Source: a bacterium (lineage in GTDB: Bacteria > Electryoneota > JAOADG01). From it: a DNA stretch of 64,000 nucleotides. The stretch is from NCBI GenBank assembly GCA_026417415.1, contig JAOADG010000001.1:6671-70670 (forward strand), read 5' to 3'. Position 1 is the first letter of the stretch, and every line of letters begins with the position of its first letter. The notes beneath the pieces were generated by a model. That model saw nothing but the letters and a program-made list of their open reading frames with translations, made no database searches and was not told where the DNA came from. The position numbers and the translations under genes are program-made. Below, in pieces: positions 1-64,000 of this stretch.

Positions 1-1
1 T

Positions 2-643
2 TCAACTTTAAGTTTAGCAATTACTTGGATTGCACATGCGATCGTTTGGGTATGGTCCTATCAAGCAAGTTTTGAAAAAACTTGGAACTTTGCACATGTA
101 TTCAAAGGTCTTGCAAAAGTACCAAGAGTAATTCTTGGATATGGTATCTCTTTTGCTGCATTGTTATTTATCATTCTTTTATTATCTCCACTATTATTAC
201 TAACACTATTAAGTCAAAAAATGATAATTTGGTATCTGTTTGGAATTCTATTTGGAGTAATGTTTTTCATTATTCGCTGGCAACCAAAGTTTGAATACTT
301 TATTGTGGGGTTAGCGATTACGGATGAACCTATTCATATATTATGGAATGAATGGCGACATTTGCCACATTGGATATGGTTGAGATTTCTATCATTATTG
401 ATATTTCAAGTTTTATTCATATTTCTACTATTTCTTTTCACTGCGCCGTTTTTATTGATTGAAAATGCAGTTATAGCAGAATCCTTACAAGGATTAATTT
501 TGTCAATTGGCCTCTATATAGGTGTAGCCATTACAGGAATTGCATTTGTGCGGTCAAGAGACGAGTGGGCAGAAATTACCAATGTAGAAGAAAAAAAATC
601 ACCACCTAAAGATCAATTCAATGAAAGTGAATGGATCAATTAA
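2..643 (+). CDS. Integral membrane protein of unknown function, probably 5'-truncated by the window edge
   Basis: The frame of ORF 161..643 stays open back to base 2 with no stop. The product is mostly hydrophobic helices (LLFIILLLSPLLLL, FLSLLIFQVLFIFLLFLF, LILSIGLYIGVAITGIAF). No family recognised. Confidence 0.4.
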   Translation, partial: STLSLAITWIAHAIVWVWSYQASFEKTWNFAHVFKGLAKVPRVILGYGISFAALLFIILLLSPLLLLTLLSQKMIIWYLFGILFGVMFFIIRWQPKFEYFIVGLAITDEPIHILWNEWRHLPHWIWLRFLSLLIFQVLFIFLLFLFTAPFLLIENAVIAESLQGLILSIGLYIGVAITGIAFVRSRDEWAEITNVEEKKSPPKDQFNESEWIN

Positions 644-1384
644 TTACTTTTCGCTATCTAAAAAGGCACTGTATTCTATCAAAGAAGGTAGTAAAGTTTG
701 TATAGCATTACGTACAGCTTGATGATTTTGTGCTACCCCTTTAAGAAATTCGTCCATTGTTAATTTTACGCCACCTATTCCATTGCCCCAATTATCAACA
801 CTGACTAACAATGCATAGGGTATTTGAATTTCACAAGCAATAGTAAGTTCAGAAGCAGCAGTCATACCAACATAGTGTGCATAATCGGATAACCATTGAA
901 TTTCTGCTTGGGATTCAAAACGTGGACCACGTGATTGAGCATAAACACCACCATCCACAACATCAAAACCATTCAATGTCAATTGTTCAAGGAGAATTGC
1001 ACGGAGCTTGTAATCAAACTGGGGAATCGCATGAATTCGTTCATTTGGACCACAAATGGTTTCAATGGGAAATGGACAAAAGATATCGCTTGGGACACCA
1101 AGTTGTCCCGGATAAATGAGTTCATCTAAAGAACCTACAGAACCAACACCTACAATACTATTCCCCAATTGTTTTGCAGCCAGCAAGTTTGCTGGATGAT
1201 TGATCGCATGGGGTGGAATCAAACCCTCTTTACCGTGACGGTTGATTAACCAACAGTGTTCTTCAATTTGTTTTGCAAACACTTTACCGAAGCGGGTATT
1301 CACCCACTTTTCATCAAGTATATCAAAAGTTGATTCGATGTCAATTGTACCTGAAAGTATAACTACATTTTTAGGACTGTTCAT
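644..1384 (-). CDS. mtnP: S-methyl-5'-thioadenosine phosphorylase family (MTAP / purine nucleoside phosphorylase-like)
   Basis: 246 aa. NRHGKEGLIPPHAINHPANLLAAKQLG...VGSVGSL and RGPRFESQAEI...GMTAASE fit the MTAP pattern (RHG..H..P..vNyrANi.AlK.LGv...avGSL; GPrFsTrAEs..GMT..pEa). Confidence 0.7.
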   Translation of the reverse strand: MNSPKNVVILSGTIDIESTFDILDEKWVNTRFGKVFAKQIEEHCWLINRHGKEGLIPPHAINHPANLLAAKQLGNSIVGVGSVGSLDELIYPGQLGVPSDIFCPFPIETICGPNERIHAIPQFDYKLRAILLEQLTLNGFDVVDGGVYAQSRGPRFESQAEIQWLSDYAHYVGMTAASELTIACEIQIPYALLVSVDNWGNGIGGVKLTMDEFLKGVAQNHQAVRNAIQTLLPSLIEYSAFLDSEK

Positions 1385-1387
1385 AGA

Positions 1388-2437
1388 TTAAATCTCACTT
1401 AATCGAGATTGTTGAATTGCTTTTCTTATTTCTCGGCCTAACTTTTGTAAAACAATATCCCAAGTATAATTTTCGCGTACTCGATTTTGGGCATTTAGTC
1501 CATATTGGAATTGTAAAGATTCATTTTTCCACAAATAGTTTATCGCATCTGCTAACAGTTTTGTATTGTTGGCTTCAACTACCAAACCTGTTTTTTCATG
1601 AACAACTGCTTCTGGCAAACCACCTGAGTTCGTGACAACCGCAGGGATACCACAAGCTGCGGCTTCAAGAACAGGTAATCCAAACCCTTCTAATTCACCC
1701 AATTTTTGACCAAAAGAACTCAACACCACAAATTTGGCAGCACGATAAACACTTACCAAATCCTCATCATTGATTGAACCCAACCATTTTACTCGATCAT
1801 ATACTTTATTTCTTAATGCAGCTTGTCTTAGTTTTCGTTCTTCTGGTCCACTCCCTACCAACCACAATTCGGGTCCTTCAGGTGGTGGAGGTAGCATAGC
1901 AATGGCTTCTAAAAGAAATGCTTGTCCTTTTTGTGCTAACCAACTGCCTACATTCAGAATTCCTTTTGAATGGATGTCCAATTTGTATTTTTTTAGTACA
2001 TTTTGATCAGGTTTACCCGGTGAGAAACGTAAGGTATCAACCCCATTGGGAACCACAATGGTTTTATTTTGTAATGATGGTGGTAAATTTTTTGCAATGG
2101 CTTCAGATACGCAAAAAATACATTTTGCTTGATGTACAATGGAATTCGTTTCTATTGATTCAAAACCATGAAGAATGACTGCAAAAGGGACTTCTACAGA
2201 AGAAGCCCACCGTAAAGTTTCTCTGGTAAAATAATCTAATCTTGGAACTAATAATAAATTCGGTCTATTTTTTTCTATTACTTTTTGTCCAACCAATTCA
2301 GAACGGTATCGGAGCAACCAACTGGGTGTAAAAATAGTATCTTTGACTGTGTAAATTTGGAAACCTGGTGGAAGTTCACCAATTTGTAAAACTTCCGATT
2401 TAGTCCAAACAAGCACGTCAAAGTTCTGCCGTATCAA
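1388..2437 (-). CDS. Glycosyltransferase family 4 (GT-B, group 1); true N-terminus probably further upstream (see findings)
   Basis: 349 aa from the first canonical start (TTG at 2437). The C-terminal EGFGLPVLEAAACGIPAVVTNSGGLPE motif is typical of GT4. The in-frame upstream sequence encodes KLLISSSSFPPLVGGTATY, the usual GT4 N-terminal loop. Confidence 0.8.
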   Translation of the reverse strand: MIRQNFDVLVWTKSEVLQIGELPPGFQIYTVKDTIFTPSWLLRYRSELVGQKVIEKNRPNLLLVPRLDYFTRETLRWASSVEVPFAVILHGFESIETNSIVHQAKCIFCVSEAIAKNLPPSLQNKTIVVPNGVDTLRFSPGKPDQNVLKKYKLDIHSKGILNVGSWLAQKGQAFLLEAIAMLPPPPEGPELWLVGSGPEERKLRQAALRNKVYDRVKWLGSINDEDLVSVYRAAKFVVLSSFGQKLGELEGFGLPVLEAAACGIPAVVTNSGGLPEAVVHEKTGLVVEANNTKLLADAINYLWKNESLQFQYGLNAQNRVRENYTWDIVLQKLGREIRKAIQQSRLSEI

Positions 2438-2630
2438 TCCACGGCAAATTTCAAATGAATAAGTTGCAGTTCCTCCTACAAGAGGAGGAAAAGATGATGA
2501 TGAAATAAGTAATTTCGTATTGAAATCCGTTTTTTGTAATTTACAAAATCTTTTACTGTAGTTACACGATTTAGTTCATCAATATCAGTTGATTGAAATG
2601 TTTGTCTAACATTAAATAGTAAGGTTAAAT

Positions 2631-4175
2631 ATGAGCACGAAACAAGAACACTTAAAGAAACTAAAAGAATTGGCTTACCAGGGCGGTGGGCAAACAAGAA
2701 TCGAATCGCAACATAGAAAAGGAAAATTAACTGCACGAGAAAGGATAGATTTACTTTTAGATCCCGGAAGTTTTCAAGAACTTGATTTATTGGTCAGAGC
2801 ACGTCCATTTGAAGGTAATGGGGAAACCGAAAGGTATTATACTGATGGTGTGATTACAGGTTGGGGGACTATTCAAGGTCGTACCGTTTTTCTATTTTCA
2901 CAAGATTTTACTATCCAAGGTGGTTCATTGTCAGAAGCTCACGGTGCAAAGATTTGCAAGGTAATGGATATGGCAATGAAGTTAGGAGTACCTGTTATTG
3001 GCTTAAACGATTCCGGTGGTGCTCGTGTTCAAGAAGGGGTGGTCTCACTAGGTGCTTACGCAGATATTTTTCTTAGAAACACGTTAGCAAGTGGGTTGAT
3101 CCCACAGATTTCTGCAATTTTAGGTCCTTGTGCAGGTGGTGCGGTTTATTCTCCCGCAATTACTGATTTTACTATAATGGTCAAACACACAAGTTACATG
3201 TTTGTTACAGGTCCTAAAGTAGTTAAAACCGTAACACACGAAGATGTAAGCAGTGAAGAACTTGGCGGAGCGGAAACACATGCAACCAAATCCGGTGTAG
3301 CACATTTTGCTGCCAATAATGAAATTGAAGCGATGGAAATGATCAAAAAATTGCTGTCTTACATACCGTCCAACAATCGTGAAGATCCACCAACAGTAAC
3401 GTGTAATGATCCAATTACTCGTGAAGAACCTGCATTGGATACCATTATCCCAGAAAACCCCAATAAACCTTATGATATGCGAGATGTAATTAATTTAATC
3501 GTAGATAAAGATAGTTTCTTTGAAGTACACGAATTATTTGCTCCCAATATCATCGTTGGTTTTGCAAGATTAGAAGGAAAGAGTGTAGGTATTATTGCTA
3601 ATCAACCTTCGGTATTAGCAGGGGTTTTAGATATTGATAGTTCAAGAAAAGGGGCAAGGTTTGTTAGATTTTGTGACTGTTTTAATATTCCATTGTTGGT
3701 GTTTGAAGATGTACCTGGATTTCTACCCGGCACAGATCAGGAGTGGCGTGGTATCATTACCAATGGTGCAAAATTGTTGTATGCTTTTTGTGAAGCAACG
3801 GTCCCGAAGATTACTGTGATTACAAGAAAAGCATACGGTGGTGCTTATGATGTGATGAATTCAAAGCATATTCGTGGTGATTTAAATTTTGCCTGGCCTA
3901 CAGCAGAAATAGCAGTGATGGGTGCACAAGGTGCAGTAGAAATTATCTACCACAAAGATCTAAAAAATGCTGCGGATCCAGAAAAAAGAATGCAAGAATT
4001 AGAGCAAATGTATATCAGTAAATTCTCTAATCCTTACATTGCTGCAGAGCGTGGGTATATTGACGATGTAATCGAACCAAGGACAACTCGAGCGAAACTA
4101 ATTTACGGTTTTCGTCTATTAGAGAATAAAGTAGATAAAAATCCACCTAAAAAACATGGTAATATTCCTTTATAG
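2631..4175 (+). CDS. Acyl-CoA carboxylase carboxyltransferase (beta) subunit, propionyl-CoA carboxylase / methylmalonyl-CoA decarboxylase alpha type
   Basis: 514 aa. The layout is colinear with PccB/MmdA as recalled: [64 protein letters not shown]. No biotin carboxylase or BCCP gene is adjacent. Confidence 0.85.
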
Positions 4176-4218
4176 GAACAGATTTATAAATTGTGCGTTC
4201 TTTTTATGGATGTAAGTA

Positions 4219-6357
4219 ATGAAAAATGGGAAGCGAATGAATGGTGTCAATATATTTCAATTTGTAGATGAAAAAATCAAAAGATTATGGTTACATCCAA
4301 AAGTGATTTCAATTTTATGGACCATATGGTTGATTACACGTATCGGACATTTAATCGCGATTTATGATACACCCATCACTAAGATTCTCACAATTGATGC
4401 TGCCCATTATCATGAATTAGCGAAACAATTTGCAGAAAAAGGTTGGGGTAACGAAGCATGGTTTATGAATCCTGGCTACCCAACCTTTGTCGGCATTTTA
4501 TATTGGTTAATAGATGCCAGTCCTTTTGTTGTAATGGGAATACAAACTTTTTTGGAGGGACTGGCACTATGGCTAATTTTAAAAACTGCAAGAAGATTAC
4601 TTACTGAATCAGCTACCAGAGTAGTAATGCTTCTTTGGGTAGGATATGCAATTTTTCCGTATTACAATGGAACATTATTAACTTCAACTTTAATTATTAC
4701 ACTTACCGCTGCAACCCTGTATTTTTTTCTACGTGCACAAGAAAAACAAAAACTGCTTGACTATTTTTTAAGTGGTATAATGATTGGCGCAACTATAGTA
4801 TGTAGGCCAATTCCTTTGCTTTTGCTCTTACTATTGTTCATAACATTTCTTTTTAAAAAACAAGAAACAAAGCGATTTTTAAAATTACTGGTTATTTATT
4901 CGGGTGCAATTCTCATCATATTCCCTTTTACTCTTCGAAATTATCTTGTTTCGGGGCAATTGATTCTATCTCAAACTTCAGGTGGTGTGGTATTTTGGAT
5001 TGGAAACAATGAAAATGCCAACGGATTGTATTATGAAGCACCTTTTCTTACATCTGCAGAGCCAAGCCGAGAAGAAGAAGATTTTCGAGTACGAGCAAGT
5101 CAACTATCCCATCGTGAACTAACAAGTGCTGAAGCATCTTGGTTTTGGTTTAAACAAGCACTCCTATGGATTGTATCCAATCCTTCGGATTTTGGTATTT
5201 TACAGGCCAAAAAATTGCTGTATTGGGGAAATCATATTGAAGCACCTAACAACATCACATTTTATGTTGTTCAAGGATTTTCGCCATTTGTAAAATTTCT
5301 ACCGATACGATGGAGCGTTTTGATGATTTTTTTCTTTGTAGGGCTTTGGTCTGTGTGGAAAGTTAGATGTAAATGGATTTACCCGTTACTGATTCTACTG
5401 ACTTACTTTCTTGCGAACCAATTGTTTTATAGTGCTTCTGAATATCGAGTAGCAGCAGTACCAGTGATGTTTTTATTGGTTGCTTCCGCACTACAATTTT
5501 TATGGCGTTTCCTGTTAAAAAATCAGTTTAATCTTTGGATGATAGGAATTATGGCATTAACGCCGGGTTTTCTGTGGGCACATTATACAAATTCTACCAT
5601 TCAATCCCTAAAAAATATCAAAATGGATTATTTTAATTGGGCGCAAACTGCTTATCGCATGGGTATGATTTACGATGCAATGCAGTATTACCATCAGACG
5701 TTAGCGATTGATCCATTTTTTTGGGAAGGGCATTATCAATTGGCGATGGCATTGTATGAACTCGGTTTTGAAGAACAAGCAAGAGAAGAATTTGCAAGAA
5801 TCGGTTTAACTGGTCCCGAGTTGATATTAGAAAGTAATGTCCCTGTTCCACAAGATTCAACTGGAAAAATTGACAAAGTACAGTTAGAAAATCTATATAA
5901 AAAAATGTTAAAAGAAACAGTCGGACAAAAAAGAGTTCCATTATTGATCGGTTTAGGAGCATTGTACCAAGAACAAAATTCCATAAAACAAGCAAGATCT
6001 TGTTTAGAGGAAGCATACTCTTTGGATAGCACGAAATCAGAAATATCAGTTCGTTTAGCACAAATGGATCTATTAGAAAATAAATTCCAAGATGCTTTAT
6101 CAAAGGTAGAAAAAGTACTTGAAGTACAAGCAGACAATGTATTAGCGAATTTGCTCAAATATCATTTGTTAAAACAGTTAAAACAGGAACAACAAGCAGA
6201 GAAGCAACTTGCTTTACTGCAAGAGTATGCCAAAAGAGATTTTCAATGGCAGTTTTTATTAAAAGAGAAACTCCATTCAAATTTGGGCTTTGAACCCGGT
6301 CCTGAACTAAAACAAATCGTACCAGACACTATTCCATATCCTACTGGAAATTGGTAA
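4219..6357 (+). CDS. Polytopic membrane glycosyltransferase-like protein (GT-C, ArnT/PMT-like) fused to C-terminal TPR repeats
   Basis: 712 aa. The first ~460 aa hold many predicted TM helices in an ArnT/PMT_2-like layout. The last ~250 aa carry TPR-like repeats (AQTAYRMGMIYDAMQYYHQTLAIDP, GALYQEQNSIKQARSCLEEAYSLD). Confidence 0.5.
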   Translation: MKNGKRMNGVNIFQFVDEKIKRLWLHPKVISILWTIWLITRIGHLIAIYDTPITKILTIDAAHYHELAKQFAEKGWGNEAWFMNPGYPTFVGILYWLIDASPFVVMGIQTFLEGLALWLILKTARRLLTESATRVVMLLWVGYAIFPYYNGTLLTSTLIITLTAATLYFFLRAQEKQKLLDYFLSGIMIGATIVCRPIPLLLLLLLFITFLFKKQETKRFLKLLVIYSGAILIIFPFTLRNYLVSGQLILSQTSGGVVFWIGNNENANGLYYEAPFLTSAEPSREEEDFRVRASQLSHRELTSAEASWFWFKQALLWIVSNPSDFGILQAKKLLYWGNHIEAPNNITFYVVQGFSPFVKFLPIRWSVLMIFFFVGLWSVWKVRCKWIYPLLILLTYFLANQLFYSASEYRVAAVPVMFLLVASALQFLWRFLLKNQFNLWMIGIMALTPGFLWAHYTNSTIQSLKNIKMDYFNWAQTAYRMGMIYDAMQYYHQTLAIDPFFWEGHYQLAMALYELGFEEQAREEFARIGLTGPELILESNVPVPQDSTGKIDKVQLENLYKKMLKETVGQKRVPLLIGLGALYQEQNSIKQARSCLEEAYSLDSTKSEISVRLAQMDLLENKFQDALSKVEKVLEVQADNVLANLLKYHLLKQLKQEQQAEKQLALLQEYAKRDFQWQFLLKEKLHSNLGFEPGPELKQIVPDTIPYPTGNW

Positions 6358-6360
6358 TCT

Positions 6361-7488
6361 ATGTTCAAATCTCAGAATATTCCTGAGGACTATGCGATAT
6401 ACGTCCATATTCCTTTTTGTCAAAAAAGGTGTCCCTATTGTGATTTTTATGTTCGTACAGACGCTTATAGAAACTTGTTTTTATATAATGAAACGTTGTT
6501 TGAAGAATTTGATAAAAGAAAAAATGAATTCTCTACTCTCACGAAACCATTTTCACTATATATTGGTGGTGGTACTCCTTCATTAACTTCACCCGCTGAT
6601 ATTCAACGTATCGTTGAATATTGGAAACAAAAAGGGTTAGAAAATTTTTCAGAAATTTCTTTAGAGGCAAATCCAGAGGATTACCAGCGTTTTTTGGAAT
6701 TTTATCAAGTTGGAATCAATCGATTATCAATAGGTGTGCAATCATTTCAGCATGATACGCTTAAAGGTTTAGGAAGAAATCATCATGTTGAAACTGCAAT
6801 TAAAGCGATAGAAACTGCAAAAAATTTACCCTATCGTTCTGTTTCAATAGATTTAATCTGCGGCTTACCATTTGAGACAACTGATGTATGGATACAAACT
6901 TTAAAAATGGCAGTTTCATGTCAGCCTGATCACATATCAGTTTACATTTTAAGTGTTGGACCCAATTCAGCGTTCGGAAAAAGGGCACAAAAAGGATTAC
7001 TTTTATTAGCAGATGAACAAAAAATAGAGAAAGATTATTTGAAAACGATTGAGTTCCTTTCGCAAGAAGGTTATGACCAATATGAAATTTCTAATTTTGC
7101 AAAACCCAATCATGTGTCTCAACATAATCTAAGTTATTGGTCAGGAAGAAAGTACTATGGTTTTGGACCTTCTGCCCATAGTTATTCTGGTGATAAACGG
7201 TATTCTAATTTTTCTGATTTACAAAAATGGAGTGCATCAGTTCACAAAGAAACAATGGAGTATGAATTCGTAGAAGAATTAGATGAAGAAAAGCACAGAA
7301 TAGAAACCATTGCAATGAATATACGGCTGAGAAGTGGATTGAACTGGCGAGACAAAAGATTGAAAATCCCAGAAAAGAAAGTTTCCCAGCTTTTACAAAA
7401 GGGTTTAGCAGTACTCCAAAACGACCATCTAATTTTGACACCTAAAGGAATGTTAAAGGAAAATGCAGTCGTATCATTCTTAATGTGA
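6361..7488 (+). CDS. hemW: Radical SAM HemN-like protein (HemW-type heme chaperone / oxygen-independent coproporphyrinogen oxidase family)
   Basis: 375 aa. N-terminal YVHIPFCQKRCPYCDF carries the CxxxCxxC radical-SAM cluster motif. Length and the HemN_C-like tail fit HemW. Confidence 0.75.
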   Translation: MFKSQNIPEDYAIYVHIPFCQKRCPYCDFYVRTDAYRNLFLYNETLFEEFDKRKNEFSTLTKPFSLYIGGGTPSLTSPADIQRIVEYWKQKGLENFSEISLEANPEDYQRFLEFYQVGINRLSIGVQSFQHDTLKGLGRNHHVETAIKAIETAKNLPYRSVSIDLICGLPFETTDVWIQTLKMAVSCQPDHISVYILSVGPNSAFGKRAQKGLLLLADEQKIEKDYLKTIEFLSQEGYDQYEISNFAKPNHVSQHNLSYWSGRKYYGFGPSAHSYSGDKRYSNFSDLQKWSASVHKETMEYEFVEELDEEKHRIETIAMNIRLRSGLNWRDKRLKIPEKKVSQLLQKGLAVLQNDHLILTPKGMLKENAVVSFLM

Positions 7489-8129
7489 TGGAATACCCCA
7501 TATATAAACGATTGTTGCATTGCTATGGCAAACAAAATTGGTGGCCAGGAGATTCACAATTTGAAATCGCAATAAGTGCAATACTTACACAAAACACTAC
7601 TTGGAAAAATGTTGAAATCGTTTTAAATCGGTTCAAAGCTGAAAAAATAACTACTCCTCAGCAATTCCTACAATTTCCCGAATCCACATTACAATCTATC
7701 ATCCGACCAGTGGGATTTTATCAATTGAAAGTCCGAACTTTAATAGAATTTTCGCGATGGTTCATTCAATACAATCAAAGTGTAAAACGAAAACATTTCT
7801 CTACGACAGATTTACGTCATCAACTATTAAATATTCGTGGCATTGGGAATGAAACTGCAGATGCGATTTTATTGTATGCATTGAATAGGTATACATCCGT
7901 TTCGGATAAATACACACAAAGATTGGCTTATCGTTTAGGTGTGTTTGACAAAATGGAAACGTACCAAAAATTAGCGATCTGGTTACAAACGTTAACCCCT
8001 CCAACGGTGCAAGATCAAAATGAAATCCACGCTTTAATTGTAGTACATTCTAAAACTACATGTACAAAGAAAAATCCCAAGTGTCAACCCTGTCCATTAT
8101 TTGACCTCTGTAAAAGACAAGGACTTTAA
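7485..8129 (+). CDS. Endonuclease III-related HhH-GPD base-excision repair protein with a 4Fe-4S cluster loop
   Basis: 214 aa. Helix-hairpin-helix LLNIRGIGNETADAILLYAL, and a C-terminal Cys ladder CTKKNPKCQPCPLFDLC (C-x6-C-x2-C-x5-C). Confidence 0.65.
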   Translation: MMEYPIYKRLLHCYGKQNWWPGDSQFEIAISAILTQNTTWKNVEIVLNRFKAEKITTPQQFLQFPESTLQSIIRPVGFYQLKVRTLIEFSRWFIQYNQSVKRKHFSTTDLRHQLLNIRGIGNETADAILLYALNRYTSVSDKYTQRLAYRLGVFDKMETYQKLAIWLQTLTPPTVQDQNEIHALIVVHSKTTCTKKNPKCQPCPLFDLCKRQGL

Positions 8130-8134
8130 CTTGT

Positions 8135-9685
8135 TTAACGATACCATAAAAACCAAGTAATGAACAAAACTGGAAGTAAAATCGGAATGCTATATTTCAT
8201 CATATATCCAAAAAATGTAGGGGTGTCACATCCCAATTCGTCCGCAATTGATTTTACCATAAAATTTGGACCATTCCCAATGTAAGTCATTGCACCAAAG
8301 AAGACAGCTGCCATAGAAATAGCAACTACAAAGTAATAAGAGGTTTCTTTGGGAAAAGTTTCTCCCATTGCATTGGTTACCATTAGAGTTGGGAGTGCTG
8401 TTTCTTTTACAAACGGAATCACTTGATCGCCCGGAATAAGCGATTGAACGGGGTGTATAGTCCCTGTGTACAATCCTAAAATCCAATGCATATGATAACT
8501 TGAATCAATTGTAGCTCCGTGCAACCCAAATGCTGCAGAAAGAAAAGTAAGGTAGGTGGGTGCATTGTCTAAAAATGAAGACAGCATCCCAGTCATCCAA
8601 TAAAACATCCCTGGGGTTTGAATACCCATTTCTGAAGCATGTAATTCTAAGTATTGTAGCGCAGGAATCATCGTAGCAAAAATTCCTACAAACAAAAGAG
8701 CAACTTCTTTGATTGGATGAAAAGTAAAATCATTATCGTGATGGATTTTATGAGAAGTAAAGCGATAAGAAAAAAATGCTGCACTAAGTTGAATCAGCTC
8801 TGGTACAAAGATAGGCATCTTTTTATTAAATAAAACGGCTAATATAATCACTAATAAAAAGAAAAAGTTTTTAGCACCTTCAATTTCAAAACGTTTATGG
8901 CCTGGAGGTGGTTCATCATGGCTTGCTTGTTTTTGATTTCGTATATCAAAAAGGTAAAAAATCAACAACAACAAGCCGACTACGAACATCCATTTATACC
9001 ACACGTGTTCAAAAAGCCAAAAGAAAGGAATACCTTTGATATACCCCAGAAAGAGAGGTGGATCACCAATTGGTGTCAAAGCGCCACCACAATTTGCCAC
9101 AATGAAAATAAAGAAAACGATATGATAAGGTCTTAATCGTCCGCGATTGATGCGAATAAAAGGGCGTATTAATAAAGCAGATGCACCGGTTGTTCCAATA
9201 AAATTAGCAATCACTGCGCCAATAGCAAGCAAAATCACATTGGTAATAGGTCTTCCAGGTTTCCAAACACGTATTAGAATTCCACCGGTGACAACAAAGA
9301 GTGAACCGATCAAACTAATAAAACTGATGTATTCATGACCAGTATGAAGCAGACGCATTGTATCTTTAGCAATTAAGAGATAGTAGAAAATGGTGATTAA
9401 TCCTAAAAATATTGCAATTGCAGGATAGTATTTTTCCCAAAAGTGCTTGTTGATTAAAGGGATAATGGCTATAGATAATAAAAGTGTGATGAAAGGAATG
9501 ATCCATACTGGATGGACATCTGAAGCAGCATGACTTGAAGCAAATGCTGGTGTTGTGCCAATGAGTAGGACAAATAGAAATAGAAGAGAACCTAGCAAGA
9601 AATGAAGACCTTTGAAAATGGATTTCACGATGACTCCTTGGGTTGAGCTTCTGTTAAAAGAGATTTCCGAAAAATTTTGTTCCAC
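8135..9685 (-). CDS. Ion transporter of the ArsB/NhaD (CitMHS-like) permease superfamily, putative Na+/H+ antiporter
   Basis: 516 aa with more than 10 TM helices. The GAVIANFIGTTGASALLIRPFI and ANCGGALTPIGDPPLFLGY segments resemble NhaD-like antiporters as recalled. Confidence 0.45.
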   Translation of the reverse strand: MEQNFSEISFNRSSTQGVIVKSIFKGLHFLLGSLLFLFVLLIGTTPAFASSHAASDVHPVWIIPFITLLLSIAIIPLINKHFWEKYYPAIAIFLGLITIFYYLLIAKDTMRLLHTGHEYISFISLIGSLFVVTGGILIRVWKPGRPITNVILLAIGAVIANFIGTTGASALLIRPFIRINRGRLRPYHIVFFIFIVANCGGALTPIGDPPLFLGYIKGIPFFWLFEHVWYKWMFVVGLLLLIFYLFDIRNQKQASHDEPPPGHKRFEIEGAKNFFFLLVIILAVLFNKKMPIFVPELIQLSAAFFSYRFTSHKIHHDNDFTFHPIKEVALLFVGIFATMIPALQYLELHASEMGIQTPGMFYWMTGMLSSFLDNAPTYLTFLSAAFGLHGATIDSSYHMHWILGLYTGTIHPVQSLIPGDQVIPFVKETALPTLMVTNAMGETFPKETSYYFVVAISMAAVFFGAMTYIGNGPNFMVKSIADELGCDTPTFFGYMMKYSIPILLPVLFITWFLWYR

Positions 9686-9740
9686 TTGAAATTCATTATG
9701 TTCCTTTGTACGTTAAATGCACATTGTCTATGAGTCCAAA

Positions 9741-10676
9741 ATGAATTTATTTAAAATCGTCACATGGTTTACATTCATATTTCTTTTTCCTAATTTAAGC
9801 ATAAAAGCAAGTGTTGGAACCTCTGGATTTGATTTTCTAAGGCGTGAATTATCTGCAAGCAGCGTAGCACTGGGGAATGCAACGGTTGCACATCCTAAAA
9901 TTAGTAACATTAGTAGCAATCCTGCCTTCTTATCTTTTATCCAACAAACTGTTGTCAATGTTACCTACGTCCAATATCCCGTAAAAATCAATGCTGGACA
10001 ATGTATGTACAATACAATTGTAAGGAACATTCCAGTAGCCGCTAAAGTAATATACTTTGATTATGGAACATTTGAAAAAAGAACCAGTAGCGGAGAAAAA
10101 ATTGGTAGTTTTGGTGCTAATGATTGGATGATATCTGCTCTGATTGCGAAACATTGGAAAAATATCCATTTTGGTGGTGAATTTGGTTTTGTTCATTCAT
10201 CAATAGAAAACTATTCTGCTTCAGCAATCCTTGGGAATTTTGGTGTTGTGTATGTTTTGCCCAAAAATTGGAACGCTAAAATTGGACTGGAAATGCGCAA
10301 CATTGGTGTCAATACAAAAAAGTACGTTACTTCTCCTACGAAATTGCCCACATCAATCAAATTTGGTGGAACCAAAAAATTAGAACACCTACCATTAACT
10401 TTGTTAATTCAAGGTATGAAATGGAATGATACTGAAATGTATTTTTCTGCAGGTGTAGATATAGAAATTAGTGATTTTATAGCTTTACGAGGTGGTTATA
10501 GTACATTAGGAAACGAACAAAAATCACTAGGAACAAAAGAGTCAACTGCAGGTTTTACAATGGGACTTGGGTTAAAAGTGAAAGAATATGCATTCGATTT
10601 TGCTTATGAACTACAAGGAATAGTGGGTGAAAAAGTTTACCTTCAATTCAACTGGCTCCCCCTCAAACTCCATTAA
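9741..10676 (+). CDS. Outer-membrane beta-barrel protein, PorV/PorQ-like
   Basis: Signal peptide from MNLFKIVTWFTFIFLFPNLSIKA (ATG at 9741; the ORF track starts at 9717). GFDFLRRELSASSVALGNATVA resembles the PorV-family N-terminal motif. The remainder shows an alternating beta-strand pattern. Confidence 0.45.
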   Translation: MNLFKIVTWFTFIFLFPNLSIKASVGTSGFDFLRRELSASSVALGNATVAHPKISNISSNPAFLSFIQQTVVNVTYVQYPVKINAGQCMYNTIVRNIPVAAKVIYFDYGTFEKRTSSGEKIGSFGANDWMISALIAKHWKNIHFGGEFGFVHSSIENYSASAILGNFGVVYVLPKNWNAKIGLEMRNIGVNTKKYVTSPTKLPTSIKFGGTKKLEHLPLTLLIQGMKWNDTEMYFSAGVDIEISDFIALRGGYSTLGNEQKSLGTKESTAGFTMGLGLKVKEYAFDFAYELQGIVGEKVYLQFNWLPLKLH

Positions 10677-10710
10677 ACATTTTAATGTTTAACTTGTCCA
10701 ATAGTAAAGA

Positions 10711-11271
10711 ATGATACAGAACGAACAAGAGATCATTTCCGCAGCAGTTCGCGGAAACCATCAAGCTTTTAATCAATTGGTGATAGAGTATCAAGAACAA
10801 GCCCTTATGCTTGCTTTACGTTTATTAAGAAATCAGAAAGATGCAGAAGATGTTGTTCAAAATGCATTTATAAAAATTTGGGAAGAACTAAGTACCTTTC
10901 GTGGCGAAAGTAAGTTTTCTTCTTGGCTTTACAGAATCGTTTACAATATGTCACTAAATAAATTAAAAAGTAGAGCGATTAGAAATTTTTTAAGAATACA
11001 GGAAGATTATGACGAAGAAGATTTTGAAACGATTACCTTAGTTAATCCAGATGATAATCCTGAACAAAAATTGATAGAAAAAGAAAAAAAAGAAAGGTTG
11101 GAACAAGCCATTAGAAAATTGTCAATGAAGCAAAGAACCATATTTATTATGCGAGTAGAACAAGGTTTATCAAATGCTGAAATAGCAGAAATTACTGGAA
11201 AATCAGAAGGTTCAGTGAAAGCGAATTTAAGTTTTGCATTAGCAAAATTAAAAAAACTTTTAGAAGAATAA
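10711..11271 (+). CDS. RNA polymerase ECF (sigma-70 family group IV) sigma factor
   Basis: 186 aa. Region 2 (DAEDVVQNAFIKIWEEL...FSSWLYRIVYN) and region 4 HTH (RTIFIMRVEQGLSNAEIAEITGKSEGSVKANL). Confidence 0.85.
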   Translation: MIQNEQEIISAAVRGNHQAFNQLVIEYQEQALMLALRLLRNQKDAEDVVQNAFIKIWEELSTFRGESKFSSWLYRIVYNMSLNKLKSRAIRNFLRIQEDYDEEDFETITLVNPDDNPEQKLIEKEKKERLEQAIRKLSMKQRTIFIMRVEQGLSNAEIAEITGKSEGSVKANLSFALAKLKKLLEE

Positions 11272-11292
11272 AGAATAATTATAGAGCGAAAA

Positions 11293-11748
11293 ATGAATCA
11301 AGAAAAAGAAAATCAGTTACTCGAGTGGGCAAAATCGTTACCACTTTCTGGACCTCAAAAATTGCCTGATGGGATAAAAGAACGTGTATTTTTAGCTATC
11401 CAAGAAAAAATTGATCTGAAACAAACAAGACGTAAAACCCTTGAATTTTTGCAACCAGTATATATGGTAGGTCTTTCAATTATTTTGGTAACATTATTAT
11501 TGACCAACGATTTAATCAATCATCAATTGCCTACATTTGTTCAGCAGGTCCAAATTGAACCAGATGAAGCCATTGATGTGATTTTTGACGTTCTGAATGA
11601 AAATCAAGAAACAGATTTATCAGATGAGAACCTACAATATAATCAATTGATATTGGAACACGGGATTACAAAATTAGATCGCAATGAGTTGGATCATATT
11701 TTAGAACAGGTCGCAAAAGAGATTGAAAAAGAGTGGAGTGAGATATGA
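11293..11748 (+). CDS. Putative anti-sigma factor (single-pass membrane protein)
   Basis: 151 aa with one TM helix (VYMVGLSIILVTLLLT). Lies directly downstream of the ECF sigma gene and overlaps the next gene by 4 nt. Called from position only. Confidence 0.4.
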   Translation: MNQEKENQLLEWAKSLPLSGPQKLPDGIKERVFLAIQEKIDLKQTRRKTLEFLQPVYMVGLSIILVTLLLTNDLINHQLPTFVQQVQIEPDEAIDVIFDVLNENQETDLSDENLQYNQLILEHGITKLDRNELDHILEQVAKEIEKEWSEI

Positions 11749-12278
11749 AATTTTCAATATTATTAAGTTTACTTTTTTGGTTACCTATTATCACATTTGC
11801 ACAAATGGATGAAGGAGAACCACCACCGGATGAATTACCTCCTGTACCTCCAGATTGGAGTGAAAAATTTTATACTGTATTAGTAGCACAAATGACGAAG
11901 GTATTGGATATTAAACCCAATCAAGCAACAAACTTTTTTCCTACCTTCAATCAATTTTACAACGACTTTATGGAATTAAAAAAAGATGAACGTGAAATCA
12001 TGGTTAAATTACGAAGAATGGGTGCTCCTAATTCGGAAGCAACTTCTGCTGAAGTTTCTAAAACCTTAAAATCTTTTCAACAGTTGCAGGAAAAGAAATT
12101 GAAACTATTGGATCGTTTCTTAGAGTTTTCTGTGAACCATTTGGAACCATGGCAAGCTGCACGGATACATCCTTTTTTGATGAGATTTAACGAACGCATT
12201 GAACAAGCAGTCAGAGAACGAGTGAGAGAAAAAATGCACGAACAAAATCCAAGAAGAATGCATCGTATGAGGCCTTAA
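11745..12278 (+). CDS. Secreted periplasmic helical protein, Spy/CpxP-like (periplasmic heavy-metal-sensor family type)
   Basis: 177 aa with signal peptide MKFSILLSLLFWLPIITFA. The helical, charged body (ATNFFPTFNQFYNDFMELKKDEREIM) resembles the third gene of sigma / anti-sigma / Spy-like triads. Confidence 0.4.
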   Translation: MKFSILLSLLFWLPIITFAQMDEGEPPPDELPPVPPDWSEKFYTVLVAQMTKVLDIKPNQATNFFPTFNQFYNDFMELKKDEREIMVKLRRMGAPNSEATSAEVSKTLKSFQQLQEKKLKLLDRFLEFSVNHLEPWQAARIHPFLMRFNERIEQAVRERVREKMHEQNPRRMHRMRP

Positions 12279-13045
12279 TGGAACTACGTAAGAAAAAACC
12301 AATGATTGCAATCTCACCGTCTATTTGTCAGAGAGAAACAATTGAATACCATAGTGCAAATGGTTCTTTTCGTAATTATACAGAGACCGCAGTATTACAA
12401 AGTGCATATACCAATTGGATTGAAAGTGCAGGTGGAATCCCGATAACTATTCCAGTTTTGAAATTTACTTCTCAAATTCATGAATTTTTAGAAAGTTTAG
12501 ATGGAGTTTTGCTTTCAGGTGGCGAAGATTTAGCCCCTTCATTTTATCACGAAGCACCAATAAACGATTACTGTAAAGGTGACTTGAGAAGAACATGGTA
12601 TGAAACAGCCATAATTCGAGAAGCAATCAAACTGAATAAACCCATTTTTGGAATTTGTCGAGGTATCCAACAACTAAATGTCGTTTTAGGAGGAACCTTG
12701 TATCAGGATATTCCAATCCAAATTGGATATGAGATCAATCATTCTCAAAGTGGCGTATTGTACGCACATCCTGTTCGAGTTTGTTGGAATAAAATTTCAA
12801 AAAATATTTTTGAAAAAGATACCTTCCAAACCAATTCTTCACATCATCAAGCGATTAAAGATATCGGAAGCAACGGGATAACATTAGCTGTTACCTTTGA
12901 TGGTGTCATAGAGGCGATGGCTTGGCCACAGTTCAATATTCTCGGTGTGCAGTGGCATCCAGAAAGAATGGATCAAGATGAACTTTCTAAAAAATTAGCG
13001 AGTATCTTTATTGATATTTGTACAAGGCAATTTTCTTTATGGTAA
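12278..13045 (+). CDS. Class I glutamine amidotransferase, peptidase C26 (gamma-glutamyl-GABA hydrolase family)
   Basis: 255 aa. Nucleophile elbow GICRGIQQLNVVLGGTLYQDI and C-terminal GVQWHPE are hallmark C26/GATase1 motifs. Confidence 0.8.
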   Translation: MELRKKKPMIAISPSICQRETIEYHSANGSFRNYTETAVLQSAYTNWIESAGGIPITIPVLKFTSQIHEFLESLDGVLLSGGEDLAPSFYHEAPINDYCKGDLRRTWYETAIIREAIKLNKPIFGICRGIQQLNVVLGGTLYQDIPIQIGYEINHSQSGVLYAHPVRVCWNKISKNIFEKDTFQTNSSHHQAIKDIGSNGITLAVTFDGVIEAMAWPQFNILGVQWHPERMDQDELSKKLASIFIDICTRQFSLW

Positions 13046-14070
13046 AAAATGTTTCAATCCAAGCACTTGAATGGCTAACAGATTCAACTCCGATCATTGC
13101 TCATTTAATTTTTGCTGTTGGTGAAGATGAATGGGTATTTGAAAAAATTCTGCATCGTTTGAAGACACTATTAGAGATTTCATCGGACGAGTACGGGACC
13201 CAATCCATTCATTTAGAAGAAACAAATCCTGAAGAAATTACCAATGCGATTCATACCGATTCTTTTTTCAATGTTGGTAACAGAATTGTATTTCTCCGTG
13301 GGCTTCCTTCAGGTAAGCAAAGTAAAGTGAAGGAAATTTTAAAAGAGAGTTTGAATCATCTATCCGATGCTTCTTTATATTTTATTTGGCTAATAAATGA
13401 ATTTGATCCTTACAAAAAACCACGGATATATCCATACACTGAAATTACTCCAGAAGTAATCATTCGTTTTGATGAACGATCGGATGAAATGATGTTAAAA
13501 TGGACGAAATATATTGCGAATGAATTAAAACTGGTGATGTCACCAAAAATGATGAATCAAATTGCTATGTCTGCAAAGTATCCGTATGAGATTAACAGTT
13601 ATTTGACTCAAATTTCTGTTTGGGCATCGCAGGATGGGTATGTTGATGATAATGTCATCACAAAATTAGCACTTGGCGAAATCGAATCAGCAACAGAAGA
13701 AGTCGCATTTTATCTATTATTAGGAAATCAAAAAAAAATGATGGAGACGTTGTACCGATTGGATCAACAACACCTACAAAAAAATGTAACTTCTATGGTT
13801 TGGCAATTATCTGCTATTTTGTTTGAAGTATGGTATATGATTACTAAGACAGAAACCAGCGAAAAACGATGGACACCATTTTACCGCATACTCAATGATT
13901 TAGAAAAATCTAAACAAAAGATTACAGAAAACGCGATTTGGAGCACCCTAAAGGACCTTGCTGAGTTGGACTTGTCTTTGAAATCAACCGGTTCTTATCA
14001 ACAGGGAACACGTTTGTTAGTCCAAACTTTAATTCCTGCAGTATCCAGATTTCAAGCGGGAACGAAATAA
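13039..14070 (+). CDS. holA: Putative DNA polymerase III delta subunit
   Basis: 343 aa from ATG 13039. Size and N-terminal pattern (IFAVGEDEWVFEKILHRL ... DSFFNVGNRIVFLRGL) fit HolA, but the similarity is weak and judged by eye. Confidence 0.45.
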   Translation: MVKNVSIQALEWLTDSTPIIAHLIFAVGEDEWVFEKILHRLKTLLEISSDEYGTQSIHLEETNPEEITNAIHTDSFFNVGNRIVFLRGLPSGKQSKVKEILKESLNHLSDASLYFIWLINEFDPYKKPRIYPYTEITPEVIIRFDERSDEMMLKWTKYIANELKLVMSPKMMNQIAMSAKYPYEINSYLTQISVWASQDGYVDDNVITKLALGEIESATEEVAFYLLLGNQKKMMETLYRLDQQHLQKNVTSMVWQLSAILFEVWYMITKTETSEKRWTPFYRILNDLEKSKQKITENAIWSTLKDLAELDLSLKSTGSYQQGTRLLVQTLIPAVSRFQAGTK

Positions 14071-14151
14071 ACCTTTGAAGCGTTTTAAGAGTATGAACAA
14101 CATAAACAACTTGCCGTATTGAATGTAAAATTTCAAGTACTTGAGGAAAGT

Positions 14152-14739
14152 ATGGGTTTACCAGCAAGAGATTGGCTCGAGAGTAAAAACAACCAAGAAC
14201 TTATGATATTATTCCAAAACGGTGAAGAATCTGCATTTGACACGTTGATGCAAAGATTTCAAGATCCTTTGTATTCTTTTATAGTCAGAATGCTAAATGA
14301 TAAGAATTGTGCAAGAGATATTTTGCAAGACACATTTTTAAAAGTTTGGGAAAAACGTCATCAATACAAAGAAATTGGACAATTTTCAACTTGGGTTTAC
14401 ACCATCGCTACGAATTTAGTGAGAACTGAATTAAGAAAAAGGAAGATTAGAAGATGGATTCCCTTATCTACTCGCGATAGTAATGAGTTAGAGATTGATC
14501 CACAAGATCCAAATGCAGGTCCAGAAGAATTGGCAAATAGTAGCGATTTACGTGTAAAGATCAATCAAGCATTAAAAAAATTGCCAGTTGAGTATCGTGA
14601 AGTGATCATACTACGAGACATAAATGATTTATCTTATGAAGAAGTTGCACAAGTATTGAAAATCCCTTTGGGAACAGTAAAATCAAGAGTGAATCGTGGA
14701 AGACAAAAAATGCAGGAGATGCTTAAAGAATATTTGTAA
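14152..14739 (+). CDS. RNA polymerase ECF sigma factor (second copy)
   Basis: ATG at 14152 preceded by GAGGAAAG (the ORF track begins at TTG 14119). Region 2 ARDILQDTFLKVWEKR...FSTWVYTIATN and region 4 REVIILRDINDLSYEEVAQVLKIPLGTVKSRV. Confidence 0.85.
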   Translation: MGLPARDWLESKNNQELMILFQNGEESAFDTLMQRFQDPLYSFIVRMLNDKNCARDILQDTFLKVWEKRHQYKEIGQFSTWVYTIATNLVRTELRKRKIRRWIPLSTRDSNELEIDPQDPNAGPEELANSSDLRVKINQALKKLPVEYREVIILRDINDLSYEEVAQVLKIPLGTVKSRVNRGRQKMQEMLKEYL

Positions 14740-14750
14740 ACGAGGAAAAA

Positions 14751-15266
14751 ATGAATTGTTCAGAATTTGAAAAGAATTTTTTAGATGCAAAAAATCATAA
14801 GTTAAATGTTACACTTCAAGACGATTGGAATAAACACAAAGAAGAGTGTAAACAATGTCAAGCTTATTCTGAAAAAGTGGATTATTATCGAAAACGGTTA
14901 CAAACATTAGGTTTTGAAAGTGTGCCCTATCCTGTTACAAAGAGCGATGTGCTTTACCGATTTAGAAAAAAGAGAAGTGAAAAGAAAAAAAGTTATTTAG
15001 TTCAGACGCTTAGTTTTGCTACAGGAACTGTAGTAGGAGCACTTTTGTTTTTAACTCTTGTTTCCAATAAACTAACAAACCTAAAAGAAAATTCTATTCA
15101 ACAACCAGTACCTTTGGTTCAAGAAGCACCGCAGTCCAAACAAATCAAGGAATCCAATGTTGTCGAAAATAAGAATTCTATAGTGGATACTTTAGAGAAT
15201 CAGAAAAATATCCACAAGTTGCCTAAAAGTTTTGATAAAAAATTTCAAATTGTGTCAGGTCAATAG
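14751..15266 (+). CDS. Anti-sigma factor with N-terminal zf-HC2-like motif and one TM helix
   Basis: 171 aa. NCSEFEKNF...HKEECKQCQ gives the Cys/His pattern of zf-HC2 anti-sigma domains. TM helix LSFATGTVVGALLFLTLV. Lies immediately after the ECF sigma gene. Confidence 0.55.
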   Translation: MNCSEFEKNFLDAKNHKLNVTLQDDWNKHKEECKQCQAYSEKVDYYRKRLQTLGFESVPYPVTKSDVLYRFRKKRSEKKKSYLVQTLSFATGTVVGALLFLTLVSNKLTNLKENSIQQPVPLVQEAPQSKQIKESNVVENKNSIVDTLENQKNIHKLPKSFDKKFQIVSGQ

Positions 15267-15283
15267 ACGTTTTAACGATAGGT

Positions 15284-15314
15284 AAAGGGCGCTTTTAGCG
15301 CCCTTTCGTATTTT
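15284..15314 (+). terminator. Rho-independent terminator
   Basis: AAAGGGCGC (15284-15292), loop TTTTA, GCGCCCTTT (15298-15306), followed by a T-rich CGTATTTTA. It is a GC-rich 9-bp stem in AT-rich DNA, right after the anti-sigma stop. Confidence 0.7.
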
Positions 15315-15335
15315 ATATAACTTGGAACAAAAATC

Positions 15336-16499
15336 ATGCGAGTACTAATTCTTGTTTTAGACGGTGTCGGTTGTGGAGAAGCACCTGATGCAGTTCTTTA
15401 CAACGATGTTGGATCAAACACTTTAAGTAATCTTGCAAAATTAAGACCGTTATTCTTACCAAATCTTCAGAAATTAGGTTTGGGCAATACAACGAAAATT
15501 TGTGGTGTGCAACCAACGGAATCAGTGGGTTGTTGGGGTATTTTGAAACCTAAATCTGCCGGAAAAGATTCGACTACAGGTCATTGGGAAATTGCAGGTT
15601 TAATCACTCATACACCTTTTCCCGTATTTCCAAATGGTTTTCCTGAAGAAGTCATTCAAAAGATTAGAGAGATTTCTCAAAGAAATTGTATCGGCAATTG
15701 CGTTGCATCAGGTACAGAAATCATTCAACGTTTAGGTGATGAACATATTCAAAGTGGCGCCCTTATTGTTTATACATCAGCTGATTCTGTTTTACAAATT
15801 GCAGCCCATGAAGAAGTTGTTCCGTTAGAAGAATTGTACCAAATTTGTAATACAATTCGAAATGAGTTCTTTGATGGACCCTATGCCGTCGGTCGTGTGA
15901 TTGCAAGACCCTTTTTAGGAACTACCAACCATTATTATCGCACGAAAAATAGGCACGATTGGACTTTGGATCCTAAAGGAACGACGGTTTTAGATGAACT
16001 TAAAAAAAATGGAATATCAGTGACTTCAATCGGAAAGGTGTATGATTTGTTTAATGGAAAAGGGTTTACAAACTCTCGTCCTACGAAAACCAATCGTGAT
16101 AGTATTCAAGAAATTCTCTCGTGGCTTTATTCAAATGAAACTGGTATCGCATTTGCAAACTTGATTGACTTTGACCAACTTTATGGACACAGAAATGATA
16201 TTGAAGGTTTTGCAAATGCATTAGAACAATTTGATGCTGATTTGTATCAAATTCTTTGTCATATACGAAAAGAGGATATTCTAATCATTACATCGGATCA
16301 CGGCAACGATCCGACTACTCCTTCAACAGATCATTCTCGAGAATGTGTCCCTTTACTTGTATTCGGTGATAGAATCAGAAAAAATTATTTTATTGGTATT
16401 CGGGAAACTTATGCGGATATTGCGAAAACAATAGCAGATAGATTTGATATTTCTTGGAACGGAGACGGTACATCTTTTTGGAAAGATATAGCATTATGA
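15336..16499 (+). CDS. deoB: Phosphopentomutase
   Basis: 387 aa. N-terminal MRVLILVLDGVGCGEAPDA, TTGHWEIAG and TSDHGNDPT are signature DeoB (alkaline-phosphatase superfamily) motifs. Confidence 0.9.
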   Translation: MRVLILVLDGVGCGEAPDAVLYNDVGSNTLSNLAKLRPLFLPNLQKLGLGNTTKICGVQPTESVGCWGILKPKSAGKDSTTGHWEIAGLITHTPFPVFPNGFPEEVIQKIREISQRNCIGNCVASGTEIIQRLGDEHIQSGALIVYTSADSVLQIAAHEEVVPLEELYQICNTIRNEFFDGPYAVGRVIARPFLGTTNHYYRTKNRHDWTLDPKGTTVLDELKKNGISVTSIGKVYDLFNGKGFTNSRPTKTNRDSIQEILSWLYSNETGIAFANLIDFDQLYGHRNDIEGFANALEQFDADLYQILCHIRKEDILIITSDHGNDPTTPSTDHSRECVPLLVFGDRIRKNYFIGIRETYADIAKTIADRFDISWNGDGTSFWKDIAL

Positions 16500-17089
16500 T
16501 TTGGGTAATTGGAACCACTAATCCTAACAAATTTTCAGAAATTGTTCATATCTTAAACTCTCTTCCCGTTCAATTTATGTCTATCTCAAATTGGAATGTA
16601 ATCGAACCTGAAGAAATTGGAACATCTCTATTAGAAAATGCTCAAATTAAATCAAGATATTATCATAGAATGACTAAACAATTATGTATTGCAGACGATA
16701 CTGGACTTTTTGTCGAAGCTTTGAATGGTGAACCGGGGATTTATGCTGCAAGGTACGCGGGTGAAAATTCTACCTACAAAGAAAATAGAGTAAAATTAAT
16801 TGAGCGTTTAAAACCTTATCCACAACCCTGGCGAGCGTATTTTGAAACTGTAATTAGCATTACTTGGAAAGACGGTGAATGGCACGGAAGCGGAATTGCA
16901 AAAGGAAGAATAATTCCAGAAGAGCGTGGTTCGTTGGGTTTTGGATACGATCCTATTTTTATTCCCGATGGATGGAACAAGACATTTGCTGAAATGAGTG
17001 AATTAGAAAAAAATTCAATTTCTCATAGGTATCTAGCGTTAATAAAAATTTTAGATGCGGTCTCTAAAAATAGAATTCCAATTTATTAG
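16496..17089 (+). CDS. rdgB: Non-canonical purine NTP pyrophosphatase (dITP/XTP pyrophosphatase, HAM1/RdgB family)
   Basis: ATG at 16496 overlaps the deoB TGA (ATGA). VIGTTNPNKFSEI, ADDTGLFVEALNGEPGIYAARYAG and GFGYDPIFIP...EKN.ISHR are RdgB motifs. Confidence 0.85.
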   Translation: MIWVIGTTNPNKFSEIVHILNSLPVQFMSISNWNVIEPEEIGTSLLENAQIKSRYYHRMTKQLCIADDTGLFVEALNGEPGIYAARYAGENSTYKENRVKLIERLKPYPQPWRAYFETVISITWKDGEWHGSGIAKGRIIPEERGSLGFGYDPIFIPDGWNKTFAEMSELEKNSISHRYLALIKILDAVSKNRIPIY

Positions 17090-17092
17090 ATT

Positions 17093-18253
17093 ATGAACAG
17101 AATTTATTTAGATCACGCAGCCACTACACCATTGCATTCAAGTGTAATTGAAGCGATTAACCGTTCAATTCGCGAAGCTTGGGGGAATCCCAGTTCGTTG
17201 CATTTTGAAGGTAGAACTGCAAGAAAATACCGTGAACAAGCAAGAGAGCAAGTAGCTGCGCTACTGCAATGTTCACCTGAAGAAATCTATTTTACAAGTA
17301 GTGGAAGTGAGTCGGATCAATGGGCTATTCAAGGCACGATCTCAATAGTCCAAAAAGAAAAAAAACAACCAAGAATAATAGTTGGTGAAATAGAGCATTC
17401 AGCAGTTAGAAACATTTGTAAGAAATTTCAATCTTGGGGGTTTGATGTTCAATGGTTAAAACCAGATAAATGGGGAAGATATCAAGTTGATGGTTTAGCA
17501 CAATTGTTAAATTCAGATACTATTTTGGTATCATTAATGTATTGCAACAACGAAATAGGTACGATACAAGAAATAGAGAAATTATGTGAATTAAGTCATC
17601 GTGTCGGAGCATTATTTCATACGGATGCTGTCCAAGCATTAGGGAAATTGCCATCTCCAATTTTATACAAACCAGATTTAGTATCCATTTCTGCACATAA
17701 GATCAATGGTCCTAAAGGTGTCGGTGCATTGTACATACGAAGTGGAATTAAGTTTTCACCATGGATAGCTGAAGCCAGTCAAGAAAAAGGGATGCATGCA
17801 GGTACAGAAGCCATGCCTGCCATTGTCGGATTTGGAGCTGCATGTGAATTATGGAATACTCATCAAAATGAATTTCAAAATCATTTAAGGAATATAAAAA
17901 GTGTATTTCTCAAGGAATTACAAAAAAACTGTGAAGATTACGAAATTATTTCACCAAATGAAAATTGTAGTGATACCATTGTCAATATCCGTTTTCCTGA
18001 GTTAGAAGCAGAGGCATTACTTTTGGGTTTTGATTTAGCAGGTGTGGCTGCATCTGCGGGCTCTGCTTGTGCAAGTGGTGCTTTGAAACCTTCGCCAGTA
18101 TTACTTAGTATTGGACTATCCGAAAAAGAGGCCAACGAATGTATAAGATTTAGTTTTGGACCATTTTTGACAGAAGAAGAAATTATACAAGCGGTACAGA
18201 GGATCACTCAAATTGTAAACAAGCAAAGAAAAATTCAAAAGGGAATTGGATAA
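17093..18253 (+). CDS. Cysteine desulfurase (NifS/IscS class I, PLP-dependent)
   Basis: 386 aa. IYLDHAATTP, PLP-lysine context SISAHKINGPKGVGALYIR, and active-site loop SAGSACASG. Confidence 0.85.
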   Translation: MNRIYLDHAATTPLHSSVIEAINRSIREAWGNPSSLHFEGRTARKYREQAREQVAALLQCSPEEIYFTSSGSESDQWAIQGTISIVQKEKKQPRIIVGEIEHSAVRNICKKFQSWGFDVQWLKPDKWGRYQVDGLAQLLNSDTILVSLMYCNNEIGTIQEIEKLCELSHRVGALFHTDAVQALGKLPSPILYKPDLVSISAHKINGPKGVGALYIRSGIKFSPWIAEASQEKGMHAGTEAMPAIVGFGAACELWNTHQNEFQNHLRNIKSVFLKELQKNCEDYEIISPNENCSDTIVNIRFPELEAEALLLGFDLAGVAASAGSACASGALKPSPVLLSIGLSEKEANECIRFSFGPFLTEEEIIQAVQRITQIVNKQRKIQKGIG

Positions 18254-19369
18254 GTGAACTTTGATGCTATTTTAAGAAAAAAAGAAAAATATGTTCTTCA
18301 TTTAAGAAATCAGTATAAAGGTGCAAGCGTATTGGTTGCAATGTCTGGTGGCGTGGATAGTTCCGTTGCCGCTTTTCTTTTAGCAGAAGCAGGGCTTAAA
18401 GTAATCGGAGTACATTTTCGACTAATAGAAAATTCATTAAATCAATCAAAAGGCTGCTGCCATACTGGAAGTGCAATAGATGTTCAACGTGTGTGTGATA
18501 GGATTGGCGCTTCATCTTATGTATGGAATTTAACCAATCAATTTCAGAGCAAAGTGATTGAGTATTTTGAAAATAGTTACTTTCATGGAGAAACACCAAA
18601 CCCTTGTATTGAATGCAATCGTGAGTTGAAATGGGGTGAAATGTGGAAGAGAAAATTATCTTTAGGGATTGATTTTATTGCTACAGGCCACTATGCAAGA
18701 ATGATTCAAATTTATGGAAAAAAATGGATAGCAAGAGCGACGGATTACAACAAAGACCAATCCTACGCATTATGGGTAATACCTGAAGAGAAAAGAGATA
18801 CAACCATTTTTCCATTGGGTATTTTTAGAAAGTCAGAAATTCGTACAATTGCTAATTTTTATCATTTACCTACTGCACATACCCCTGAAAGTCAAGATAT
18901 TTGTTTTTTAGCAGGTTCGGATTATCGTACTTGGTTAGCACAACGAAAGCAATCAAATCAATCAGGATGGATAAGGGATTCATCAGGACGGATCGTTGGA
19001 CAACATTCAGGAATTTTTAATTACACCATAGGACAAAGAAAGGGATTAGGAGGAGGTTTTTCTGAACCACAATACGTGATAGAAACTCGATTAGAAACTT
19101 CTGAAGTTATTATAGGAGATCTTGAACAGTTGTATTTTAAAGAAATTGTTATACGTGATGTGATTGGAATTATACCCAAACAGCCCGTTTTAGTACAAGT
19201 ACGATATAAAGATAAAGGTGTTCTTGCAAATGCAATTCCTCTCGAAAACAATGGTGCGAAAGTTATCTTTTTTGAACCTGTAAGAGCACCTGCTATTGGG
19301 CAAAGTGCAGTAGGATATATTGGAGACCGTTTAGTATTTGGTGGAATAATCCATCAAATCGATAAATAA
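18254..19369 (+). CDS. mnmA: tRNA 2-thiouridine(34) synthase
   Basis: 371 aa with a GTG start directly after the nifS stop. PP-loop VAMSGGVDSSVAA, NPCIECNRELKWG and DQSYAL motifs. Confidence 0.9.
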   Translation: MNFDAILRKKEKYVLHLRNQYKGASVLVAMSGGVDSSVAAFLLAEAGLKVIGVHFRLIENSLNQSKGCCHTGSAIDVQRVCDRIGASSYVWNLTNQFQSKVIEYFENSYFHGETPNPCIECNRELKWGEMWKRKLSLGIDFIATGHYARMIQIYGKKWIARATDYNKDQSYALWVIPEEKRDTTIFPLGIFRKSEIRTIANFYHLPTAHTPESQDICFLAGSDYRTWLAQRKQSNQSGWIRDSSGRIVGQHSGIFNYTIGQRKGLGGGFSEPQYVIETRLETSEVIIGDLEQLYFKEIVIRDVIGIIPKQPVLVQVRYKDKGVLANAIPLENNGAKVIFFEPVRAPAIGQSAVGYIGDRLVFGGIIHQIDK

Positions 19370-19379
19370 AGGCACATAT

Positions 19380-20174
19380 ATGAACCAACGAATCACAACA
19401 CGTCGTATTCGACAAATGAAAAATCAGCAACGTATTGTTGCATTGACTGCATACGATTACACTACGGCTAAATTAGTGGATGCTGCACAAGTGGATATCA
19501 TCTTGATCGGCGATTCCTTAGGAATGGTGATACAAGGGGAAGAAACTACAATACCAGTGACACTCGATCAGATGATTTATCATTGCCGAATTGTTTCTAA
19601 AGCCGTGCAACGTGCATTGGTGGTTGGAGATATGCCTTTTGCCAGTTATTCAGAATCGATAGAACAGGGGTATCGGAATGCCATACGAGTGGTTCAGGAT
19701 GGACGTGTCTCTGCAGTAAAATTGGAGGGTGGATTTGACATTATTCCCCTTGTTCAAAAGCTAACTAAATTTGGTGTACCTGTAATGGGGCATATCGGGT
19801 TACAACCGCAATCAGTATTACAATATGGTGGATATGTATTACAAGGAAATGCGGAAGAAAAAACACTCATTGAAGAAGCAAAAGCGTTAGAAGGTGCAGG
19901 AGCATTTTGCATTGTACTTGAAAAAGTAAGTGTGAAAACGGCTGAAAAAATTACGAACTCCATTTCAATTCCAACAATCGGTATTGCCTCTGGTCCTTAC
20001 TGTGATGGTCAAATCTTGGTTTTTCACGATGTATTAGGGTTACAACCGGAAGTTCATTATAAATTTGTGAGAAGGTATGCAGAAATTGGATTATTAATTA
20101 AAAATGCGATAGAGAGGTATGCGAATGATGTGCGTGAATCAAATTTCCCTTCAATTAATGAATCATATGAGTAA
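19380..20174 (+). CDS. panB: 3-methyl-2-oxobutanoate hydroxymethyltransferase
   Basis: 264 aa. LTAYDYTTAKLVDAAQVDIILIGDSLGMV and VKLEGG ... GHIGLQPQS are typical PanB. Confidence 0.9.
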   Translation: MNQRITTRRIRQMKNQQRIVALTAYDYTTAKLVDAAQVDIILIGDSLGMVIQGEETTIPVTLDQMIYHCRIVSKAVQRALVVGDMPFASYSESIEQGYRNAIRVVQDGRVSAVKLEGGFDIIPLVQKLTKFGVPVMGHIGLQPQSVLQYGGYVLQGNAEEKTLIEEAKALEGAGAFCIVLEKVSVKTAEKITNSISIPTIGIASGPYCDGQILVFHDVLGLQPEVHYKFVRRYAEIGLLIKNAIERYANDVRESNFPSINESYE

Positions 20175-20179
20175 TTTCA

Positions 20180-21013
20180 ATGAACTTATTATACAATGCT
20201 GCTGAGTTAAAAGAATATCTCAATTCAATTAGAATGAAAAACACGATTGGCTTTGTTCCAACCATGGGAGCACTTCATAATGGACATCTTTCGTTAATCA
20301 AAATTGCTAAGGAATATGCTTCAAACGTTGGTGTATCAATTTTTGTAAATCCGACTCAGTTTTTACCGAATGAAGATTATCATCAATATCCAAGAACATT
20401 AGATTTCGATCTGGAACTACTTCGAACGATTGCGTGTGATTGGGTGTTTATTCCATCAGTACAAGAAATGTATCCAAGAGAAATGGATCTGAAAATAGAT
20501 ATAGGTTATCTAGGTACAATTTATGAAGGAGCTTTTAGACCTTATCATTTTCAAGGCGTTGCAACTATTGTATTGAAATTATTCAACCTTATTCAACCAG
20601 ATGTAGTAGTTTTTGGAAAAAAAGATGCACAGCAGTGTGCAGTGATTCGAAGGTTGACAAAAGCTTTATTCTTAGATCTTAAAATTTTGTATGGTGAGGT
20701 AATCCGAGACCCATCTGGACTTGCGATATCCTCTCGAAACCGATATCTTACTGAAATAGAAAAAGAACGAGCTATTGGTCTATACGTTGCGCTTCAAAAG
20801 GGAAGAGCGGTCTATTTGGATTGTCAAGACACCAAAATAGCACAAATGGAGATGATAAATACTGTAAAAACCTTTCAACCAACGAGTATAGATTACTTTG
20901 CTATTGTGGATCGCTTTACATTTCTGTATCCAAAAAACATTCAAGATGCCATCGCGATTGGTGCAATAAGGTTAGGCACAACCCGATTAATTGACGCAGT
21001 GGATATTTCATAA
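20180..21013 (+). CDS. panC: Pantoate--beta-alanine ligase
   Basis: 277 aa. GFVPTMGALHNGHLSLI (HIGH-type), SIFVNPTQF and FGKKDAQQ motifs. Confidence 0.9.
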   Translation: MNLLYNAAELKEYLNSIRMKNTIGFVPTMGALHNGHLSLIKIAKEYASNVGVSIFVNPTQFLPNEDYHQYPRTLDFDLELLRTIACDWVFIPSVQEMYPREMDLKIDIGYLGTIYEGAFRPYHFQGVATIVLKLFNLIQPDVVVFGKKDAQQCAVIRRLTKALFLDLKILYGEVIRDPSGLAISSRNRYLTEIEKERAIGLYVALQKGRAVYLDCQDTKIAQMEMINTVKTFQPTSIDYFAIVDRFTFLYPKNIQDAIAIGAIRLGTTRLIDAVDIS

Positions 21014-21024
21014 AGGACATACCT

Positions 21025-21795
21025 TTGAATTCAATTTTAACAAAACCTCTAAGAACCATCATACTAGCTGCAGGTGAAGGAAAACGGATGAAATCCGATT
21101 TACCCAAGGTTTTGCATACTTTACATAACAAACCACTAATTCAATGGGTTTGGGATGCTGCACTTCAAATAGGTTCGGAAAAAATTGTTATCGTAGTTGG
21201 TCATAAACGTGCGATGGTAATGGAAGCGATGAAGAACACAGATGCCCATTTTGCTATCCAATGGCAACAAAAAGGTACAGGGGATGCTGTACTGGCTGCT
21301 AAAAAGTACATCCATCATCGCTTCAAAGGGAGTGTTATGGTTCTATCGGGTGATGTACCACTGATTTCTACAAAAACTTTACTTAAATTAAGAACAGTGC
21401 ACGAAAAAACTTCAGCAGTAGCTACCATTTTAACTTTTAGAACACCAGAACCCGATTCTTACGGAAGAATTGTAAGAGATGATCAGGGGAAAATTATTCG
21501 AATTGTAGAAGCGAAAGATGCTTCAGAAGAAGAATTAAAAATTCAAGAAGTCAACAGTGGGATTTATATCTTTCAAGCGCAATGGTTATGGAAAGAATTA
21601 GAAAGATTACAACCTAATAATTCACAAGGGGAGTACTATTTGACAGACGTAGTGAAAAGTGCAGTAGATAATGGAAACATCGTATCAACTATTGAGTCCT
21701 TAGATCCAATTGAAGCAGAAGGAGTCAATACACAAGAACAGTTGAAATCTTTGGAGAAGATAGTATCTGAAAGATTTTTGAAAGCAAACGATTGA
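21025..21795 (+). CDS. GlmU-like N-acetylglucosamine-1-phosphate uridylyltransferase domain only (no LbH acetyltransferase domain)
   Basis: 256 aa with a TTG start. IILAAGEGKRMKSDLPKVLHTLHNKPLIQWV and QQKGTGDAV closely parallel the GlmU N-terminal domain. The ORF stops where the left-handed beta-helix would begin. Confidence 0.7.
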   Translation: MNSILTKPLRTIILAAGEGKRMKSDLPKVLHTLHNKPLIQWVWDAALQIGSEKIVIVVGHKRAMVMEAMKNTDAHFAIQWQQKGTGDAVLAAKKYIHHRFKGSVMVLSGDVPLISTKTLLKLRTVHEKTSAVATILTFRTPEPDSYGRIVRDDQGKIIRIVEAKDASEEELKIQEVNSGIYIFQAQWLWKELERLQPNNSQGEYYLTDVVKSAVDNGNIVSTIESLDPIEAEGVNTQEQLKSLEKIVSERFLKAND

Positions 21796-21804
21796 AAGGG
21801 TGAG

Positions 21805-22284
21805 GTGAGTATGAAAATATTTTTTACATTTTTAATTGTACTTTTCATTTGGGTAAATTATAATGTGTTTGCTCAGTACAATAACCGTCCGTTAAGCATA
21901 CACCATAATATTTCATCTACGAATTTAGGAATATCAATAAAAAATTTAGGTCTTTTGGATCCTTCCAAACTTTCAATGTCCCAATTGATTAGTTCAAATT
22001 ATTCATCTTCAAAAGAAGGGAATACGTTGTCTGCAATCTATTTAAATTCTATGATTTATCAGGTATCTCCCACATACCATTGGACATTTGATTTAGGTTA
22101 TGCTGGAATGCCTTACAATTCTTTTCAGAATGGTTGGACAGGAGGACAACCCATTGGAAGTATTGGATTTTTGTGGACGCCTAAGCCCAACTTGTTAATT
22201 TCTGCACAGTTTTCTAAAGGTGTGAGTTATTCGCAAGAGTTTTTATACACACCGTATAAAAGAAGTATAATTCAAAATCCATAA
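21805..22284 (+). CDS. Small secreted / outer-membrane-associated protein, unknown function
   Basis: 159 aa with signal peptide MSMKIFFTFLIVLFIWVNYNVFA. The Ser/Asn/Tyr-rich, beta-strand-like body matches no recognised family. Confidence 0.35.
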   Translation: MSMKIFFTFLIVLFIWVNYNVFAQYNNRPLSIHHNISSTNLGISIKNLGLLDPSKLSMSQLISSNYSSSKEGNTLSAIYLNSMIYQVSPTYHWTFDLGYAGMPYNSFQNGWTGGQPIGSIGFLWTPKPNLLISAQFSKGVSYSQEFLYTPYKRSIIQNP

Positions 22285-22298
22285 TTAAACGGAGGAAT

Positions 22299-22685
22299 GT
22301 GACTTCTTTACAACTTGCACGTAGAATTGCAAAATTATTAGATGACAAACAAGCGACCGACATAGTAATTTTGGACTTAAGGAAAGTTCCGCAAATTGCG
22401 GACTTTTTCATTCTTGCTACAGGGATGGTCGATCTTCACGTGAAAACGTTATCCGACTATGTTGAAGATTCTTTAAGAAACTCTAAACTTGCAAAGAAAC
22501 CATTTTCAAGAGAAGGAGAAAAAAACCTATCTTGGGTGGTTTTAGATTACGGAAGCGTTGTTTTACATATCTTCAGACCTGAAACAAGAAATTACTACCG
22601 TTTGGATAAACTTTGGGGAGACGTTCCAAGAGTTTCAATCAAACCGAAAACCCGAATTAAAACCTCGAACAATGCAAGCCAATAA
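22299..22685 (+). CDS. rsfS: Ribosome silencing factor (iojap family)
   Basis: 128 aa. DDKQATDIVILDLRKV..IADFFILATG and WVVLDYGSVVLHIF match RsfS. Confidence 0.85.
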   Translation: MTSLQLARRIAKLLDDKQATDIVILDLRKVPQIADFFILATGMVDLHVKTLSDYVEDSLRNSKLAKKPFSREGEKNLSWVVLDYGSVVLHIFRPETRNYYRLDKLWGDVPRVSIKPKTRIKTSNNASQ

Positions 22686-24333
22686 AATTAGATCCTTCTT
22701 AAGAGAGCAAATTAAAACTTCTGCAATCTCAAGAAACATCCATACTGACACCTCTACCATTGAGTTGACGAAAGATGAGAAGTTTGGAGATTTAACTTCT
22801 AACTGCGCAATGGTATGGGCAAAATCGGTTGGAAAAAATCCAATTCAATTAGCTCAAGAATTGATCCAAGAATGGAAAAATTTATCCGAATATTTCTCTG
22901 AAGTGACGATCGCTGGTGCAGGTTTTATCAATTTCAAATTAGATCTAGAACAATGGTCTTTAATGATGGAATCTATACTATCAGACCATTTTAGTTTCAA
23001 AATTAACGATCCATCAACTTCAGAATTGAGTTCATATCATTTAGAATTTGTATCTGCAAATCCAACTGGTCCGTTAAATGTAGTATCTGCAAGAGCTGCG
23101 GTCATTGGTGATGTATTAGCAAATATCTTAAAAACTCTTAATCACCAAGTTCACTGTGAATTCTATGTAAATGACGCTGGTAATCAAGTAAAATTATTAG
23201 GCATTTCGGTACTTGAAAGATGGAAAGAGTTACAAGGGTTACCTTTTCAAATTCCTGATGATGGATACCATGGTTCTTATGTTATTGAAGTAGCAAAAAC
23301 ATTAAGTTCCAGAATTTCATCAGATACAACAATAGATCAAATCGCGGAATGGGCTGTTCAAGAAATTGTAAAGGAGCAAAAACAAACCATAGAGAAGTAT
23401 AGAACGCATTTTGATCGATGGTTTTTTGAAAGCGAACTAAGAAGAAATCGTAAAGAAATTGAAGTATTGGAATGGCTTCAACAAAACAATTACATCTACG
23501 AAAGTGAAGGTGCCCTTTATTTAAAGACCACCATTACAGGTCTTGATGAAAAAGACAGGGTGGTAGTTACCTCAAATGGTACTCCAACTTACTTTCTACC
23601 TGATATTGCTTATCATTTGGATAAATATAGACGTGGATTTCGTTATGCAATTAATTTCTTAGGTCCTGATCATCATGGTGTTATCGGAAGAATGTCTGCT
23701 GCAATGAAATTGTTAAATGTACCGGATGATTTTTTACAAATTCGTCTAATTCAACAAGTTAATCTTATACGGAACGGTGAAATTGTTAAAATGTCCAAAC
23801 GTTCAGGAGAAATCGTTACATTACAGGATCTCTTGAATGAATTGGGTGACAATGATGCTGCAGTAGATGTTACAAGGTTCTTTTTTTTACAAAGGAAAGT
23901 ATCTACTCCATTGGACTTTGATCTTACCTTAGCAAAAAAGCAAACGGAAGAAAATCCAGCATACTATGTACAATATGCACATGCAAGAATTTGTTCAATT
24001 TTACGTCAACCAGAGTTAGAATCCTATTTAGGAAGTCAATGGACAAAAACATCTATCAATGAGTTACAAGAACCGGAAACAAAACGTGTCTTAAGAAAAT
24101 TACTTGAGTATCCATTTGTATTGGAGCGATGTGGTCAAGCATTGGACCCAAATGGATTGGCGACCTATTTAATGGAACTTGCAGCAGTTTTTCACAAGTT
24201 TTATACCCATCATCGTGTCATTGGTCAAGCACCTAAGGTGACCTTAGCAAGAGTGAAATTGATACAAGCCGTAAAAAAAATACTCGCTCATGGTTTATCC
24301 TTATGTAGAATTACTATACCGGAAAGAATGTAA
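22672..24333 (+). CDS. argS: Arginine--tRNA ligase
   Basis: Start moved to ATG 22672 (MQANKIRSFL), overlapping rsfS by 14 nt. FVSANPTGPLNVVSARAA (HIGH region), KMSKRSG (KMSKS) and the C-terminal anticodon-binding domain ending in M are typical ArgS. Confidence 0.9.
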   Translation: MQANKIRSFLREQIKTSAISRNIHTDTSTIELTKDEKFGDLTSNCAMVWAKSVGKNPIQLAQELIQEWKNLSEYFSEVTIAGAGFINFKLDLEQWSLMMESILSDHFSFKINDPSTSELSSYHLEFVSANPTGPLNVVSARAAVIGDVLANILKTLNHQVHCEFYVNDAGNQVKLLGISVLERWKELQGLPFQIPDDGYHGSYVIEVAKTLSSRISSDTTIDQIAEWAVQEIVKEQKQTIEKYRTHFDRWFFESELRRNRKEIEVLEWLQQNNYIYESEGALYLKTTITGLDEKDRVVVTSNGTPTYFLPDIAYHLDKYRRGFRYAINFLGPDHHGVIGRMSAAMKLLNVPDDFLQIRLIQQVNLIRNGEIVKMSKRSGEIVTLQDLLNELGDNDAAVDVTRFFFLQRKVSTPLDFDLTLAKKQTEENPAYYVQYAHARICSILRQPELESYLGSQWTKTSINELQEPETKRVLRKLLEYPFVLERCGQALDPNGLATYLMELAAVFHKFYTHHRVIGQAPKVTLARVKLIQAVKKILAHGLSLCRITIPERM

Positions 24334-24334
24334 A

Positions 24335-25249
24335 GTGTCTTATTCAATACTGGTAGTTGGCTCGGCAGCATTAGATACTATAGAAACTTATCAAACTAAA
24401 GTAGAAGATTGCATCGGTGGTTCTGCATTGTATTTTGCTGCAGCTGCATCTTTATTTACCCCTGTTGCAGTTGTTGCTGTAGTGGGAAAAGATTTTCCTA
24501 TTGATCAAATTCATTTTTTAAGACAAAGAGGTGTAGATTTATCTGGCTTAAACATAGTTGAAGGGTTGACATTTCGTTGGGGCGGGAGGTATGATAGAGA
24601 TTTCACTCATCGTGAAACTTTGTTTACTGCACTGAATACGTTTGAAACATTTAACCCAATTATACCCCAACATTTAAGAAAGTCGGATCTACTTTTTCTT
24701 GGGAATATTTTACCAGAGTTACAATTATTTGTTTTAAAACAAATGGAAAAACCTAAATTTGTCCTGTTAGATACAATCCGTCTATGGATAGAAAACGAAC
24801 GAAAAGCATTGTTAGATGTGATTGCAAAAGTTGATGCCATTGTTCTTAATGATGAAGAAATTCGTTTGTTAACAGATTATTCAAATATCAATAAAGCAGT
24901 CAAATCTATTTTTAAATTAGGTCCGAAATTAGTTATTGTAAAACGCGGTGAAAATGGTGCAACTCTTCACACCAATCAAAATGATTTTTTTGCTTTACCT
25001 GCTTATCCATTAGAAGAAGTTGAAGATCCAACTGGTGCAGGAGATAGTTTTGCAGGGGGATTCCTAGGTAAACTGGCTCAAATCGAGCAACTCAATCTTT
25101 TTGCATTTAAACAAGCGCTATTAGCAGGTACAGTAGTAGCAAGTTACACAGTGCAATCATTTGGTTTACAAAGGTTAAGTACTATAACCTTACAAGATTT
25201 GCAAATTAGAACAGATTATTTGTTACAATCCATCTTGATTTCACGATGA
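24335..25249 (+). CDS. PfkB (ribokinase-family) carbohydrate/nucleoside kinase, substrate unknown
   Basis: GTG at 24335, one base after the argS TAA (the ORF track starts at 24290 inside argS). ILVVGSAALD and the C-terminal DPTGAGDSFAGGF are the two PfkB signatures. Confidence 0.75.
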   Translation: MSYSILVVGSAALDTIETYQTKVEDCIGGSALYFAAAASLFTPVAVVAVVGKDFPIDQIHFLRQRGVDLSGLNIVEGLTFRWGGRYDRDFTHRETLFTALNTFETFNPIIPQHLRKSDLLFLGNILPELQLFVLKQMEKPKFVLLDTIRLWIENERKALLDVIAKVDAIVLNDEEIRLLTDYSNINKAVKSIFKLGPKLVIVKRGENGATLHTNQNDFFALPAYPLEEVEDPTGAGDSFAGGFLGKLAQIEQLNLFAFKQALLAGTVVASYTVQSFGLQRLSTITLQDLQIRTDYLLQSILISR

Positions 25250-26292
25250 ACATACCTTATAAACCATTAGAGTTTATTGAAGATCAGTTATTATGGATTA
25301 ATCAATCTAAATTACCTGAACAGTTAATTATTACCTCAACTAAATCATGGGAAAAGGTGGTTGATGCAATCAAACGTTTAGAAATTCGTGGGGCTCCATT
25401 GATTGGAATTGCTGCTGCATACGCTGCAGTATTGTATTTTAAAAACAAAAGAAAAAAACTACGTTGTAAAGAGTTCAACCAATCCTATGATCAAGTTTTT
25501 CAAGTGATTGGAAATATAAGACCCACTGCAGTAAATTTATCTGCTGCAATCAATCGTATAATAGAAGCTATCCAAAATAATCCGATGGAATTAGCAGCCA
25601 ATGTGGTACAAGAGATTGCACAAAAAATTCATCACGATGAACAACTTGCTTGTGAAAAAATTGCGGAAAATGGTTTTAATGTATGTTACAAATATCACTC
25701 CATACTAACTCATTGTAATACAGGACCATTAGCAACGGGTGGTATTGGAACAGCACTTGGGATAATTTCTAAAGTCCAAGATTTTAATCGAAATTTACAC
25801 GTTTATGTAACTGAAACTGCTCCTGTTGGACAAGGCGCTCGATTAACGGTATGGGAATTGTTGCAAATGAATATTCCCACAACTTTACTACCTGATACAG
25901 CGGTTGGTTCTCTCTTACAAAATCAACATATACAGGCAGTAGTTGTTGGTGCTGATCGTGTAACACAAAATGGTGATTTTGCAAATAAAGTTGGAACTGC
26001 AAATATTGCTTGTTTGTGTAAACATTATCATATCCCATTTTATGTTGCATTTCCTATGAGTTCGGTAGATTTGACCAAAACAGATGGGAAAGAAATACCC
26101 ATTGAATTCCGTGAATCAAGTGAAGTTACTCAAAGGTGGAATTATCAAAAAGATGTTCAGGTCAATGTATATAATCCTGCTTTTGATGTAACGCCTTCCG
26201 AATGGGTCTCGGGATATATTACTGATACTGGTTTCTATTTGCCTATTGAATTTCAAGATTATTTAAAAAGTTTGAAAGGAGAAGTACAGTGA
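25246..26292 (+). CDS. mtnA: S-methyl-5-thioribose-1-phosphate isomerase (eIF-2B alpha/beta/delta-like family)
   Basis: 348 aa. LEIRGAPLIGIAAAY, THCNTGPLATGGIGTALGII and VGADRVTQNGDFANKVGT fit MtnA rather than the eIF2B or R15P-isomerase subgroups. Confidence 0.85.
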   Translation: MNIPYKPLEFIEDQLLWINQSKLPEQLIITSTKSWEKVVDAIKRLEIRGAPLIGIAAAYAAVLYFKNKRKKLRCKEFNQSYDQVFQVIGNIRPTAVNLSAAINRIIEAIQNNPMELAANVVQEIAQKIHHDEQLACEKIAENGFNVCYKYHSILTHCNTGPLATGGIGTALGIISKVQDFNRNLHVYVTETAPVGQGARLTVWELLQMNIPTTLLPDTAVGSLLQNQHIQAVVVGADRVTQNGDFANKVGTANIACLCKHYHIPFYVAFPMSSVDLTKTDGKEIPIEFRESSEVTQRWNYQKDVQVNVYNPAFDVTPSEWVSGYITDTGFYLPIEFQDYLKSLKGEVQ

Positions 26293-27479
26293 AAATTTGG
26301 ATTTTTCTCTTTTTAGTGATAAGCGGTCTTATAGTGATTGGTTGTGGAAATCAAACAGTACGTTCTATTGAAATCTACATTCAACAAAATGATTTTGAAG
26401 CTGCAAGAAGAACTGCAAATAAGGATCTTCCTACTATGCCTGATGGCAAAGCAAAAGCTGAAGTGTACATGCTTTTAGCTAAAATGACCAATCAAGATAT
26501 TGAAAAGTTAAACGCTGAAAGTAAACGTGATACCTTGGGAAAAAAGCAAAATGAATTGTTTGAACGACGAATGACTTTGATTCAACAATTCAATCATGAA
26601 GTCAACCAATCGCTTCAAAATAACTTAGCTTACAAGGGTTTTTTAGATACCTTAAAAACGAATCTTTGGATAAATTTATATAATGAAGGGGTTGAACCTT
26701 ACAAAAACAACAAATGGGATGTAGCTATTCTGCATTTTACTTTAGCATGGACTTTGGATAGTTCAAAAACAGAAACAGGAAAACTTATCGGTGATGCATA
26801 TATTTCAATGAAAAAAGGAAAAGAAGGTGAAAATTGGTTGAAACGAACAATTGCAATGGAAGATAAAACAAAACCCGATTATTCTACACGTTTGAACTTA
26901 GGTAATTATTACTTTTATGAAGAAAAATGGGAACAAGCAGTCCAAGTATATTCTGAAATTCTTTCCTTACCTGAACCACCGAAATCTGACTCAATCAAAT
27001 ATAAAAACTATTTAAAGATAAAGAATCAGTCACTTTCTAACAAAGCCATTGCATTGGATCAATTGAATCGTAGTACAGAAGCGACCAAAGCATATGAGGA
27101 AGCACTCAAAGATCAACCCGATAATGATATTTTGTGGTATAATTTTGGGAAGAGACATTTTGAATCAGAACGTTACAAAGATGCAGAACAAGCCATTCAA
27201 AACGTTCTTAGAATAAATCCCAATGATGTTGATGCAATGTTTCTTATGGGATTAATTAAGTTTCAACTTGAAAAGTATGATGAAGCAGAAAGGTATCTAT
27301 CACAGGTGGTGAAGATAAAACCAGAAATGAAAACTGCATGGGTGAATCTTGCAGGTGCTATAGGGAATCAAATCTATACTTTAACGCAAGAAAAGAATCC
27401 TGATAAAGTGAAATTAGAAGCATTACAAAAGCGCTTTAAAGAAGTCAATGAAGAGATGAAAAAACGCGGAATTGAATGA
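26289..27479 (+). CDS. TPR-repeat lipoprotein
   Basis: 396 aa. Signal plus lipobox MKIWIFLFLVISGLIVIGC. Multiple TPR-like repeats (e.g. YNFGKRHFESERYKDAEQAIQNVLRINPND). Confidence 0.6.
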   Translation: MKIWIFLFLVISGLIVIGCGNQTVRSIEIYIQQNDFEAARRTANKDLPTMPDGKAKAEVYMLLAKMTNQDIEKLNAESKRDTLGKKQNELFERRMTLIQQFNHEVNQSLQNNLAYKGFLDTLKTNLWINLYNEGVEPYKNNKWDVAILHFTLAWTLDSSKTETGKLIGDAYISMKKGKEGENWLKRTIAMEDKTKPDYSTRLNLGNYYFYEEKWEQAVQVYSEILSLPEPPKSDSIKYKNYLKIKNQSLSNKAIALDQLNRSTEATKAYEEALKDQPDNDILWYNFGKRHFESERYKDAEQAIQNVLRINPNDVDAMFLMGLIKFQLEKYDEAERYLSQVVKIKPEMKTAWVNLAGAIGNQIYTLTQEKNPDKVKLEALQKRFKEVNEEMKKRGIE

Positions 27480-28243
27480 TTGCAATTAGCAAAGTGAATA
27501 CACAACAAATTTCTTGGGAAAATCGCATTAAAAACTTAAACTTGAAAAAATTGCCACAACATGTTGCATTAATCATGGATGGTAATGGACGTTGGGCAAA
27601 GCAACGAGGTTTACCAAGAATAGCAGGACATAGAGAAGGTGTCAAATCTGTGCGTGCTGTTATTGAAGCAGCACAAGATATCGGGGTTAAATCTTTAACG
27701 TTTTATACGTTCTCCAAAGAAAATTGGAAGCGTCCTAAAAACGAAGTTAGTGCATTATGGAAGTTACTTGTTCATTCTATGAATAAAGAAATCAATGATT
27801 TAATCAAAAATAATGTAAGAGTATTTACCTTAGGTGACTTGACACCTTTACCTATTGAAGCACGAAATGAAATGATAAGAGCCATGCAACTAACAGAAAA
27901 AAACACTGGAATTAATTTTACCTTAGCGATTAACTATAGTGGACGCTCTGAATTGGTAAACTGTTTTAATAAACTGATCAAACAAGGCGTTACGGAGGTA
28001 AGCGAAGACATCATCACGAATGCGTTAAAGATAGATAAAATTCCTGATCCAGATTTATTGATTAGAACTTCTGGTGAAATGCGAATTTCTAATTTTATGC
28101 TTTGGCAATTGGCATATACCGAAATTTATGTTACTGATGTTCACTGGCCTGATTTTAGAAAGTGGGAATTCTTAAAAGCGATTGAATGGTTTACAACCAG
28201 AGAAAGAAGATTTGGTAAAATTTCAGAACAATTGAGCAAGTAA
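27476..28243 (+). CDS. uppS: Isoprenyl transferase (undecaprenyl diphosphate synthase)
   Basis: 255 aa. HVALIMDGNGRWAK, FSKENWKRP and RTSGEMRISNFMLWQLAYTE are UppS motifs. Confidence 0.9.
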   Translation: MIAISKVNTQQISWENRIKNLNLKKLPQHVALIMDGNGRWAKQRGLPRIAGHREGVKSVRAVIEAAQDIGVKSLTFYTFSKENWKRPKNEVSALWKLLVHSMNKEINDLIKNNVRVFTLGDLTPLPIEARNEMIRAMQLTEKNTGINFTLAINYSGRSELVNCFNKLIKQGVTEVSEDIITNALKIDKIPDPDLLIRTSGEMRISNFMLWQLAYTEIYVTDVHWPDFRKWEFLKAIEWFTTRERRFGKISEQLSK

Positions 28244-30657
28244 TGGGTGATTCAAATTTCAATTTTATTTTTTTTCGTTTTTATTTCAAAGTTAGGTTAA
28301 TCTTGTACATTCTAATTGGTTTTATTCTGTTTTCTCCACTTTTTATTAACAATTTTTTTGTGTATGCACAATCGTCTGATGGCATTCAGATAGTAGATAT
28401 TCGAGTAGAATCTTTTGATTTACCTTTGACTGTCGATTCGGCTATGATAGTTCGTCAAAGTGCTTTAATACCAGGTAAAAAAATTACCGGTGAAGATTTA
28501 CAAGAATCAATGCGTTTATTATGGAAACTACAATTGTTCGAACAAATTGAAATTGTGAAAGAACGAGAAGTTGCTGGTGGATACTTTTTAGTTATTCGTG
28601 TAAAGGAGTACCCTCGTCTTGAAGAGTTAAGAATAATTGGAAATAAGAAAATTAAATCAGATGAAATTCGTGAAAAAATTCAATTCAATCGCGGACAGAT
28701 CTTACGTGGTTATGATCTATTCCAAGCAGTTCAAAAAATTAAAAATTTATATTTTGAACAAGGTTACCTTGCAATACAAATTGACACTAAAGTAGAAGAT
28801 GGTTCCACAAAATCATCTAAAAAAGTAACTATAAAAATTAGAGAAGGAAAAAAAGTCAGAATTAAAAAAATAGAGTTTTTTGCAAAGAGTTCACAGGAGA
28901 AATTACCCTTTAGTCAAAGAAAACTCCGTTCAATATTCAAAGAAACAAAGCAACGGGGCTTTTTGCGATCAGGGAAATTTAATGAGGACAAGTATGTAGA
29001 AGATAAAGAGAAGTTATTAACTTATTTCCAGAACCATGGTTATCGGGATGCGTCAATAGTAAAAGATACTATTATTTATTGGGAAAATGGAAAACATTTA
29101 TCTATCTATCTGACCATTGATACAGGCCCAAAGTATTACTTTGGAAACATTCAATTTGAAGGTCAAACCGTATATTCAGAAAAAGAACTTTTATCAAAAT
29201 TAGCATTTAAGAAAAACGATGTGTTCAGTAAAGAAAAACTTGAATTGGGTGGAACAGAAACCATTCGTGGTATGTATTTGGATAAAGGATATTTGGCTTC
29301 CAACATTATGCCCACTCTAATCCCAAGAAATCTATCAGATACAGTGGATACTTTGGATCTTCAGTTTACCATCGTTGAAAATCACCAATTCACAGTTCGA
29401 AAAATCAATATCGAAGGAAATACAAAAACAAAGGAAAGAGTTATACGGCGTGAAATCGTGCAATTCCCCGGTGAGACATTTGACCGATCCAAGATACAGC
29501 GCTCTATGCGCGAACTTACCATACTCAACTTTTTTAATACTGTTGAACCTGATGTTCAACCAGTAGGCGAATCGGAAGTGGACATTACGTTTCGTGTTGA
29601 AGAAAAACAAACTGATCAAGCAAATACTTCCATCGGTTACAGTGGTAGAGATGGTTTGATTGGAGCTATTGGTTTCACTATGCCCAATTTATTTGGAAAC
29701 GGACAACGATTTGTTTTTGATTGGAGTTTTGGGTCGTATTATCGCAATTTTTCAGTTAGTTTTGATGAACCGTATTTAATGTATCCGCAAACCTCTGTAG
29801 GAGTTAGTGCTTACTCCCAAAGACGCGGAGGAGCAAATTATGGTTTTACTGAGACCATTTTAGGAGGAAGTGTTCGATTAGGCAGAAGATTGTCTTACCC
29901 CGATGATTATTTTCGCGTGAATTATTCATACCGATTAGAAGAAACCACGTATTCTGATTTTAGTGCATCGTTTCGTGCGCAAAATCCAAGAAATCTGGAA
30001 GAAAATAAGCCACGATTAAGTAGTTCAATAACTCAAGTGATTACTAGAGATAGTCGGGACAATCCAGAGTTCCCAACGAGCGGTTCTGTTCAATCTTGGG
30101 CTGCAACGTTAGCGGGTGGTATTCTTGGTGGAAAGGATAAATATCTTAAAAATGTAATCACATCTGAATGGTACACACCAACCTTTTGGAAAATAGTGTT
30201 CTATCATTCTTCGGAAATTGGGATTCTTGAAAGTTTGACCAAAAATCCCAATGATATCCCTTACGTAGATTATTTTTTCATGGGTGGATCTGGATTATCC
30301 TATGGAGTACCATTAAGAGGGTATAATGACCAAACTATAGGGCCGCAAACCACTGTAGGAGATTATGCGATTGGTGGAAAATCATTTTTCAAACAGACAG
30401 CTGAAATTCGTTTTCCAATTGTGCCTCAACCTACTATTTATGGATTGTTGTTTGCTGAAGTAGGCAATGTATGGTTATCTCCAAGTGAGATTGATCCAAG
30501 CAATATGAAACGTGCTACTGGTTTTGGAATTCGTATTTTTATGCCTATCGTTGGTCTTATTGGTCTAGACTACGGATATGGTTTTGACCATTTGGATAGC
30601 AATGGAAAAAGAAAAGGAGAATGGATCCCACATTTTCAGTTCGGAAGAGGTTTTTAA
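28243..30657 (+). CDS. bamA: Outer membrane protein assembly factor BamA
   Basis: 804 aa. Repeated POTRA-like units (e.g. VRKINIEGNTKTKERVIRREI) followed by a C-terminal beta-barrel ending in the aromatic FQFGRGF. Sits in the conserved position between uppS and skp. Confidence 0.9.
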   Translation: MGDSNFNFIFFRFYFKVRLILYILIGFILFSPLFINNFFVYAQSSDGIQIVDIRVESFDLPLTVDSAMIVRQSALIPGKKITGEDLQESMRLLWKLQLFEQIEIVKEREVAGGYFLVIRVKEYPRLEELRIIGNKKIKSDEIREKIQFNRGQILRGYDLFQAVQKIKNLYFEQGYLAIQIDTKVEDGSTKSSKKVTIKIREGKKVRIKKIEFFAKSSQEKLPFSQRKLRSIFKETKQRGFLRSGKFNEDKYVEDKEKLLTYFQNHGYRDASIVKDTIIYWENGKHLSIYLTIDTGPKYYFGNIQFEGQTVYSEKELLSKLAFKKNDVFSKEKLELGGTETIRGMYLDKGYLASNIMPTLIPRNLSDTVDTLDLQFTIVENHQFTVRKINIEGNTKTKERVIRREIVQFPGETFDRSKIQRSMRELTILNFFNTVEPDVQPVGESEVDITFRVEEKQTDQANTSIGYSGRDGLIGAIGFTMPNLFGNGQRFVFDWSFGSYYRNFSVSFDEPYLMYPQTSVGVSAYSQRRGGANYGFTETILGGSVRLGRRLSYPDDYFRVNYSYRLEETTYSDFSASFRAQNPRNLEENKPRLSSSITQVITRDSRDNPEFPTSGSVQSWAATLAGGILGGKDKYLKNVITSEWYTPTFWKIVFYHSSEIGILESLTKNPNDIPYVDYFFMGGSGLSYGVPLRGYNDQTIGPQTTVGDYAIGGKSFFKQTAEIRFPIVPQPTIYGLLFAEVGNVWLSPSEIDPSNMKRATGFGIRIFMPIVGLIGLDYGYGFDHLDSNGKRKGEWIPHFQFGRGF

Positions 30658-30668
30658 TAGAGGAAAAT

Positions 30669-31184
30669 ATGAAAAAAATTATTGGTATAATCATTTTAAT
30701 ATTTAGTATTTGGGTTTTAGGAAATGCAAGAGAATTGAAGCTGGCTTATATTAATAGCCAACAGATTATGGCTGAATTTCAAGAATCAATTGATGTTCAG
30801 AAAATTATTGAGCAAGAAGATGCGGAATATGAAAAGAAATTGAAAGTGATGGAAAATGAAATCAAAACTTTGCAAGAATCATTAGAAAAGCAAGGTGCAA
30901 TGCTTTCTGAAGAAAAAAGACAAGCAAGAATTAACGAAATAACTACCAAGATGGAGAATTACGAAAAATTCCGACGTGAAACTTGGGGTCCACAAGGTAA
31001 GTTATACCAACGTCAAGAAGAATTGACTAAACCTGTATTAGACAAAGTAAATGCCGTAATAAAAAGAATAGGTGAAGAAGAAGGATACGATTTTATATTT
31101 GATATTGTTCCTGGTGCAATTGTGTATGCAAAACCTGCAGACGATATTACACAACGGATATTAGACGAATTACAGAAGAAATAA
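30669..31184 (+). CDS. skp: OmpH/Skp family periplasmic chaperone
   Basis: Start at ATG 30669 (MKKIIGIIILIFS signal). The coiled-coil, Lys/Glu/Gln-rich body and the bamA-skp-lpxD synteny support the call. Confidence 0.75.
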   Translation: MKKIIGIIILIFSIWVLGNARELKLAYINSQQIMAEFQESIDVQKIIEQEDAEYEKKLKVMENEIKTLQESLEKQGAMLSEEKRQARINEITTKMENYEKFRRETWGPQGKLYQRQEELTKPVLDKVNAVIKRIGEEEGYDFIFDIVPGAIVYAKPADDITQRILDELQKK

Positions 31185-32210
31185 ATGCGACTTTCTGAAA
31201 TAGCAAAAGAGTTTCATGGAGAACTCATCGGTGAAGATGCGGAGATAGTGCGTCTTGCACGTTTAGAAGACGCAGATAATGGAGATTTAAGTTTTTTATC
31301 CCAATCAAGATACCGTGAATTGGCATTAAAATCTAAAGCTACAGCAATTTTAATCTCTCGAGAAGAACCATTATTGCCGAAAACAGTCATACGAGTAGAT
31401 AACCCTTATCAAGTTTATACTGAATTGTTGCTGCGTTTCTATAAACCACTACCTGAACCGACTGGAATCCATCCATCTGCCATCATTGGAGATAATGTAA
31501 AACTGGGTAACAATGTTGCCATAGGTCCACTTTGTTGTATTGGTGAAAATACTGTAATTGGTGATGATACTATTTTGGTTGGAAGTGTATTCATTGGAAG
31601 AGAAGTTGAAATCGGTTCAAATTGTAAACTTTACCCAATGGTGGTCATACGTGATCGTGTAAAAATTGGGAATCGGGCGGTGATTAAAGATGGTGCTGTG
31701 ATTGGATCAGATGGATTTGCTTTTTTACCTGATGCTTCTGGAAAATATCATCCTGTTCCGCAACTTGGTACAGTTGAAATTGGAGATGATGTGAGCATTG
31801 GTGCTAACACTTGTATCGATCGTGCATTATCAGGGGCTACCAAAATTGGTTCTGGAGTGAAATTAGATAACTTAATTCAAGTTGCACACAATGTAACAAT
31901 TCAAGAAAATACCGTAATTGCAGCACAAACAGGAATTAGCGGTTCTACAAAAATTGGTAAACGAAATAAAATTGGTGGGCAAGTCGGATTTGGTGGACAC
32001 CTCAAAGTGGGGGACGATGTAACTATTGGTGCTCAGAGTGGAATAATTTCAAATATTCAAAATCATTCGGTTTTATGGGGTACACCTGCATTTCCACATC
32101 AGATGATGTTACGGATTGTTGCGTTTTGGAAAAAACTGCCTGAGATTATAAAACGTTTAGAAAAACTTGAAATGGAGTTATTAAAGGACAAAAAGAAAAA
32201 TGGTCATTAA
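31185..32210 (+). CDS. lpxD: UDP-3-O-(3-hydroxyacyl)glucosamine N-acyltransferase
   Basis: 341 aa. LpxD N-terminal domain followed by hexapeptide repeats (IGDNVKLGNNVAIGPLCCIGENTVIGDDT...) and a C-terminal helix. Confidence 0.9.
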   Translation: MRLSEIAKEFHGELIGEDAEIVRLARLEDADNGDLSFLSQSRYRELALKSKATAILISREEPLLPKTVIRVDNPYQVYTELLLRFYKPLPEPTGIHPSAIIGDNVKLGNNVAIGPLCCIGENTVIGDDTILVGSVFIGREVEIGSNCKLYPMVVIRDRVKIGNRAVIKDGAVIGSDGFAFLPDASGKYHPVPQLGTVEIGDDVSIGANTCIDRALSGATKIGSGVKLDNLIQVAHNVTIQENTVIAAQTGISGSTKIGKRNKIGGQVGFGGHLKVGDDVTIGAQSGIISNIQNHSVLWGTPAFPHQMMLRIVAFWKKLPEIIKRLEKLEMELLKDKKKNGH

Positions 32211-33609
32211 GCAGAGAACAATTCAAGGTGAGAATGTTTTAAGAGGTATTGGATTACATACAGGTTGCGATGTGACAATTCGGTTTAAACCTGCACCAAT
32301 AGATCACGGGATTGTTTTTAAGAGAGTAGATTTACCTAACTCGCCAGCTATTCCAGCACATATTGACTATGTAACGGATATTGAAAGAGGTACCACGCTT
32401 AGCATCGGAGATACAAAAGTAAACACGGTTGAGCATGTGCTTGCGGCAGCATATGGATTGGGAATTGACAATTTAATGATTGAATTGGATGCCCCAGAAC
32501 CACCGCGAGGAGATGGTTCTGCAAGACCTTTTGTACAGGTTTTGAAAAATGTTGGGATTTTAATCCAAGATGCTCCAAAAAAATATTACACCATTGATCA
32601 ACCGGTTATCTACCACAATGAAGAAAAGAGAATTGATATTGTAATGGTACCCTCGGATGAGTTTCGTGTGACTTACATGATCGAGTACAAACATCCAAAA
32701 ATTGGTACACAATACACATCATTGTATGATTTGGATAGAGAGTTTGTTGATGATTTTGCGAGTGCAAGAACATTTTGTTTGCTTAGTGAAGTAGAACTTT
32801 TAAAAGAAAGAGGACTCATTAAAGGCGGTTTATACGACAATGCAGTGGTATTTATCGATCGAGAATTAAATGGTGAAGATAAAAAACGTATTCAGAAAAT
32901 GTTTGAGGTCCCCTTAGATAAATCTATTGAAAAAGATGGGATTTTAGGTGACTTGGAATTGGTGTATTACAATGAACCTGTTCGACACAAAGTAGTCGAT
33001 TTAATTGGTGATTTAGCTTTATTGGGAATGCCTGTAAAAGGTCATGTTTTAGCTGCCAGAGCAGGGCATTTTGCACACGTTGAATTGGTCAAACTGCTGA
33101 GAAAACGTCAACAAACGCAAGAGTTGGTAAAAAAATATCAAACCAAATCTTCAAAAGAATATGTATTTGATATAGAAGCCATTCAAAAAATACTTCCTCA
33201 TCGTTATCCCTTTTTGATGGTTGATCGGATAATTGAATTGGTACCGGGTGAATATGTAACTGGGGTGAAAAATGTTTCTATCAATGAACCCTTTTTTCAA
33301 GGGCATTTCCCGGGTCGGCCTGTGATGCCCGGTGTACTTATTACTGAGGCAATGGGGCAGGTGGGAGGAGTATTGTTATTGAACACTGCAAATGATCCGG
33401 GCAATAAGTTGGTATTTTTCACAGGTTTAGACAATGTAAAATTTAGAAAAACAGTTGTTCCTGGTGATCAATTGTTTATGAGAGTGGAGTTGCAATTTTT
33501 TCGTAGAAACATTTGTAAAATGAAAGGAATGGCTTACGTAGCAGATACATTGGTCGCTGAAGCTGAAATGCAAGCAATCATCGTGGACAGAAATCCTGTT
33601 CCACGATAA
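32200..33609 (+). CDS. lpxC/fabZ: Bifunctional UDP-3-O-acyl-GlcNAc deacetylase / 3-hydroxyacyl-ACP dehydratase (LpxC-FabZ fusion)
   Basis: 469 aa. The N-terminal half has LpxC motifs (GIGLHTG, TVEHVLAA, HKVVDLIGDL). The C-terminal third has FabZ motifs (LPHRYPFLMVDRI, FFQGHFPGRPVMPGVL). The fusion is known in the FCB group. Confidence 0.9.
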   Translation: MVIKQRTIQGENVLRGIGLHTGCDVTIRFKPAPIDHGIVFKRVDLPNSPAIPAHIDYVTDIERGTTLSIGDTKVNTVEHVLAAAYGLGIDNLMIELDAPEPPRGDGSARPFVQVLKNVGILIQDAPKKYYTIDQPVIYHNEEKRIDIVMVPSDEFRVTYMIEYKHPKIGTQYTSLYDLDREFVDDFASARTFCLLSEVELLKERGLIKGGLYDNAVVFIDRELNGEDKKRIQKMFEVPLDKSIEKDGILGDLELVYYNEPVRHKVVDLIGDLALLGMPVKGHVLAARAGHFAHVELVKLLRKRQQTQELVKKYQTKSSKEYVFDIEAIQKILPHRYPFLMVDRIIELVPGEYVTGVKNVSINEPFFQGHFPGRPVMPGVLITEAMGQVGGVLLLNTANDPGNKLVFFTGLDNVKFRKTVVPGDQLFMRVELQFFRRNICKMKGMAYVADTLVAEAEMQAIIVDRNPVPR

Positions 33610-33619
33610 AGGAAAAATT

Positions 33620-34426
33620 ATGGTTGAGATTCATCCTACAGCAATAGTTGATCCAAAAGCCGAACTGGGTGATGGAGTAATCGTAGGTCCATATTCCATC
33701 ATTGAAGGAGGAGCTCAAATAGGTGCCAATACCATCATCCAATCCCATGTATTCATTAGTCAATACACCAAAATCGGAAAAAATTGCACCATTGGACATA
33801 GTAGTGTATTAGGGACAAACCCACAGGATTTAAAATTTAAAAATGAACCCACTTATACTATTATCGGAGAAAATAACCTAATCCGTGAATACGTTACCAT
33901 CAACCGCGGTACCACTGCCCATGGAGAAACAAAAGTCGGAAATGATTGTTTGATCATGGCGTATGTACATATTGCCCATGATTGCATTGTCGGAAATGGT
34001 GTTATTTTAGCCAATTGTGTGAACATGGCGGGTCATACAGAAATCAATGATTACGTTAATATCGGCGGTTTGGTTCCCATCCATCAATTTGTTAGGATAG
34101 GTGCCTATGCTTTTATTGGTGGAGGATATCGTGTCCCGAAAGATGTGCCTCCTTTTGCTTTAGCCATCGGTGATCCTTTACGGTATTCAAAATTAAATGT
34201 AGTTGGGTTAAAAAGAAGAGGATTTACTTCAGAAACATTGAAAGAAATTCAAAAAGCATATCGCATCATTTACAATTCGGGCTTGAACATTGCCCAAGGA
34301 CTTCAAAAGGTAAAAAATGAATTACCACAAACGCCTGAAATCAATATGATTCTTGAATTTTTCGACAAAACCAAACGTGGTGTTATTGGCGGGTCAAAAT
34401 CCTATTCCAAAACGTTTGAAGATTAA
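33620..34426 (+). CDS. lpxA: Acyl-ACP--UDP-N-acetylglucosamine O-acyltransferase
   Basis: 268 aa. IHPTAIVDP start, hexapeptide repeats, and the C-terminal helical domain (GLKRRGF..E....IQKAYRIIY). Confidence 0.9.
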   Translation: MVEIHPTAIVDPKAELGDGVIVGPYSIIEGGAQIGANTIIQSHVFISQYTKIGKNCTIGHSSVLGTNPQDLKFKNEPTYTIIGENNLIREYVTINRGTTAHGETKVGNDCLIMAYVHIAHDCIVGNGVILANCVNMAGHTEINDYVNIGGLVPIHQFVRIGAYAFIGGGYRVPKDVPPFALAIGDPLRYSKLNVVGLKRRGFTSETLKEIQKAYRIIYNSGLNIAQGLQKVKNELPQTPEINMILEFFDKTKRGVIGGSKSYSKTFED

Positions 34427-35202
34427 TGATGTGGATACCACCCAAAGAGTGGCGATGGATAAATGATGGTGTCCGAAGTGGCTCTCTTCATATGGCGATT
34501 GATGAAGTACTAACATATCATCCATATCCAACTTTTCGGTGGTATGATTGGGAAAAACCAACGTTATCTTTGGGTTATCACCAAAATAAAAACGATTTAA
34601 ATTGGAATCATATTCTACAAACAGGAATAGATGTTTGTAGAAGACCTACAGGAGGACGAGCGGTATTTCACCAAAATGTTGCTACTTATGCGATTATTCT
34701 CCCACTTAATCACAAACAAGAACCTACTTTATGGGATTTATATCAATGGATCGGTGAATGGTGGTTTAAAACATTAAAGTCCATCCATCCCAACGTTCAA
34801 TTCTATAGTGAACCCATCACTAGACCAGGTGCAAAATTCCAAAGTTGCTTTGTAAGTGGAAATCGTTATGAAATCGTGATTCAACGAAAAAAAGTGATGG
34901 GAAGCGCTCAGAGAAGGTACCAAAGTGCGGTTTTGCAACATGGTTCAATCCGTTTGAAAAATCCAATCGTTTCGGCACAGTACTTTTTTCAATCTATATC
35001 AAAGGATGAACCCATTGAAGAATCGGTAGCCACAAGTTTAGAGGAAGCATGGAATTTACCAATCACATCAATGTTACTTTTTGAAATGTTAAAAGAGATG
35101 TTCCTATCTTTAGGAAATGAAATTACTGAATCTAAACTAACGGAAACAGAAATAGATACTGCACATAGCATTCAAAAACATTTTACTATCGTGAGGGAAT
35201 AA
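34426..35202 (+). CDS. Lipoate-protein ligase / octanoyltransferase family protein (BPL_LplA_LipB catalytic domain only)
   Basis: 258 aa. CRRPTGGRAVFH and KVMGSAQRR...LQHGSI match the LplA/LipM catalytic domain. There is no C-terminal accessory domain. Confidence 0.65.
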   Translation: MMWIPPKEWRWINDGVRSGSLHMAIDEVLTYHPYPTFRWYDWEKPTLSLGYHQNKNDLNWNHILQTGIDVCRRPTGGRAVFHQNVATYAIILPLNHKQEPTLWDLYQWIGEWWFKTLKSIHPNVQFYSEPITRPGAKFQSCFVSGNRYEIVIQRKKVMGSAQRRYQSAVLQHGSIRLKNPIVSAQYFFQSISKDEPIEESVATSLEEAWNLPITSMLLFEMLKEMFLSLGNEITESKLTETEIDTAHSIQKHFTIVRE

Positions 35203-35877
35203 ATGTTGAAAAAACTCTTTTTTTTAGTTTTCATAATCGCAACCCCATCCTTTGCTACTATTGGGGTAGGCGTTCAGTTTGTTAATGATTTTTGGAAAAG
35301 TAACGAAATAATCAACTTACCAGTTCAGTTAAACGATGGAAATACTGCATCTTTAGTACGTGAAGCGATGACCAATCCAAGTGGTATTGGGGCTTTTTTA
35401 GTTATTGGCATCAGCAAATATGAACTTCAAGTGGATGCTGAATATGTAACAAGAAAGTATGAAACTGTATTAACTCGACCCTCTGGAAGTGGACAAATTA
35501 CTGATAAAGTTTCAGCAGTTAACGCAAGAATAGGATTATGCGGAACTATCAAGTACAAAATGTTAAACATTCCTGGATTTACTTTATTTACAGGTGCTGG
35601 TCTTGGGATGCAACTACAAACTCCCATTGTGAATGCAGAATATGTACGAGATGTAGTTCAGGGTGTCAATCAAAATTTTCAAGTCAAATCTTCTGATCTT
35701 TTGAAAAAATCAAACATCAGTGGCTTTCATCTATTGGTTCAAAGTCGAGTTAAACCACCTGCAGCTCCAATAGGTCTGCAAGTTACAGTAAGGGGTTTAA
35801 TTTTGCCCAACACAAAATTTGAGAGACCATCATTGGTTCCAAGTGCGATGATCGGCTTAGGATATTTTCCTTTGTAA
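35203..35877 (+). CDS. Putative outer-membrane beta-barrel protein, unknown function
   Basis: 224 aa with signal peptide MLKKLFFLVFIIATPSFA. Shows alternating hydrophobic beta-strand periodicity. No family recognised. Confidence 0.35.
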   Translation: MLKKLFFLVFIIATPSFATIGVGVQFVNDFWKSNEIINLPVQLNDGNTASLVREAMTNPSGIGAFLVIGISKYELQVDAEYVTRKYETVLTRPSGSGQITDKVSAVNARIGLCGTIKYKMLNIPGFTLFTGAGLGMQLQTPIVNAEYVRDVVQGVNQNFQVKSSDLLKKSNISGFHLLVQSRVKPPAAPIGLQVTVRGLILPNTKFERPSLVPSAMIGLGYFPL

Positions 35878-35903
35878 AAAATTATTAAAAAAAATGAACA
35901 GAT

Positions 35904-35932
35904 ACGGAGCCATTGGGCTCCGTTCGTATTAT
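35904..35932 (+). terminator. Rho-independent terminator
   Basis: ACGGAGCC (35904-35911), loop ATTG, GGCTCCGT (35916-35923), followed by the T-rich TCGTATTATT. Located in the 60-nt gap before dxr. Confidence 0.6.
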
Positions 35933-35937
35933 TCATT

Positions 35938-37092
35938 GTGAAAAGAATTGTATTGTTAGGGGCAACGGGTTCAATAGGACAATCAACCATAGATGTGGTT
36001 GAGAACCATCGTCAACATTTACAAATTTCAACGGTGGTTGCTAAAACCAACGTATTAAAACTAGCGCAAATTGCTATTAAAACCAATGCAACATTTGCTA
36101 TTATTGAAGATGAAACAAAATATCAAGAGTTAAAAACATTATTAAATAATTCTAAAATTCAAACTGCAGCAGGGAAATCCGCTATCTTAGAAGCATGTCA
36201 AGCAGATCATCATGAAATTGTGTTGAATGCATTAGTCGGTGCAGTAGGAGTTGAACCGACTTTAACAGCAATTCAAAGTGGAAAAACAGTTGCGTTAGCA
36301 AATAAAGAATCTCTGGTTTGTGCAGGAAAGTTAATTATTGATGCTGTTAAAAAATATCAGATTCCAATTATTCCTGTAGATTCAGAACACTCTGCAATCT
36401 TTCAAGTGCTTCAAGGTGAATCTTCAGAATCAATCAAAAAAATTGTACTTACAGCATCAGGTGGACCTTTTCGCGAACTGGATTACACGAAATTTGACCA
36501 AATTACCCCTGAGCAAGCGCTAAAACACCCAACTTGGAAAATGGGAAAAAAAGTTACCATTGATTCCTCAACATTGGTAAACAAAGGTCTTGAGATGATT
36601 GAAGCCAAATGGTTGTTTGACACTAAACCAGAACAACTACAAGTTGTGATCCACCCACAATCCATTATTCATTCAATGGTTATTTTTAAAGATAGTTCTG
36701 TAAAAGCACAATTGAGCACACCAGATATGAGATTACCCATTCAATATGCTTTATCTTATCCAGAAAGATGGGATTTGGAAGGTATTCCTAACGATTTTTT
36801 ATCGTATGGGAGCTTAACTTTTCAAGATGTAGATTCTAAAAAATTCCCTGCTATTTCTTTGGCTTTTCATACACTTCAGAGTTCTAGTGGAATGGGTACG
36901 GTACTTAATGCTGCAGACGAAATTGCGGTATCTGCCTTTTTAGAAAGAAAAATAAAATTTACGCAAATTACTCACTTCATTGAAAAAGCGCTAAATTATT
37001 TTAATGGTGCTGAAATCAATTCAATAGAAGATTTTTTCCATTTGGACGATCAAGTAAGGAGAAGATGTACAGAATGGTTAACCTCGATTTGA
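35938..37092 (+). CDS. dxr: 1-deoxy-D-xylulose 5-phosphate reductoisomerase
   Basis: 384 aa with a GTG start. VLLGATGSIGQST, ALANKESLV, PVDSEHSA and LTASGGPFR are Dxr motifs. Confidence 0.9.
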   Translation: MKRIVLLGATGSIGQSTIDVVENHRQHLQISTVVAKTNVLKLAQIAIKTNATFAIIEDETKYQELKTLLNNSKIQTAAGKSAILEACQADHHEIVLNALVGAVGVEPTLTAIQSGKTVALANKESLVCAGKLIIDAVKKYQIPIIPVDSEHSAIFQVLQGESSESIKKIVLTASGGPFRELDYTKFDQITPEQALKHPTWKMGKKVTIDSSTLVNKGLEMIEAKWLFDTKPEQLQVVIHPQSIIHSMVIFKDSSVKAQLSTPDMRLPIQYALSYPERWDLEGIPNDFLSYGSLTFQDVDSKKFPAISLAFHTLQSSSGMGTVLNAADEIAVSAFLERKIKFTQITHFIEKALNYFNGAEINSIEDFFHLDDQVRRRCTEWLTSI

Positions 37093-38201
37093 TATTGTTT
37101 TTATCCTTTTTTAGTTCAACCTTGATGAAACTAGGTTCATTTCTTGTAGTTGTGGGGATAATTGTATTCGTCCATGAGTTAGGGCATTTTATTGCTGCAA
37201 AATCCGTTGGAATTCGTGTTATTCGTTTCAGTATAGGATTTCCACCTCGATTATTCAGTTGGAAAAGCAAAGGTACGGATTTTCAAATTGGTGCAATTCC
37301 ATTTGGTGGTTATGTCAAAATGGCAGGTGTAATTGATGAATCGTGGGGCGATAAAGAATCTGCAATTACAGGAGCTCCAGATGAGTTTACTTCTAAAAAT
37401 GTTTTTCAAAAAACGTGGGTATTGTCTGCTGGTGTTCTTTTCAATATCGTTTTTGCTTGGTTACTCGCAATCATAATATCATTTTTTCAAGGGAAACCGC
37501 TTGTAGCTGAACCTGTAGTTGGAAATGTAGTCGAAAATTTACCTGCTGCAATTGATTTAAAATTACAAGAAAATGATCGAATCATACAGATTGATACGGT
37601 TCCTATCCATCATTGGAATGATATTACTTCAATCATTCATACACATCCCAATAAAAATCTTTCTTTTGTTTGGGTAAGAGGGAACGATACATTAACTGGA
37701 ATTACTTCACCCATAGAGAGACCGATCAACACGGATGATGGTACAATCCGAAAAGTAGGTCTAATTGGGATTTCGCCAAAAGTTCAGTATGCAGATATTT
37801 CGCTGATCGAGGCAATTCAGATAGGAAGCCAAATGACATGGTTTATTATCAAAAACACATTCATTGGTTTCTACAATTTATTTACTGGTACTTCCACAAT
37901 TAAAGAATTAGTAGGTCCTATTGGTATCGTAAAACTATCTGGTGAATCAGTTCAGAGTGGAACATCTTCCTTTTTTAGTTTCATTCTTTTAATATCTATA
38001 AGCGTTGGGTTAATCAATATTTTACCTATTCCAATGTTAGATGGAGGTCATATTTTAATTGCATGGATTGAAGCGATTAGAAGAAAGTCTATATCTATTG
38101 AATGGAAAATAAGAATACAGAAAATTGGAATGATATTTTTATTGCTATTGATTATTTGGGTGAGCTATCACGACATTTTACGATTATGGAGTAATCCTTG
38201 A
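37065..38201 (+). CDS. rseP: RIP metalloprotease RseP (site-2 protease, M50 family)
   Basis: HELGHF zinc motif, a central PDZ-like region and C-terminal NILPIPMLDGGH. The start is uncertain: ATG 37065 or 37074, or TTG 37089 giving a TTGA overlap with the dxr stop. Confidence 0.85.
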   Translation: MYRMVNLDLILFLSFFSSTLMKLGSFLVVVGIIVFVHELGHFIAAKSVGIRVIRFSIGFPPRLFSWKSKGTDFQIGAIPFGGYVKMAGVIDESWGDKESAITGAPDEFTSKNVFQKTWVLSAGVLFNIVFAWLLAIIISFFQGKPLVAEPVVGNVVENLPAAIDLKLQENDRIIQIDTVPIHHWNDITSIIHTHPNKNLSFVWVRGNDTLTGITSPIERPINTDDGTIRKVGLIGISPKVQYADISLIEAIQIGSQMTWFIIKNTFIGFYNLFTGTSTIKELVGPIGIVKLSGESVQSGTSSFFSFILLISISVGLINILPIPMLDGGHILIAWIEAIRRKSISIEWKIRIQKIGMIFLLLLIIWVSYHDILRLWSNP

Positions 38202-39622
38202 AGAAAGTAGTTATTTTGAAAATTGTATTTTGTTTCTGTTTATTAACCAGTTTTGGATGTATCAAGAAACAGTACATTAACAAAGAACAACCTTCTTCAG
38301 ATCTAGTCCAAGCAAAAGAGAATCAACATACAAACCCCATCGCACTTTCTTATGTGATGCAAGCTGCAATCGCTGAAGCATCAATGGATTTTTACAAAGC
38401 AATTGCCCTATATAAGACTGCCATTGACTATGATCCCCATTCATTGACAATCCTACAAGCATTGACGGAATTATACCTAAAAGTAAATGAACTATCACCG
38501 GCACGAATTCATATTATGCGCGCTTTAAAACTTGAACCGAATAATTTAAAAAGTTGGAAACTCTTTATAAATACGGTTTTGCTACAAAATGATTTTCAAA
38601 GTTTAAGTGCGATGTTAGATAGGTGGTCAAGAAATGAGGATTTAACAGAAGATCATTACCATTTATTAGTGGAAACTTATTCATTAATGGGAAACTTTAA
38701 AAAGGCTAGTGAACTTGTTTTTTTAACTGGTGAAAGATTAGGTTGGAATTATCTAAAGAAAGAAAAGTACGGCTCTTTACTATTTTTACTGAAAGACTAT
38801 AAACAAGCAAAAGAAATATTTCAAAAATGCATTCAAGAATATCCTAACGAACCTAATAGCTATTTTTTACTTGGGAAATTAGCATTAAATGAAAATGATA
38901 CACTTTATGCACTACGACTTTTTCAGAATTATATCAATCTCAAAAAGAATGATCCAATGGTTTGGTTAGAAATTATTGAAATCCATTACAATTTAGCAAA
39001 GGATGAAATTGCAGATTCTTTATTACAGAGTGCTTTGAACTATTTTCCAGATAACGTTTTTATTCTTAGTAGAGATGCAAAACGCTGGTTGCAAAGAAAA
39101 AATTATGAAAAAGCGATTGAACAAAGCCATAAAATTCTTCAAATCGATTCAACCTTTATCACATCTTACATAGATTTAGCTTTTATTTATCACGAGATAA
39201 ATGATTATGCGAATGCTGAAAAAATCTATGAAAAAGCTTATCAAATCGATTCGACTGATGCCCTATTGTTAAACAATTATGCTTATTTATTAGCAACTCA
39301 AAAGAGAAATTTAGAAAAAGCTTTAGTTATGGTCAATCAAGCTTTAGAAAGTGACTCCTTCAATGTAAGTTACATTGATACCAAAGCTTGGATTTTATTT
39401 CAGATGGGACAGTTTCACGACGCTTTACAAGAAATTGAAAAGATCATACATCAGATTTCTTTGTCGGATGAAGCTTTAAGTTATGAGATTTGGGATCATT
39501 ATGGAGATATTCTAGCAGCTTTAGAAAGAAAAGATGAAGCCATAAAAGCATGGTCTAGAGCACTTGAGTTAGCACCCGAAAACAATCAATTAAAAAATAA
39601 AATCAATCAAGTTGAGAAGTAG
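38198..39622 (+). CDS. TPR-repeat lipoprotein
   Basis: 474 aa. Signal plus lipobox CFCLLTSFGC. TPR units occur throughout (e.g. AFIYHEINDYANAEKIYEKAYQIDSTD). Confidence 0.6.
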   Translation: MKKVVILKIVFCFCLLTSFGCIKKQYINKEQPSSDLVQAKENQHTNPIALSYVMQAAIAEASMDFYKAIALYKTAIDYDPHSLTILQALTELYLKVNELSPARIHIMRALKLEPNNLKSWKLFINTVLLQNDFQSLSAMLDRWSRNEDLTEDHYHLLVETYSLMGNFKKASELVFLTGERLGWNYLKKEKYGSLLFLLKDYKQAKEIFQKCIQEYPNEPNSYFLLGKLALNENDTLYALRLFQNYINLKKNDPMVWLEIIEIHYNLAKDEIADSLLQSALNYFPDNVFILSRDAKRWLQRKNYEKAIEQSHKILQIDSTFITSYIDLAFIYHEINDYANAEKIYEKAYQIDSTDALLLNNYAYLLATQKRNLEKALVMVNQALESDSFNVSYIDTKAWILFQMGQFHDALQEIEKIIHQISLSDEALSYEIWDHYGDILAALERKDEAIKAWSRALELAPENNQLKNKINQVEK

Positions 39623-40567
39623 ATGAACTCAAAAAATAGTGTTCAATTGTCTGTTGTAATACCGTTCTATAACGAAGAAGGAACGATCATTGAGTTAAAA
39701 GAACGTGTCGCTGCTTCATTAAGTACTACGGGTCGTACCTTTGAAATTCTATTGATAGATGATGGTTCTACTGATAACTCGCTTCAACTTGCAAAAGAAT
39801 TAGCACTACAGGATTCGTATGTAAAAGTTTTTTCATTAAGAAGAAATATGGGAAAATCTGCAGCATTACAACTGGGATTTGAGCAAGCACAAGGGCAAAT
39901 CATTTTCACGATGGATGCAGATCTTCAAGATGATCCAGATGAATTGCCTAATCTTCTAAAGAAATTAGAAGAAGGATGGGATTTGGTTTCAGGTTGGAAA
40001 GTGAAACGAAAGGATCCAATCACAAAAACTATTCCATCAAAATTTTTCAATTGGGTAACTGGATGTGTTGCTGGGCTTAAACTGCACGATTTTAATTGTG
40101 GATTAAAGGTTTACCGTAGAGAAGTATTAGATGAACTTACAATATACGGTGAAATGCATCGCTTCATACCAGTGCTTGCACATCTGAGAGGGTTTAAAGT
40201 AACTGAAATCGCTGTTCAACATCATCCAAGAAAATGGGGAAAAACAAAATTTGGTTTATCTCGTTTCATTCATGGTTTTTTAGATTTAATCACTGTAATT
40301 TTTTTACAACGGTATAATAAAAGACCATCACATATCTTTGGAACGGTCGGTGTTACATTCGGTTTTACTGGGATAGTAATTGGTCTTTATTTGACATTCT
40401 TAAAAATCAAAGGCGAAGCGATTGGACATAGACCATTATTGTTATTTGCTACTTTATTAATCTTGGTAGGTGTACAATTGGTTTCGTTAGGATTGCTGGC
40501 TGAGATGATTACAGCATCAAAACAGCAAGAGAAATATCCTTTACGGAATTTGGATCGTGAAAAATGA
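39623..40567 (+). CDS. GT2 polyprenyl-phosphate glycosyltransferase (DPM1/ArnC/GtrB-like) with two C-terminal TM helices
   Basis: 314 aa. SVVIPFYNEE, LLIDDGSTDNS and TMDADLQDDPDELP (DxD), plus C-terminal TM helices, match ArnC/GtrB-type enzymes. Confidence 0.8.
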   Translation: MNSKNSVQLSVVIPFYNEEGTIIELKERVAASLSTTGRTFEILLIDDGSTDNSLQLAKELALQDSYVKVFSLRRNMGKSAALQLGFEQAQGQIIFTMDADLQDDPDELPNLLKKLEEGWDLVSGWKVKRKDPITKTIPSKFFNWVTGCVAGLKLHDFNCGLKVYRREVLDELTIYGEMHRFIPVLAHLRGFKVTEIAVQHHPRKWGKTKFGLSRFIHGFLDLITVIFLQRYNKRPSHIFGTVGVTFGFTGIVIGLYLTFLKIKGEAIGHRPLLLFATLLILVGVQLVSLGLLAEMITASKQQEKYPLRNLDREK

Positions 40568-41660
40568 TTGGTTGTTACTTGGTCCTAATTCTCCATATCG
40601 CGGAGGAATTGCTGCATTTAATGATGCAATCGCATTTGAAATCCAAAAAAAATACAATTTAACAATTTGGAATTACAAACATTTATATCCCTCTTTTCTT
40701 TTTCCCGGTTCTAGTCAATTTCGACCTGAAATCAATGCAAAAGAGTTAGGTCTCAGAATTTTACATTCAACCCATCCTCTTCAATGGGAATCTATCCGAA
40801 AACAGATTAGTAAAGATAAATATGAAGTAATTCTATTTCCGTATTGGCATCCCTTTTTTGCTCCAATGTTAATCCGAATACTACCTACCAATACAAAGAA
40901 TATTATGTTTGGTCATAACATTCTTCCACACGAAAGTTTTCCATTTTCTACTCAATTGACTAAAGCATTACTTAGAAAAGTAACTGGTGTGATTACTCTT
41001 GGAAAATCAGAGTTAAAGCAGTTACAAAAATTAGAGTATAAAGGCAAGATGGCATATCATCTATCTCCGATATATCCAGAGTATGTGGAAAGATTTCAAA
41101 AACCTATACCAACCATTGAACTGCCGATTGATAAACAGTATCGTAAAATTCTTTTTTTTGGTATTATTCGACCCTATAAGGGTTTAGAAGTTTTACTGAA
41201 AGCATTAGAAATGGAAAAACTCAATCATGTTGCTTTGATAATTGCTGGTGAAGCATATGGAAATTCTAAAGATTTATTGGAAAAAGTTGAAAAGTTCAAA
41301 GACCGTGTTTATTGGATTAATCGGTATATTTCTGATGATGAAGTACCTGCGATCATGCAACAAGCAGAATTAGTCATACTACCTTATTTACACGCTACGT
41401 CCACGGGTGTATTACCAATTGCTTACTGTGCAGGGAAACCAACAATTGTTACCAATGTAGGTGGATTACCAGAACTAGTTATTAAAGATTATACTGGTGA
41501 TATTGTGCCTCCTAATCATCCAGAAGCATTAGCGGATGCTATCTGCAAATGGCTAACAAATAACGAATTGATGCAACGAGCTCGACAGAAGATTCCAGAG
41601 TTATTAGCAACCATGACTTTTTCTGAATTATTAAGGACTATAGAACGTGAGTTATTATGA
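40557..41660 (+). CDS. Glycosyltransferase family 4 (group 1)
   Basis: 367 aa with a GT-B C-terminal domain (FFGIIRPYKGLEVLL ... TNVGGLPELVIKDYTGDIV). Confidence 0.7.
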   Translation: MKNDWLLLGPNSPYRGGIAAFNDAIAFEIQKKYNLTIWNYKHLYPSFLFPGSSQFRPEINAKELGLRILHSTHPLQWESIRKQISKDKYEVILFPYWHPFFAPMLIRILPTNTKNIMFGHNILPHESFPFSTQLTKALLRKVTGVITLGKSELKQLQKLEYKGKMAYHLSPIYPEYVERFQKPIPTIELPIDKQYRKILFFGIIRPYKGLEVLLKALEMEKLNHVALIIAGEAYGNSKDLLEKVEKFKDRVYWINRYISDDEVPAIMQQAELVILPYLHATSTGVLPIAYCAGKPTIVTNVGGLPELVIKDYTGDIVPPNHPEALADAICKWLTNNELMQRARQKIPELLATMTFSELLRTIERELL

Positions 41661-42592
41661 TCAATGGAATCGAAAAAAACCTTCCTATTTTGTCTGTAGT
41701 ACTGAATTGGAATGGTGAAAAGGTTTTAAAATTAACTCTTGATACTCTTTCACGGCAAACAGCAACCCCACATCATATCTTAGTGATTGATAATGCATCT
41801 ACAGATGATTCCGAAAAAATCGTTTTTCAATATCCAAATGCAACTTTATTCCAATTAAAAAAAAATGTGGGCTTTGCTAAAGGAAATAATGCTATTTTAA
41901 CGTTAAATGTGCAGTTACCCATTGATTGGAAAAATGGTTGGTTGTTTTTTTCAAATAATGATGTTGAATATAGTTCTACTTTATTAGAAGAATTGCGTAC
42001 AATTGCAGAAACTACAAGTTCTTTTGCAACATTAACGCCTTGGATTGCCTTTGGTGACAGAAAAGATTTATTATGGTATGGAGGTGCCAAAGTTATTCCA
42101 TTTATAGGTTATGTAGGTCATCGGTATTTGGGAAAGAACTATAAAAAGATAGAAGATTGTAGAACTGAAATTAGTGATTATGGAACAGGATGTTCGCTAT
42201 TTCTATCTGCCCAAGATTTCTTTGAAGTTGGTGGTTTTGATGATGGTTATCCACATTATTGTGAAGATTTAGATTTGTGTTATCGCCTTAAAAAGAAATT
42301 CAATAAAAATTCAATCGTCTATAGAAAAGTTCTTGCTTATCATTATGTTAGTTCAAGTATGAAAGGAAATCCAAAAAAGTACTTTTGGCGAACTGCGGCA
42401 TTAACAAGATTTTTTTGGAAATTGAACGGTAAATTGTTACCAATTCCTTTATTTTGTTTACTTTTGATTAGTTTACTATCCGGATGGTATAGGTGTGGAA
42501 CGAAAGGGATTATGCAAGCATACAAAGGATGGAAACTTGGAATGAAACTGAAAACAAATCCAATACCTTGGGAATCAATCAAAACTCTATGA
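41657..42592 (+). CDS. Glycosyltransferase family 2 (rhamnosyltransferase-like)
   Basis: 311 aa. LSVVLNWNGEK, VIDNASTDDS, a GFAKGNN motif and CEDLDLCYR match GT2 enzymes of the WbbL/rhamnosyltransferase type. Confidence 0.75.
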   Translation: MINGIEKNLPILSVVLNWNGEKVLKLTLDTLSRQTATPHHILVIDNASTDDSEKIVFQYPNATLFQLKKNVGFAKGNNAILTLNVQLPIDWKNGWLFFSNNDVEYSSTLLEELRTIAETTSSFATLTPWIAFGDRKDLLWYGGAKVIPFIGYVGHRYLGKNYKKIEDCRTEISDYGTGCSLFLSAQDFFEVGGFDDGYPHYCEDLDLCYRLKKKFNKNSIVYRKVLAYHYVSSSMKGNPKKYFWRTAALTRFFWKLNGKLLPIPLFCLLLISLLSGWYRCGTKGIMQAYKGWKLGMKLKTNPIPWESIKTL

Positions 42593-43389
42593 ATCCATTT
42601 GTTGACCGAGAAAATCCGAAAAAAGGAATCGGATGTTTAAATATTTTTCTACTCATTTTGTTTGCTATAGCGATTGTTCAATTCGCTTTCGTTGAAAGAT
42701 TAATAGGTCGTTACCTTGCAAAAACCAATTTTGATAGACCACTTGCTGGACAAGCTTGGACTAGTGGGGTCGAAAAAGAATTAGCTGCAGGAAAATCCTC
42801 GGTAGCAGAATTATCAGTGGGTGTACGTGGTGATTTAGCACAATGGTTAATTCGAGCACAACGTGGGAGACCATCTACTCTCACACTTTCAAGGTTTGGA
42901 GCTCAGTGGCAAAAAATACCCAATTATTTGACCACTGAGGTGATCCCGAGTTCAGAATGGCAAAATCTTGTAACCAATGATGTGATTGAACGCGTGCGTC
43001 CAACAATTATGAAAAAAAACATCACACTTACTTTTTTATCTTCAGACAATCGAGTAATTGCAAAGTACACCACTTCTGAAAACGTAATGAAAAGAATTGC
43101 TGAACATAATAAAACTTTAAATGATTCTATTCAAAAGGTAAGCGAGAATATTGAAATAATAACTCCTGAAAGGTGGAAATTGAAATGGAAAAATTTACCA
43201 CCCGAAATGAAACAGTTGTTATGGAACGTAATTCAAGAAGATATGATAATTCATAGACCTGTTGGAAAATACGGAATTATACCACTTGACAATACCTATT
43301 CCGTTTTATGGATAGAATTTTATCAGCCACAATTGATATGTATATCTTATGTTCTACCGATTCATATTTTAAATTACTTTTCTGAATAA
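42589..43389 (+). CDS. Membrane-anchored protein of unknown function
   Basis: Start moved to ATG 42589 (ATGA overlap with the GT2 stop). One N-terminal TM helix (CLNIFLLILFAIAIVQFAF) and a ~220-aa extracytoplasmic body. No family recognised. Confidence 0.35.
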   Translation: MNPFVDRENPKKGIGCLNIFLLILFAIAIVQFAFVERLIGRYLAKTNFDRPLAGQAWTSGVEKELAAGKSSVAELSVGVRGDLAQWLIRAQRGRPSTLTLSRFGAQWQKIPNYLTTEVIPSSEWQNLVTNDVIERVRPTIMKKNITLTFLSSDNRVIAKYTTSENVMKRIAEHNKTLNDSIQKVSENIEIITPERWKLKWKNLPPEMKQLLWNVIQEDMIIHRPVGKYGIIPLDNTYSVLWIEFYQPQLICISYVLPIHILNYFSE

Positions 43390-45345
43390 ATGAGAATGTA
43401 TAGAATCGCACGATTTATTCTCATTCTTTTATTAACTATCATTGTTGTAAGTTCTACGATTTTATTATTATTGATTACAAAGGATTTACCTCAACTTCCT
43501 AATGATTTAAATCAGCTAACTGCATTTTCTCCTACTGAATTTTATGATAGAAATGGGAAAAGATTAAGTTCATTAGACGGAAGAATTCCAGTAAGATTAG
43601 ATGAAATCTCTCCTAATTTTATTAAAGCAATTTTAGCAGTAGAAGATAAAAATTTTTTCATCCATGCAGGAATTGATAAAACAGCAATTCTTCGTGCTGC
43701 GGTTAATATGTTATTCTTGAATAAAAGAGTTCAAGGAGGATCCACCATTACACAACAATTGGTTAAAAATCTTTTTTTCAGTTTTGAAAGAACTCTAACC
43801 AGAAAAATTCGGGAGATGCTACTTGCGCTTCAAATTGAAAATTCATTTTCTAAAGAACAAATTTTAGAAAGTTACTGCAACTCAGTGTACTTTGGTTTAG
43901 GAGCATATGGTGTAGAAGCAGCCGCTCAAACTTATTTTAGCAAGCATGCGAAAGATCTTACTTTAGCAGAAGCTGCATTATTAGCGGGATTACCGAATGC
44001 ACCTTCAAGATTAAATCCTTTTAGAAATTATGATGCTGCCGAAGAAAGAATGATTTACATTTTGAATGAGATGGTTTCAGCCAAATTCATTTCTGAGAAC
44101 GAAGCACAAACTGCACTTAGCGATTCTATTCGATTAACACCAAATTATCCTGCTGCAACCGGTGCAGCGTATTTTCAAGATTATGTTATGGATCGTCTTG
44201 AAACCATTATTTCTACTGATTTATTGTATGCTGGTGGTTTAAGAATTTATACAACTCTTGATTTACAAGCACAATTTATTGCTCAAACTGTTTTAAGAAA
44301 CCATTTGATGCGTCTTGATTCTTTGGTGATTAAACCAAAGGAGATTCAGTATTCACCTGATGCTCCATTGCAGGGTGCTGTTGTAATCTTATCTTCTAAA
44401 ACCAATGAAATATTAGCATTGGTTGGTGGAAGAAATTATCAAGAAAGTCAGTTTAATCGAGCGACTTCAGCGAATCGTCCGCCTGGTTCAGCATTTAAGC
44501 CCTTTGTGTACTATACAGCGATGTTTCAAAATGGATTATTGCCTGATCATCCAGTCATTGACGCGGAAATTAGTGTTACTGTGGATGATACTGTTTGGAC
44601 TCCTCAAAATTATGATGGAAAATTTCATGGAGAAGTTCCATTAAAAAAAGCATTACAGTTATCACTAAATACAGTAGCAGTATCTTTAATACTAAGTACA
44701 TCACCTGAATCTGTAGTAGTAAATGCAAAACGAGCAGGGATCAAATCTACATTATTACCAACTTATTCTCTTTCTTTAGGAGCAACTGCGGTTTCACCAT
44801 TAGAACTTGCTGGTGCTTATGGAACAATTTGTAGATTAGGTGAACAAAGAGATGTAAATGGTATTCTGAAAATTATTGATCAAGATGGTCAAGAAATTTA
44901 TAGAGCATCATCTAAATCACAAATCGTATGGTCTCCACAAGTCACTTATATGTTAAGAGATATGATGCGTGGAGTAGTGGATGGAGGCACAGGATATACA
45001 ATTCGTAAAGCTGGTTTTTACGGTCCTGTTGCTGGAAAAACAGGTACTACAAACGATAATCGTGACGTGTGGTTTGTTGGTTTTTCACCAGATTACATTG
45101 TTGCTGTTTGGGTTGGATATGATGACAACCGTCAACTCATTGGGAGAAATAGGAAAGGATGGACTGGTGGTGAAATTTGTGGACCTATTTTTGCGGATAT
45201 TATGAAAGAATTATACAAAGACAAAAAACCTTCTTCATTTAATGAATTAAGCGGATTTCAAACGATTAAAATTCCTCCTTCTGAAAATGATACCGACTCA
45301 TTATCAATACTTGTGCCTATAGATTCATTAAAGACAAAAAACTGA
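43390..45345 (+). CDS. mrcA: Class A penicillin-binding protein (bifunctional transglycosylase/transpeptidase, PBP1A type)
   Basis: 651 aa. GT51 motifs (AVEDKNFFIHAGID, GGSTITQQLVKN, RKIREM) and transpeptidase motifs SAFKPF (SxxK), SLN (SxN), KTGTT. Confidence 0.9.
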   Translation: MRMYRIARFILILLLTIIVVSSTILLLLITKDLPQLPNDLNQLTAFSPTEFYDRNGKRLSSLDGRIPVRLDEISPNFIKAILAVEDKNFFIHAGIDKTAILRAAVNMLFLNKRVQGGSTITQQLVKNLFFSFERTLTRKIREMLLALQIENSFSKEQILESYCNSVYFGLGAYGVEAAAQTYFSKHAKDLTLAEAALLAGLPNAPSRLNPFRNYDAAEERMIYILNEMVSAKFISENEAQTALSDSIRLTPNYPAATGAAYFQDYVMDRLETIISTDLLYAGGLRIYTTLDLQAQFIAQTVLRNHLMRLDSLVIKPKEIQYSPDAPLQGAVVILSSKTNEILALVGGRNYQESQFNRATSANRPPGSAFKPFVYYTAMFQNGLLPDHPVIDAEISVTVDDTVWTPQNYDGKFHGEVPLKKALQLSLNTVAVSLILSTSPESVVVNAKRAGIKSTLLPTYSLSLGATAVSPLELAGAYGTICRLGEQRDVNGILKIIDQDGQEIYRASSKSQIVWSPQVTYMLRDMMRGVVDGGTGYTIRKAGFYGPVAGKTGTTNDNRDVWFVGFSPDYIVAVWVGYDDNRQLIGRNRKGWTGGEICGPIFADIMKELYKDKKPSSFNELSGFQTIKIPPSENDTDSLSILVPIDSLKTKN

Positions 45346-45346
45346 A

Positions 45347-47071
45347 ATGGTTTCATTAGTACACATTGAAAGAAAAGTAATCAAGTTTTTAATTGGTTGG
45401 GTAATCGGTTTTGTTCTTAGCATTTTCTGTTTGCCGACTCAATTAGCATTTACAAAGTTTTCCTATTTCATAATTCTATTCTGTCTTGGTTTTGCATTAT
45501 CCTTTGAATGGATAGCAAATGTCACGTTTGGCTGGTTGATCCAACAAACAAAATTAAGAAGATTAAGAAGTGGAACATTTTTCCTTAAATGGTTGTGGGA
45601 AATATCTGAGTCAAACTTCTGGTCGGAGAATGTAAAAGAAAAATTTTGGAAATATTGGAAACAATCCGCCGAGTATTTAATCCAGAACACTACAAACCAT
45701 TCTGTTCACTGGCGTTTAGTATTGGATATTGAAAGACAAGCAAGAGAAACTCCACCAATACCTATCATTGAACCAGCCGTATCGGATGAAGTAATTATTG
45801 AGCAATTAGAAATACCATTAAACATAGAAACTAGTACAGAATCATTTCAAGAACAGGCAAAACCGTTCATACCTTCCCAAATCCAATTAGAAACTACTAC
45901 CTCTGAAACAGTTGAAGATCCATTGAGAAGCGAAAAAGTTCGTCAAGAAATTTACAATAGAGCTCTAATTTCGTACCGAATGAAAATGGCGCAAATGAAG
46001 GAAGAACAACCTAAACAAATAACAAAAGAAGAAACGAAAAAAATTCCAATTGAAGAAATTTTACCGCCATTACCGATTGTTGAAAAAACCTCTTCAACCA
46101 ATTTACAGCTTACTAAAGATGATGAAAACGAATTGGAAAAAAGTTCAACCATTTCCGTTGAAGACAGTGTTCCTTCAACGAATGTACAAGATATCGTAGA
46201 ATTACCTTCTATAACTTCTGATCAAATGCAACAATTACAACCTACAGAAAATTTAGAATTATCTTCCGAAGTTCAAGTGAAAGATGAATCTGTCCACTAT
46301 CATCCAGAAATTCCTCATTTACCAGAACATACATTTATTGAAACGCGAAAGAAAATCCAGTTTTATAAAATTACAGAAAAGATAATTGGAGTTTTAATTA
46401 TTGCCTTCCTTAAATTTTTTAAGTCCTTATTCAACCTACGGGAATTTATAAACTTCATAGTTAATCTATTTCGTGAATTGCCTAAACGAACTATTTCTGT
46501 ATTTTATTATGGTTCCACATTTTTCAAAAATTTAATCCAGTTTGGATCAGCATTCATCAATACCTTTCAACAAAGTATAATCGGATTAAAAAAGAAAAAA
46601 GTTACAATACGCTTACCAATTTTATATTACCTTTCTCTTATCATTGATTGGCTACGTGAAAACTTAGGTTTAATTACGATTAGTAGTATTGTTGTGATTT
46701 TAATTGGTATCATTGTTTTAACCACGATATCCGTCATTGAACTTGGTAAGCAAAAGGAAATCAAACCTTTGGTTGTAGAAACAATACCTGAAGCAACTAA
46801 AAATGTTCCTAAAGGAATACCGGGGCAAAGAATTGTAGTGGACATAGGCGAACAAGAATCGTTATCATCAGCAATGAAAAAAGTGGAACGTTTAAAGCAA
46901 GCGGGGTTTGCTGATGCAAGAATCTATTTAACTTTTGATCGAAAGGTGTACATTCACGTAGGAAATTGCCAAACCAAACAAGAAGCAAAAGAGTTAGGTT
47001 GGAAACTAATGAATCAAAATTTTACAAAATCGTTTACATTTCTTACATCTTCGGGACGTGAAATAGAATGA
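45347..47071 (+). CDS. Membrane protein with a long low-complexity linker and a C-terminal SPOR-like peptidoglycan-binding domain
   Basis: 574 aa. N-terminal and central TM helices with a Glu/Pro/Thr-rich spacer. The C-terminal IVVDIGEQESLSSAMKKVERLKQAGFADARIYLTFDRKVYIHVGNCQTKQEAKELGWKL fits the SPOR beta-alpha-beta-beta repeat pattern. Confidence 0.5.
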   Translation: MVSLVHIERKVIKFLIGWVIGFVLSIFCLPTQLAFTKFSYFIILFCLGFALSFEWIANVTFGWLIQQTKLRRLRSGTFFLKWLWEISESNFWSENVKEKFWKYWKQSAEYLIQNTTNHSVHWRLVLDIERQARETPPIPIIEPAVSDEVIIEQLEIPLNIETSTESFQEQAKPFIPSQIQLETTTSETVEDPLRSEKVRQEIYNRALISYRMKMAQMKEEQPKQITKEETKKIPIEEILPPLPIVEKTSSTNLQLTKDDENELEKSSTISVEDSVPSTNVQDIVELPSITSDQMQQLQPTENLELSSEVQVKDESVHYHPEIPHLPEHTFIETRKKIQFYKITEKIIGVLIIAFLKFFKSLFNLREFINFIVNLFRELPKRTISVFYYGSTFFKNLIQFGSAFINTFQQSIIGLKKKKVTIRLPILYYLSLIIDWLRENLGLITISSIVVILIGIIVLTTISVIELGKQKEIKPLVVETIPEATKNVPKGIPGQRIVVDIGEQESLSSAMKKVERLKQAGFADARIYLTFDRKVYIHVGNCQTKQEAKELGWKLMNQNFTKSFTFLTSSGREIE

Positions 47072-47742
47072 AGCGTTCAATCATAGCAAGTGAATATCTC
47101 ATTTGGAAATGGTTTTTGAACCATTTTCCTAAACCGTCAGAAATAAATGATGTGATTGAGACCAAACTTGATACCGAAGCACCTCTTCTATTAGCTTTTC
47201 AAGATTGTAATCATTTACCCAATGATGAGATAATTCGAGTAAAAATCGGAAGTTTCCCACAAATCGTTCAATTCATCACTCCAGGTGAATTAAAACCAAC
47301 CCAGTTTCTATTGACAAAAGAGAATCAAATTTCTTATTCTTTAACTGAAAGTCATACTTGTATAGTAACAGATTGTTCCTATCAAACAACGAACAATAAG
47401 TTAGTTACATTTGAAATAGGCTTTTGCGGTAATGCGGTATTAGGAATTCGGATTCTTACTGCTAAAATGATCAAAGATAAACTTGGATTTATTCCGGAAG
47501 CATTTTCTGCGGGAAAACTTCTTAATGCTAATCCGCATCAAGCAATCATCTTCCTACTTGGTAGTGGTGGAGCAGTTTGGTTAAAAGATGAAGGCAAAGG
47601 TGAGTACATTTCAATTCCGAAGACCTATACAAAAGAAAAGATTGCACTGGAACTTTCCTATGAATATCTAACCATGAATGTTTTTGTGAGTAACACTTTT
47701 CCAGCTAACAAGGTAATTCAAAATTGGCTAGAACACCTTTAA
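47068..47742 (+). CDS. Hypothetical cytoplasmic protein
   Basis: 224 aa with no signal peptide or TM helix and no motif recognised. Overlaps the upstream gene by 4 nt (ATGA) and the methyltransferase gene by 19 nt. Confidence 0.35.
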   Translation: MKRSIIASEYLIWKWFLNHFPKPSEINDVIETKLDTEAPLLLAFQDCNHLPNDEIIRVKIGSFPQIVQFITPGELKPTQFLLTKENQISYSLTESHTCIVTDCSYQTTNNKLVTFEIGFCGNAVLGIRILTAKMIKDKLGFIPEAFSAGKLLNANPHQAIIFLLGSGGAVWLKDEGKGEYISIPKTYTKEKIALELSYEYLTMNVFVSNTFPANKVIQNWLEHL

Positions 47743-48515
47743 TACCTGAAGATGTAAACCTTTCTTTACAACAAGAAGGAATACAAAAAAGCATCCTATA
47801 TGCAGGGGATAATCGTATACTGTTAAATGATTATTCTTTGTTCCCCGATGAATCAGTTGATTTAATCGTTACGGATCCCCCTTATGCAATTGGTTATCGT
47901 TCTAACCGAAGAACTGTATTACCTAAATTCAATCATATTCAACTTGATGATAACCGTGATTGGATAGAGGATTTTTGTAAAACCTCCTATCGTGTATTAA
48001 AACCAAATTCTCATTTTTATTGTTTTTGTCGATGGGATACCTATCCCTACTTTTTTGTTGCTTTACAATCTGTCGGCTTTCATATGAAAAGAACGCTGGT
48101 GTGGGTAAAAGACAATCATGGGAGTGGTGATTTAAGAGGGGATTATGCACCTCAAGATGAATGGATTATTTTTGCAGTAAAAGGTAGAAAAAATTTAATC
48201 GCTCCACGTATTTCCAATGTCATTGAAATTCCTAAGATATCTTCTTCAAAGTTAGTTCATCCGACTGAAAAACCAATTGATCTACTCAAAGTACTTATCT
48301 CAAAATCTACTATTCCACGTGAGTTTAGTAGTGAACCAGTTCCTCCTGCTACTATTCTTGATCCTTTCATGGGATCAGGTTCAACAGGAGTTGCTGCTAT
48401 TAAATTAGGGCATCAATTTATTGGTATCGAAATAGATGAAGAATATTTTGAAACTGCTTGCTTAAGATTACCTAACGCAACTCATAAAAATTGTACCAAT
48501 CTACAAATTGTCTAA
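47724..48515 (+). CDS. Site-specific DNA methyltransferase, beta-class N6-adenine/N4-cytosine family (N_methyl domain)
   Basis: 263 aa with a TTG start. The catalytic motif IV LIVTDPPY precedes the AdoMet motif I ILDPFMGSGSTGVAA (beta-class order), with HPTEKP in between. Confidence 0.8.
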   Translation: MARTPLIPEDVNLSLQQEGIQKSILYAGDNRILLNDYSLFPDESVDLIVTDPPYAIGYRSNRRTVLPKFNHIQLDDNRDWIEDFCKTSYRVLKPNSHFYCFCRWDTYPYFFVALQSVGFHMKRTLVWVKDNHGSGDLRGDYAPQDEWIIFAVKGRKNLIAPRISNVIEIPKISSSKLVHPTEKPIDLLKVLISKSTIPREFSSEPVPPATILDPFMGSGSTGVAAIKLGHQFIGIEIDEEYFETACLRLPNATHKNCTNLQIV

Positions 48516-49917
48516 AGCAATGTTCAACAAAGATACATGTTTTCATCTGATTGGAATTGCTGGCACTGCAATGGCAGGTGTAGCGTTGTTGTTAAAAGAG
48601 TTGGGTTATCAAGTACAAGGATCAGATAGTGATATATATCCACCTATGTCAACACTATTGGAAGAAAATGAAATTCCATGTATGATGCCCTTTTCGATTC
48701 ATAATTTACCTAAGAACGATAAAGTAGTTGTAATCGTTGGGAATGCAATTTCACGCGGAAATGTTGAATTAGAGACAGCATTGAATTTACGTTTACCGAT
48801 TTTTTCTATGCCAGAAATCATAAGGTTTTTGATTTTAATGCGACGTGAACCTATTGTAGTTACTGGTACACATGGAAAAACAACTACAACATCGTTAATG
48901 ACCTATACCATGAAACATTGTCATCGGAATGTTGGATATTTAATTGGAGGAATTCCTAAAGATTTTCAAAAGAACGCTTACTTAGGCCTCGATCCAATTT
49001 TTGTTATTGAAGGTGACGAATATGATACAGCTTATTTTGATAAACGTTCCAAATTTTTACATTACGTACCTAAAATTGTAATTCTATTGAACATAGAATT
49101 TGATCATTCTGATATCTTTCAAAACATAGATGAAATTGAACGAAGTTTCTATAGATTAATTTTAACGATTCCAGAAAATGGTTTATTGATCTATTTTGAA
49201 GAAGACGAGCGTGTGAGTAAAGTTGCTCAATTTGCAAGATGCAAGAAGATTTCATTTGGTTTAGAAAATGGTGATGTCCATTTGTTCAAAGATAATTCTA
49301 CTGAAAGCAAAATAGTATTTCCTGATGGTAGAATGTATTCTTATCAATTATCTTTAACTGGAAAACACAATTTATGCAATATGTTAGCTGTGGCTACAAC
49401 TGCGTTCGGGATTGGTCTTGATATGGATTTAGTGATACAATCATTTCAAACATTCCGTGGTGTTATCAGAAGAATGGATGTAATATATCAAAACGATATG
49501 ATTGTGATTGATGATTTTGGACATCATCCGACGGCTATAATGAAAACTTTAGAAGGAATAAAACAAAAATATCCAAATCGGAGAATACTTGTAGCATTTG
49601 ATCCAAGAAGCAACACTTCTGTTAGAAAATTTTTTCAAAAAGAATGGGTAAAAACTTTTGCTCTTGCTGATCGAGTTTGGATTAATCAACTTCATCGGTT
49701 GGAAAAAATACCCATTCAGGAGCGACTTGATAGGGAACAATTGGTTCATGATTTAAAATGCATTAATGTAGAGGCCACTGCGGTAGAGAATAGTGATCAA
49801 ATGCTGAATGAAATGTTAGAAACTGTTTGTAAAGACGACATCGTCGTATTTTTCAGTAATGGTAGTTTTCAAGGAATTAAAGAAAAATTCGTTCAATATT
49901 TAAAATCCAAAAATTAG
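48508..49917 (+). CDS. mpl: UDP-N-acetylmuramate:L-alanyl-gamma-D-glutamyl-meso-diaminopimelate ligase (murein peptide ligase)
   Basis: 469 aa. HLIGIAGTAMAGVALLLKELGYQVQGSDSDIYPPMSTLLEE closely parallels the Mpl N-terminus. VTGTHGKTTTTS P-loop of Mur ligases. Confidence 0.85.
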   Translation: MSKAMFNKDTCFHLIGIAGTAMAGVALLLKELGYQVQGSDSDIYPPMSTLLEENEIPCMMPFSIHNLPKNDKVVVIVGNAISRGNVELETALNLRLPIFSMPEIIRFLILMRREPIVVTGTHGKTTTTSLMTYTMKHCHRNVGYLIGGIPKDFQKNAYLGLDPIFVIEGDEYDTAYFDKRSKFLHYVPKIVILLNIEFDHSDIFQNIDEIERSFYRLILTIPENGLLIYFEEDERVSKVAQFARCKKISFGLENGDVHLFKDNSTESKIVFPDGRMYSYQLSLTGKHNLCNMLAVATTAFGIGLDMDLVIQSFQTFRGVIRRMDVIYQNDMIVIDDFGHHPTAIMKTLEGIKQKYPNRRILVAFDPRSNTSVRKFFQKEWVKTFALADRVWINQLHRLEKIPIQERLDREQLVHDLKCINVEATAVENSDQMLNEMLETVCKDDIVVFFSNGSFQGIKEKFVQYLKSKN

Positions 49918-50009
49918 GGAGCGGCTGCGTGCCTGGTGGTCGCCACGGCCTTCAAAGCCGCTTGTGAGGAGGAAACTTCTCAGCTGGGTTCGATTCCCAG
50001 ACGCTCCCG
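49917..50009 (+). tRNA. selC: Class II tRNA with anticodon UCA: putative selenocysteine tRNA
   Basis: Acceptor GGGAGCG (49917-23) pairs with CGCTCCC (50002-08); discriminator G50009; no encoded CCA. T arm CTGGG-TTCGATT-CCCAG (49984-50000), with one extra base A50001 opposite G49924 (8+5-like stack). Anticodon loop CTTCAAA (49950-56) gives UCA. Long variable arm TGAGGAG-GAAA-CTTCTCA (49965-82). The D arm and anticodon stem fold imperfectly by eye. Confidence 0.7.
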
Positions 50010-50022
50010 CAAAGTAAAATCA

Positions 50023-50358
50023 ATGTTTGAAAGCATAGACACAATTTTTATTCAAGTATCCAATTTTGAAAAAGCGAGATCTTTCTATGCTTATCAAGTA
50101 GGATTGCCAGAAATACATTTAGAAGACGAATTTATTGGGTTTTCAATTGGTGATACTACTCTTGTGATTGAAGAAGTTGAAACTACGAATATGCAAAAGT
50201 CAAAAATAAGTGTCATTGTAGAAGACATTCACTCAGTGTATCAAGAATTAATTGAAAGAGGTGTGTCAGTAAAAACAGATAGTCATTTCATTACTTCGCA
50301 AGATATTCTAACATTTTACGATCCAGATGGCAATCAATGGATTTTAGTACAAGAATAG
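50023..50358 (+). CDS. VOC (glyoxalase/bleomycin-resistance/dioxygenase) family protein
   Basis: Start moved to ATG 50023, because the ORF-track N-terminal extension is the tRNA gene. 111 aa. IDTIFIQVSNFEKARSFY ... FYDPDGNQWILVQ is the typical VOC beta-alpha-beta-beta-beta module. Confidence 0.65.
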   Translation: MFESIDTIFIQVSNFEKARSFYAYQVGLPEIHLEDEFIGFSIGDTTLVIEEVETTNMQKSKISVIVEDIHSVYQELIERGVSVKTDSHFITSQDILTFYDPDGNQWILVQE

Positions 50359-50368
50359 GGGGGTATTA

Positions 50369-51118
50369 ATGGATATAACTAAACAAATTGCGTTTATCAC
50401 TGGTGGATCAAGAGGAATAGGGCGTGCTATCGCAATTCGTCTTGCACAAGCTGGTGCAGACATTGCGATGAATTACTTAAGGAATCGAGCCGCTGCTGAA
50501 GAAACCGCTAAAATTATTGAAGACACGGGTTCACGATGTTTGCTTTTGAAAGGGAATGTAGCTGAAGTTGAAAAAATCCCAGCAATGTATGAATGCATTC
50601 AAAAGGAATATGGAAAATTGGATATTCTTATCTCTAATGCTGCTTCAGGGGTTATCAAACCTGCATTAGAACTTACTCGAAGACATTGGTCGTGGACTTT
50701 AGATATTAATGCAGGTGCTTTTTTACCATTGGTTCAGCACGCAGTTCCTTTGATGAAAAATGGTGGAAAAATAATTGCTGTCAGTAGTTTAGGCGCTGTT
50801 CGTGCAATTCCGCAGTATGCAGCAGTTGGCTCTTCAAAAGCTGCATTAGAATCATTGGCAAGACATCTGGCAGTAGAACTTGCTCCTAAAAACATTAATG
50901 TAAACGTAATTTCTGCAGGTATCGTAGAGACGGATGCTTTGAGTCATTTTCCACACAAAGATGAGCTATTAGAAAGTTCCAGAATAAAAACACCTGCAGG
51001 GCGATTGGTGACACCAGACGACGTAGCAGATGTAGCATTATTTTTGTGTTCTCCAATGGCTAAAATGATCTATGGACAAACTATAGTCGTAGATGGTGGT
51101 TACAGTATCATGGCATAA
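50369..51118 (+). CDS. fabL: Enoyl-[acyl-carrier-protein] reductase, FabL-type (SDR family)
   Basis: 249 aa. ITGGSRGIGRAIAIRLA, NAASGV, the SSLG...Y...VGSSKAALESL catalytic triad region and TPAGRLV...GQTIVVDGG are nearly colinear with Bacillus FabL as recalled. A generic SDR cannot be excluded. Confidence 0.65.
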   Translation: MDITKQIAFITGGSRGIGRAIAIRLAQAGADIAMNYLRNRAAAEETAKIIEDTGSRCLLLKGNVAEVEKIPAMYECIQKEYGKLDILISNAASGVIKPALELTRRHWSWTLDINAGAFLPLVQHAVPLMKNGGKIIAVSSLGAVRAIPQYAAVGSSKAALESLARHLAVELAPKNINVNVISAGIVETDALSHFPHKDELLESSRIKTPAGRLVTPDDVADVALFLCSPMAKMIYGQTIVVDGGYSIMA

Positions 51119-51130
51119 AATCAAAATTGA

Positions 51131-51718
51131 CTAAAACATTCCTCCTAACCATTCAAATAAAAGAAAATCAAATCTTGAAATCAACAGCGATAATCTACCC
51201 ATCACTGTAGTACCATATGCTGCACCAAAGCTTAGCATTAAAAAACCTATCCCGATTTTTGAAACTTTTGATAAATGTTTATGCTCTAAAGCAAAAAAGA
51301 AATAAGTTAAAGAAGTTAAAGTTCCCAGAATAATCAGCAAGTTGTTTATTGAAGTCGGTGATAGCATTGTACCCTGAATTTGTGCGATTAAAAAACCTTG
51401 TGTGTACTGAATCATATTTAATGCTGCACCAACGCCGATATAAATTGCGATAGGGTATCGTGCGATCCATTGATATTTTGGAATAAGACGTAGCAATAAA
51501 AGGAGGCCTAATACACCTGGTATTAGAGGTAGATAATCACCCAAAAGAACTTTATCAACTACATTCGGTTTTACAACACTGTGCCATTGTACAGCAATAT
51601 AATACCCTGTAGAAATTCCAATAAAGATATGTTCTGCAAGACGGTAAATCGGATTATCTCGATATAGAAAACTAAAAATCGCAAGTGTAAAAAATGCTGC
51701 AACCCAAGTACCGATCAT
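51131..51718 (-). CDS. Polytopic membrane protein (gene 4 of an unknown four-gene operon)
   Basis: 195 aa with about 6 predicted TM helices. Its start overlaps the upstream gene by 4 nt. No family recognised. Confidence 0.4.
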   Translation of the reverse strand: MIGTWVAAFFTLAIFSFLYRDNPIYRLAEHIFIGISTGYYIAVQWHSVVKPNVVDKVLLGDYLPLIPGVLGLLLLLRLIPKYQWIARYPIAIYIGVGAALNMIQYTQGFLIAQIQGTMLSPTSINNLLIILGTLTSLTYFFFALEHKHLSKVSKIGIGFLMLSFGAAYGTTVMGRLSLLISRFDFLLFEWLGGMF

Positions 51719-52575
51719 TTTTTAATTCGCATCGCTGAAATGTTTTTAAGAATTATATTTCGAACAACGGATACATTCCCTAAAAAAATGAAAAAGATAA
51801 TTACTAAATGAGCCACAGATTGTGCATCCATTCCACGAGTGGCTTTACCTTTGGTACCAACAAGTTTTTCATATTCTGCAGCACCTTTCAATCCACCTAA
51901 AAGTCCAACCAATTGTCCTGTTTGGACAAATGCTTCATATTGTGGAATACTTACTGCAGTAACACCTGCGGCTAACGGTACACCAAATTGTGCTAGACCT
52001 ATTGTTATGTAAAAATCTACTGTTGCTCCATGGGCTACATCCACCATAAATGATAAGTGACGATAACTTGGAAACCTTGAAAAAATTTCCATTTCTTGAG
52101 TCGAATTCCCACGAAAATCTTTAGGAAAGGATGTTGTCCATGAACTTCCTAAAGCCATTAATAAAACATCATTTCCAGGTTTAAAGCCGAGATTGACGTA
52201 ATGTTTGCCATATTCTCGTTGAAATTTTGCTGCCAATGGTTCTAATACACGTTCTGCGATTGGACCAGTTTCGGGAAAATTGGTGTAAACAATTAGTACT
52301 TTACCTGACTTCATTACATGATGACATAATGAAATAGCCATCGGTAAACATTCTGGAATAGAGGACGGATCAAAATCAAAAGCGATTAAAACGGCTGAAG
52401 TATCTGGGAGGTTTTCTATACGATCATAAACTGCTTTTACATGTTTTGTTACGGTAAGTGGTAAATTGAGAGGAAACAATAAAGGAAAAAGTATGGATAA
52501 TGATACAAATAAATACACCCAACGGCGATCAAGTTTTCCTAATGCTTCCCAAATTGGTTTTACTTTCCTAACCAA
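51715..52575 (-). CDS. Bitopic membrane protein with a central soluble alpha/beta-like domain (gene 3 of the unknown operon)
   Basis: 286 aa. N-terminal TM helix (WVYLFVSLSILFPLLFPL) and C-terminal TM helix (VAHLVIIFFIFLGNVSVV). The soluble core shows alternating strand/helix segments (AVLIAFDFD..., KVLIVYTN...). No family recognised. Confidence 0.4.
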   Translation of the reverse strand: MVRKVKPIWEALGKLDRRWVYLFVSLSILFPLLFPLNLPLTVTKHVKAVYDRIENLPDTSAVLIAFDFDPSSIPECLPMAISLCHHVMKSGKVLIVYTNFPETGPIAERVLEPLAAKFQREYGKHYVNLGFKPGNDVLLMALGSSWTTSFPKDFRGNSTQEMEIFSRFPSYRHLSFMVDVAHGATVDFYITIGLAQFGVPLAAGVTAVSIPQYEAFVQTGQLVGLLGGLKGAAEYEKLVGTKGKATRGMDAQSVAHLVIIFFIFLGNVSVVRNIILKNISAMRIKK

Positions 52576-53177
52576 GATCGCTCAATCCCTAAAAGTGTTT
52601 TAAGACCTGTTGCGATAAGACCTAATGCAGCACCAATCGTCAATGCACGCTGTGCTGCTAAAGAAGGAACGCTTAGGATCCATTGTGAAATTTCTGGAAA
52701 TTTAGACCACAAAATTTCACCAATAGGCACCTTTCCAATCATTACCAATACTGCTGCAACAAACAGCAATGTGGCGTGAAGATTGCGAACACGAAAGGCA
52801 CGATAACTTGCTGATGAAACATAAAATGCAAGTAATGCAAACATTGTTGATTGCATCGGATTTTGAACATTTTTAAACAACCATTGAAAAGCACCATTCG
52901 GTCCGTAATCTACAAAAATACCTAGTGTAACCATAAGTAATAAACAAACAACTAATACCAAGCTATAATACCATCCATCATATTTACGTTGAATGCGTTG
53001 AAGGTGTGATAAAAAAATGCTAATTCCTCCCATTAAATAACTAAAACTTAATAGAATGATTACCCAATCCATCATTCCATTTTGAAGTTTCGTAAAAAGA
53101 GGAATACGGAAAAAGAATTCAACCAAAATGATTAAACCAGCAATTCCACAAATGATAATCGCTGTAAAACGTAGCAT
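52560..53177 (-). CDS. Polytopic membrane protein (gene 2 of the unknown operon)
   Basis: Start moved to ATG 53177 (MLRFTAIIICG), one base after the upstream TAA; the ORF track starts at 53231. About 6 TM helices. No family recognised. Confidence 0.4.
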   Translation of the reverse strand: MLRFTAIIICGIAGLIILVEFFFRIPLFTKLQNGMMDWVIILLSFSYLMGGISIFLSHLQRIQRKYDGWYYSLVLVVCLLLMVTLGIFVDYGPNGAFQWLFKNVQNPMQSTMFALLAFYVSSASYRAFRVRNLHATLLFVAAVLVMIGKVPIGEILWSKFPEISQWILSVPSLAAQRALTIGAALGLIATGLKTLLGIERSWLGK

Positions 53178-53178
53178 G

Positions 53179-54123
53179 TTATTCCGTTTGAAACCAGTGG
53201 ATAAAATCAGTCCAACCAAACCACGCTGCAAGAGTTCCTAAAACGATAAGAAGTCCAAACAGCGCCTTTGACCAATCTTGACCTAATATAGTACCTAATA
53301 AAATGGGTTCTCTAGATAAATAAGCACTAGCAGCGAATAGTTCTTCACCGATTAGGGTATAATCACAAGATGCAAGAAAAAAAGGAAGTTGGTGTGAATT
53401 CGCAGTACCTGCTATTTGTATAGCACCAGTAGTATTGCCTGCTTCAGAAATTACTAATGATTCTGCATAAAATTCACCTATAAAAAAATGTGCAGCAGTT
53501 TTTACACGAACCATATGCCCGGTGATTGCTGCAGCAAAAGCAAATTGGTTATCTGTGATGTATTGAACTCGATCAGGGGAGAATAAATCGGGTCGTCCAG
53601 CTGTCAAATAACTTTGACGAAGAATTTCTTGTGAAGTACTCATCAATAAAGGAAAACGTGTCATGACATCTAAATCAACTTCGTATGTCGCACATTCATA
53701 TCCAACTTTAGAAAGAATAGCAATCCCTGCTAATGTTTGAATACGATCAACATCCATACTTCCGGGTACAAATAGAACTGGACGACCCATTTCTGCTGCA
53801 CGTCCCACTGCTTCATCAATTGCATCAAGGCCAGCAATTTTTCTTAGTGTTAAGGAGTGATTACGTTTTGCTAAAAACAAAAACGTTAAAACAAGCGCCG
53901 AAATGATTATCAAAAAGATGAAAACATTCAGTCGCTCTGTTTTAAAAAGTGGTTGTATTTCAGGTTTTGATAAATGTACTTTGGAAGGTAAACTTTGTTG
54001 GTTATTCACTGCTATTTTTAAGGAATCAATCTGTACCTTTGTAGAGATTGAATTTCCAAAGCTAATTTGGAATGTACAAAAAATTACTCCAATGATGAAT
54101 AGGGATAGAGATAATGATTTCAT
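53179..54123 (-). CDS. Signal-peptide-bearing membrane protein with a central soluble domain (gene 1 of the unknown operon)
   Basis: 314 aa. Signal peptide MKSLSLSLFIIGVIFCTFQISFG, a TM helix (VFIFLIIISALVLTFLFLA), a ~190-aa soluble region (GRPVLFVPGSMDVDRIQTLAGIAIL...) and a C-terminal TM helix. No family recognised with confidence. Confidence 0.4.
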   Translation of the reverse strand: MKSLSLSLFIIGVIFCTFQISFGNSISTKVQIDSLKIAVNNQQSLPSKVHLSKPEIQPLFKTERLNVFIFLIIISALVLTFLFLAKRNHSLTLRKIAGLDAIDEAVGRAAEMGRPVLFVPGSMDVDRIQTLAGIAILSKVGYECATYEVDLDVMTRFPLLMSTSQEILRQSYLTAGRPDLFSPDRVQYITDNQFAFAAAITGHMVRVKTAAHFFIGEFYAESLVISEAGNTTGAIQIAGTANSHQLPFFLASCDYTLIGEELFAASAYLSREPILLGTILGQDWSKALFGLLIVLGTLAAWFGWTDFIHWFQTE

Positions 54124-54163
54124 AAATTAATTCATAAAACTATAGATAGTATAAGTATTCTAA

Positions 54164-55357
54164 ATGGATTTATCAACTGAGAAAAAGAATAAGAGAATGA
54201 TACCATACTTGTGGATCTGTAACCAACAACAGCTGAATGAAGTGATACATTCCTATTTAATTAATGTGAATAGGATTGCAATTGACACGGAATTTATTGG
54301 TGAATCTTACTATTTACCAAAACTTTGTTTAATCCAAATTCATTCTGAATTTGCGGACACTGTTTTATTAATTGATGTACTTTCGCAAATGGATTTAGCG
54401 CCATTGTTTGAAAAAATAGTTGACCCTAAAATTCAAAAAATCATTCACTCACCAAAACATGATTTAGCAGTTTTAGAAAATTTTACTCATACAAAAATAG
54501 TAAATGTTTTTGATACTCAACTTGCTGCATCTTTTTTAGGGTATGGTGATCAAATATCGCTGAAAAGGTTACTCAAACTACTTCTTAACATTGAACTCTC
54601 AAAAGAACACCAATATTCAGATTGGAGAAAAAGACCTCTAACTGAAAATCAAATTCAGTACGCGATAACAGATGTTTATTATTTAATCCATATGTGTAAC
54701 CAATTGACCCAGCAATTGAAAGAAAAAGGTAGATTGGAATGGTTTTATGAAGAATCAAGCAATTTACAAATAATGCGGGATCAAAAGTATGATATCAGTG
54801 CAAAAATTATTGGAAGAAAATACTTAAAACCATATTTGCATTCGCTTTTAAAGAGTATTGCAGAAACTCGGGAGATATACTCATTAGAAAGAAACATACC
54901 ACGCAGTATTTATTTATCTGATTTAAATCTAATACGATTAACTCTTTTGTATGAGAAATCGTTGGAAGCATCTCTTCATTACTTGTACGTACTCGAAATT
55001 CCAACGGATTTGAAAATAATGATTGAAGAAAGTATAAAAAATTGGATTCCAAGCTTAGAACAAGCGACTGAGAAAAACTTTGTTACCAGAAATGAACGTG
55101 TACAAACTATTTCAGAAAAAATTTATCAATTTGCGAAAACTTTCGCAGAAACACATCAAATATCACTACCTTTGTTAGTTACTCGTTCTGAAATCAATCA
55201 CTATGTCAAATGGAAAGTGCAAGGTACATTTGATCAAGAAAATTCGTTACGAATGATGAAAGGATGGCGTTACCATTGGTTTGGAAAGAGGATTGAGAAT
55301 TTTATTGAGAATGAACTGAAAAAAGTAGAATTCAAGGAGAATCAGAATGGTGAATAA
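54164..55357 (+). CDS. rnd: Ribonuclease D (DEDD 3'-5' exonuclease plus HRDC-like C-terminus)
   Basis: 397 aa. IAIDTEFIGESYYLPKLCLIQI (ExoI), HSPKHDL (ExoII) and YAITDVYYL (ExoIII) motifs. Confidence 0.8.
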   Translation: MDLSTEKKNKRMIPYLWICNQQQLNEVIHSYLINVNRIAIDTEFIGESYYLPKLCLIQIHSEFADTVLLIDVLSQMDLAPLFEKIVDPKIQKIIHSPKHDLAVLENFTHTKIVNVFDTQLAASFLGYGDQISLKRLLKLLLNIELSKEHQYSDWRKRPLTENQIQYAITDVYYLIHMCNQLTQQLKEKGRLEWFYEESSNLQIMRDQKYDISAKIIGRKYLKPYLHSLLKSIAETREIYSLERNIPRSIYLSDLNLIRLTLLYEKSLEASLHYLYVLEIPTDLKIMIEESIKNWIPSLEQATEKNFVTRNERVQTISEKIYQFAKTFAETHQISLPLLVTRSEINHYVKWKVQGTFDQENSLRMMKGWRYHWFGKRIENFIENELKKVEFKENQNGE

Positions 55358-55733
55358 AAATTTTCTTTTTCTCTTTTTGGCATTCCTTATAGGAGTATCG
55401 TTTTATAGTTGTAAAACAAGTAAAAAAGAAACTCAATTGTTAAAAAAAGATTGCCAAGAAATCATACAACAAGCACAAGAATGGTATGGTGGATTAGACA
55501 CGCAAATAGCAATGCAGTATGGCTATTCAAAATTAACCTTTAGGGAACTCGGAAAATTACCGGAAACATTATCCAATAACGATTTGACGTGGACGAATCA
55601 AAACGGTTCATATACGATATCCGACAGAACCTCTGATTCGTTTACATTAACTGCTGTAGGAATGGAAGAAGAAAAAGTACAATATTTCGTAGTAAAAAAC
55701 GATCCTGTAAAAGAGCCCAAGATTTTTCGTTAA
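55347..55733 (+). CDS. Small lipoprotein, unknown function
   Basis: 128 aa. Signal plus lipobox FLIGVSFYSC. Overlaps rnd by 11 nt, and its stop overlaps the stop of the convergent kbl gene. Confidence 0.4.
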   Translation: MVNKNFLFLFLAFLIGVSFYSCKTSKKETQLLKKDCQEIIQQAQEWYGGLDTQIAMQYGYSKLTFRELGKLPETLSNNDLTWTNQNGSYTISDRTSDSFTLTAVGMEEEKVQYFVVKNDPVKEPKIFR

Positions 55734-56917
55734 TGTATAATTCCTAACTTTTTACCAATCTGTGTAAATGCATCTACAGCGAATAAAATATCTTCTGTTG
55801 TATGAATTGCAGAAATTTGAACCCTTATTCTTTCTTGCCCTTTTGCGACAACCGGATAAAAGAAACCAATCACATAGATTCCTTTTTCAAATAGTTCATT
55901 AGACATTGCTTGTGCAAGTTGAGCATCTTTTAACAATACTGGTACAATTGGAGTTGTGCCACGTACATCAAATCCTGCTTCTTTCATTTTCTTTCGGAAT
56001 AACTCTGTATTTTCTTTTAGTCGGGTGCGAAGTTCAGGCATTGTTTTGACTAATTGAAACGCTTCAATGCTAGCTGCTACAATTACAGGTGGAAGTGAAT
56101 TTGAGAACAGGTAGGGTCGTGATTTTTGTCTTAACCATTCAATAATTTCTTTTTTACCTGTTGTAAATCCACCATTTGCTCCACCCAAAGCTTTCCCTAA
56201 AGTTGAAGTGATAATATCTACCTTTTGCAAAACACCAGTTTCTTCACATGATCCACGTCCTGTTGGACCAATAACACCACTGCCATGGCAATCATCTACC
56301 ATTACTAACGCTTCGTATTTTTCCGCTAAGGCACAAATTTCTTGGAGCGGGGCTATATCGCCATCCATTGAAAATACACCATCCGTTACAATTATTTTCT
56401 TTTTAGCGGAATGGTTTTGTTTCAATAATTCCTCAAGATGGTTCATTTCTGCATGACGATACCGAAATCTTTTTGCTTTACTCAAACGAATTCCATCAAT
56501 AATGCTTGCATGATTTAATTCATCTGAGAAAATGCAATCATCTTCATTAAATAAAGGTTCAAAAACACCACCGTTCGCATCAAAACAAGCAGCATAAAGG
56601 ATCGTATCTTCGGTCTGAAAAAAGTTGGCAATTACTTGTTCAAGTTCTTTATGGATTTCTAAAGTACCGCAAATAAAACGTACACTAGATAAACCGAAGC
56701 CCCATCGTTCCAAAGCAAGTTTTGCTGCTTCAATAATTTTAGGATGATTGGCTAAGCCCAAATAGTTATTCGCACAAAAATTAAGTAATGTTTTCCCATT
56801 GACTTGAATGGTATTTCCTTGCGGGGTAGAGAGAACTCTTTCACTTTTATATAGACCCTTCTCAAATAAACCAAGTAGTTCATTTTGAAGTAATTTTTGA
56901 ATTTGTTCTGATACCAT
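55730..56917 (-). CDS. kbl: Glycine C-acetyltransferase (2-amino-3-ketobutyrate CoA ligase), alpha-oxoamine synthase family, paralog 1
   Basis: 395 aa, colinear with E. coli Kbl as recalled. NFCANNYLGLANHP, SVRFICGT, CFDANGG, LNHASIIDG, DGVFSMDGD, PLP lysine in TLGKALGG, RPYLFSNS, GFFYPVV. The DDSHA motif is altered to DDCHGSG. Confidence 0.8.
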   Translation of the reverse strand: MVSEQIQKLLQNELLGLFEKGLYKSERVLSTPQGNTIQVNGKTLLNFCANNYLGLANHPKIIEAAKLALERWGFGLSSVRFICGTLEIHKELEQVIANFFQTEDTILYAACFDANGGVFEPLFNEDDCIFSDELNHASIIDGIRLSKAKRFRYRHAEMNHLEELLKQNHSAKKKIIVTDGVFSMDGDIAPLQEICALAEKYEALVMVDDCHGSGVIGPTGRGSCEETGVLQKVDIITSTLGKALGGANGGFTTGKKEIIEWLRQKSRPYLFSNSLPPVIVAASIEAFQLVKTMPELRTRLKENTELFRKKMKEAGFDVRGTTPIVPVLLKDAQLAQAMSNELFEKGIYVIGFFYPVVAKGQERIRVQISAIHTTEDILFAVDAFTQIGKKLGIIH

Positions 56918-57052
56918 AATTCACCTAATACATTAGACAACTGTGAATTTGGAACGTACTAAATCGTTTCGTATTTTTCAAAACAAGTCCACGTGATTCT
57001 CCATTGAGCGAAGATCTCCACTTGTGTTAGGAATAAATTCAATATGTGAATT
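56918..57052. promoter_or_regulatory. Divergent control region with four AATTCA(C)/(G)TGAATT half-sites
   Basis: AATTCAC 56918-24 and GTGAATT 56943-49 form an inverted pair with an 18-nt spacer that abuts the kbl start. AATTCA 57036-41 and TGAATT 57047-52 form an inverted pair with a 5-nt spacer, 25 nt before the acsA-like ATG. A CACGTG palindrome lies at 56990-95. Confidence 0.3.
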
Positions 57053-57076
57053 AAGATACTTTTTGAAAGGAGTTTT

Positions 57077-58777
57077 ATGAGAAACATCACTTCTTACGAA
57101 GATCTTGTGAAAAATTTCGATTGGAGTATTGCTGAAAAAGAGTTAGACTATCAAAAAGGAAATCCAATCAATATCGGTTGGTACTGTTCTGATCGAAATT
57201 GTCTTAAAGGAAAAGCAAATAAAATTGCTTTGATGTGGGAAGATTATAACGGTAAAACCAAAACCTTCACATTTAACGATATTCGTTTATTTTCAAATTC
57301 TATTGGTACATTTTTACAACAACAAGGCATTCAACCAGAAGAACGAGTTTGTTTGTTTATGGATCGTGTGCCTGAATTATACATTGGATTCCTTGGTGTT
57401 CTCAAGATTGGTGCTATTGTGCAACCATTGTTTTCTGCATTTGGCCCAGAATCACTTTTTACAAGATTAGAAAATGCTCAAACTTCTGCAATCATTACTC
57501 AGAAAAAACATTTATCAAAAGTCAGAAAAATAATTCATGATTTGCCACATTTAAGAAAAATATTCGTAATCGACTCAGACGAAACTTCATTAAAAGACAA
57601 AGAAGTACTTTTAGAAATGGAAAAACTTCCAAAAAATGAAAATTTTGAGTGCTATCCAACCTATGCTGAATCACCCTCAGTTCTACATTATACAAGTGGT
57701 ACTACTGGACAACCAAAAGGTGCGCAACACGTGCATTATTCAATAATAGCACAATACATTACTGCAAAATACGTACTTGATTTACAAGAAAATGATATCT
57801 ATTGGTGTAATGCTGATCCGGGTTGGGTTACGGGTACTTCTTATGGTATCATTGGTCCTTGGTCCAATGGTGTAACTCAAGCTGTACTTGACTCAGGTTT
57901 CAATTCACAAAAATGGTATGAATTTATACAAAAATACCGAATTACTGTTTGGTATTCTGCACCTACTGCAATCAGATTATTGATGCGCGATGGTACAGAC
58001 CTAGTGAAGCAACATGATTTGTCTTCGTTGAGACATTTGTGTAGTGTTGGTGAACCGTTAAATGCTGAAGCGGTCATTTGGTCAAAACAAGCGTTTGGAT
58101 TGGAGTTTCACGATACCTATTGGCAAACTGAAACTGGTGCTATCGTGATTACAAACTTTCCCGGAATGCCAATTAAACCGGGCTCTATGGGTAAACCATT
58201 TCCCGGTATTACCGCGACAGTTTTAGATTTACAAACCTATGAGCCCATTACAACTCCCGGAAAAGTTGGATTAATCGCATTAAAACCGGGCTGGCCATCC
58301 CAAATCCGAACATATTGGAACAATGAAGAAGGGTTTCAGAAAAAGTTTAAAAATGGATGGTACATATGTGGTGACAGAGCAAGCATTGATAGCGATGGAT
58401 ATTTCTGGTTTGTGGGAAGAGATGATGATGTGATAAACACAGGTGGTCATTTGGTAGGTCCGTTCGAGATTGAATCTGCATTGTTAGAACATCCCGCAGT
58501 TGCAGAATCCGCAGCATTTGCAAAGCCTGATCCAGTGAATATGGAAGTTGTAAAAGCGTGTATTGCATTAAAACCCGGATATGAACCTTCGGAAGATTTG
58601 AAGTTAGAAATTATGAATTTCGTTCGTAAAAAACTATCTCCTTTAGCTATGCCACAAGAAATTGAATTTGTTACTTCTTTACCAAAAACTAGAAGTGGAA
58701 AAATTTTAAGAAGAGTATTAAGAGCAAAAGAGTTTAATGAACCAATTGGTGATCTTTCTACTTTAGAAAACGATTAA
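57077..58777 (+). CDS. Adenylate-forming acyl-thioester synthetase, Bacillus AcsA-type (acetyl-CoA synthetase-like)
   Basis: 566 aa. YTSGTTGQPKG, DIYWCNADPGWVTGTSYG, HDTYWQTETG, GDRASIDSDGYFWFVGRDDDVI, PKTRSGKILRR and the C-terminal GDLSTLEND are nearly colinear with short-type AcsA as recalled. SD AAAGGAG precedes the ATG. Confidence 0.8.
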   Translation: MRNITSYEDLVKNFDWSIAEKELDYQKGNPINIGWYCSDRNCLKGKANKIALMWEDYNGKTKTFTFNDIRLFSNSIGTFLQQQGIQPEERVCLFMDRVPELYIGFLGVLKIGAIVQPLFSAFGPESLFTRLENAQTSAIITQKKHLSKVRKIIHDLPHLRKIFVIDSDETSLKDKEVLLEMEKLPKNENFECYPTYAESPSVLHYTSGTTGQPKGAQHVHYSIIAQYITAKYVLDLQENDIYWCNADPGWVTGTSYGIIGPWSNGVTQAVLDSGFNSQKWYEFIQKYRITVWYSAPTAIRLLMRDGTDLVKQHDLSSLRHLCSVGEPLNAEAVIWSKQAFGLEFHDTYWQTETGAIVITNFPGMPIKPGSMGKPFPGITATVLDLQTYEPITTPGKVGLIALKPGWPSQIRTYWNNEEGFQKKFKNGWYICGDRASIDSDGYFWFVGRDDDVINTGGHLVGPFEIESALLEHPAVAESAAFAKPDPVNMEVVKACIALKPGYEPSEDLKLEIMNFVRKKLSPLAMPQEIEFVTSLPKTRSGKILRRVLRAKEFNEPIGDLSTLEND

Positions 58778-58794
58778 ACGAAAGGAAAAACATT

Positions 58795-59052
58795 ATGGAT
58801 GAACACAAGAAGTTAATTCTCGATTATGTAAAGAGAGAGTATTTAGAAGAGGATGATGATCAAGAAGTTACTTATGATACACCGTTGATTTCAGGAGGAA
58901 TAGTTGATTCTTTTTCAATGGTAAGTTTAAAAGTATTCCTTGAGAAGAAATACAACATTCAAATTCCTGATGCAAAAGCTACCCCGCAGGCCTTTGATAC
59001 GGTAAACAACATTTATAAACTATTAAAAGAATTTCGACCTGATTTACCATAA
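58795..59052 (+). CDS. Phosphopantetheine-binding carrier protein (ACP/DltC-like)
   Basis: 85 aa and acidic. PLISGGIVDSFSMVSLKVFLEKKYNIQIP places a Ser in the G-x-(V/L)-DS context of carrier proteins, followed by the helix II/III pattern. Lies 17 nt after the ligase gene. Confidence 0.6.
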   Translation: MDEHKKLILDYVKREYLEEDDDQEVTYDTPLISGGIVDSFSMVSLKVFLEKKYNIQIPDAKATPQAFDTVNNIYKLLKEFRPDLP

Positions 59053-59056
59053 TCAA

Positions 59057-59074
59057 TTTCCGTTGTAACGGAAA
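59057..59074 (+). other. Intercistronic hairpin abutting the Shine-Dalgarno site of the downstream alpha-oxoamine synthase gene
   Basis: TTTCCGTT-GT-AACGGAAA is a perfect 8-nt inverted repeat; sterically about 6-7 bp would pair. Its 3' arm runs into GAAAGGAG (SD) with the ATG at 59084. No T-tract follows. Confidence 0.3.
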
Positions 59075-59083
59075 GGAGTCAAT

Positions 59084-60328
59084 ATGTCCTATATTGCAGG
59101 AAAAAGAGTATTTTCAGAAATGATACAAAAAATTAAAGAGGATGGGTTATATAAACAAGAGCGTTTAATTTGCAGTCCTCAAGGTCCTGAGATCATCGTA
59201 CGTTTTCCAGAAAATGCACCAGAAAAAAAAGTTATCAATATGTGTGCGAACAATTATCTTGGGCTATCTAGCCATCCAGAGATAGTTCATGCTGCACATA
59301 ATGCTTTAGATGATCGCGGGTATGGCATGTCTTCTGTGCGATTTATTTGTGGAACACAGGATGTACATCGGCAACTCGAACTTAAAATTGCAGAGTTTCT
59401 TGGAATGGAAGATGCTTGTGTATTTTCAAGTTGTTTAGATGCGAATGCTGCTTTATTTGAGGTTTTATTGACCGAAGAAGATGCAATTATTGCAGATCGT
59501 TTAGTACATGCTTCCATTATTGATGGGATACGATTATCGAAAGCACAAAATTTCAATTTCAAGCATTCAAATATGGAACATCTTGAAGAAAAGTTACAAG
59601 AAACTCAGAATCATCGATTGCGATTGATTGTGGTAGATGGTGTGTTTTCAATGGATGGTGATATGGCACCGTTGGATAAAATTTGTGAATTAGCAGAAAA
59701 GTATGATGCTATGGTTGCGGTAGATGATTCACATGCAACAGGTTTTATTGGAAAAACTGGGCGTGGAACACACGAATATTTTGGTGTCATGGATAAAGTG
59801 GACATTATCACAACTACCTTTGGTAAAGCATTAGGAGGTGCAAACGGTGGGTGTGTTGCTGGAAAAAAAGAGATTGCTGATCTGATGAAGCAACGAGGAA
59901 GACCTTATTTATTTTCCAATGCTGTGCCCCCACCAGTAGCAGTTGCATCCATTCGTGTTCTTGACATTTTATCTCAAACTACAGAGAGGCGAGATAAACT
60001 GGAGCGACTCACTGCATATTGGAGAAAAGGACTTACTGATGCAGGGTTTGATCTAAAAGAAGGGAACACTCCAATCGTTCCTGTGATGCTGTACAATGCT
60101 AAATTAGCACAGCAATTTAGTAAAGAACTTTATGATGAAGGTGTTTATGCGGTTGGTTTCTTTTTCCCTGTAGTTCCGATGGGACAAGCACGCATTAGAA
60201 CACAAATTTCTGCTGCACACGAAAAAGAACATTTGGATTTCGCACTTGATGCATTTAAAAAAGTTGGAGAACGATTAGGTGTATTAGGTCTAAAAAAGAA
60301 AGAAATTTTAGCAAAATTTGGTGAATAA
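59084..60328 (+). CDS. Alpha-oxoamine synthase, Kbl-like paralog 2 (PLP-dependent acyl-thioester:amino acid C-acyltransferase)
   Basis: 414 aa. MCANNYLGLSSHP, SVRFICGT, DGVFSMDGD, DDSHATGF, PLP lysine in TFGKALGG, RPYLFSNA. It differs from paralog 1 and E. coli Kbl at CLDANAA (vs CFDANGG) and VHASIIDG (vs NHASIIDG). It also has an N-terminal insertion RFPENAPEKK and a 14-aa C-terminal tail. Confidence 0.8.
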   Translation: MSYIAGKRVFSEMIQKIKEDGLYKQERLICSPQGPEIIVRFPENAPEKKVINMCANNYLGLSSHPEIVHAAHNALDDRGYGMSSVRFICGTQDVHRQLELKIAEFLGMEDACVFSSCLDANAALFEVLLTEEDAIIADRLVHASIIDGIRLSKAQNFNFKHSNMEHLEEKLQETQNHRLRLIVVDGVFSMDGDMAPLDKICELAEKYDAMVAVDDSHATGFIGKTGRGTHEYFGVMDKVDIITTTFGKALGGANGGCVAGKKEIADLMKQRGRPYLFSNAVPPPVAVASIRVLDILSQTTERRDKLERLTAYWRKGLTDAGFDLKEGNTPIVPVMLYNAKLAQQFSKELYDEGVYAVGFFFPVVPMGQARIRTQISAAHEKEHLDFALDAFKKVGERLGVLGLKKKEILAKFGE

Positions 60329-60342
60329 TTACAACGTGTTTG

Positions 60343-60378
60343 AAAAAAATAGGACTCATTGAGAGTCCTATTTTTTTT
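60343..60378. terminator. Bidirectional rho-independent terminator
   Basis: A7-T-AGGACTC (60343-57), loop ATTGA, GAGTCCT-A-T8 (60363-78). A-tract and T-tract flanks allow termination for both convergent transcripts. The GNAT stop codon lies within the 3' arm. Confidence 0.7.
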
Positions 60379-60943
60379 CATAATATTCTTGTTCTAAAAT
60401 TGCATAAAATTTTAATGTTCGTATTTCGTTTTTTACAAAAAAAGCTTCTCTAAAAATTCCTTCTAATTTCATTCCTACTTTTTGAAGTACTCTTTCTGAT
60501 GCAACATTGCCTTCAAAAACTCCAGCCTCAATTCTATGTAAGCGCAAAGTTTCAAATCCATATTGAAGTACAGCATTAACCGCTTCTGTCATTATTCCAC
60601 GATTCCAAAAATCTGGATGTAAAGCAAAACCCAATTCAATACGTCTGTGTTCCGGTCTAAAACGGTGCATTCCAATCGTACCGATGATCTTCTCTTGTTC
60701 AAGTAACTCAATGCCCCATATGGGTGGTGTTATTCCATCGTAAGTTTGTAAAATGCGTTCAATAAACTGGTTTGTCTCTACAATAGTAGAATGTGAGTTC
60801 CATAAAAGAAATTTGGTGACTCGATCCAGTTTAGCATACTCGAAAATGTCGTTTGCATCGTAAGTTGTGATTTTTCTAAGTAGAAGACGTTGAGTATTTA
60901 GGATAGGAAATGGATCAAAGCGAATATCTAAAAATTGAGTCAA
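60368..60943 (-). CDS. GNAT family N-acetyltransferase (RimJ/RimL-like)
   Basis: 191 aa. LLLRKITTYDANDIFEY ... IGTIGMHR ... LGFALHPDFWNRGIMTEAV..VLQYGF ... RIEAGVFEGNVASERVLQKVGM matches the Acetyltransf_3 / RimL pattern. Confidence 0.75.
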   Translation of the reverse strand: MTQFLDIRFDPFPILNTQRLLLRKITTYDANDIFEYAKLDRVTKFLLWNSHSTIVETNQFIERILQTYDGITPPIWGIELLEQEKIIGTIGMHRFRPEHRRIELGFALHPDFWNRGIMTEAVNAVLQYGFETLRLHRIEAGVFEGNVASERVLQKVGMKLEGIFREAFFVKNEIRTLKFYAILEQEYYEKK

Positions 60944-62725
60944 TTATCTATCCATTGCTGAAATTGAATTAAAGAAAGTTAACCAAGAAAATGCGATAGG
61001 GTATCTTGAAGTTAATCGAAACACTTGAGTACCAAATGCTCCATATGCTTCAAAAGGCGAAGGATAAAATGTCAAATGAGTATAATTTTGTAATGCGGGG
61101 TGTTCAAGAACTGGTGATGAAAAAATTGGAATATCCAATTGATAATAATGATTAAGTTCACCTAATACCAACACGCTTGAATGATTTCTACTAATGGATA
61201 ACCATCTTCTTAATCGTACACTTAAAGTATCAACAAATTGTGTAGTGATTTCATTTGAAATTAGTGAACAACGTAGGATCTGATTTTGGTGAACATCAAA
61301 TGCACTGTTATTCTGTACGTCGTAAATAGGACCTAAAACATTTATATTGCACAAAGAAGTATCTACCCAGTTTCCTTGAAAATTATTAACTAGATAGTAC
61401 TCACGATTGTTCATTTGTCCGATATAAATCCAATGATTGTTTTCAATAAGTGGCAACTTTGACCAACGAAAATTTATAAAACCATTCGGTACATTCATTG
61501 AAACAATGTTCATTGTGGATAGTTGAATGGATTTAGGTTGTAAATCAGAACCTAAAAACCATAAAAATTCACCGTTGCTGGAAAATGCCAACGGCGTGTC
61601 CTCGCTGTAAGTAGCAGAGATAGGACCGAAGATGTTCTGAGTCATTAGGTCATAATAAAACAATTGATGGTTATCGGTTAAAACTGCAACTTTTTTTTCA
61701 GTTGGGTGTTTTCGTACTTCTTGTACATAATTTGAAAATCTATAATGAAATCTTTTACTACGTGTTTCAGTACCAATTTCCCATAAACTATCTTCTGTGG
61801 CGACAACAAGAAATTCATTTTCTGGTGGAGTAGGTTCTACTGTTATCCGAATTGGTAAAGAAACTGAGTTACCCGTAGCCGCAGTGATGTAAGCATAACC
61901 GATTGAATCACCGAAAACCAAACCTTGTGAATTTACTGAAGCAATAGAGGAATGCGAACTTCGCCATTCTACGACTGTTGGGTAAATGATACGGTTGTTT
62001 AACCATCCTAAACAGGTTAATTGAGCGGTTGTACCCAATTGAATGGCTAACTCAGTAGGCGTAATTCGAACAGAATCATATCGTGATGAAACATAAACTA
62101 AAACGGAATCAATTAACTGAAAAATCGTTCCATAGATCTTAGCAATGCCTTCATTTCTGCCCGTTACTCTGCCTGTTGGGTCTAACATTGCAATGGATGT
62201 ATCTGAACTAAATAAGTAGGGTTCTATATCAAGATTATTTCCTAAAGAATCCAATACAATCCATTCTAATTGAACCGAACCAGAAGATAGAACAAACGAG
62301 GAATCGGGTCGTAAATCAAAAGAACGTGGTGGATAAGTGACAGTTATTCCTACGGTATTGGATATTATACCTTGATATCTTGCATGAATATAAGTTCTTC
62401 CACGATTAACTGCTCGAATGATGCCTAGTGAATCCACTTGTGCAATAGTTGGATTGCCACTTATCCATTCTAAAGGAAGAGATTGAAGCACAGTTGAGTC
62501 AGACGCTAATAAAGTAGTATGTAAAGTATCCGTTTGGCCGGGAATTAATGTGATTGCATTAGGTGTGATGTGAATGATGCGTAGAGATGGACCCGTATCT
62601 GGGAAATACTCTATTTTTGATTCTACACAACCTTTCATTGTAGAAAATATTCCTAATGTTAGGACGATGTAAATCAATTGCTTGATGTTCAAGTTTATTC
62701 GCATCATTTCCATAGTTTCATGCAA
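60944..62725 (-). CDS. Surface/periplasmic lipoprotein with N-terminal Big_2-like Ig domains and a C-terminal beta-rich domain
   Basis: 593 aa. Signal plus lipobox [10 protein letters not shown]. Three to four ~80-aa repeats have Big_2 flavour (e.g. [29 protein letters not shown]; [29 protein letters not shown]). The C-terminal ~280 aa are unassigned. Confidence 0.45.
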
Positions 62726-63791
62726 TGGTGATTTCTTTTTCTAAATAAACATCTTGAATCAAATGTAACAATTGTATTCCTTCGTTGATTGGCTTTTGAA
62801 ACGCTTTTCTACCAGAGATGAGTCCCATTCCTCCTGCACGTTTATTGATTATAGCAGTTCGTATTGCTTCACCGTAATCATTTTTTCCACTCGGACCGCC
62901 AGAATTGATAAGTCCGATGCGACCCATATAGTTGTTGGCAACTTGATACCGAGTCAGGTCAATTGGATGATCAGTTGATAATTCGGTATAAATTCTTTTA
63001 TCAAACTTACCGTAACCCGATGAACCCATATTTAAAGCTTGATATCCGCCATTGTTTTCTGGTAACTTTTGTTTCACAATATCTGCTTCTATAGTCACAC
63101 CTAAATGATTGGCTTGACCTGTTAAATCTGCAGAAACATGGTAATCTTTCCCTTCCACTTTGAATGCATTATTGCGGAGATAACACCATAAAACAGTGGC
63201 CATTCCCAATTCATGGGCTCGATGAAACGCCATCGCTATTTCGGTAATTTGACGTGTTGATTCTGGTGAACCAAAATAAATCGTAGCTCCAATCGCACAA
63301 GCCCCCATATTCCAAGCAGTTTCTACTTGACCAAACAGTACTTGATCGAATTTATTTGGATAGGTAAGTAATTCATTATGATTTATTTTCACGATGAACG
63401 GGATTTTATGCGCGTATTTTCTCGCTACACTTCCTAAAACTCCGAAAGTGGATGCAACTGCATTACAACCGCCTTCAATGGCTAATTTTACGATGTTCTC
63501 ACCATCAAAATAAATCGGATTGGGTGCAAAAGATGCACCTGCTGAATGTTCAATCCCTTGATCAACAGGTAAAATTGATAGGTAACCTGTACCTGCCAAT
63601 CGGCCAGTATTGTGGATCCACTGTAAACTTCTTAAAACTTGTGGTGAACGATCCGAATAAACGAAAGTCCGATCTAAAAAATCTGGTCCCGGTAACGTTA
63701 AAAGATTTTTAGGAATAGTCTTGCATTCATGTGTTAACAATGCATGATCATCTTGAGAAAGATAACTTAATAGTTTTTCAAGAGTTGACAT
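62718..63791 (-). CDS. fbaB: Class I fructose-bisphosphate aldolase (FbaB/DhnA type)
   Basis: 357 aa, nearly colinear with E. coli FbaB as recalled. [75 protein letters not shown], and the C-terminal ITIA. Confidence 0.9.
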
Positions 63792-64000
63792 AACATATCC
63801 CTTTCATTTTTCTGTTCACCGATAATTTACAAAATAAATTGTATAAAAATACTTCAGTAGAGTGAAAAACAATTTCGTTCTTCGCATTTAAAGTTTAAGG
63901 TTATGTTCTATTGTTTGACCCACAATTACGAATTTCTTATCTCAAATGTTATTTAACATCATAAATACCTGTTAAAATTTGTAGATCAAACTTAAACAAT

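Follow-up and report, generated by a model that had tools for sequence, protein, structure and literature searches.

A three-gene set encoding an AcsA-like ligase, a small acidic carrier protein (ACP) and a Kbl-family alpha-oxoamine synthase (AOS2), hereafter the triad, points to an undescribed carrier-bound variant of a classic coenzyme A reaction. Judging from sequence, it is reasonably probable that the triad is a CoA-independent version of the Kbl step of threonine and glycine metabolism, run on a carrier protein. The logic of combining a ligase, an ACP and an alpha-oxoamine synthase (AOS) is itself already known from bacterial sphingolipid synthesis, and no description of a module in which the AOS is Kbl-like was found in the literature searched.

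The triad and its dedicated carrier

The triad lies in the window, the 64-kb stretch of DNA that was analysed, together with a second Kbl-family gene and its flanking signals:

55730-56917, reverse strand: AOS1, a canonical Kbl (glycine C-acetyltransferase) of 395 aa, divergent from the triad
56918-57076, no strand: 159-bp divergent intergenic region between AOS1 and the triad, presumed to hold the promoters
57077-58777, forward strand: AcsA-like adenylate-forming ligase of 566 aa, the proposed acetate:[ACP] ligase
58795-59052, forward strand: dedicated acidic carrier protein (ACP) of 85 aa, predicted phosphopantetheine site Ser39
59084-60328, forward strand: AOS2, the ACP-linked Kbl-family alpha-oxoamine synthase of 414 aa, PLP Lys248
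60343-60378, no strand: bidirectional intrinsic terminator with a hairpin fold, between AOS2 and a convergent GNAT gene

As the initial annotation described, the ligase, ACP and AOS2 genes are co-directional, with gaps of 17 and 31 nt, and AOS1 is opposed. The Shine-Dalgarno sites reported there are present (AAAGGAG at 57066-57072 for the ligase, AAAGGAA at 58781-58787 for the ACP and AAAGGAG at 59072-59078 for AOS2) and are indeed unusual for the window, in which AAGGAG-class sites precede five of the 62 open reading frames of at least 100 aa, those of the ligase and AOS2 among them, and none precedes 47. Their strength suggests that the triad is highly expressed. The terminator is likewise borne out, with an A-run 5', a T-run 3' and a perfect 11-bp stem inside the longer A-run/T-run helix (dG -19.5 kcal/mol, z = -6.1), and none of 200 shuffled sequences folded equally well. 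The 56918-57076 region gave no Rfam match to a riboswitch or leader. Neither acpS nor, as previously remarked, tdh occurs in the 64-kb window.

Whether the triad is conserved in other genomes had been left as a question, and its synteny holds across phyla whichever way it is tested. The arrangement recurs in all 80 genome loci fetched, from about ten phyla, with AOS2 directly after the ACP in 73 of 74. Of 71 genome loci, 57 have the ligase gene immediately before the ACP and 64 have it no more than 6 kb away, and certain loci of Aminicenantes and Ignavibacteriaceae have none nearby; the gaps around the ACP are 0-30 nt in most loci. Conversely, when metagenome loci were retrieved with AOS2 as the query, ACP and ligase genes were upstream in 14 of 14 loci of the AOS2 clade, whereas canonical kbl loci with tdh (n=16) had neither. 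The recurrence is far beyond chance, and the ACP and the AOS2 clade are found together one-to-one, canonical kbl/tdh loci never having the carrier. The triad comes from FCB-group phyla, Acidobacteriota and others, as opposed to Proteobacteria.

The 85-aa product, read as a carrier protein from the outset, has a pI of 4.6. Its PF00550 match is sub-threshold (18.9 against a cutoff of 20.8) and its top NCBIfam matches, ACP families throughout, are each under cutoff, but conservation among homologues and the predicted fold argue for the assignment. There are at least 7,998 homologues (74-93% identical among the best listed, about 75-80% across phyla), and the segment G34-K46 (GGIVDSFSMVSLK), which includes Asp38-Ser39, is invariant in 43 of them. 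Stand-alone carrier proteins align to the AF2 model (pLDDT 87) with TM 0.63-0.81, the best PDB matches being PigG, PltL, DltC, VinL and the Bradyrhizobium glycine carrier; the model thus resembles carriers that stand-alone adenylating enzymes load directly. The ACP is a genuine and extremely conserved carrier.

The ligase and the two Kbl-family enzymes

It is possible, though distinctly improbable, that the triad serves ordinary CoA metabolism: the ligase would be an acetyl-CoA synthetase, AOS2 a second acetyl-CoA-using Kbl isozyme and the ACP an unrelated or regulatory passenger, the genes being clustered because they share the handling of acetyl-CoA, glycine and threonine. Much about the ligase agrees with this. 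It has the domains PF00501 and PF13193, exceeds the cutoff of the NF003313 equivalog 'acetate--CoA ligase' (767 versus 729 bits), shares 47% identity with B. subtilis AcsA and retains the A10 lysine (Lys542) as well as Arg584, a contact of the CoA 3'-phosphate. Its V251, T252, V324 and W349 correspond to V310, T311, V386 and W414 of the Acs acetate pocket and are kept in 48-51 of the 51 sequences of its cluster (overall conservation about 70%), in keeping with its first description as an AcsA-type enzyme of the acetate/propionate kind.

The CoA site, however, is altered. Arg526 of the A8 motif is replaced by leucine (Leu459) in 51 of 51 ligase-cluster sequences, and in Acs changes at this residue leave the enzyme unsaturable for CoA or lower kcat 130- to 326-fold (PMC10455477). 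The ligase also lacks an arginine aligned to Arg191, with Lys192 and Arg194 nearby, in a loop whose alignment is uncertain. The Arg526-to-Leu change marks a ligase super-clade: all three sister-clade ligases sampled (P0127, P0128 and P0132) adjoin carriers of 77-79 aa in Dlt-like MBOAT systems, and two of these carriers are homologous to the window ACP (27-31% identity, E about 1e-11). That homologous carriers pair with sister ligases argues further against a passenger ACP. Not every ligase with the change is linked to a carrier: P0125 comes from a polysaccharide cluster and P0126 adjoins an E1 dehydrogenase, and neither was seen to have a carrier next to it. In one lineage an additional, tandem ligase has a larger pocket (W309G, W414L), suggesting that other acids could be loaded.

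The two synthases, both matching PF00155, pass Kbl equivalogs. AOS1 exceeds the TIGR01822 cutoff (623 versus 493 bits), passes NF005394, shares 57-58% identity with E. coli Kbl and falls in the same group in a neighbour-joining tree. AOS2 is also close to Kbl (52-53% identity to the E. coli enzyme), finds its best PDB matches among solved Kbl structures (450-461 bits) and keeps the Kbl-type catalytic set intact (N56, H142, D214, H217, K248 and R372), so that ordinary CoA metabolism again finds some support. Yet when tested for membership of the canonical Kbl clade, AOS2 fell in a clade of its own: the 57 sequences have a median identity of 79% among themselves and 54% to Kbl-type genes, and the clade is distinct within the Kbl family and outside canonical Kbl. 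The motif differences reported between AOS1 and AOS2 are real, as are the N-terminal insertion of AOS2 (RFPENA, residues 40-45) and its 13-aa C-terminal tail. Beside conserved active-site motifs the clade has fixed N135V, F/Y253C and F112M/L (E. coli Kbl numbering), which means that AOS2 may use an acyl group or amino acid other than acetyl or glycine. Six gained basic residues and the tail are fixed as well. A passenger ACP would account poorly for such changes, or for the position of its gene between those of the ligase and AOS2, its identity across phyla, its exclusive pairing with the AOS2 clade and the recruitment of acpS to the operon.

N135V gives the AOS2 clade a BioF-like DRLxHAS motif, and 'ADRLxHAS' is common to the clade and E. 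coli BioF, in contrast to 'SDxLNHAS' in Kbl. Since E. coli BioF uses acyl-ACP, one might imagine that AOS2 joins alanine to an ACP-bound dicarboxylate (pimeloyl-ACP) in biotin synthesis. This is hardly credible: AOS2 scores 379 with the BioF model (cutoff 426), 582-590 with Kbl models, above their cutoffs, and about 208 bits against E. coli BioF compared with about 451 against E. coli Kbl. Moreover, the ligase pocket is acetate-sized, and bio genes were found in no triad neighbourhood. Models for SPT, ALAS and CqsA likewise all score under cutoff.

Genomic neighbours and the proposed reaction

The only recurrent neighbours of the triad are acpS, tdh and kbl. Of 67 related loci, about 20 have acpS immediately before the ligase gene; bona fide tdh is present in 15 of 80, from several phyla, and 25 of 61 have a Kbl-type gene no more than 5 kb downstream of AOS2. 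Tight operons of the type tdh-acpS-ligase-acp-aos2 exist, as in a WOR-3 locus (L061; gaps of 5, 0, 23 and 13 nt) with no other kbl nearby, and a metagenome locus (L093) is arranged likewise but lacks acpS. Because tdh, acpS and canonical kbl share the operon in relatives, the module would belong to threonine, glycine and acetate metabolism. Although tdh is missing from the window, the comparison with relatives speaks against a Kbl paralogue freed from the threonine pathway. The tdh and kbl adjacency also suits ordinary CoA metabolism, and part of it could be a relic of the origin of AOS2 by kbl duplication.

A reading as a specialised product, which takes up the suggestion of the initial annotation, would have glycine or another amino acid react with an ACP-bound acetyl group, or with another small acid so bound, to give a free alpha-amino ketone, comparable to aminoacetone, pyrazines, CAI-1 or AI-3, that would act as a signal or as a cofactor or lipid head-group precursor. 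A stand-alone carrier with an adenylating enzyme and an AOS is typical biosynthetic logic, as exemplified by SxtA, PigH/RedN and AasR/AcpR/Spt, and the substitutions near the AOS2 active site and the tandem ligase fit such a role. Still, we regard it as unlikely. No conserved tailoring gene (reductase, transaminase, transporter or other) was found in triad neighbourhoods, and conservation and phyletic breadth are housekeeping-like, which makes a signal, pyrazine or head-group role less likely than one in central metabolism. The restricted set of neighbours, the Shine-Dalgarno strength and the low scores with SPT, BioF, ALAS and CqsA models speak against it as well.

A more appealing scenario is the carrier-bound Kbl step. 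The ACP would be converted to its holo form by holo-ACP synthase, whose gene many relatives have within the operon and which would be encoded elsewhere in this genome. The ligase would adenylate acetate and form, or reversibly consume, acetyl-S-ACP in place of acetyl-CoA, and AOS2, specialised for ACP, would catalyse the PLP-dependent reaction acetyl-S-ACP + glycine <-> 2-amino-3-oxobutanoate + HS-ACP. Threonine dehydrogenase would link 2-amino-3-oxobutanoate and L-threonine, and AOS1 would run a parallel CoA-dependent branch. The core of the original proposal, a dedicated carrier for a short acyl group used with glycine by a Kbl-like AOS, comes through each of the refuting tests proposed with it, as seen in the carrier, the clade, the synteny and the pocket; that the ligase loads the ACP, and that acetyl and glycine are the substrates, we infer. 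The acetate--CoA ligase score and the retained Arg584 count against an ACP-dependent ligase, and CoA- and ACP-dependent Kbl enzymes side by side would be redundant or futile unless they run in the same direction or are separately regulated. Perhaps the module breaks down threonine, acetyl-ACP then yielding acetate and ATP by reversal of the ligase, a direction that has a substantial chance of being correct; an AMP-forming Acs has been shown to run in reverse in Syntrophus (PMC13404658). Somewhat less probably, acetate and glycine are built into 2-amino-3-oxobutanoate and threonine, and some other direction is the least likely.

Relation to known systems

The closest known system is AasR/AcpR/Spt, the first step of bacterial sphingolipid synthesis in Caulobacter and other 'Rhodobacteria', whose ligase acylates its dedicated ACP exclusively and leaves CoA unacylated, and whose AOS favours acyl-ACP (PMC9386255). 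The two have in common a dedicated small ACP gene directly upstream of the AOS gene and a dedicated ANL-family ligase nearby. However, the AasR/AcpR/Spt ligase is long-chain and FadD-like, whereas that of the triad is AcsA-like with an acetate pocket; its AOS is a serine palmitoyltransferase that yields 3-oxosphinganine, whereas AOS2 is of the Kbl family and scores far under cutoff with all SPT models. It lies near ceramide genes in Proteobacteria, while the triad, in FCB-group phyla, Acidobacteriota and others, has tdh, kbl and acpS as neighbours and no ceramide genes nearby.

With E. coli Tdh-Kbl the triad shares all the Kbl catalytic residues, tdh in the operon in several phyla and, as proposed, identical chemistry of C-C bond formation and cleavage. 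It differs in the proposed thiol, a protein-bound phosphopantetheine rather than CoA, in the separate clade, fixed substitutions and C-terminal tail of AOS2, and in having an acetate ligase and an ACP as obligatory partners. The ligase resembles B. subtilis AcsA, S. enterica Acs and the reversible SaAcs1 of Syntrophus aciditrophicus, for which ATP-making reversal is documented (PMC13404658), in fold, motifs, acetate pocket and A10 lysine, but not in its A8-motif leucine or its operon with a carrier protein.

Like DltA/DltC and the clusters of AcsA-like ligase, carrier and MBOAT found at L152, L154 and L155, the triad places a stand-alone adenylating enzyme beside a carrier of approximately 80 aa whose helix II begins with a D-S motif. 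The L152 and L155 carriers are homologous to the window ACP, and the AcsA-like ligases of all three clusters belong to sister clades with the A8-motif Arg-to-Leu change in common. Dlt-like systems pass the acyl group to a membrane MBOAT, whereas the partner in the triad is a soluble PLP-dependent AOS, with no MBOAT. Finally, acetate loading onto a dedicated carrier, as proposed here, has a precedent in central and catabolic metabolism: CitC and MadH, of citrate lyase and malonate decarboxylase, catalyse acetate + ATP + HS-ACP -> acetyl-S-ACP. Their enzyme families are unrelated to those of the triad, the prosthetic group is 2'-(5''-phosphoribosyl)-3'-dephospho-CoA, and acetyl-ACP serves there as a catalytic cofactor rather than as the substrate of an AOS.

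Layout of the locus

The triad described here is a compact operon, in which an AcsA-like adenylating enzyme (the ligase), an 85-aa carrier protein (ACP) and a second Kbl-like alpha-oxoamine synthase (AOS2) are encoded on one strand, facing a canonical kbl (AOS1) on the other.

55730-56917, minus strand: AOS1, 395 aa
57077-58777, plus strand: ligase, 566 aa
58795-59052, plus strand: ACP, 85 aa
59084-60328, plus strand: AOS2, 414 aa

The positions of all four reading frames in the initial annotation are exact, with gaps of 17 and 31 nt within the triad. The Shine-Dalgarno sites also read as had been claimed (AAAGGAG for the ligase, AAAGGAA for ACP and AAAGGAG for AOS2) and are indeed unusual for the window, since AAGGAG-class sites precede only 5 of the 62 ORFs of at least 100 aa and 47 of the 62 have none. 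The hairpin at 60343-60378 that was thought to close the operon lies between an A-run and a T-run and folds at -19.5 kcal/mol (z = -6.1), which makes a bidirectional terminator, common to the triad and a convergent GNAT gene, credible. The base composition of the triad region is that of the remainder of the window, and no Rfam model matched 5' of the operon at gathering score or at E <= 1, as a riboswitch or leader might have done. The gap between ACP and AOS2 contains a short inverted repeat, TTTCCGTT GT AACGGAAA (59057-59074), which extends into the first bases of the Shine-Dalgarno site of AOS2 and could adjust the translation of AOS2 or be a site at which the RNA is processed.

The convergent gene (60368-60943, minus strand) encodes a RimJ/RimL-type GNAT acetyltransferase (PF13302, 120 bits). 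AcsA is subject to acetyl-lysine control by AcuA, but because the adjacency of the GNAT gene to the triad is not conserved in related loci, similar control of the ligase is unsupported. Within the 64-kb window there is no tdh, as the initial annotation had stated, and no acpS. Elsewhere in the window, a tRNA-Sec gene (49917-50008, plus strand; Rfam RF01852, 66.9 bits) indicates that the organism uses selenocysteine; a mechanically called ORF (49936-50358) begins within it, and its real start is probably further downstream. Four abutting or overlapping membrane-protein genes at 51131-54123 (minus strand), one of them DUF6754 (355 bits) and three without a Pfam match, look like the operon of an uncharacterised membrane complex.

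Conservation of the triad across genomes

The linkage of ligase, ACP and AOS2 recurs in related genomes whichever end it is approached from. One genome per species was scanned with ACP as query, and 472 of the first 600 matching stretches encoded a relative; for the unit as a whole the tally is at least 472 species-level genomes and at least 7,998 protein clusters. Eighty loci were fetched, and their genes were counted by tblastn because not every small ACP gene in GC-rich loci had been found by ORF calling. Typical identities to the window's proteins are ~70% for the ligase, ~75-80% for ACP and ~65% for AOS2.

Genes associated with ACP in related loci

AOS2-type gene directly 3' of ACP: 73/74 loci
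Ligase directly 5' of ACP: 57/71 loci
Ligase within 6 kb of ACP: 64/71 loci
acpS directly 5' of the ligase: ~20/67 loci
Kbl-type gene within 5 kb downstream: 25/61 loci
tdh anywhere in the locus: 15/80 loci

By record title, the 80 loci come from Ignavibacteria, Aminicenantes, Acidobacteria with Holophagae and Thermoanaerobaculaceae, Zixibacteria, Calditrichaeota, KSB1, WOR-3, Gemmatimonadota, Fibrobacteraceae, Chrysiogenales, Kapaibacterium and Bacteroidota. The phyla that carry the module include Ignavibacteriota, Acidobacteriota/Aminicenantes, Zixibacteria, Calditrichota, KSB1, WOR-3, Gemmatimonadota, Fibrobacterota and Chrysiogenota, where the labels of metagenome-assembled genomes are those deposited and the labels of a few bins are doubtful. 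An exact-sequence search returned no record for the window's ACP; the closest loci are L001, L092 and L093, and the T9SS-type Por_Secre_tail neighbours of the first point to a bacterium of the FCB group. In the reverse test, metagenome contigs were searched with AOS2: all 14 loci that have an AOS2-clade gene and upstream DNA also have ACP and the ligase, and canonical kbl loci have neither, including 16 (L109-L123, L131) with tdh upstream. Since the forward and reverse tests agree, the linkage is specific in both directions.

The recurrent neighbours outside the triad are acpS, tdh and canonical kbl, their identities confirmed by curated models; across 86 neighbourhoods no conserved tailoring or transport gene was found beyond these three, and in loci without an adjacent ligase the upstream genes are unrelated (SdhAB). 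In some Kapaibacterium/Ignavibacteria loci (L060, L063, L067, L075) an insertion of ~0.7-1 kb separates ACP from AOS2; that of L060 encodes a PD-(D/E)XK nuclease family protein (PF13366; 10348-10842) and looks like a selfish element within the operon.

The arrangement of tdh is informative as to substrate. WOR-3 locus L061 reads tdh, acpS, ligase, acp, aos2 and then a SoxB/ThiO-like FAD oxidase, the genes being 5, 0, 23, 13 and 50 nt apart in turn, with no further kbl in its 20 kb. Co-directional operons that begin with tdh also occur in Zixibacteria (L029, L030, L082), Bacteroidota (L080) and metagenome contig L093, whose AOS2 is more similar (79%) to the window's than any other found. Such operons link AOS2, through its substrate or its product, to 2-amino-3-oxobutanoate and thereby to an acetyl group and glycine. 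The DAO-family FAD oxidoreductase that lies 50 nt 3' of AOS2 in L061 (11558-12688) has a counterpart at the same position in L077, also WOR-3; it is SoxB/ThiO/DadA-like, scores under all curated cutoffs, and is possibly a glycine- or aminoketone-oxidising partner.

The ligase, its carrier and the synthase

The ligase matches PF00501 (249 bits) and PF13193 (83 bits) and lies narrowly above the cutoff of NF003313 ('acetate--CoA ligase'; 766.8 vs 729), in agreement with its earlier description as AcsA-type; the solved structure nearest to it is that of B. subtilis AcsA (580 bits, 47% identity). The acetate-type pocket expected from the initial annotation is also found: V251, T252, V324 and W349 correspond to V310, T311, V386 and W414 of Acs, and K542 to the catalytic Lys609, and these residues are kept in 48-51 of the 51 ligase-cluster sequences. 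Given this conservation, the acid that the ligase would activate is most likely acetate.

The acceptor may be different from that of Acs. Three arginines of Acs (Arg191, Arg526 and Arg584) are required for CoA binding and catalysis, and changing Arg528 of the M. thermautotrophicus enzyme (equivalent to Arg526) makes it unsaturable for CoA or reduces kcat 130- to 326-fold (PMC10455477). The full set is not present in the ligase cluster: Arg584 is retained, Arg526 is Leu in 51 of 51 sequences, and no Arg aligns with Arg191 of Acs, with K192 and R194 nearby in a loop of uncertain alignment. From cluster representatives and their tree, the resulting A8 motif (Gly-His-Leu) is characteristic of a whole super-clade of AcsA-like ligases, whereas proven CoA ligases retain Arg there. 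It would be tempting to regard the Arg526-to-Leu change as a unique marker of ACP-linked ligases, but it is common to the wider super-clade. Two Gly-His-Leu ligases (P0125 and P0126) have no carrier visible beside them, and thus the motif alone is not diagnostic.

The best computational evidence for direct loading comes from a sister clade with a 'VTVF' pocket, in which all three sampled ligases adjoin a 77-79-aa carrier and an MBOAT protein. The window's ACP has homologues in two of these three carriers (27-31% identity, E ~1e-11), so that ligase and carrier look like an inherited pair. In the three gene clusters (L152:129-4630, L154:5001-10524 and L155:236-4800) the ligases combine the Gly-His-Leu motif with a Trp414-to-Phe change; L152 and L155 also encode DltX-like micro-peptides of 36-43 aa, with a faint LB_356 match in L152 and DUF1574 in L155 as a further neighbour. 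These clusters resemble Dlt systems for O-acylation, perhaps with a short fatty acid in place of D-alanine, and their ligases are candidates for the missing acyl donors of MBOAT acyltransferases. In one Ignavibacteria genome, a second, tandem ligase copy (L034:6430-8154) lies directly 5' of the ACP-linked ligase; its pocket is enlarged by W309G and W414L, its NF003313 score of 651 is under the cutoff of 729, and it perhaps charges the same carrier with a larger acid.

That the 85-aa product is a carrier protein had been proposed from its serine context. It is acidic (pI 4.6), and its PF00550 score of 18.9 bits falls under the gathering score of 20.8, so that the family model does not bear out the proposal by itself; the fold and the Asp-Ser motif do. 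All 14 NCBIfam ACP/DltC models that match it are likewise under cutoff. The best of these, ACP_for_OlsHI, reaches only 61.7 against 130, and with no GH3-like or OlsI gene nearby we discarded a link to ornithine-lipid OlsH/OlsI. There are at least 7,998 homologues, the best 120 of them 74-93% identical to the window's ACP, and the segment GGIVDSFSMVSLK is invariant among homologues, as are D38 and S39. The AlphaFold model (pLDDT 87) has a helical carrier fold with the conserved Asp-Ser opening helix II, and aligns with PigG, PltL, DltC, VinL, AcpP and a Bradyrhizobium glycine carrier at TM 0.63-0.81; all of these except AcpP are stand-alone carriers loaded directly by adenylating enzymes. On this evidence we accept the protein as a genuine carrier, with Ser39 as the predicted attachment site.

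AOS2 is by score a Kbl (PF00155, 210 bits; NF005394, 590 vs 460; TIGR01822, 582 vs 493), and like AOS1 it exceeds the Kbl equivalog cutoffs. Its best PDB matches are solved Kbls (450-461 bits), with BioF and SPT far behind. Assignment to SPT, CFAT (sulfonolipid), ALAS, CqsA or BioF fails, as these models stay under cutoff and far below Kbl (236-339 against 500-670 for the SPT models). The catalytic residues K248, H142, D214, H217, R372 and N56 are intact, matching the E. coli Kbl set (PLP Lys244, His136, Asp210, His213, Arg368 and Asn50). Orthology with canonical Kbl is nevertheless not found: in neighbour-joining trees, which lack bootstrap values and are reliable only for clade membership that agrees with synteny and not for deep branching, every ACP-adjacent AOS2 falls in a separate clade outside canonical Kbl, E. 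coli Kbl groups with AOS1, and the ~420-aa Kbl-type genes that often lie 3' of AOS2 form further groups. Members of the AOS2 clade share a median 79% identity, and Kbl-type genes 69%, against 54% between the two groups.

The C-terminal tail that had been pointed out in AOS2 is conserved in its clade over ~13 aa, and the clade carries the fixed changes N135V, F/Y253C, F112M/L, A56S and N57S (E. coli Kbl numbering). N135V yields 'ADRLVHAS', resembling 'ADRLSHAS' of BioF, and together with F/Y253C and F112M/L it lies close to active-site motifs. Acetyl and glycine would be the substrates of AOS2, but these three changes leave room for others. The clade has also gained six basic residues (positions 72, 133, 154, 160, 298 and 321), a suggestive pattern that would suit docking of the acidic carrier. 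Overall charge proved not to be a decisive sign of docking, as the difference is small (median -2.5 vs -4.9).

A possible carrier-bound route between threonine and acetate

We propose that AcpS would produce holo-ACP, that the ligase would catalyse acetate + ATP + HS-ACP <-> acetyl-S-ACP + AMP + PPi, and that AOS2 would catalyse acetyl-S-ACP + glycine <-> 2-amino-3-oxobutanoate + HS-ACP. Tdh would connect 2-amino-3-oxobutanoate with threonine, and canonical Kbl would serve the parallel CoA branch. With a carrier pool of its own, the module could keep the carrier nearly all acetylated or nearly all free whatever the acetyl-CoA/CoA ratio, which gives the arrangement a thermodynamic rationale in either direction.

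Which direction prevails can be argued both ways. Several points favour a catabolic reading, in which threonine would give glycine and acetyl-ACP, and the latter acetate and ATP. Tdh is usually catabolic, and many organisms with the module are peptide fermenters. Canonical kbl is co-transcribed, and in WOR-3 a glycine-oxidase-like gene lies 3' of the operon. Moreover, for one AMP-forming Acs, operation in the reverse direction is documented (PMC13404658). On the other side, every characterised ligase/ACP/AOS system works in the loading and condensing direction (PMC9386255). In its boldest form, the catabolic reading makes the module a carrier-protein-channelled, ATP-yielding means of energy conservation from threonine: Tdh would make 2-amino-3-oxobutanoate, AOS2 and holo-ACP would cleave it to glycine and acetyl-S-ACP, and a private, highly charged acetyl-ACP pool would reverse the ligase (acetyl-ACP + AMP + PPi -> acetate + ATP + ACP). 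We regard this as rather unlikely; if true, a phosphopantetheinyl carrier would for the first time be seen to serve, with an AOS, in ATP-yielding catabolism, and this would be widespread in anaerobic FCB-group bacteria and Acidobacteriota. Its mirror image, ATP-driven formation of threonine from acetate and glycine, is a possibility that would be comparably new.

Automatic annotation names the triad genes 'acetate--CoA ligase', 'acyl carrier protein' and 'glycine C-acetyltransferase', and as the single enzymes closely resemble AcsA and Kbl, pipelines will label them so. Such per-gene annotation conceals that the triad is one obligate unit. If the proposed scheme is true, a textbook CoA reaction gains a protein-bound twin, and models of threonine, glycine and acetate flux would change for bacteria that abound in sediments and bioreactors. 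Biocatalysis, too, would profit from an alpha-oxoamine synthase specific for acetyl-ACP. The Gly-His-Leu motif would define a super-clade of AcsA-like enzymes, several members of which apparently acylate carrier proteins and not CoA; among them are candidates for the acyl donors long sought in MBOAT-type O-acylation.

In searches of open-access papers, we found no description of an AcsA-like/ACP/Kbl-like module. Among characterised systems, AasR/AcpR/Spt of Caulobacter-type sphingolipid synthesis (PMC9386255) comes nearest and follows the same gene logic: in the triad, too, acp lies directly 5' of the AOS (73/74) and a dedicated ANL ligase adjoins (57/71). Ceramide synthase and reductase families are not recurrent in triad neighbourhoods, and ligase class, AOS subfamily, substrates, neighbours and taxa all differ between the two systems. 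Unlike in AasR/AcpR/Spt, the triad's AOS scores below the SPT cutoffs, and the ligase pocket is acetate-sized instead of long-chain. If our reading is true, the ligase/ACP/AOS principle reaches from long-chain sphingolipid synthesis to C2 metabolism.
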